DNA of 20,000 nt from Scenedesmus sp. PABB004 (taxonomy: Eukaryota), in the NCBI GenBank assembly GCA_014905635.1, contig JABVCE010000013.1:1162093-1182092 (forward strand), read 5' to 3'. Below the pieces are notes generated by a model. That model was not told where the DNA came from and ran no database searches. It was given only the letters and a program-made list of their open reading frames with translations. Position numbers and translations under genes: made by a program. Shown here one piece after another: positions 1-20,000 of this stretch (position 1 is the first letter of the stretch; the number at the start of each line of letters is the position of its first letter).

Positions 1-135
1 CGCGACGCCGAAGTTGCCGGACCCGATGTCGCGTATCTGCGGCGGGGGGGCGCGCTTGCTGCTCGCTGCCATCTGCTCCCCGCCCCCGCGCGCCAGGGCC
101 ACGCGCCGCGCGCTCACAAACTCGTATCGCTCCAT
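1..135 (-). CDS. SNRK2: SnRK2-family Ser/Thr kinase, 5' end only (exons 135-118 and 36-<1; continues off the window)
   Basis: The minus strand reads ATG GAG CGA TAC GAG TTT|GTGAGC...GCAG|ATA CGC GAC ATC GGG TCC GGC AAC TTC GGC GTC GCG = MERYEF/IRDIGSGNFGVA, joined by an in-frame GT-AG intron (117-37). This matches the characteristic SnRK2 N-terminus (M[DE]RYE.[VI][KR]DIGSGNFGVA). Not recovered by the ORF track. Confidence 0.85.
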   Translation of the reverse strand, partial: MERYEFVSARRVALARGGGEQMAASSKRAPPPQIRDIGSGNFGVA

Positions 136-902
136 CTTTGTGTCGGCCGCGTCCAGGCACCCCCAGACGCGGCCCAGCCGCTGATCGCGGGGTGGGAGCC
201 GAGCGCTGCCCTGCTCGGCCGCGAGCGCCCGGAGCTGTGGGTGTCGGGCGGGGCTGCTTGGACCTGGCGCCGCGTGGAGGGACTCTGGGGGCGGCGACAG
301 CCGGCGGCGGCAGGCGGGCGCCCCGGCGCGGCGGCGCAGCGGCGAGGGGCTCTGCGCGCCGCGCGGTCACAAGGGCGCGGCGTGCGCTTCCGTGCCCCTC
401 TCTTGAATGACTCTCTTGCCGCGAGAGTTCTCGCTCGCGGCCGCACGCTCTCGACCCGGCCGTCAGGCAGCAGCCAGCAGGCGCCGCACGGGTGGCGCGC
501 CGCGCGCCGCACGTGGCCACGCCGCGCCTCGCTACGAGCAGCGGGCCACAGGCCGGCCCCTCTGCACACAAGAGTGTCCCCTCTGCGCACACCGACCCTC
601 AAAATGGCGGGCCCGTTGATTGATGCGTCGGCGACGCGCGGCGGCGGCTGGTGCCGCGCGGCGGTGTCGCCGGCCCCCGCTCAGGTCGGAGCCACTCCTC
701 TGCTGTTGGCAGACCAACGAAACAACGAACGAACGAACGGCGCGGCAGCCTGCAGCCCGCGCACACCGTGGCCAGGGAGCGTCCCGCCCGCCCCGAAAAC
801 GGCCCCACCCCTCCGGCGCCGCGCCGCGCCGTGGCCGCAGCGCGCGCGGGCGCGCGCGCGCATGCCAACCTGCCGTCGCGCGGCGGCACGCGGCGGCGCT
901 GC

Positions 903-2095
903 TCACGACACGAGCACCTTGTCGGCCCAGCTCAGCATCATCTGGCGCCCGATGCTGGGCAGGTCGGACACGACCTGCTGCACGAGCCGCCCCGGGCTCA
1001 CGTCGGCCTGCAGCAGGCCCAGCACCTGCCGCACCTCCTCCACGTGTAGCTGGTTGTCCTCCGTCAGCGCCAGGATGGCCTGTGCGCGGCGCACGCACGC
1101 GGGCGGGGTGAGCGGCGCACGCGGGGGTGAGCGGCGCACGCGGGCGCGGGTGAGCGGCGCGGCGCAGCACACAGCTCGCGCGGCCCGCGCAGGCGCGCGC
1201 AGGCGCGCCGGGGCCCCACCCACCTGGCGCCGGAGCTTCTCGTCCACCATGAGCAGCCGCGCCGCATCGCGGACGGTATCGCTGAGGTCGAGCCCCCGCG
1301 CGCCGCTGCCGGCGCCGGTGCCGGCGCCGGCGGGGCTGCCCGGCCGGCTCGGCGGCGCCGCGCCGGGCATCGCCATCGCGCCGCCGCTGCCCTCGCGCGC
1401 GAGCGTGATGAGGTTGGTCAGCCGCGCCCACTGGAACTTGCCGCCCTGAAAGAGCACCTGGATCAGGCGCTCGCGCAGCGCGGGGTCCTCGTCCGTCAGC
1501 AGGCGCCTGCGGCGACGGCGGCGGCGCGAGCGCGCGCGCGGGCGGCGGCGGCGTGAGCGCGCGCGGCGCGCGCCGGCGCGCGCGACGCGCGCGCGCGCGA
1601 CGCGCGCGTGGGCCCCACGCGCCGCGCGCGTGGGCCAGCGCCGCGGCGGCGGCGGCGGCGGGCGGCGGGCGGCGGGCGGGCGCACCGCGCGACGTAGGGG
1701 TAGGCGACCTCGAGGAAGTGGAACTGCGGCTTGAGCGTCATGCAGATCCCCTCCTGCGTCAGCAGGCTGCGGATGACGAGGCTGTAGCGCTCCGGGATGC
1801 TGCGGCGGGACGCAGGCGGCGCGGCGGGTGAGGCGCGGGCGGCCGCGGGCGGCGGCGCGCGCGGTGCCCGACCAGGGGGCGGGCGAGCGCGGCGCGGCGG
1901 CGGCGGCGCGGCGCGGCGCGGTGAGCGGTGCAGCGCGCGCACCGGATGGGGTACTGGTACACGAGCTCGTTGAACTTGCTGGTCACGGTGCGGAAGTTGA
2001 AGTCGGCGAGGCTCTGGCCCTTGGAGTCGCGCCAGATGTTCTCCAGCGCCGGCACGATCGGGCTGATGTCGGTGCCTGGAGGAGGGCCGCGGCGC

Positions 2096-2135
<40 letters not shown>

Positions 2136-4666
2136 GCGTGCGTGAGCAGGGGCGCGAGTGCGGCGCGGCGCCGACCCCCGCGCCGAGCCGCCGCGCAGCG
2201 TGGGCGCCGGCCTGCGCGCACCCGCTGAGAGGAAGCCGAGCTTGATGAAGTCGCCTGCCATCTCATCATAGTCCTCGTTCACCGCGTGCACCACGGCGTC
2301 GATCAGCACCTGGCGGGCACAACGAGGGGCAGCCGCGGGCGGGCGCGGGCCGCGCGTCAGCGTCAGCGTCAGCGGCGCCGCGCGCGGCGGGGCGGCGGCG
2401 CGGCGCCGGCCGGTGCGCGCGCCTGCTTGTTGGAGTTGCTGAGCTGCGCGACGTTGCCAAAGTCGACGTACGCGATGCGGCCGTCGGCGAGGCAGAAGAT
2501 GTTGCCCGGGTGGGGGTCGCCGTGGAAGAGGCCGAACTCCAGCAGCTGCCGCAGCCCGCTCACCACGCCCACGCTGCGCGCGCGTGCCGGGCGGGGGCGC
2601 GCCGCGTCAGCCCGCCGCCGCCACCGTTGCAGCGGCCGCGGCCGCCGCCGCCGCGCCCGGGCCTGCTGCGCCGCGCCGCCGCCGCGCCCGGGCGTGCGTC
2701 GCCGCGGCCGCACCGGATGAACTCGTCCACGTCCACGCCGCTGCTGCGGATGCCGGCGATGTCGGTGCAGCGCGTGCCCTCGATCCACTCCATGACGACC
2801 ACCTTGCTCCCGCACAGGTCGCGGCGCACCCAGGGGATCTTGACCGACGCGTCGCCCGCAAAGTTGCGCCCAAACTCCTCGATGTTGCGCGCCTCCTGCG
2901 CGGCGGCGCGGCGGGCTGGGCGCGCGCCGCGCTGCCGCGAGTGCGCCGAGCGGGGCGCCGCAGCCGCCGCCGCCGCCGCGCATGCGCGTGCGCGTGGGCG
3001 CTGCCGCGCCGCGCGCCTGCATGTAGTCGAGCTCCTCCAGCAGCTTCTGCCCAAACTCGTCCACCACGAGCTCCGCGTTGCAGCCGAGGCGGGCGCGGGA
3101 GAGCGCGTTGAAGAGGCTGCCGAGGCCCCGGAACACAAACAAGTCCCGCAGGATGATCGGCTCGATGCCCGGGCGCTGCACCTTGACCGCGACCTCCTGC
3201 CCGCCGTCGCGCAGCACCGCCTTGTACACCTGAGGGCGCGTGAGGGCGTGGCGGCAGGCGCGCGCGCGGTCAGCGCGGCGGCGGCGGCGGCGGCGAGGCG
3301 GGCGCGGCGCGGCCCGCGCGCGCGGCGGCGGCCGACGCCGCGCGGCGCGCGCCTGGCCGAGCGACGCCGCGGCGACGGGCTGCTCGCTGATGCTGCTGAA
3401 CACCGCCTCGAGCGGCCGGCCGAGCTGCTCTGCGATGATCGCAAACGCCTCCTCGTCAGGGAACGGCGGCACGTCGTCCTGCGCGGCACGCGCGACGCGG
3501 CGAGGGTTGGCGGCGCGCGCGGCACGGCGCTGCGTGGGTGCGCGTGCGCGCACGGGCCCCGGTCGCCCGCCTCTCCCGCCCCCTGTCCGCCCTCCTGCTG
3601 CTCGCCCGCCCTCGTGCAGGCCCTCCTCCCGCGCGCCTGCAGGATGCAGAGCTCATTCATGTAATCCTCGCGCACAATGTCCGGGCGGTTGGCCAGCACC
3701 TGCGCGCGCGCGTTGCACGGTCAAACGCCGCCACCGCCGCCGCAGCCGGCGCGCCGCCGCGGGCTGCGCCGCCGCCCCACGCTGCGCCCGCGCCCGAGCC
3801 TTGGGCCCGCCGCGCCGCGCCGCGCCTGGCCGGCCTTGATGAAGCTCGGGCCGAGCTCGGTGAGCGTCTCGCGCAGCTGCTGCGCGCGGCGGCGCACGAT
3901 CTCGGGGCTGTCCTCGCTGCCGGTGAGGCGGTCAAACGCGAGGCAGGCAAAGTAGCTGCCCAGCGCGGTGACGATGTGACCCACGCGCGCCTGCGCGGCG
4001 GCGCGGGTGCGACGCGGCGGCGCGCGCGCGCGCGCCCGTGAGGCGCTGCAAGGGCGAGCCCCGCGGCCGCGCGCCCCTGCCCGGGGCCTCTGATGCGCGC
4101 GCGCGCATGGCGCTCACCGCGACCGCAAACGCGTCGCCCGGGGAGCGCAGCGCGCGGCTGCGCACGTACTCCGGGCTGTACTTGGAGATGAGGTTGCACA
4201 TCTGCTTCTCGTCCTCCAGCAGCTCCAGGCTGCCGCGCCGCTGCTCCTGCGGCTGCCGGCTGCGGCGGCGGCCGCGCGGGCGCGCGGGCGCGTGAGCGCC
4301 AGGCTGCGCCGCCGCTCGGGCAGCGCCGGCGCTCGGCGCCGGCGCTCGGCGCCGCTGCTGCCGGGCGCGCGTGGCGAACCCCCGGGCACGACGGCGGGGC
4401 GCGGCGCGGGCCCCCCTCGCGGCGCGGCCGCGCGCTGTGGCGCGGGGGCCACCACCACAATCGTGCGCCGCGCCTGCGCCGCGCGCCCGCCAGAGAGCGC
4501 GGCCCAGCGGCGCGTCCCCCGCAGCTCAGAGCGCCCGCCCGCACCTGGGCTTCAGCGGGCGCGCCGTGGCGGGCAGGGGCGTGCGCGCGAGCGCGGAGGC
4601 CGCGGCCGCGCGGGCCACCGGCGCCCGCCGGCCGGCGGGGCGGGGCCGCAGCGCGCCCGGCTGCAT
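903..4666 (-). CDS. ABC1K1: Plastoglobule ABC1/UbiB atypical kinase, ABC1K1/PGR6 orthologue; 13 exons: 4666-4545, 4259-4118, 3990-3826, 3699-3637, 3478-3353, 3229-3017, 2895-2714, 2573-2423, 2309-2222, 2075-1943, 1799-1686, 1506-1224, 1079-903
   Basis: The spliced product contains [87 protein letters not shown] and LALTEDNQLHVEE, closely matching plant ABC1K1 as I recall it. All splice phases are consistent. The Arg/Ala/Pro-rich N-terminus looks like a transit peptide. The exon 1/2 boundaries are the least certain. Confidence 0.93.
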
Positions 4667-5562
4667 GGTGGAGGCCGCCCTGGCCGGCAGCGCGGTGAGG
4701 ATTGGCGGGGCCAGGCGGCGGGGCGCGTGGGGCGGGCGTGTGGGCCGTCTCCTGCCTCCTGGTGCGCGGAAGAGAGTGGCGGGACGGGAGGGGCGGACGC
4801 GCCCTGGCCGCGCGGCGGCGGCGGCGGGCGGCGGGCGGCGGGGCGCAGCGCCGCAGCGGCGCGCGTGACGACCGACCATCGTTCCGCTCGTGGCCGCGGG
4901 CGCGCTCCCAGAGAGGCGAGCTCGCCTGTGAGGGCCGCCGCTGCCACCGCTCACGATCGCTGCGGGCGCCGTGCGCGGCGGGGCGGCCGCGCGGCCGCAG
5001 AACCTTGGTCCACTCGCCGCCCCCCACCGGCCGCCGCACCAGTCAGCAGCCCCCCCGCGGCGAGACAGCCACAGTGGGGAGCAGGCGCTAGCGGCGGCAG
5101 CCCCCCGATCCAGGCGGCAGCAGCTCCTGCACACTTTGCAGCAGCAGCAGCAGCCCCCACTTGCCCCCGATCGCTCCCGCCTTTCCCGCGCGGTGGGCCC
5201 ATTGCCCTCGCGCACGCCCCAGGTGCGCCGCGCTCGCGCGCGCGCCCGGGCCTCCCCCGCTGCTGCGCTCGCTCGGGCGCCCGCGGCGCTGCCTGGGCGC
5301 GCGGTTGGGGTGTCGCGCCGCGGTGTTGTCGCGGACGGGCGCACCGCTGCTAGTACGCGCGCGCCGTGGGCGCCGGGGGGGCGCCCTCCCATCGCCGCCC
5401 GCTGCTGCCGCGCTGCGCAGGCCCGCCCAGGCTCCGTGAGCGCGCGCGTCGCCGCCTAGGTCCGCGGCCCACACCGCCAGCCGGCGCGCGCGGCGCGGCT
5501 CGCGGCGGACGCGGCGCGCGCGCGCGACGGCGGCGGCGGCGGGAGCAGGAGCGGCGCGCGCG

Positions 5563-5947
5563 ATGCTCGACCTCCTCGCCGCCGCCGACGGCGGCGCGGC
5601 GGCGGAGGACCTGCTGGCGGGGGCGTCCGGGGAGGGCATGGACATGCTCGGCTACACCCCCTACCTCGGCCTGGAGCACAGCGGGCTGCACAGCCCGGGC
5701 CGCGACGACGACGGCGGCGGCAGCAGCGACGCGGGCGGCGCGTTCTTCCCCGCCGCGAGCGGCGGCGGCGCCAGCAGCGCGGGCGGCGGGCTGCCGCACA
5801 GCGTGAGCATGACGCGGCTCGTGCCGATGCCCGCCGCGGCGGCGGCGCCGGCGCGCAGCGGCAGCGCCGGCCACGCGCTGCCCACGAGCAGCCGCGCGGC
5901 GGCCGCGCCGGCGGGCGCGCACAGCGCGAGCCTGCCGGGCTCGCCGC

Positions 5948-5984
<37 letters not shown>

Positions 5985-8749
5985 GCCGTCGGTGGGCTCG
6001 AGCCCGCGCGCCAGCCGCGCGCCGCCGTGCGCGACGCCGAGCGACACGCCCGGCGGCGGCGGCGGCGCGCGCTCATCGGCCGCGCCGGGGGACGGCGAGG
6101 CGACGCCCGAGCCGGAGCGCCTGCCCGCCACGGCGCCCGGCAGCAAGGCCAACAGCGGCACGAGCGACCTGGTGATGGGCGCGGGGCCCCTGCAGGCCGG
6201 CAGCAGCGGCGGCAAGCTGCTGAGCCAGCTGGCGGCGTCTGCCGCGCCGCCCGCCGGCGCGGCGGTGCGCGCCGAGGCGCCGCAGGCGGGCGCCGGCGGC
6301 GCGGGTGGCAGCGCCGCCGCGCCGCCGCGCGCGGCGGCCAGGCGCGGCGCGAGCGCGAGCGCGAGCGCCAGCCCCAGCCCGGCGGGCAAGGGCGGCGCGG
6401 GTGCGGGCGGCAAGGGCCTGCCGGCGGGGCGCAGCGCCGTGTTCCCGTCGGGCGCCGAGCTGCTGGGCGCGCCGGGCGGGGAGCAGGGCGACGCAGTGCT
6501 CCTGCTCAGCAGCGCGGCGCCGTCGGAGGGCGCCAAGCCCCCGAGCCGCAGCAGGCGGCGGGCACGGCGGCGGCGGCGCTCGCGGCGGCGCTCGCGGCCG
6601 CGGTGCAAGGCGGCGGCGGCGGCGGCGGCTGGCGTCCGAAGCAGCACCAGCAGCAGCACGTGCTCGACATGCTCTATGACACGCTGCTGCCCGGCAGCGG
6701 CGGCGGCGGCGCGCGCGCGGCGAGCAAGCCGCCCAAGCCCGCGCCACGCAGCGGCGGCGGCGGCGGCGGCGGCGCGCTGGAGCCCGCGTGGAGCGACGGC
6801 ATGGACTGGGCGTTGGAGCCGTCGCCCAGCGGCAGCGGCCCCGCCGCGCGGGGCAGCTTTGTGGGGGGCAGCTTTGTGGGGGGCAGCCGTGCGGCGAGCA
6901 CCGACGGCAGGCCCAGCGCCGACAAGCACCCCAAGCGGCAGGCAGACGCGGACGAGCCCAAGCGCAGCCAGCGCAAGCGCGTGCGTGGCCGCGCCGCGCC
7001 GCGCCGCGCGCTGCCGCGCCTTGCCGCGCGCTGCCGTGCCGTCTTGCCGCGCGCCGCCGACGCCGCGCGTGGGCCGCCACCGGTGCCGCCGCAGGTGCGC
7101 ACCGCCAAGGTGGTTGAGGCCGAGGAGGAGGAGGAGGAGCTCCTGGAGGCGTGCGGCCTGGCGCGGCGCCGCCCCTCCACCGCGGTGCAGGACCAGCAGC
7201 TGCTGCTGCGGCAGCAGCACGCGGCGCTCACCTACGGCGGCCTCAGCGGGCTGGGCCTGAGCCTGGGCATGGGCGCGGCGGGCCTGGGCGCGACGGTGCC
7301 GCTCGCGCCGTTTGCGGCCCGCCCGCCGCCAGGGCGCGCGGCGGAGCGCGGCGGCGGCAGCGGCGGCGGCGGCGGAAGCACGAGCGTGCTGGCGCAGCTG
7401 CAGGCGGCGGCAGAGGAGATGCTGAACAGCAGCACCTTCCTCGGCAGCGGTGGCGGCGCCCCTGGGGGCGGGCTGCTGGGCAGCCTGGGAATGCTGGCAG
7501 AGCTGCCGGGCGGCGGCGACGACTTCATGCCTGGCAGTGCCCCGGCGAGCGCACGCCCCCGGCGGGTGGCGGCGCCGGCGGCTCGGCGCGCGGCGCCGCG
7601 CCGGAGCGCGGCGGGAGCGCGGGCCCGGGCGCGGTCAGCGGGGGCGCCTCGGCGGCGGGCAGCCTCGCGCTCGCCGCCGCGGGCGCCGACGACGCCGGCG
7701 ACGGAGAGCTGCTGGAGGACGCGCAGGGCGGGCAGCGCCCGCGCAGCGCTGCCGTCAAGCCGTCCACGTCGGCCACAGCCGGCTGGCCCGGCCCCGACGC
7801 GCCGCCCGCCGACGGCGTCGCGGCGCTCGCGGCGGCGGCCGCCGCGGCTGCGGCGTCGGGCCAGGCGCTGGCGGCCGCGGCCGCTGCCGCTGCGGCGGGC
7901 CTCTCCACCAGCTGGGCGGCCGATGGCGCCGGCGGCGGCGGTGGCGCAGCCGGCGGTGGCGGCGGCGACGAGCAGGGCTTTCAGTTCCTGGGCGACGCAG
8001 TGGCGGCGGCGGCCGCCGCCGCCGCCGCCAGCGGCGCGGGCCTGCCACCGACGCCGGGCGCGGCGCGGCCGCGCGGGCCGTCGCCGGCCGTCGCTGCCAA
8101 GAAGAAGCGGCGCTCGGGCGCGCGCAAGTCTGGGTCGCGCGGGCGCTGCGGCGACCCCGACACGAGCGCCGCGCTCGCGGCGCTTACGCAGCTCGCGAGC
8201 GGCGACGGCGTGGCGCGCTTCGTCGGCGACCACGCGCGGCACTCGGACGCCGCGGCCGCGGCGGGCGGCGCGGCCGCGGACGGCGGCGGCGGCGCCGCGC
8301 CCGAGCCGCGCGTCGTGCAGGGCGGCCGCGGCGGCGAGGACGAGGGCACGCGCGCCGCGCGCGGCCCCGCCGCCGCGTCGCGCTACATCGGCGTGACGTG
8401 GCGCGAGCGCATCCAGCGCTGGGAGGTCTACGTCTGGGCGAGCAGCAGCAAGCGCAGCCACTACATCGGCGCCTTTCCCACCGCGATCAGCGCGGCGCGC
8501 GCGTACGACGTCGCGGTGCTCTGGCTCGTCGGCCAGGACGCGCGGCCGCGCACGCGGCTCAACTTCCCGCTGACAGACTACAACCTCGACGAAATCCAGG
8601 CCGAGGCGAGCGCGGTCGCGGCGATGCGCGCGCTGGGCAGCCAGATGAGCGCGAGCCAGCGCGGCGCGGCGGCCGCCGCCGCCGCGCAGGCGGCCGCAAA
8701 GCAGGCCGCCGCCGCGCCGGCCGGCGACGGGGGCGGCGGCGGCGCCGGC

Positions 8750-8780
<31 letters not shown>

Positions 8781-9438
8781 GGCGCGGCCGGCGTCGCGGT
8801 CGGGCGCGCGGCGCCCGGCCGGCGCGGTCGCCGTGGCCGCGGCGGCGGCCGCCGCGGCGGCCGCCGCGGACGACGCGGCGGCGGCGGCGGTGGAGTCGGA
8901 GGTCGCGGCGTTCCTCGCCGCGACCGCGACGGCCAAGGAGGGCGCCGCCGCGGCGGCGGCGGCCGCGTGCGGCGACGCGAGTGGCGGCGAGGGCGAGGAC
9001 GAGGACGACGCGCACCGCGGCATGCTGGACGCGCTCGAGCGCCTCGGTGAGGCCGCGCAGGCCGCGCGCGGCGACGCGGGGGTCAGCGCCAGCGGGAGCG
9101 GCGAGTACGGCGAGGAGTGCGACGACGACCTGCTGCTCCCGGGCGGCGCCGCGGGCACCGCGCTCGCCGAGGCGGCGGGCGGGCTCATGCACATGCACCG
9201 CAGCGCGAGCCAGCGCGCGCTCGCGCCGCGCGGCACGCCCGGCCCCGGGCCGAGCCCGAGCCCGGGCCCGGCCCCAGGCTCCGGCGGCGGCCCCGGCGGT
9301 GGCGGCGGCGGCGGCGAGGTGGTGCTGGACGACGCGTACCTCTCGCGGCAAGCCGCCGAGCTCGACGCGGCGGCGGCGGAGCTCGCGGCGGCCGCGGCGG
9401 CGCTCGGCTGCGAGGGCGCGCTCGGCGGCGACGAGTAG
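5563..9438 (+). CDS. Large low-complexity AP2/ERF-domain transcription factor (one AP2 domain at ~8378-8580); intron 6981-7094; three apparent -1 frame breaks (~6540, ~7558, ~8750)
   Basis: SRYIGVTWRERIQRWEVYVW...HYIGAFPTAISAARAYDVAVLWLVG...RLNFPLTDY has the AP2 YRG and RAYD elements. Protein-like Gly/Ala/acidic segments run successively through ORFs 5563, 6027, 7151 and 7450, ending at TAG 9436-9438. An NLS-like KKKRR precedes the domain. Confidence 0.8.
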
Positions 9439-9771
9439 GGCGCGGGGCGGCGGCGGCGGCCGCGGCGCGTGTGCAGGTGTGCAGAGCGGGGGGAGGATGC
9501 GGTTAGCTGCAGGGCGGGCGGCGCGCGTGATCTTTTGTTGTGTTTCCCGGCGCGGAGCGATTCGTCTCGGTCGTCGTCGTCGTGTGAGGGCCTGCCTGCC
9601 TGTCTGTCTCTGCGCGCAGTTGCGTGACGCATGTTTGGGCTTTGCAACACAGCCCCAGCCCCGCCGCCGGCAATGCGTCGCGACGTCAGGGACTGCACCC
9701 CCGCCCGCCCCGCGCCGCCGCCACGCGGCGCTGTGCACAGCGCCGCGCTCGGCACGTGCCGCGCGGCGCGC

Positions 9772-10593
9772 TCAGCACTCGCGTACGACGTACGCCGCGC
9801 CGCCGCCCGGCGCGGACGCGTAGTCGTGCGTGTTGTGGTCGGTCACGTTGGTGTCTGACAGCTCCAGGTTGTAAAAGTCCATCGCGTCCGCGCCGTCAAA
9901 GAGCGGGCCCGCGTGCCACGTGCCGGCCGCAAACTTGAGGAAGGCGCCGTGCGGCACCTTGAACGCGGCGAGGTCGGCGCTGCGCGGCGCCGCGGCGACG
10001 CTGCCGCTCGGGCGGGCGACGACGATGTACCACGGCGCCGGCGGGGAGAGGCCGCCGAGGCACTGCGTGACGCGCGCGTGGTACGTGATGCGCGTGAAGC
10101 GCAGCCCCCGGCGCGGCAGGCGCATGATGTAGAAGCGCGGCGTGCCCGCGCCGAGCTCCAGCTGCGCGTCGGCGGCGTCAAAGGGCTTGCCGTCGTCGGT
10201 GGGGCCGATCAGCTGCGGCGGCGGCGGCCGATGCGGCGGCGCTCGGCAGCAGCGGAACGCAGCGGCGGGCGCCCAGCCGCAGGCGCCGCCCGGCCGCTGC
10301 CGCGGCGGCGGTGAGAAGCTACTGAGCGCCGTTCCAGCGTGCGGCGCTGCCTGCCCGGCAGCCAGGCGCGCCCGTTGGGGCGCGGGGGCCTGTGCAGCGC
10401 CGCCGCACCTGACCAAACGGCGCGAAGCTCTCCGGCGTCGCGAGCTGCGCCTGCAGCTCGATGACCTGCTGTCCCGCCTGCTTCGCCGCCACCGCCACGG
10501 CCACGCCGCGGGGCCGCTGCTGCTGCCGCGCGCGCGGGCGGCGGCGGGCGAGGCGGCCGCCCGCGCCCGCGCGCAGCTGCTCAGTGTGTTCAT
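9772..10593 (-). CDS. Ureidoglycolate lyase/hydrolase (AllA-like cupin) family protein; exons 10593-10409 and 10212-9772; one apparent -1 break at ~10510-10513
   Basis: The spliced product has LATPESFAPFGQ|LIG, GTPRFYIM, RITYHARVTQCLG, GTWHAGPLF and FYNLELSDTNVTDH, motifs typical of plant/cyanobacterial ureidoglycolate-hydrolase-like proteins. GT-AG intron at 10408-10213. Confidence 0.82.
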   Translation of the reverse strand: MNTLSSCARARAAASPAAARARGSSSGPAAWPWRWRRSRRDSRSSSCRRSSRRRRASRRLVRCGGAAQAPAPQRARLAAGQAAPHAGTALSSFSPPPRQRPGGACGWAPAAAFRCCRAPPHRPPPPQLIGPTDDGKPFDAADAQLELGAGTPRFYIMRLPRRGLRFTRITYHARVTQCLGGLSPPAPWYIVVARPSGSVAAAPRSADLAAFKVPHGAFLKFAAGTWHAGPLFDGADAMDFYNLELSDTNVTDHNTHDYASAPGGGAAYVVREC

Positions 10594-11100
10594 GGGTCGC
10601 GGCGGCGGAGCGGTTGCAGCATGCCTGCGGCGTCGCGGGAGGACTGGGGCGCACTGGTCCGCGGCGGCGAGCTAACGCTGCCTGGCCCGGCCTCGCGCGG
10701 CGGCGGTGCAAGGCGCTGTGCCCCGGCAAAGCAGCGCTGCGTCAGTGATTGCCACACGTCGTTCGCAGGGTCCGTCGACCAGGCCGCCCCAGGGCCGCCC
10801 CAGCGCACAGGCGCGGCTGCGCCGCCAAAAGGGACTGCGCGGCGCGCACAACAGATGAGCAGCCCTCGTGCCATCCTGCTGCGCGCGCACATCCCGGTGC
10901 CGCCGCTCCTGCGTCGGGTTCAAGTGCCGCGAGCGCGTCGCGGCGCTGCCATAGCGTTCCCCCCTGCTGCCGCGGTTGGGTTCCGAAGCCACGCGCCCCG
11001 CCGGCGCGCGCGGCGGGCCGCCCCGGCGCGGCGCCCCGCGCCGCCGGCTGCGGGCGTGCGCGGGGCCGCCGCCGGCACACGGCGCCGCCGCGCGCCTCAC

Positions 11101-12810
11101 TCACACCGTGGGCCCGTCGGTGAGCGCGGAGAAGCCGAACCGGTCGACGTCGCAGCCGTACCAGCGGCTCACGGCGTCAAAGCACACCTCCGCGCCCGGG
11201 TGCGCGTAGGGGTCGCTTACCGCGCCCGCGCGCACGTTCTTCTGCTCCAGCGGCGCGACCGGCAGCTCCGGCACGGACGGGTCGCGCCGCGCGTTGAGCT
11301 CGCGCACGACCTCGGCCCAGTCCTCGTTCGGCTCGTCCACGCGGCCGACGAAGTCGACCGCCCAGTCGCCGCCCGCGGTGCGCATGCAGTGCGCCTGCAG
11401 CGGCGCGCAGAGGCGGCGCGGCGGCGGCGGCGCTCGTGGCGCGCGCGGCCGCGGCGCCTGGCAGGCGGCCGGGTGAGCCGCCGGCTCTCCGCCAGCATCA
11501 TCATCATCCTTACGAGCAGCTGTATAGCTAAAAAAACAGCTGTGCATCATCCAGTCAGATGACTTGCTGTGAGCCCCTTTGGTCGGCCGCACCTGGTCGG
11601 TCATGTGGAAGTAGAGGTAGCTCTTGCTGCGCTTGATGCAGCCCCGGTCGTGCAGCGCCTCGGCCGCGGCCCACGGGTCGGCGCAGAACGACGCCCACGG
11701 CACGTGGCACGCCGGGTCCCGCAGCTTGTCGCTGCGCGGCGGACGGCGCGGGCGCCGCGGCGGGGCGTGAGCCGCGCCGCGCCGGCCGCCGCGCCGCGCC
11801 GGCCGCCGCCGCGCCGGCCGCGCTGCGCGCCCGCGCCCTGCCGCCACCGCGCGCCCTGCCGCCGCCGCGCGGCGCGCGCGGCGCCGCGCCGCGCACTCGT
11901 GCATGCAGCCGTTGGAGTGGAGGTACTTGTAGAGGCTGTACGCGCGGCGCCAGGGGTTGCGCACAAAGCCAAACACAAAGTATTCCTTCCACGTCGCGCT
12001 GAGGCTCTGCAGGTCGAGCTCGGTCGCGTTCCAGTAAAAGTGGAGGACCATGCAGCTGCTCGCGTTGTGCCCCGCCGTCGCCCGGTTGTTGCACTCGCCG
12101 AGCACGTTGACGATGCTCGTGCTCGCGGCCTTGGGGCTGCGCACGTAGATGTACTTGTACCTGGTGGGAGGCAGGCAGGCGCGCGCGGGGCGGGGGCGCG
12201 GGCAGGCGAGGCGCGGGGCTTGGTGGTGCTGTGCGCGCACAGCGCGGCGGCGGCGGCGACGGAAGCAGAGGGCCGCGCGCGCGGCGGGGCCGCGCCGCCA
12301 GCCCCGCCGGCGCGCGCGGTCGGCGCGCGCGGCTCGCTCACTTGTGGTTGACGAACACGTGGCAGCCGGGGAAGGGCAGCGGCGGGTGGTCGGGCGCGGC
12401 GCAGGTGTAGCTGTCGGCCGTCGCGGGCCCCGGCCCGCCCGCGGCGGTGCGGTTGACGCGCCAGGAGATGAACGCGTCGAGCCGCGCGTCCGAGTGCGCG
12501 CCCAGCCACGCGCGCGGGTCGGTCACGCCCGCCTTGGCCACGCGGCCGTGCACCGCGGGGCGGCGCGGCAGCGCGTCGGCCGACGACCGCACGTCGGCGC
12601 TCACGTCGACGAAGCGCGCGCCGCCCGCCGCGCCGGCGGCGCCCGCGGGCGGCCCCGCCGCGCCCTGCTCGTGCAGCGAGCGCGCCATGCCGCCCGCGCC
12701 GAGCTGCGCCGTCGCGCCGGCGCCCGCGCCGGCGCCGGCCGCCTCCGCGGCGCGCGCGGCCTTGCTCTGCAGCGCCGCCACCGCGGCTGCGAGCGGCTCA
12801 AACGGGGGCT

Positions 12811-12841
<31 letters not shown>

Positions 12842-13057
12842 CGCTGCGTTGTCACTGCTGCCGCCGCCGCCGCCGCCGCCGCGCGCCGCCAAGAAGCTGT
12901 GCAGCTGCACGACGCCCGCTAGCAGCAGGAGCGCGCACGCTGCGAGCGCGGCGCCGCGTGCCGCGCGCGCCGGCCAGCGCGCGGCCGGCCGCGGCGCCGC
13001 GCCCGGGTAGCTCGCGCGCAGCCGCGGCAGGCTGCCGCTCGGCGCGCCCTTCAGCAT
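11101..13057 (-). CDS. Type II membrane sulfotransferase (Sulfotransfer_2 / carbohydrate sulfotransferase-like); exons 13057-12342, 12160-11897, 11731-11593, 11394-11101
   Basis: N-terminal TM segment (AALAACALLLLAGVVQL), a Gly/Ala stem, the 5'-PSB motif VFVNHKYKYIYVRSPKAASTS, the 3'-PB motif YFVFGFVRNPWRRAYSLY, then VDFVGRVD and C-terminal YGCDVDRFGF. Three GT-AG introns with consistent phases. Confidence 0.85.
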
Positions 13058-13560
13058 GCCGTCCGGCCGGCGCCGCCGCTGCCGCCGCCGCTGTCGCCGC
13101 CGCCGCGCGCGGGGGGAGCCAGGGGTGCGGCGCGCGGTGCCTCGCCGCGCGCCGCGCCGCGCCCGCTGCCGGCGGCCCGCACCCTGCGCGTCCTGCGGGC
13201 GCGGGTGCGTGGGCGGGGGTTGAGGCCGCGGGGGTGGGGAGCTGCGAGCATCGGCGTCACCGCGCGGGCGCCGCTGCGGGCAGCTAGCGCCCCGGCGGCG
13301 CGCGGCGGCCGCCCCGCGCGGTCCGGACGCCTGCGCTGCCTGGAGATGGCACCCGCAGCCGGCCTGCCGCGGCGTGCTGACGCGGCACGGCGCGGCTGGG
13401 CGCGAGACGCGCGGCATGGCCGCGCAGCCGCCCAACCACCCCGCGCGCGGCGGCGCCGGGCCCGGCACCGATGTCTGCGTGACCGGGGCGAGCCGCAGCC
13501 GGCGCGGCGCGGCCCAGACCCCGCGTTTGCGCGGTGCCGCACCCGAGTCTACTGCTCGCG

Positions 13561-13600
13561 CCGGTGGTGACCGGCGCGCTGCTCTCTTCGCTCCACGCCT
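13561..13600 (+). repeat. Left copy of 40-bp direct repeat (partner 18133-18172), with internal palindrome CCGGT-GGTG-ACCGG
   Basis: ccggtggtgaccggcgcgctgctctcTTcgctccacgcct vs ccggtggtgaccggcgcgctgctctcCGcgctccacgcct (38/40). Both copies are preceded by ctgctc. Confidence 0.9.
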
Positions 13601-14274
13601 AAATAAAAACGCCAAGAGAGCAGGGAGACGCAACAACCGGCTCGAGTTCAGCCGCGGCGAGGGCCTCGTGCCCGGCGGCGCGGACGGCGCGTAGGCCGGG
13701 GCGTGCGCGGCGGCGAGCGGCGTCGGCCCCTAGGCCGGGACTTTGCGCAGTCCACAGTCGACGGACAACGCGGCGCCGCGGCCGCGCGCGCCGGCGCCGG
13801 GCTCGGGGCGCGGTCCAGCGCGGCTGCGACGCCGCCGCCCGCGCTCCGCCGCGGCGGTGTCCCCGCGAGCGCCCGCCCAGCCCCCCAGTGTTACCGCGCT
13901 CATCTCGTGTCCCTGTGGCACCCTGAGGCGTCGCAGCAGCGAGAGGCGAGGTTTCGAGAGCGTGGGCATGGCAGCACCCACGCGCCGCACCCGCGCGCCC
14001 GTCGCGCACGGCATGGCGTCCGTGTGGGTCGCCCGACACCGACGCGTGCCGCTCCGCCGCGGCGCGCTGCCGCGTCCGGGGCGGGCGGGGTTGATCGACA
14101 TCTGCGCCGCGCCGCCCGCTGCCCGGCGCCCCGCGCAGGCCCGCTCCTGGCGAGCGATGGGCCGGAGGAGGGGGTTATGGGCGGGGGTGAGCGCCCGCGC
14201 CGCCGCGCCGCCGCGCCGCCGCCGCTGCTGAGATGGGCGGCGGCAAGCGCCCGTGCCGCTGCTGCGCATGCGCA

Positions 14275-14377
14275 CGGCACGCCGTGGAAGAACACCAGGC
14301 TGCGTCGCGTGGTCTTCCACGGCGTGCCGCGGAAGAACACCAGGCGACGCAGCCTGGTGTTCTTCCACGGCGTGCCG
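14275..14377. repeat. Inverted repeat H1: perfect 34-bp arms (14275-14308 / 14344-14377)
   Basis: cggcacgccgtggaagaacaccaggctgcgtcgc is the exact reverse complement of gcgacgcagcctggtgttcttccacggcgtgccg. Confidence 0.95.
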
Positions 14378-14983
14378 AACGGCAACTGCGCGCTGCACCT
14401 GCTCGCCGCGGTGCGGCGGCGCCTGCTGCACCTGCTGCGCCTGGCGCCCGGCGCCGACGTGGTGGCTTTGTGCTCTCGCTCGCCGACCCCGAGGGAGGCG
14501 GTGCTGATCGGTGCTCCTTCTTGACCGCCGCCGAGCTGCGGCTCTGCTCTGCGTCGCGCACCGCCTGCCGGCGTCCTCGAGCGCCGCGCCGTCGAAGCTG
14601 GGCGCGGCGGCCTCGCAGGCGGCGCCCGGCGGCGGCGGCGAGGAGGGCGGTGCCCCGGCGGCGGGCGGCGCCAGCGCCGGGCCGTCCGCCGGCAGCGCCG
14701 CGGCTGGCAGCGACGAGGTGGGGGGCCCGGCGGCGGGCCCGCCGCAGCAGCCGCAGCAGCAGCAGCAGCAGCAGCAGCAGCGGCGGCGCAGCCGCAAGAA
14801 GCGCCGCGGCAAGGGCAACGGTGCCGCAGCGCACAGCAGCGCAGGCTGGCTGACGGCCGCCGCTGCGCCGCGCCCCGCAGGCACGGTGGTGCGCCGCCTG
14901 CGCAGCGCGCTGGCGCGCGCGGCGCGCGTGGGGCGGCCCGCCCTGCCCGCGGCGCTGGTCAACGCGCGCATGCACCTCATCAA

Positions 14984-15110
14984 CTGCCGCCGCTGCACCG
15001 CGCGGCGGGTGCTCACTCGCAGGCGTAGTACGTCATGAGCTCGTGCGCCTGCAGCTCGTGACGTTCTACGCCTGCGCGTGAGCGCCCGCCGCGCGGTGCA
15101 GCGGCGGCAG
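14984..15110. repeat. Inverted repeat H2: 58-bp arms (14984-15041 / 15053-15110), 11-nt loop
   Basis: 54/58 Watson-Crick pairs; two of the four differences are G:U pairs on the + strand. Confidence 0.95.
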
Positions 15111-15210
15111 CGTGTGTTGCAGGACCTGATTTTTGCTGTCACGAGCCTGCCAGGGCGGCAGTTTATGTTGGCAACGCGCATCCCAGGGGAGCTGCAGCGC
15201 ATGCTGCCGC
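15104..15210. repeat. Inverted repeat H3: 19-bp outer stem with 3 G:U pairs plus an imperfect inner stem
   Basis: gcggcagcgtgtgttgcag (15104-15122) pairs with ctgcagcgcatgctgccgc (15192-15210). Inner ctgcc/ggcag stem. Confidence 0.75.
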
Positions 15211-15264
15211 TCTTTTGGGCGGCGACGGGCGCGGCCGCGGCGGAGCTGCCGCGCTGGGTGAGCC

Positions 15265-15358
15265 CCGCGGGTGGCGCGCGTGCAGGCGCACGTTGAGCGC
15301 AAACAGCCGGGTGTAGCCTTTTGCACTCAACGTGCGCCTGCACGCGCGCCACCCGCGG
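15265..15358. repeat. Inverted repeat H4: 39-bp arms (15265-15303 / 15320-15358), 16-nt loop
   Basis: 38/39 complementary. Confidence 0.95.
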
Positions 15359-15441
15359 CTGCGCCAAGCTGGGCAGCGCGCTCGTGTGCGCCGTGCTGGC
15401 GAAGAGCCCCGCCGCGTGGGATGCGGCGTGGCAGCCGGCGG

Positions 15442-15494
15442 AGAAAGTCCAGCGGCGGCGGCGAGGCGGAGGCGCGCCGCGCGCTGGAGTTTCT
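15442..15494. repeat. Inverted repeat H5: short imperfect stem
   Basis: agaaaGtccagcg pairs with cgctggaGtttct (12/13) and extends inward with gcggcg/cgccgc. Confidence 0.65.
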
Positions 15495-15918
15495 GCGGCG
15501 CCACGCGCTGGCGCTGCGGCTCGAGCTGCTGCGGCCGCTGCCGCCGCAGCACGACCCCGACGCCGCAGCCGGCGACGGCGACGCGGCGCCCGGCGGGCCG
15601 GCGGCGACCGCCGCTGCCGGCGCGCGGGACCGCCCGCCGCCCGCCGGCCGCGCGGAGGACCTGCAGGCCCTGGGCCGACGGCGGACCTGTAGACGTGGCT
15701 GCTCGCCGGCCGCGGCTCGGCGCACGCCGGCGGTGGCGGCAGCGACGGCGGCGGCGGCAGCAGCGGCTGGCGCGCGGCGATGGAGGCGCCGCCGCCCGCG
15801 GACGCGCCGGCCGACCCCGGTGCCAACGACGACGCAGAGCAGCAGCCGGCCCAACAACCGAGCCACGCGCAGCGCCTGGACGCGCTGCGTCAGGCGCGGC
15901 GGCAGCAGGCGCGGCGGC

Positions 15919-16009
15919 AGCAGGGCGAGGCAGACGCGGCCCACCGCGAGGCCGACGCAGCGGCTGCGTTCGGCGACCTGGCGGTGGGCCGCGTCTGCCT
16001 CGCCCTGCT
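15919..16009. repeat. Inverted repeat H6: perfect 29-bp arms (15919-15947 / 15981-16009) with a structured loop
   Basis: agcagggcgaggcagacgcggcccaccgc / gcggtgggccgcgtctgcctcgccctgct. The loop contains ccga-cgcagc / gctgcg-t-tcgg. Confidence 0.95.
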
Positions 16010-16084
16010 CCCCCACTGCCGCCGCCTGCAGGCGCGAGGTGAAATAATTCGCAGAGCTTCCTGCAGGCGGCGGCAGTGGGGGAG
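16008..16084. repeat. Inverted repeat H7: perfect 25-bp arms (16008-16032 / 16060-16084), AT-richer loop
   Basis: ctcccccactgccgccgcctgcagg / cctgcaggcggcggcagtgggggag; loop cgcgaggtgaaataattcgcagagctt. Confidence 0.95.
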
Positions 16085-16284
16085 TGGCGGCGCCGCGCGC
16101 CAGGCGCGGCCGTGGTGCGGCAGGTGCAGGGGCTGCCGCTGCTGGAGCTCGCCGCCACGCCGCGGGTCGTGGCGCAGCGCGCCGCGAGCGTGCCCGGGCC
16201 GTCGGCGCCACCTTCGCGCCTCGCGGCGCTGCAGCAGCTCAAGGCCGACACGGCGGCCGCCCAGCAGCGCCTCGCTGCGCTGGC

Positions 16285-16487
16285 GGTGCGGCTTGGCGGC
16301 GACGTGCTGCCCGGCGCGCTGGTTGCGAGGCCGCCTGCCTGGCCTCCCTGCGCGCCTCGTAGAGCTTGTGACGCGCTGCTGGGCCAACCTCTACGAGGCC
16401 CGCAGGGAGGCCAGGCAGGCGGCGCTCGCAGAGGTGCGGCTTGGCGGCGACGTGCTGCCCGGCGCGCTGGTCGCGAGGCCGCCTGCC
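16285..16487. repeat. 55-bp direct repeat (16285-16339 / 16433-16487) bracketing inverted repeat H8 (35-bp arms, 16330-16364 / 16389-16423)
   Basis: Direct repeat 54/55 identical (encodes VRLGGDVLPGALVARPPA twice). Hairpin 34/35, extended by tgcgag/ctcgca. Confidence 0.95.
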
Positions 16488-17146
16488 GCCGCGCTGGGCG
16501 CGCTGGCGGACGCGCGCGAGCAGCTCGAGGCGGCCGCGTGGCAGCAGCAGGCGGCGCCGGGGCCCCTGGCTGCAGTGTGGCCCGGCGCGCAGGCCGCCCA
16601 CGCGGCCCTCGCCGGCGCGGGCCAGCAGCTGGGCGAGGCGCGGGCGCGCGCGCTGCGCTTTGCCGGGCGGCACCTCGGCGATCATGTCGCTGCGGCGGCC
16701 GCGCAGGAGCGCGCGTGGCACCCGCCGGCGGCGCTGCCGGCGGCGCCGCCGCAGAGCCTGGCGGCGGCGCGCGAGCTGCTGGACCGGCTGGACGCCGTCC
16801 TCCAGCACCTCCGCCTGGCTGCGCCGCGCGGCTGAGCTGCAGGCCGACATCGCCGCCGCTGCCCTGCGCCAGCGCAACCCGGGGTTGCGAGTCGACGCGG
16901 CGTCGCGTGCGCGCGCGGCCGCGTTTGCCCCCGGCGTGGACGACGCGCTGCTCGAGCGCCTGCGCAAGCTGAGGGCACGCGGCGCGCTGCAGGTCGAGCG
17001 TGTCGCGGTGCAGGTGCCCCTGGGCGCTCTCGAAACGGTGCAAGTGCACCCGCCCGTAGCGCTGGGCGAATGCTCGACAAACGGCTACGACGCGTGCGTG
17101 GCGCGGGTGTGCGCCGACCCGGCCGCCGCCGCCCGCGCGCCGGCTC

Positions 17147-17201
17147 CCGAGCCGGGCTCGAGCGACGCCGAGCCGGGCTCGAGCGACGCCGAGCCCGGGC
17201 T
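17147..17201 (+). repeat. 21-bp tandem repeat, about 2.5 copies (EPGSSDA), each unit containing the palindrome cgagcc-g-ggctcg
   Basis: ccgagccgggctcgagcgacg x2 followed by ccgagcccgggct. Confidence 0.85.
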
Positions 17202-17316
17202 GGCGCCGACGCCCGACCCCGCGGCGGCGGCGGCGGCTGCAGCGGCGGCGGCGCCGCCGTCGCGCGACCCGCTGCCGCCCTGGCGCCGGCCCGCCCGGCC
17301 CGGCCCCGCCGACCGC

Positions 17317-17364
17317 CGCGCGGTGTCGTCGGCCTTGAACGTTCAAGGCCGACGACACCGCGCG
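17317..17364. repeat. H9: perfect 48-bp spacerless palindrome
   Basis: cgcgcggtgtcgtcggccttgaac|gttcaaggccgacgacaccgcgcg. Confidence 0.97.
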
Positions 17365-17802
17365 CGCGCAGGCCGCGCTCGCCGCCGGCGGCGCAGTCCT
17401 CGACGCCGTGTTTGACCCCGCCCGGCCGGCCGCGCCGGCGGCCGCGGCGGCGGCGGCGGCGGCGCCCGGCACGCGGCGATGTCGCCGAGGCGGGGGTCCC
17501 AGCCGAACACCAGCGCTGGGGGCGCACGCTGGTGTTGGCGCTGTCGCACCCTGCCTACGGCTGCACGCGCCGCGCGCACCGCCGCGCAGCACCGCTGCCC
17601 CGCCGCGCACGACGCGCGGGGCGGCGCCGACGTGGTGACGCTGTCGACGCGGGGGTATCGGGACGCATCAGCACGGGGCGGAGGGGGGCCGGGGCGGGGG
17701 CACGTCGGTGCGTTTGCGCGCGCGCAGGAGGGCCTGGCCACGCGCGCGCCGCGGCAACTTCCTGGCCGCCGCCGACGCGGCGGGCGCGCGCGTGGGCCTG
17801 TT

Positions 17803-17888
17803 TGACCGTGCATTTTCTGTCTACGGCTGCATGCATGCGTGGGAGTTTCGGGTGCACATGCTGAACGACAAGGAGATGCACCGGGTTA
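17803..17888. repeat. H10: degenerate, G:U-rich stem-loop
   Basis: gtgcattttc-tgtc pairs with gacaaggagatgcac (2 G:U, 1 bulge); weaker inner pairing of the tgcat/gtgca region. Confidence 0.55.
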
Positions 17889-18132
17889 ATTTTTCAACGC
17901 ATTCGTCAGGCAGTGGCGCGGGCGCCTGGGATGCGCGACGGCTTCAATCAAGGTGGGCGCGGGGGCGGTGCGGCGGCCGGCGCGGGCGCGGCGGGCGCGG
18001 GCGGGCGGCGGGGGCGAGCTCGCGCCGGCCCAGCCTGACGGCGAGGGCGAAGATAGAGTTTGAGGTCCGAGGTCCGAGGTCCCAGCCGCCGCCGCCGGGG
18101 CGCGCGCCCCGCCGGGGCGCCTCTGCTCCCGG

Positions 18133-18172
18133 CCGGTGGTGACCGGCGCGCTGCTCTCCGCGCTCCACGCCT
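18133..18172 (+). repeat. Right copy of 40-bp direct repeat (partner 13561-13600)
   Basis: 38/40 identity to 13561-13600. Confidence 0.9.
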
Positions 18173-18563
18173 CAAGGCCGCGGGGCAGCACGGCGCTCCT
18201 CCTCCTGCGTCCCCTGCACGGCCGGTGAGCGTGGGCCGCGCCCGCCCGCAGGGCCTCCGGCAAAGCCCGCGCTGTTCAATTCGCGCTCGCTCATCACGCC
18301 TCCTCGCTCTCCGCTGCCGCCCCCCTTTACCGCACTCGGTCGCGGCCGCCACCCTCGAGCAGCGCCGCGCCCGCCACGGGCGCCGAGCGCGGCTGCAGCT
18401 CCTCAGCACAGCAGGATTCCTTGGCGCGCCCGCCCCGCGCCCCAGCGCCAGCCCCGCGGCCCGGCGCCGCACCCAGAGGCGCAGATAGTCATTACCTAGC
18501 CGTCAGGCCCGCCGCATGGCCGCCTAGCGCAGCAGCGCCCGCCTCCTGGCGCGGGAGAGCAGC

Positions 18564-19938
18564 ATGGACCCGCCCAAGCCGCAGCCGCAGCAGGGGGGCG
18601 GCGGCGAGGCAGGCGTGTTCGCGGCCCTGGCCGCCCAGATACGCGCCCTGGCCGCGCGGGCAGGCCAGGGCGCGCAGCAGACGCAGCAGACGCAGCAGCA
18701 GCAGGCGCAACCTCCACCCGCCGGCGGCGCCGCCCGTGCAGGCGCGCCCGCCGACGCCGCGCAGCTGGCGGCGCAGGCGGCGCAGCTGGCGGCGCAGGTG
18801 CGGCAGCAGCAGCTCCTCGCAGCGATGCGCGCGGCGGCCGAGCACCGCGCCGCGGCCGAGCAGCGCGCGGCGCAGCAGCGCGCCGCCGCGGGCGCGGGCG
18901 GCGCGGGGGCGGGGGGCCCGGCGGGGCGCCCCCCGCGCCCGGGCAGCCGCCCGCGCAGCCGCTGGCGGCGCCGCTCGTGCCGGGGGGCACGTACGCAGAC
19001 GGCAGCCGCCGCGTGCTCGTCGGCGCGCCGCGGGGCAGGCGCCGCCGCAGCACGCGCAGGCGGCGGTGCGCGCGATGGTGCAGCGCGCCGCGCTGTCGCA
19101 GGCGAGCGCGACGTCGTCGGCCGTGCACCAGCGGGCGATGATCGCGGCGCTGCAGGCGTCCACCGCGCAGCGCGCGCAGCTTGCGGAGCGGCAGCGCCAG
19201 CAGTACGAGGAGATCATGGCCCAGCAGCGCCAGCGCGCCGAGGCGGCGCACCAGGCAGCGCAGGCCGCGCGGCGCGAGGCGGTCATGGTGTGCGGCGCGC
19301 GCGCGCGCGCGCGCGCGCGCGCCCGCCACGATGGCCGCCGCCGACGCGGCCGCCCGGCCGGGGCGCCTCGCGCCGCAGGAGGCGGCCGACGCGGCGGAGG
19401 GCGCGCACGAGGACGAGGAGGAGGACAGCGGCGACATCTACGCCAACTACAAGCGAGTGCTACGCGCGCGGCGCGCTCTGCTCGCGGGCGCACGGCCGCG
19501 CGCGCTCGTGCACGCACCGCACGGCGCCCGCCCGCCCGCGCGGCGGCGGGGCGTCACGCCGCCCGCCCTCCCGCCCGCGCCGCCGCGCCGCGCCAGGCCG
19601 TCCAAGGTGGTAGGGCCGGACCACCCTGACATCATCGTCGAGACGGCGTCGCTCGCGAGCGTCACGCCGCCCGACCCCGCCTACGACGTCCACCCGCTGC
19701 TGCAGGCGCGCGGGCTCTGGGCGCGGGGGCGCGGGCGTGGGCGGGGCGGGCGGCGCGCGCCGCTGCGTCCGCAGGGTGCGCGTGCGCTGCCTGCCGCCGA
19801 CGGGCGCGCCGCCGCGCGGCGCCGCCGCCGCCGCCGGCTCGCAGGAGGACGTGGCGGCGCGGCGGCTGTCGGGCGCGCAGCTGGAGACCCTGGTGTACGC
19901 CAACATGCGCTTCAACGGCCCGCGCCTGCCCGGCGGCG
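18564..19938 (+). CDS. SBNO: Strawberry notch / FORGETTER1-like (SBNO) helicase-like protein, 5' part; exons 18564-19287 (two apparent -1 breaks near 18925 and 19033), 19379-19452, 19597-19705, 19845-19938; continues off the window
   Basis: The spliced product DIYANYK|PSKVVGPDHPDIIVETASLASVTPPDPAYDVHPLLQ|EDVAARRLSGAQLETLVYANMRFNGPRLPGG matches the conserved SBNO segment (Y.PSK..G..HPD..VET.SL..V.PP...Y...LS..QLE...YA) that precedes the GDGAGVGKG P-loop. Gln/Ala-rich N-terminus. Confidence 0.85.
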
Positions 19939-20000
19939 GTGCGCGCGCGCCGCGCCGGCGCCGTCCCCCGCCCACGCGCCCGAGCCGGCGCCATCCCCGC

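Follow-up and report, generated by a model that had tools for sequence, protein, structure and literature searches.

Long hairpins clustered in a coding-like sequence of Scenedesmus sp. PABB004, tentatively attributed to serial local inverted duplication

Related systems and how the locus compares

Polymerase theta makes snap-back templated insertions at DNA breaks, and template switching during replication leaves duplication-inverted-triplication junctions. The locus described here resembles both in that flanking sequence is present as inverted copies, with microhomology at the joints; polymerase theta-type insertions, however, tend to be shorter and are seen one at a time at induced breaks, whereas here we see a natural cluster. 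Plant MIR genes reportedly come from inverted duplication of a target gene, an origin that Allen et al. are said to have described in 2004. As in that scheme, inverted duplication of protein-coding sequence would have produced the arms here; unlike it, the copies (13-58 nt) sit within their founder sequence, and a separate target gene was not found.

Template-switch mutation (quasi-palindrome or fold-back copying) creates hairpins in one step, including new primate miRNA hairpins (PMC10710096), and hairpin creation by template switching is also reported in the preprint bioRxiv 10.1101/2021.04.15.439925. Our hairpins share with such mutations an arm that is the reverse complement of sequence tens of bases away, perfect or near-perfect stems, a mixture of direct and inverted copies, and short quasi-palindrome pivots (at H1 and H8, listed below). 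They differ in that seven or eight events fall in 3.1 kb of one gene, with one polarity and arms as long as 58 nt, and in that we infer the events rather than reconstruct them from an ancestral state. In Chlamydomonas, DCL3-dependent miRNA and siRNA precursors are embedded in mRNA introns, UTRs and exons (PMC4817775); like these, the present long, near-perfect stem-loops lie in a putative green-algal protein-coding unit, but many unrelated hairpins occupy one gene and the arms are the gene's own coding-like sequence.

Seven strong hairpins and one moderate hairpin in a single locus

We scanned the window (the whole 20-kb stretch of DNA analysed) for ungapped hairpins, scoring matches +1 and mismatches -3 and allowing loops of up to 60 nt. 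Seven matches scored at least 24, all of them within 14275-17364 (3.1 kb), while the rest of the window held no hairpin scoring at least 18; nor did any appear when the whole window was shuffled 40 times with its dinucleotides preserved, the highest score then being 17. The seven long, near-perfect, mutually unrelated hairpins of the original prediction (arms of 24-58 nt, pairing 90-100%) were thus all recovered, by scan and by RNA folding, and are given here with one weaker hairpin, H5:

14275-14377, hairpin H1: arms 14275-14313 and 14339-14377, 38 of 39 paired, RNA fold z = -14.2
14984-15110, hairpin H2: arms 14984-15041 and 15053-15110 (58 nt), 54 of 58 paired, loop 11 nt, z = -16.0
15265-15358, hairpin H4: arms 15265-15303 and 15320-15358 (39 nt), 38 of 39 paired, loop 16 nt, z = -11.5
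15442-15494, hairpin H5: arms 15442-15454 and 15482-15494 (13 nt), 12 of 13 paired, GC-rich loop of 27 nt
15916-16012, hairpin H6: core arms 15919-15947 and 15981-16009, 29 of 29 paired (42-nt arms, 90%), z = -10.6
16008-16084, hairpin H7: arms 16008-16032 and 16060-16084, 25 of 25 paired, loop 27 nt and relatively A+T-rich, adjoining H6, z = -11.5
16330-16423, hairpin H8: arms 16330-16364 and 16389-16423, 34 of 35 paired (37 of 39 over a longer stem), z = -9.5
17317-17364, hairpin H9: arms 17317-17340 and 17341-17364, 24 of 24 paired, a perfect 48-nt palindrome with spacer 0, z = -9.4

For each of the seven (z from -9.4 to -16.0), none of 200 shuffles folded equally well, and the same was true of H5 (z = -4.45; 0 of 200). 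Four other short candidates were no better than chance: 17490-17550 (z = -1.8, 15 of 200 shuffles equally good), 13885-13975 (z = -1.5, 19 of 200), 17040-17105 (z = +1.2, 183 of 200) and 15111-15257, probably the predicted H3 (z = -2.2, 6 of 200). The count therefore stands at seven strong hairpins and one moderate one, rather than the 'about ten' first proposed. When folds were computed in 120-nt sliding windows, z fell below -3.5 only in the locus, on both strands; the minimum over 516 fold windows outside it was -3.1 on the + strand and -2.6 on the - strand. It had been claimed that the flanks hold nothing comparable, and within the window this is borne out by the scan and its shuffles. Each arm has no other copy in the window except its own partner. 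Such packing of hairpins into one gene is out of the ordinary.

Arms resemble exons and share one polarity

The neighbouring ABC1 kinase gene, which has its closest relative in Chlorella and which we read as belonging to a green-algal host, has an open 461-codon frame, clean splice sites and nine introns of 113-179 nt (five GC-AG and four GT-AG, all ending CAG). Hairpin GC content (0.69-0.79) compares with 0.59-0.77 for the ABC1 exons and 0.84-0.93 for its introns. Because all eight hairpins are lower in GC than each of the nine introns, their composition is exon-like and not intron-like, in agreement with the earlier description of the arms as complex sequence. That description had also made the 3' arm the one that reads as coding sequence, and its best-frame codon score indeed exceeds that of the 5' arm in 8 of 8 hairpins (sign test, P = 0.008), by a small margin for H6 and H7. 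The 3' arms of H1, H5, H7, H8 and H9 continue in frame into the coding-like block that follows.

Two hairpins have a more intricate repeat structure. At H1, two antisense and two sense copies form a zig-zag, overlapping at a 10-nt quasi-palindrome; at H8, a direct repeat is tied to the inverted copy through a common 10-nt inverted pair, the repeat's final 10 nt doubling as the outermost 10 nt of the stem:

14309-14329, inner sense copy of H1
14320-14345, inner antisense copy of H1
14320-14329, 10-nt quasi-palindrome, pivot of H1
16285-16339 and 16433-16487, 55-nt direct repeat around H8, 98% identical, 148 nt apart (whole unit 16285-16487)

The two 55-nt copies encode the same peptide, each in its local frame. 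The mixed copies at H1 and the combination of repeat types at H8 make local inverted duplication the natural source of the hairpins, as proposed.

Host sequence and damage to its reading frame

The sequence that hosts the hairpins was delimited by blocks of 3-base periodicity:

14233-17958, + strand, host coding-like sequence, with an ATG at 14233
14353-14469, 14583-14963, 15123-15257, 15369-15446, 15490-15561 and 15753-15893, + strand, coding-like blocks, first part
16085-16285, 16434-16796, 16837-17130, 17348-17416 and 17753-17889, + strand, coding-like blocks, second part

Over the 661 codons of these blocks GC1 is 0.85, GC2 0.59 and GC3 0.91 (0.82 in two blocks), against a GC3 of 0.96 in ABC1. 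The + strand is taken as the coding strand on a modest asymmetry, seen in GC3 against GC1 and in summed coding scores of 610 for the + strand and 494 for the - strand. No homologue was found in the protein and contig collections searched, and we read the host as a lineage-specific (orphan) protein-coding sequence from a green alga with very high GC content.

The 5' arms of H2 and H4 each contain a TGA (15036-15038 and 15294-15296) in the frame common to both flanks. The frame shifts at H1, H5 (f0 to f1), H7 (f0 to f2) and H8 (f2 to f0), and at H9 it passes from f1 to f2 at the palindrome centre; across both arms of H6 one frame stays open. Frame changes also occur free of any hairpin, near 15690 and at 16800-16840. 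The earlier view of a broken coding sequence is plausible in the light of these stops and frame changes but falls short of proof, since splicing cannot be judged from sequence. Such lesions, inside and outside the copies, suggest that the gene is probably decaying, or else survives only by splicing the copies out.

Serial template switching and the alternatives to it

We tentatively favour, with somewhat less than even confidence, an orphan gene that has undergone serial, young, local inverted duplications by template switching, the hairpins being by-products of mutation. In each event 13-58 nt of coding-like sequence (the 3' arm) would have been copied as its reverse complement and set 0-33 nt upstream (the 5' arm), by template switching or fold-back priming of the nascent DNA strand in replication or break repair. 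That strand may have pivoted on short pre-existing quasi-palindromes, so that a single event could yield a near-perfect stem, at times with mixed direct and inverted copies, and the copies would interrupt the reading frame, with stop codons in some and frame changes at others. The hairpins have one polarity throughout; if all events were fold-backs within one strand, the strand being synthesized would always have been the - strand. Core stems contain only 7 mismatches in 249 pairs, with H7 and H9 perfect, so all of the events look young. No sister sequence without an inverted copy was found in the collections searched, and the individual events are accordingly deduced from the arms rather than demonstrated.

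Several observations sit uneasily with serial template switching. Mutation alone leaves unexplained why seven or eight events crowd into 3.1 kb while the remaining 17 kb, introns and spacers included, has none; it requires a local hot spot, or that the locus be the only unconstrained complex DNA of a compact window. With the 5' arm and loop deleted, the frame is regained at just 4 of the 8 hairpins, where chance would give 1 in 3, so plain insertion of a copy is an incomplete account. The transversions among the stem mismatches (11 of 16) are an oddly large share for plain decay, and error-prone copying of the polymerase theta or template-switch kind could account for them.

The clustering would be easier to obtain by retention than by mutation alone if the locus were a working multi-hairpin RNA gene, in which one transcript carries seven or eight Dicer substrates, born by inverted duplication and kept by selection, whose small RNAs would silence the host transcript itself or else paralogues, a transposon or a virus. 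In its favour are the length, near-perfect pairing and high stability of the stems; template switching is a documented source of new miRNA hairpins (PMC10710096), and in Chlamydomonas many miRNAs that depend on DCL3 originate in mRNA introns, UTRs and even protein-coding exons (PMC4817775). A transcript of the locus, if there is one, would fold into these hairpins (-60 to -132 kcal/mol), which a Dicer could then process, should the alga have one. Even so, we consider such a gene unlikely. The 16 mismatches in 277 arm positions show no strand bias (G:U pairing would accommodate 2 of them in RNA of the + strand, 3 in RNA of the - strand and the other 11 in neither) and the two strands fold about equally strongly in the sliding windows, so there is no sign of selection at the RNA level: the hairpins are DNA palindromes without an RNA-strand signature. 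An Rfam search gave no match, and in the collections searched we found no target, hairpin-free source copy, paralogue, or transposon or virus relative, which leaves the idea of an array that tiles the gene it was captured from without an object as yet. Nor should the pathway be assumed here, since at least one trebouxiophyte with a very high GC content is reported to have neither Dicer nor Argonaute that could be detected (PMC9871001).

That the gene is intact and its hairpins intronic, in structured introns (holding the splice sites together, or hiding the 3' splice site and exon start) or mirtron-like ones, we regard as distinctly doubtful. Around H1, H2, H4, H6 with H7, and H8 there are indeed donor and acceptor pairs that match the local splice-site type, keep the correct phase and span lengths inside or close to the local range:

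14253-14352, candidate intron at H1, 100 nt
14964-15122, candidate intron at H2, 159 nt, GC-AG
15258-15368, candidate intron at H4, 111 nt, almost all stem
15894 or 15909 to 16123 or 16129, candidate intron at H6 and H7, 215-236 nt
16286-16433, candidate intron at H8, 148 nt

Yet among 2000 random segments at least one in-phase solution existed in 89% (any AG acceptor) or 74% (CAG acceptor), so these solutions carry almost no weight. The exon-like composition of the hairpins also counts against introns, as do the block gaps at H5, H9, ~15690 and 16800-16840, which are under ~50 nt, far below local intron size.

A sequencing or assembly artefact, from fold-back chimeras or from weak read support for this part of the assembly, seems improbable. 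In its favour, the hairpins are limited to one stretch that also has unexplained frame changes, and two of them are perfect palindromes. Against this, the arms differ by mismatches or bulges in five of the seven hairpins, each hairpin would require two exactly placed junctions within ~100 nt, the loops have no common or adapter-like sequence by reading, and the open frame and clean splice sites of ABC1 next door indicate good assembly nearby. That MITE- or introner-like mobile elements, small and palindromic, were inserted into the gene is highly improbable: the units are compact, palindromic and within a gene, and transposon-derived introns are known from other algae (PMC11282704), but the units are mutually unrelated with arms unique in the window, target-site duplications were not seen at their borders by reading, their arms run in frame into flanking coding-like sequence, and the viral, metagenome and prokaryote genome contigs scanned held no copy.

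Other repeats of the locus

A perfect 21-nt tandem duplication shows another recent copying slip within the locus, which is itself bracketed by a direct repeat of 41-44 nt, its copies 93-95% identical, that is only a candidate part of the feature:

17147-17188, perfect 21-nt tandem duplication
13560-13603, + strand, bracketing direct repeat, left copy
18132-18175, + strand, bracketing direct repeat, right copy

Hairpin content of the locus

An ungapped scan of the window (match +1, mismatch –3, loop up to 60) returned seven hairpins scoring 24–42, all between positions 14275 and 17364; these were H1, H2, H4, H6, H7, H8 and H9, so that the hairpins named in the original prediction were each recovered independently. 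The top score in the other 17 kb was 17 or less, bearing out the view that the flanks hold nothing comparable, and the control that had been called for, a comparison with shuffled DNA, was run with dinucleotide-preserving shuffles of the window, none of the 40 giving a match that reached 18. An inverted-repeat finder listed 315 pairs in this DNA, which has a G+C content of ~80% throughout; the named hairpins ranked at the top, and the remaining long pairs were 70–83% complementary, GC-rich and of low complexity. Predicted RNA folding of the seven hairpins gave z values from –9.4 to –16.0, with 0 of 200 shuffles folding as well for any of them. When the folding energy of 120-nt windows was regressed on G+C, windows with z < –3.5 were confined to the locus (the plus-strand coding-like sequence at ~14233–17958) and were present on both strands.

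An eighth stem, H5 (15442–15494), is real but weaker (z = –4.45), while the short candidates at 13885–13975, 15111–15257, 17040–17105 and 17490–17550 folded within the range of their shuffles. The earlier figure of about ten hairpins is therefore revised to seven strong and one moderate.

Two other regions drew notice in these scans. The best match outside the locus near the right-hand end of the window was a ~30-nt alternating G/C run at 19294–19323, self-complementary by composition (score 15). Very long plus-strand open frames at 5563–9823 (82–85% G+C, of low complexity and with no Pfam match) held many GC-rich inverted matches of 70–80% complementarity, which are effects of composition, unlike the hairpins of the locus.

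Neighboring genes and the local splicing standard

Two features outside the locus each have a Pfam match:

1330–3963, minus strand: ABC1/aarF kinase gene, recognized by Pfam and by its green plant and algal relatives
11104–12522, minus strand: open frame with a Sulfotransfer_2 domain (Pfam, E = 2.3e–07), situated past the ABC1 gene on the way to the locus

The second of these is an ordinary gene. The best relatives of the ABC1 gene are in green plants and algae, its single exons being 56–88% identical to a Chlorella sorokiniana protein, and we accordingly take the window to be nuclear DNA of a green alga. This gene has nine introns of 113–179 nt, and its joined exons give 461 open codons. Five of the nine donors are of the GC-AG type (GCGCGC or GCGCGG, after CAG) and four of the GT-AG type (GTGCGC or GTGCGG), with CAG as the acceptor in all nine; such a share of GC-AG introns is unusually high and would mislead standard gene finders. 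The introns are richer in G+C (84–93%) than the exons (59–77%).

The host sequence

The locus has a clear three-base periodicity on the plus strand (GC1 0.85, GC2 0.59 and GC3 0.91 over 661 codons). Pfam gave nothing useful for its 11 coding-like blocks at E values up to 10, and a search with the 125 stop-to-stop frames of the window matched only the ABC1 kinase, the sulfotransferase and, below threshold, a ureidoglycolate lyase (E = 0.0077), all outside the locus. An OTU-protease-like motif near 14365 was dropped, as it had no Pfam support. No Rfam family matched at gathering thresholds. Protein homologues were absent for the segments 16434–16832 and 17738–17956, and also for 16372–17412 among 1.84 billion representatives; the ESM Atlas gave either no usable match or bacterial clusters only, at 0.91. 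No related locus appeared in viral or metagenome contigs, and exact-pattern searches of prokaryote genome contigs and viral contigs found nothing. Judged by these comparisons, the locus is an orphan in Pfam, among proteins and among viral, metagenome and prokaryote contigs.

When it was compared with the remainder of the window for paralogy, only a 13-residue stretch matched, encoded by a direct repeat of 41–44 nt (93–95% identical) whose copies, at 13560–13603 and 18132–18175, lie 4572 nt from each other and bracket the hairpin locus. Each copy contains a small palindrome and a TGA that ends a long open frame, and just after the left one comes a short stretch rich in A+T, a great rarity in DNA of this composition. 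The repeat may mark gene ends as a common signal, be the scar of a duplication, or represent the two ends of a segment that was inserted.

A composition-based Viterbi segmentation separated the ABC1 exons from the introns; within the locus it mostly tracked G+C and barely told the strands apart (scores of 610 vs. 494), for which reasons it was set aside for building a gene model. The coding-like frame also changes at two places that have no hairpin, ~15670–15695 (f1 to f0) and 16797–16842 (f0 to f1), each too short to contain an intron of local size; these changes (~15690 and 16800–16840) are either frameshift mutations or base-calling errors. Because the frame is disturbed at most hairpins and at these two hairpin-free sites, and because codon bias is weaker than in the neighboring gene, we think that the host gene is probably decaying.

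Hairpin anatomy and proposed template switching

In each of the eight hairpins, one arm is the reverse complement of sequence at most a few tens of bases away in the same DNA (loops of 0–33 nt), and no arm has a further copy within the window besides its partner. The 3′ arm has the higher best-frame codon score in 8 of 8 hairpins (sign test, P = 0.008), with a small margin for H6 and H7, in agreement with the earlier reading of the 3′ arm as the coding-like one. In H1, H5, H7, H8 and H9 the 3′ arm is continuous, in frame, with the coding-like block that follows, and the switch of frame falls at the loop; in H2, H4 and H6 the frame is the same on both sides, with an in-frame TGA inside the 5′ arms of H2 and H4. 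The core stems hold seven mismatches in 249 pairs, H7 and H9 being perfect.

Two hairpins are more complex than the other six, which are plain, in that they combine direct and inverted copies and pivot at a short inverted pair. In H1 the same ~21–26 nt appear four times in a zig-zag, alternately antisense and sense with antisense first, and the copies overlap at a 10-nt quasi-palindrome (pivot at 14320–14329). A 55-nt direct repeat, its copies 148 nt apart, encloses H8, and the last 10 nt of the repeat also form the base of the stem, so that a 10-nt inverted pair is common to both. Elsewhere in the locus, a perfect in-frame tandem duplication of 21 nt (two copies, 17147–17188) records another recent local copying slip.

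Template switching is documented as a process that, in a single event, can produce perfect stems as well as inverted repeats combined with direct ones (PMC10710096). The features of the hairpins fit local inverted duplications made by template switching or fold-back priming, in which the 3′ arm would be the source and the copy would have been placed upstream of it in every case; if these were intra-strand fold-backs, the nascent strand would have been the minus strand each time. Of the features expected, a nearby reverse-complement copy is present in 8 of 8 hairpins and short inverted-pair switch points in 2 of 8. The defining proof of such mutations is a sister sequence that is free of the copy, and no sister or ancestral sequence of this kind was found, there being no related locus or protein in the collections searched; on the features that could be compared, the hairpins appear to work by mechanism like template-switch mutations. 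A simpler scheme, pure insertion of the 5′ arm and loop, was dropped, since their removal restores the frame in only four of the eight hairpins. We tentatively regard serial template-switch inverted duplications in a probably decaying orphan gene as the best explanation. Template switching alone leaves the clustering unexplained, and this reading needs in addition either a local hot spot or the assumption that, in a compact window dense with genes, no complex DNA other than the locus is free of constraint.

Among the titles that a non-exhaustive literature search listed, none describes hairpins of one polarity clustered densely in an algal gene, or a eukaryotic gene with a run of seven or eight such hairpins that are unrelated to one another and copied from their flanks. 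Should the hairpins prove real, fold-back or template-switch copying would have left in this eukaryotic nuclear gene a natural record of unusual density, comprising seven or eight young events that share one polarity, and the locus would also illustrate how green algae acquire the raw material of hairpin-RNA genes. One could then test in which direction the polymerase moved, whether short quasi-palindromes serve as pivots, and whether the copies end in decay, are spliced or are recruited as hairpin RNAs. The value of the cluster depends on confirmation by reads and RNA data.

Other explanations

That the cluster is a working multi-hairpin RNA locus, the proposal from which this analysis started, we consider possible but doubtful. 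Retention by selection would explain the clustering, and there is precedent in Chlamydomonas, where DCL3-dependent miRNAs are made from the introns, UTRs and exons of mRNAs (PMC4817775). Precursors of the DCL3 type are long, nearly perfect stem-loops within a transcript, and a Dicer-like enzyme is needed for the discrete small RNAs of 20–24 nt that come from their arms. The hairpins of the locus are like algal miRNA precursors in shape only, however, and no separate founder, target or source gene for the arms, as would be expected of a MIR gene that arose through inverted duplication of its target, was found in the window or in the protein, viral and metagenome collections searched. Nor was there any sign of selection on the RNA of either strand, a sign that would lend support to such a locus although it does not strictly define one: the arms differ at 16 of 277 positions, of which two are G:U-compatible on the plus strand, three on the minus strand and 11 on neither, and both strands are predicted to fold alike. 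In at least one trebouxiophyte of very high G+C, neither Dicer nor Argonaute was detected (PMC9871001), so an RNAi pathway cannot be assumed for this alga.

The two processes might also be combined, in a protein-coding gene caught on its way to becoming an RNA locus with many hairpins. A series of template switches, all with the same polarity, would have placed antisense copies of the first part of the gene's own coding blocks immediately upstream of those blocks. The seven or eight long perfect stems in the transcript would then have one of two uses: as substrates for Dicer, with silencing of the host gene or of paralogues not seen here, or as locks on 3′ splice sites and the beginnings of exons. 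This is a speculative and rather improbable scheme; if true, this one locus would record how, in a unicellular alga, coding sequence gives rise to a cluster of hairpin RNAs.

It is unlikely that the gene is intact and carries the hairpins inside introns. In-phase donor and acceptor pairs of the local type, 100–236 nt apart, do surround H1, H2, H4, H6 with H7, and H8, and the 111-nt candidate intron around H4 is predicted to fold almost from end to end. Yet while in-phase solutions exist for every hairpin, they exist also for 74–89% of 2000 random segments, and with this control the GT/GC-AG pairs were dropped as evidence. Moreover, the G+C of the hairpins (0.69–0.79) is exon-like and lower than that of each of the nine ABC1 introns (0.84–0.93), and H5, H9 and the two further frame changes are too tight for introns of local size. 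In stem-defined non-conventional introns, of the euglenid or Amoebophrya type, removal of the stem-delimited unit restores the reading frame; removal of the whole hairpin did so here in three of eight cases, the level expected by chance, and this variant was rejected.

A sequencing or assembly artefact, which if true would flag a weak spot in the assembly, also seems improbable: the arms of five hairpins differ, two junctions ~100 nt apart would be required for each hairpin, and the assembly is clean next door in the ABC1 gene. Least credible of all are mobile palindromic elements of the MITE or introner type, given that the eight units bear no relation to one another, with no arm recurring elsewhere in the window, and so form no family there, that no target-site duplication was seen on reading the sequence at the eight borders, that the 55-nt direct repeat of H8 runs into the stem instead of flanking it, and that the arms run continuous with the flanking frame.
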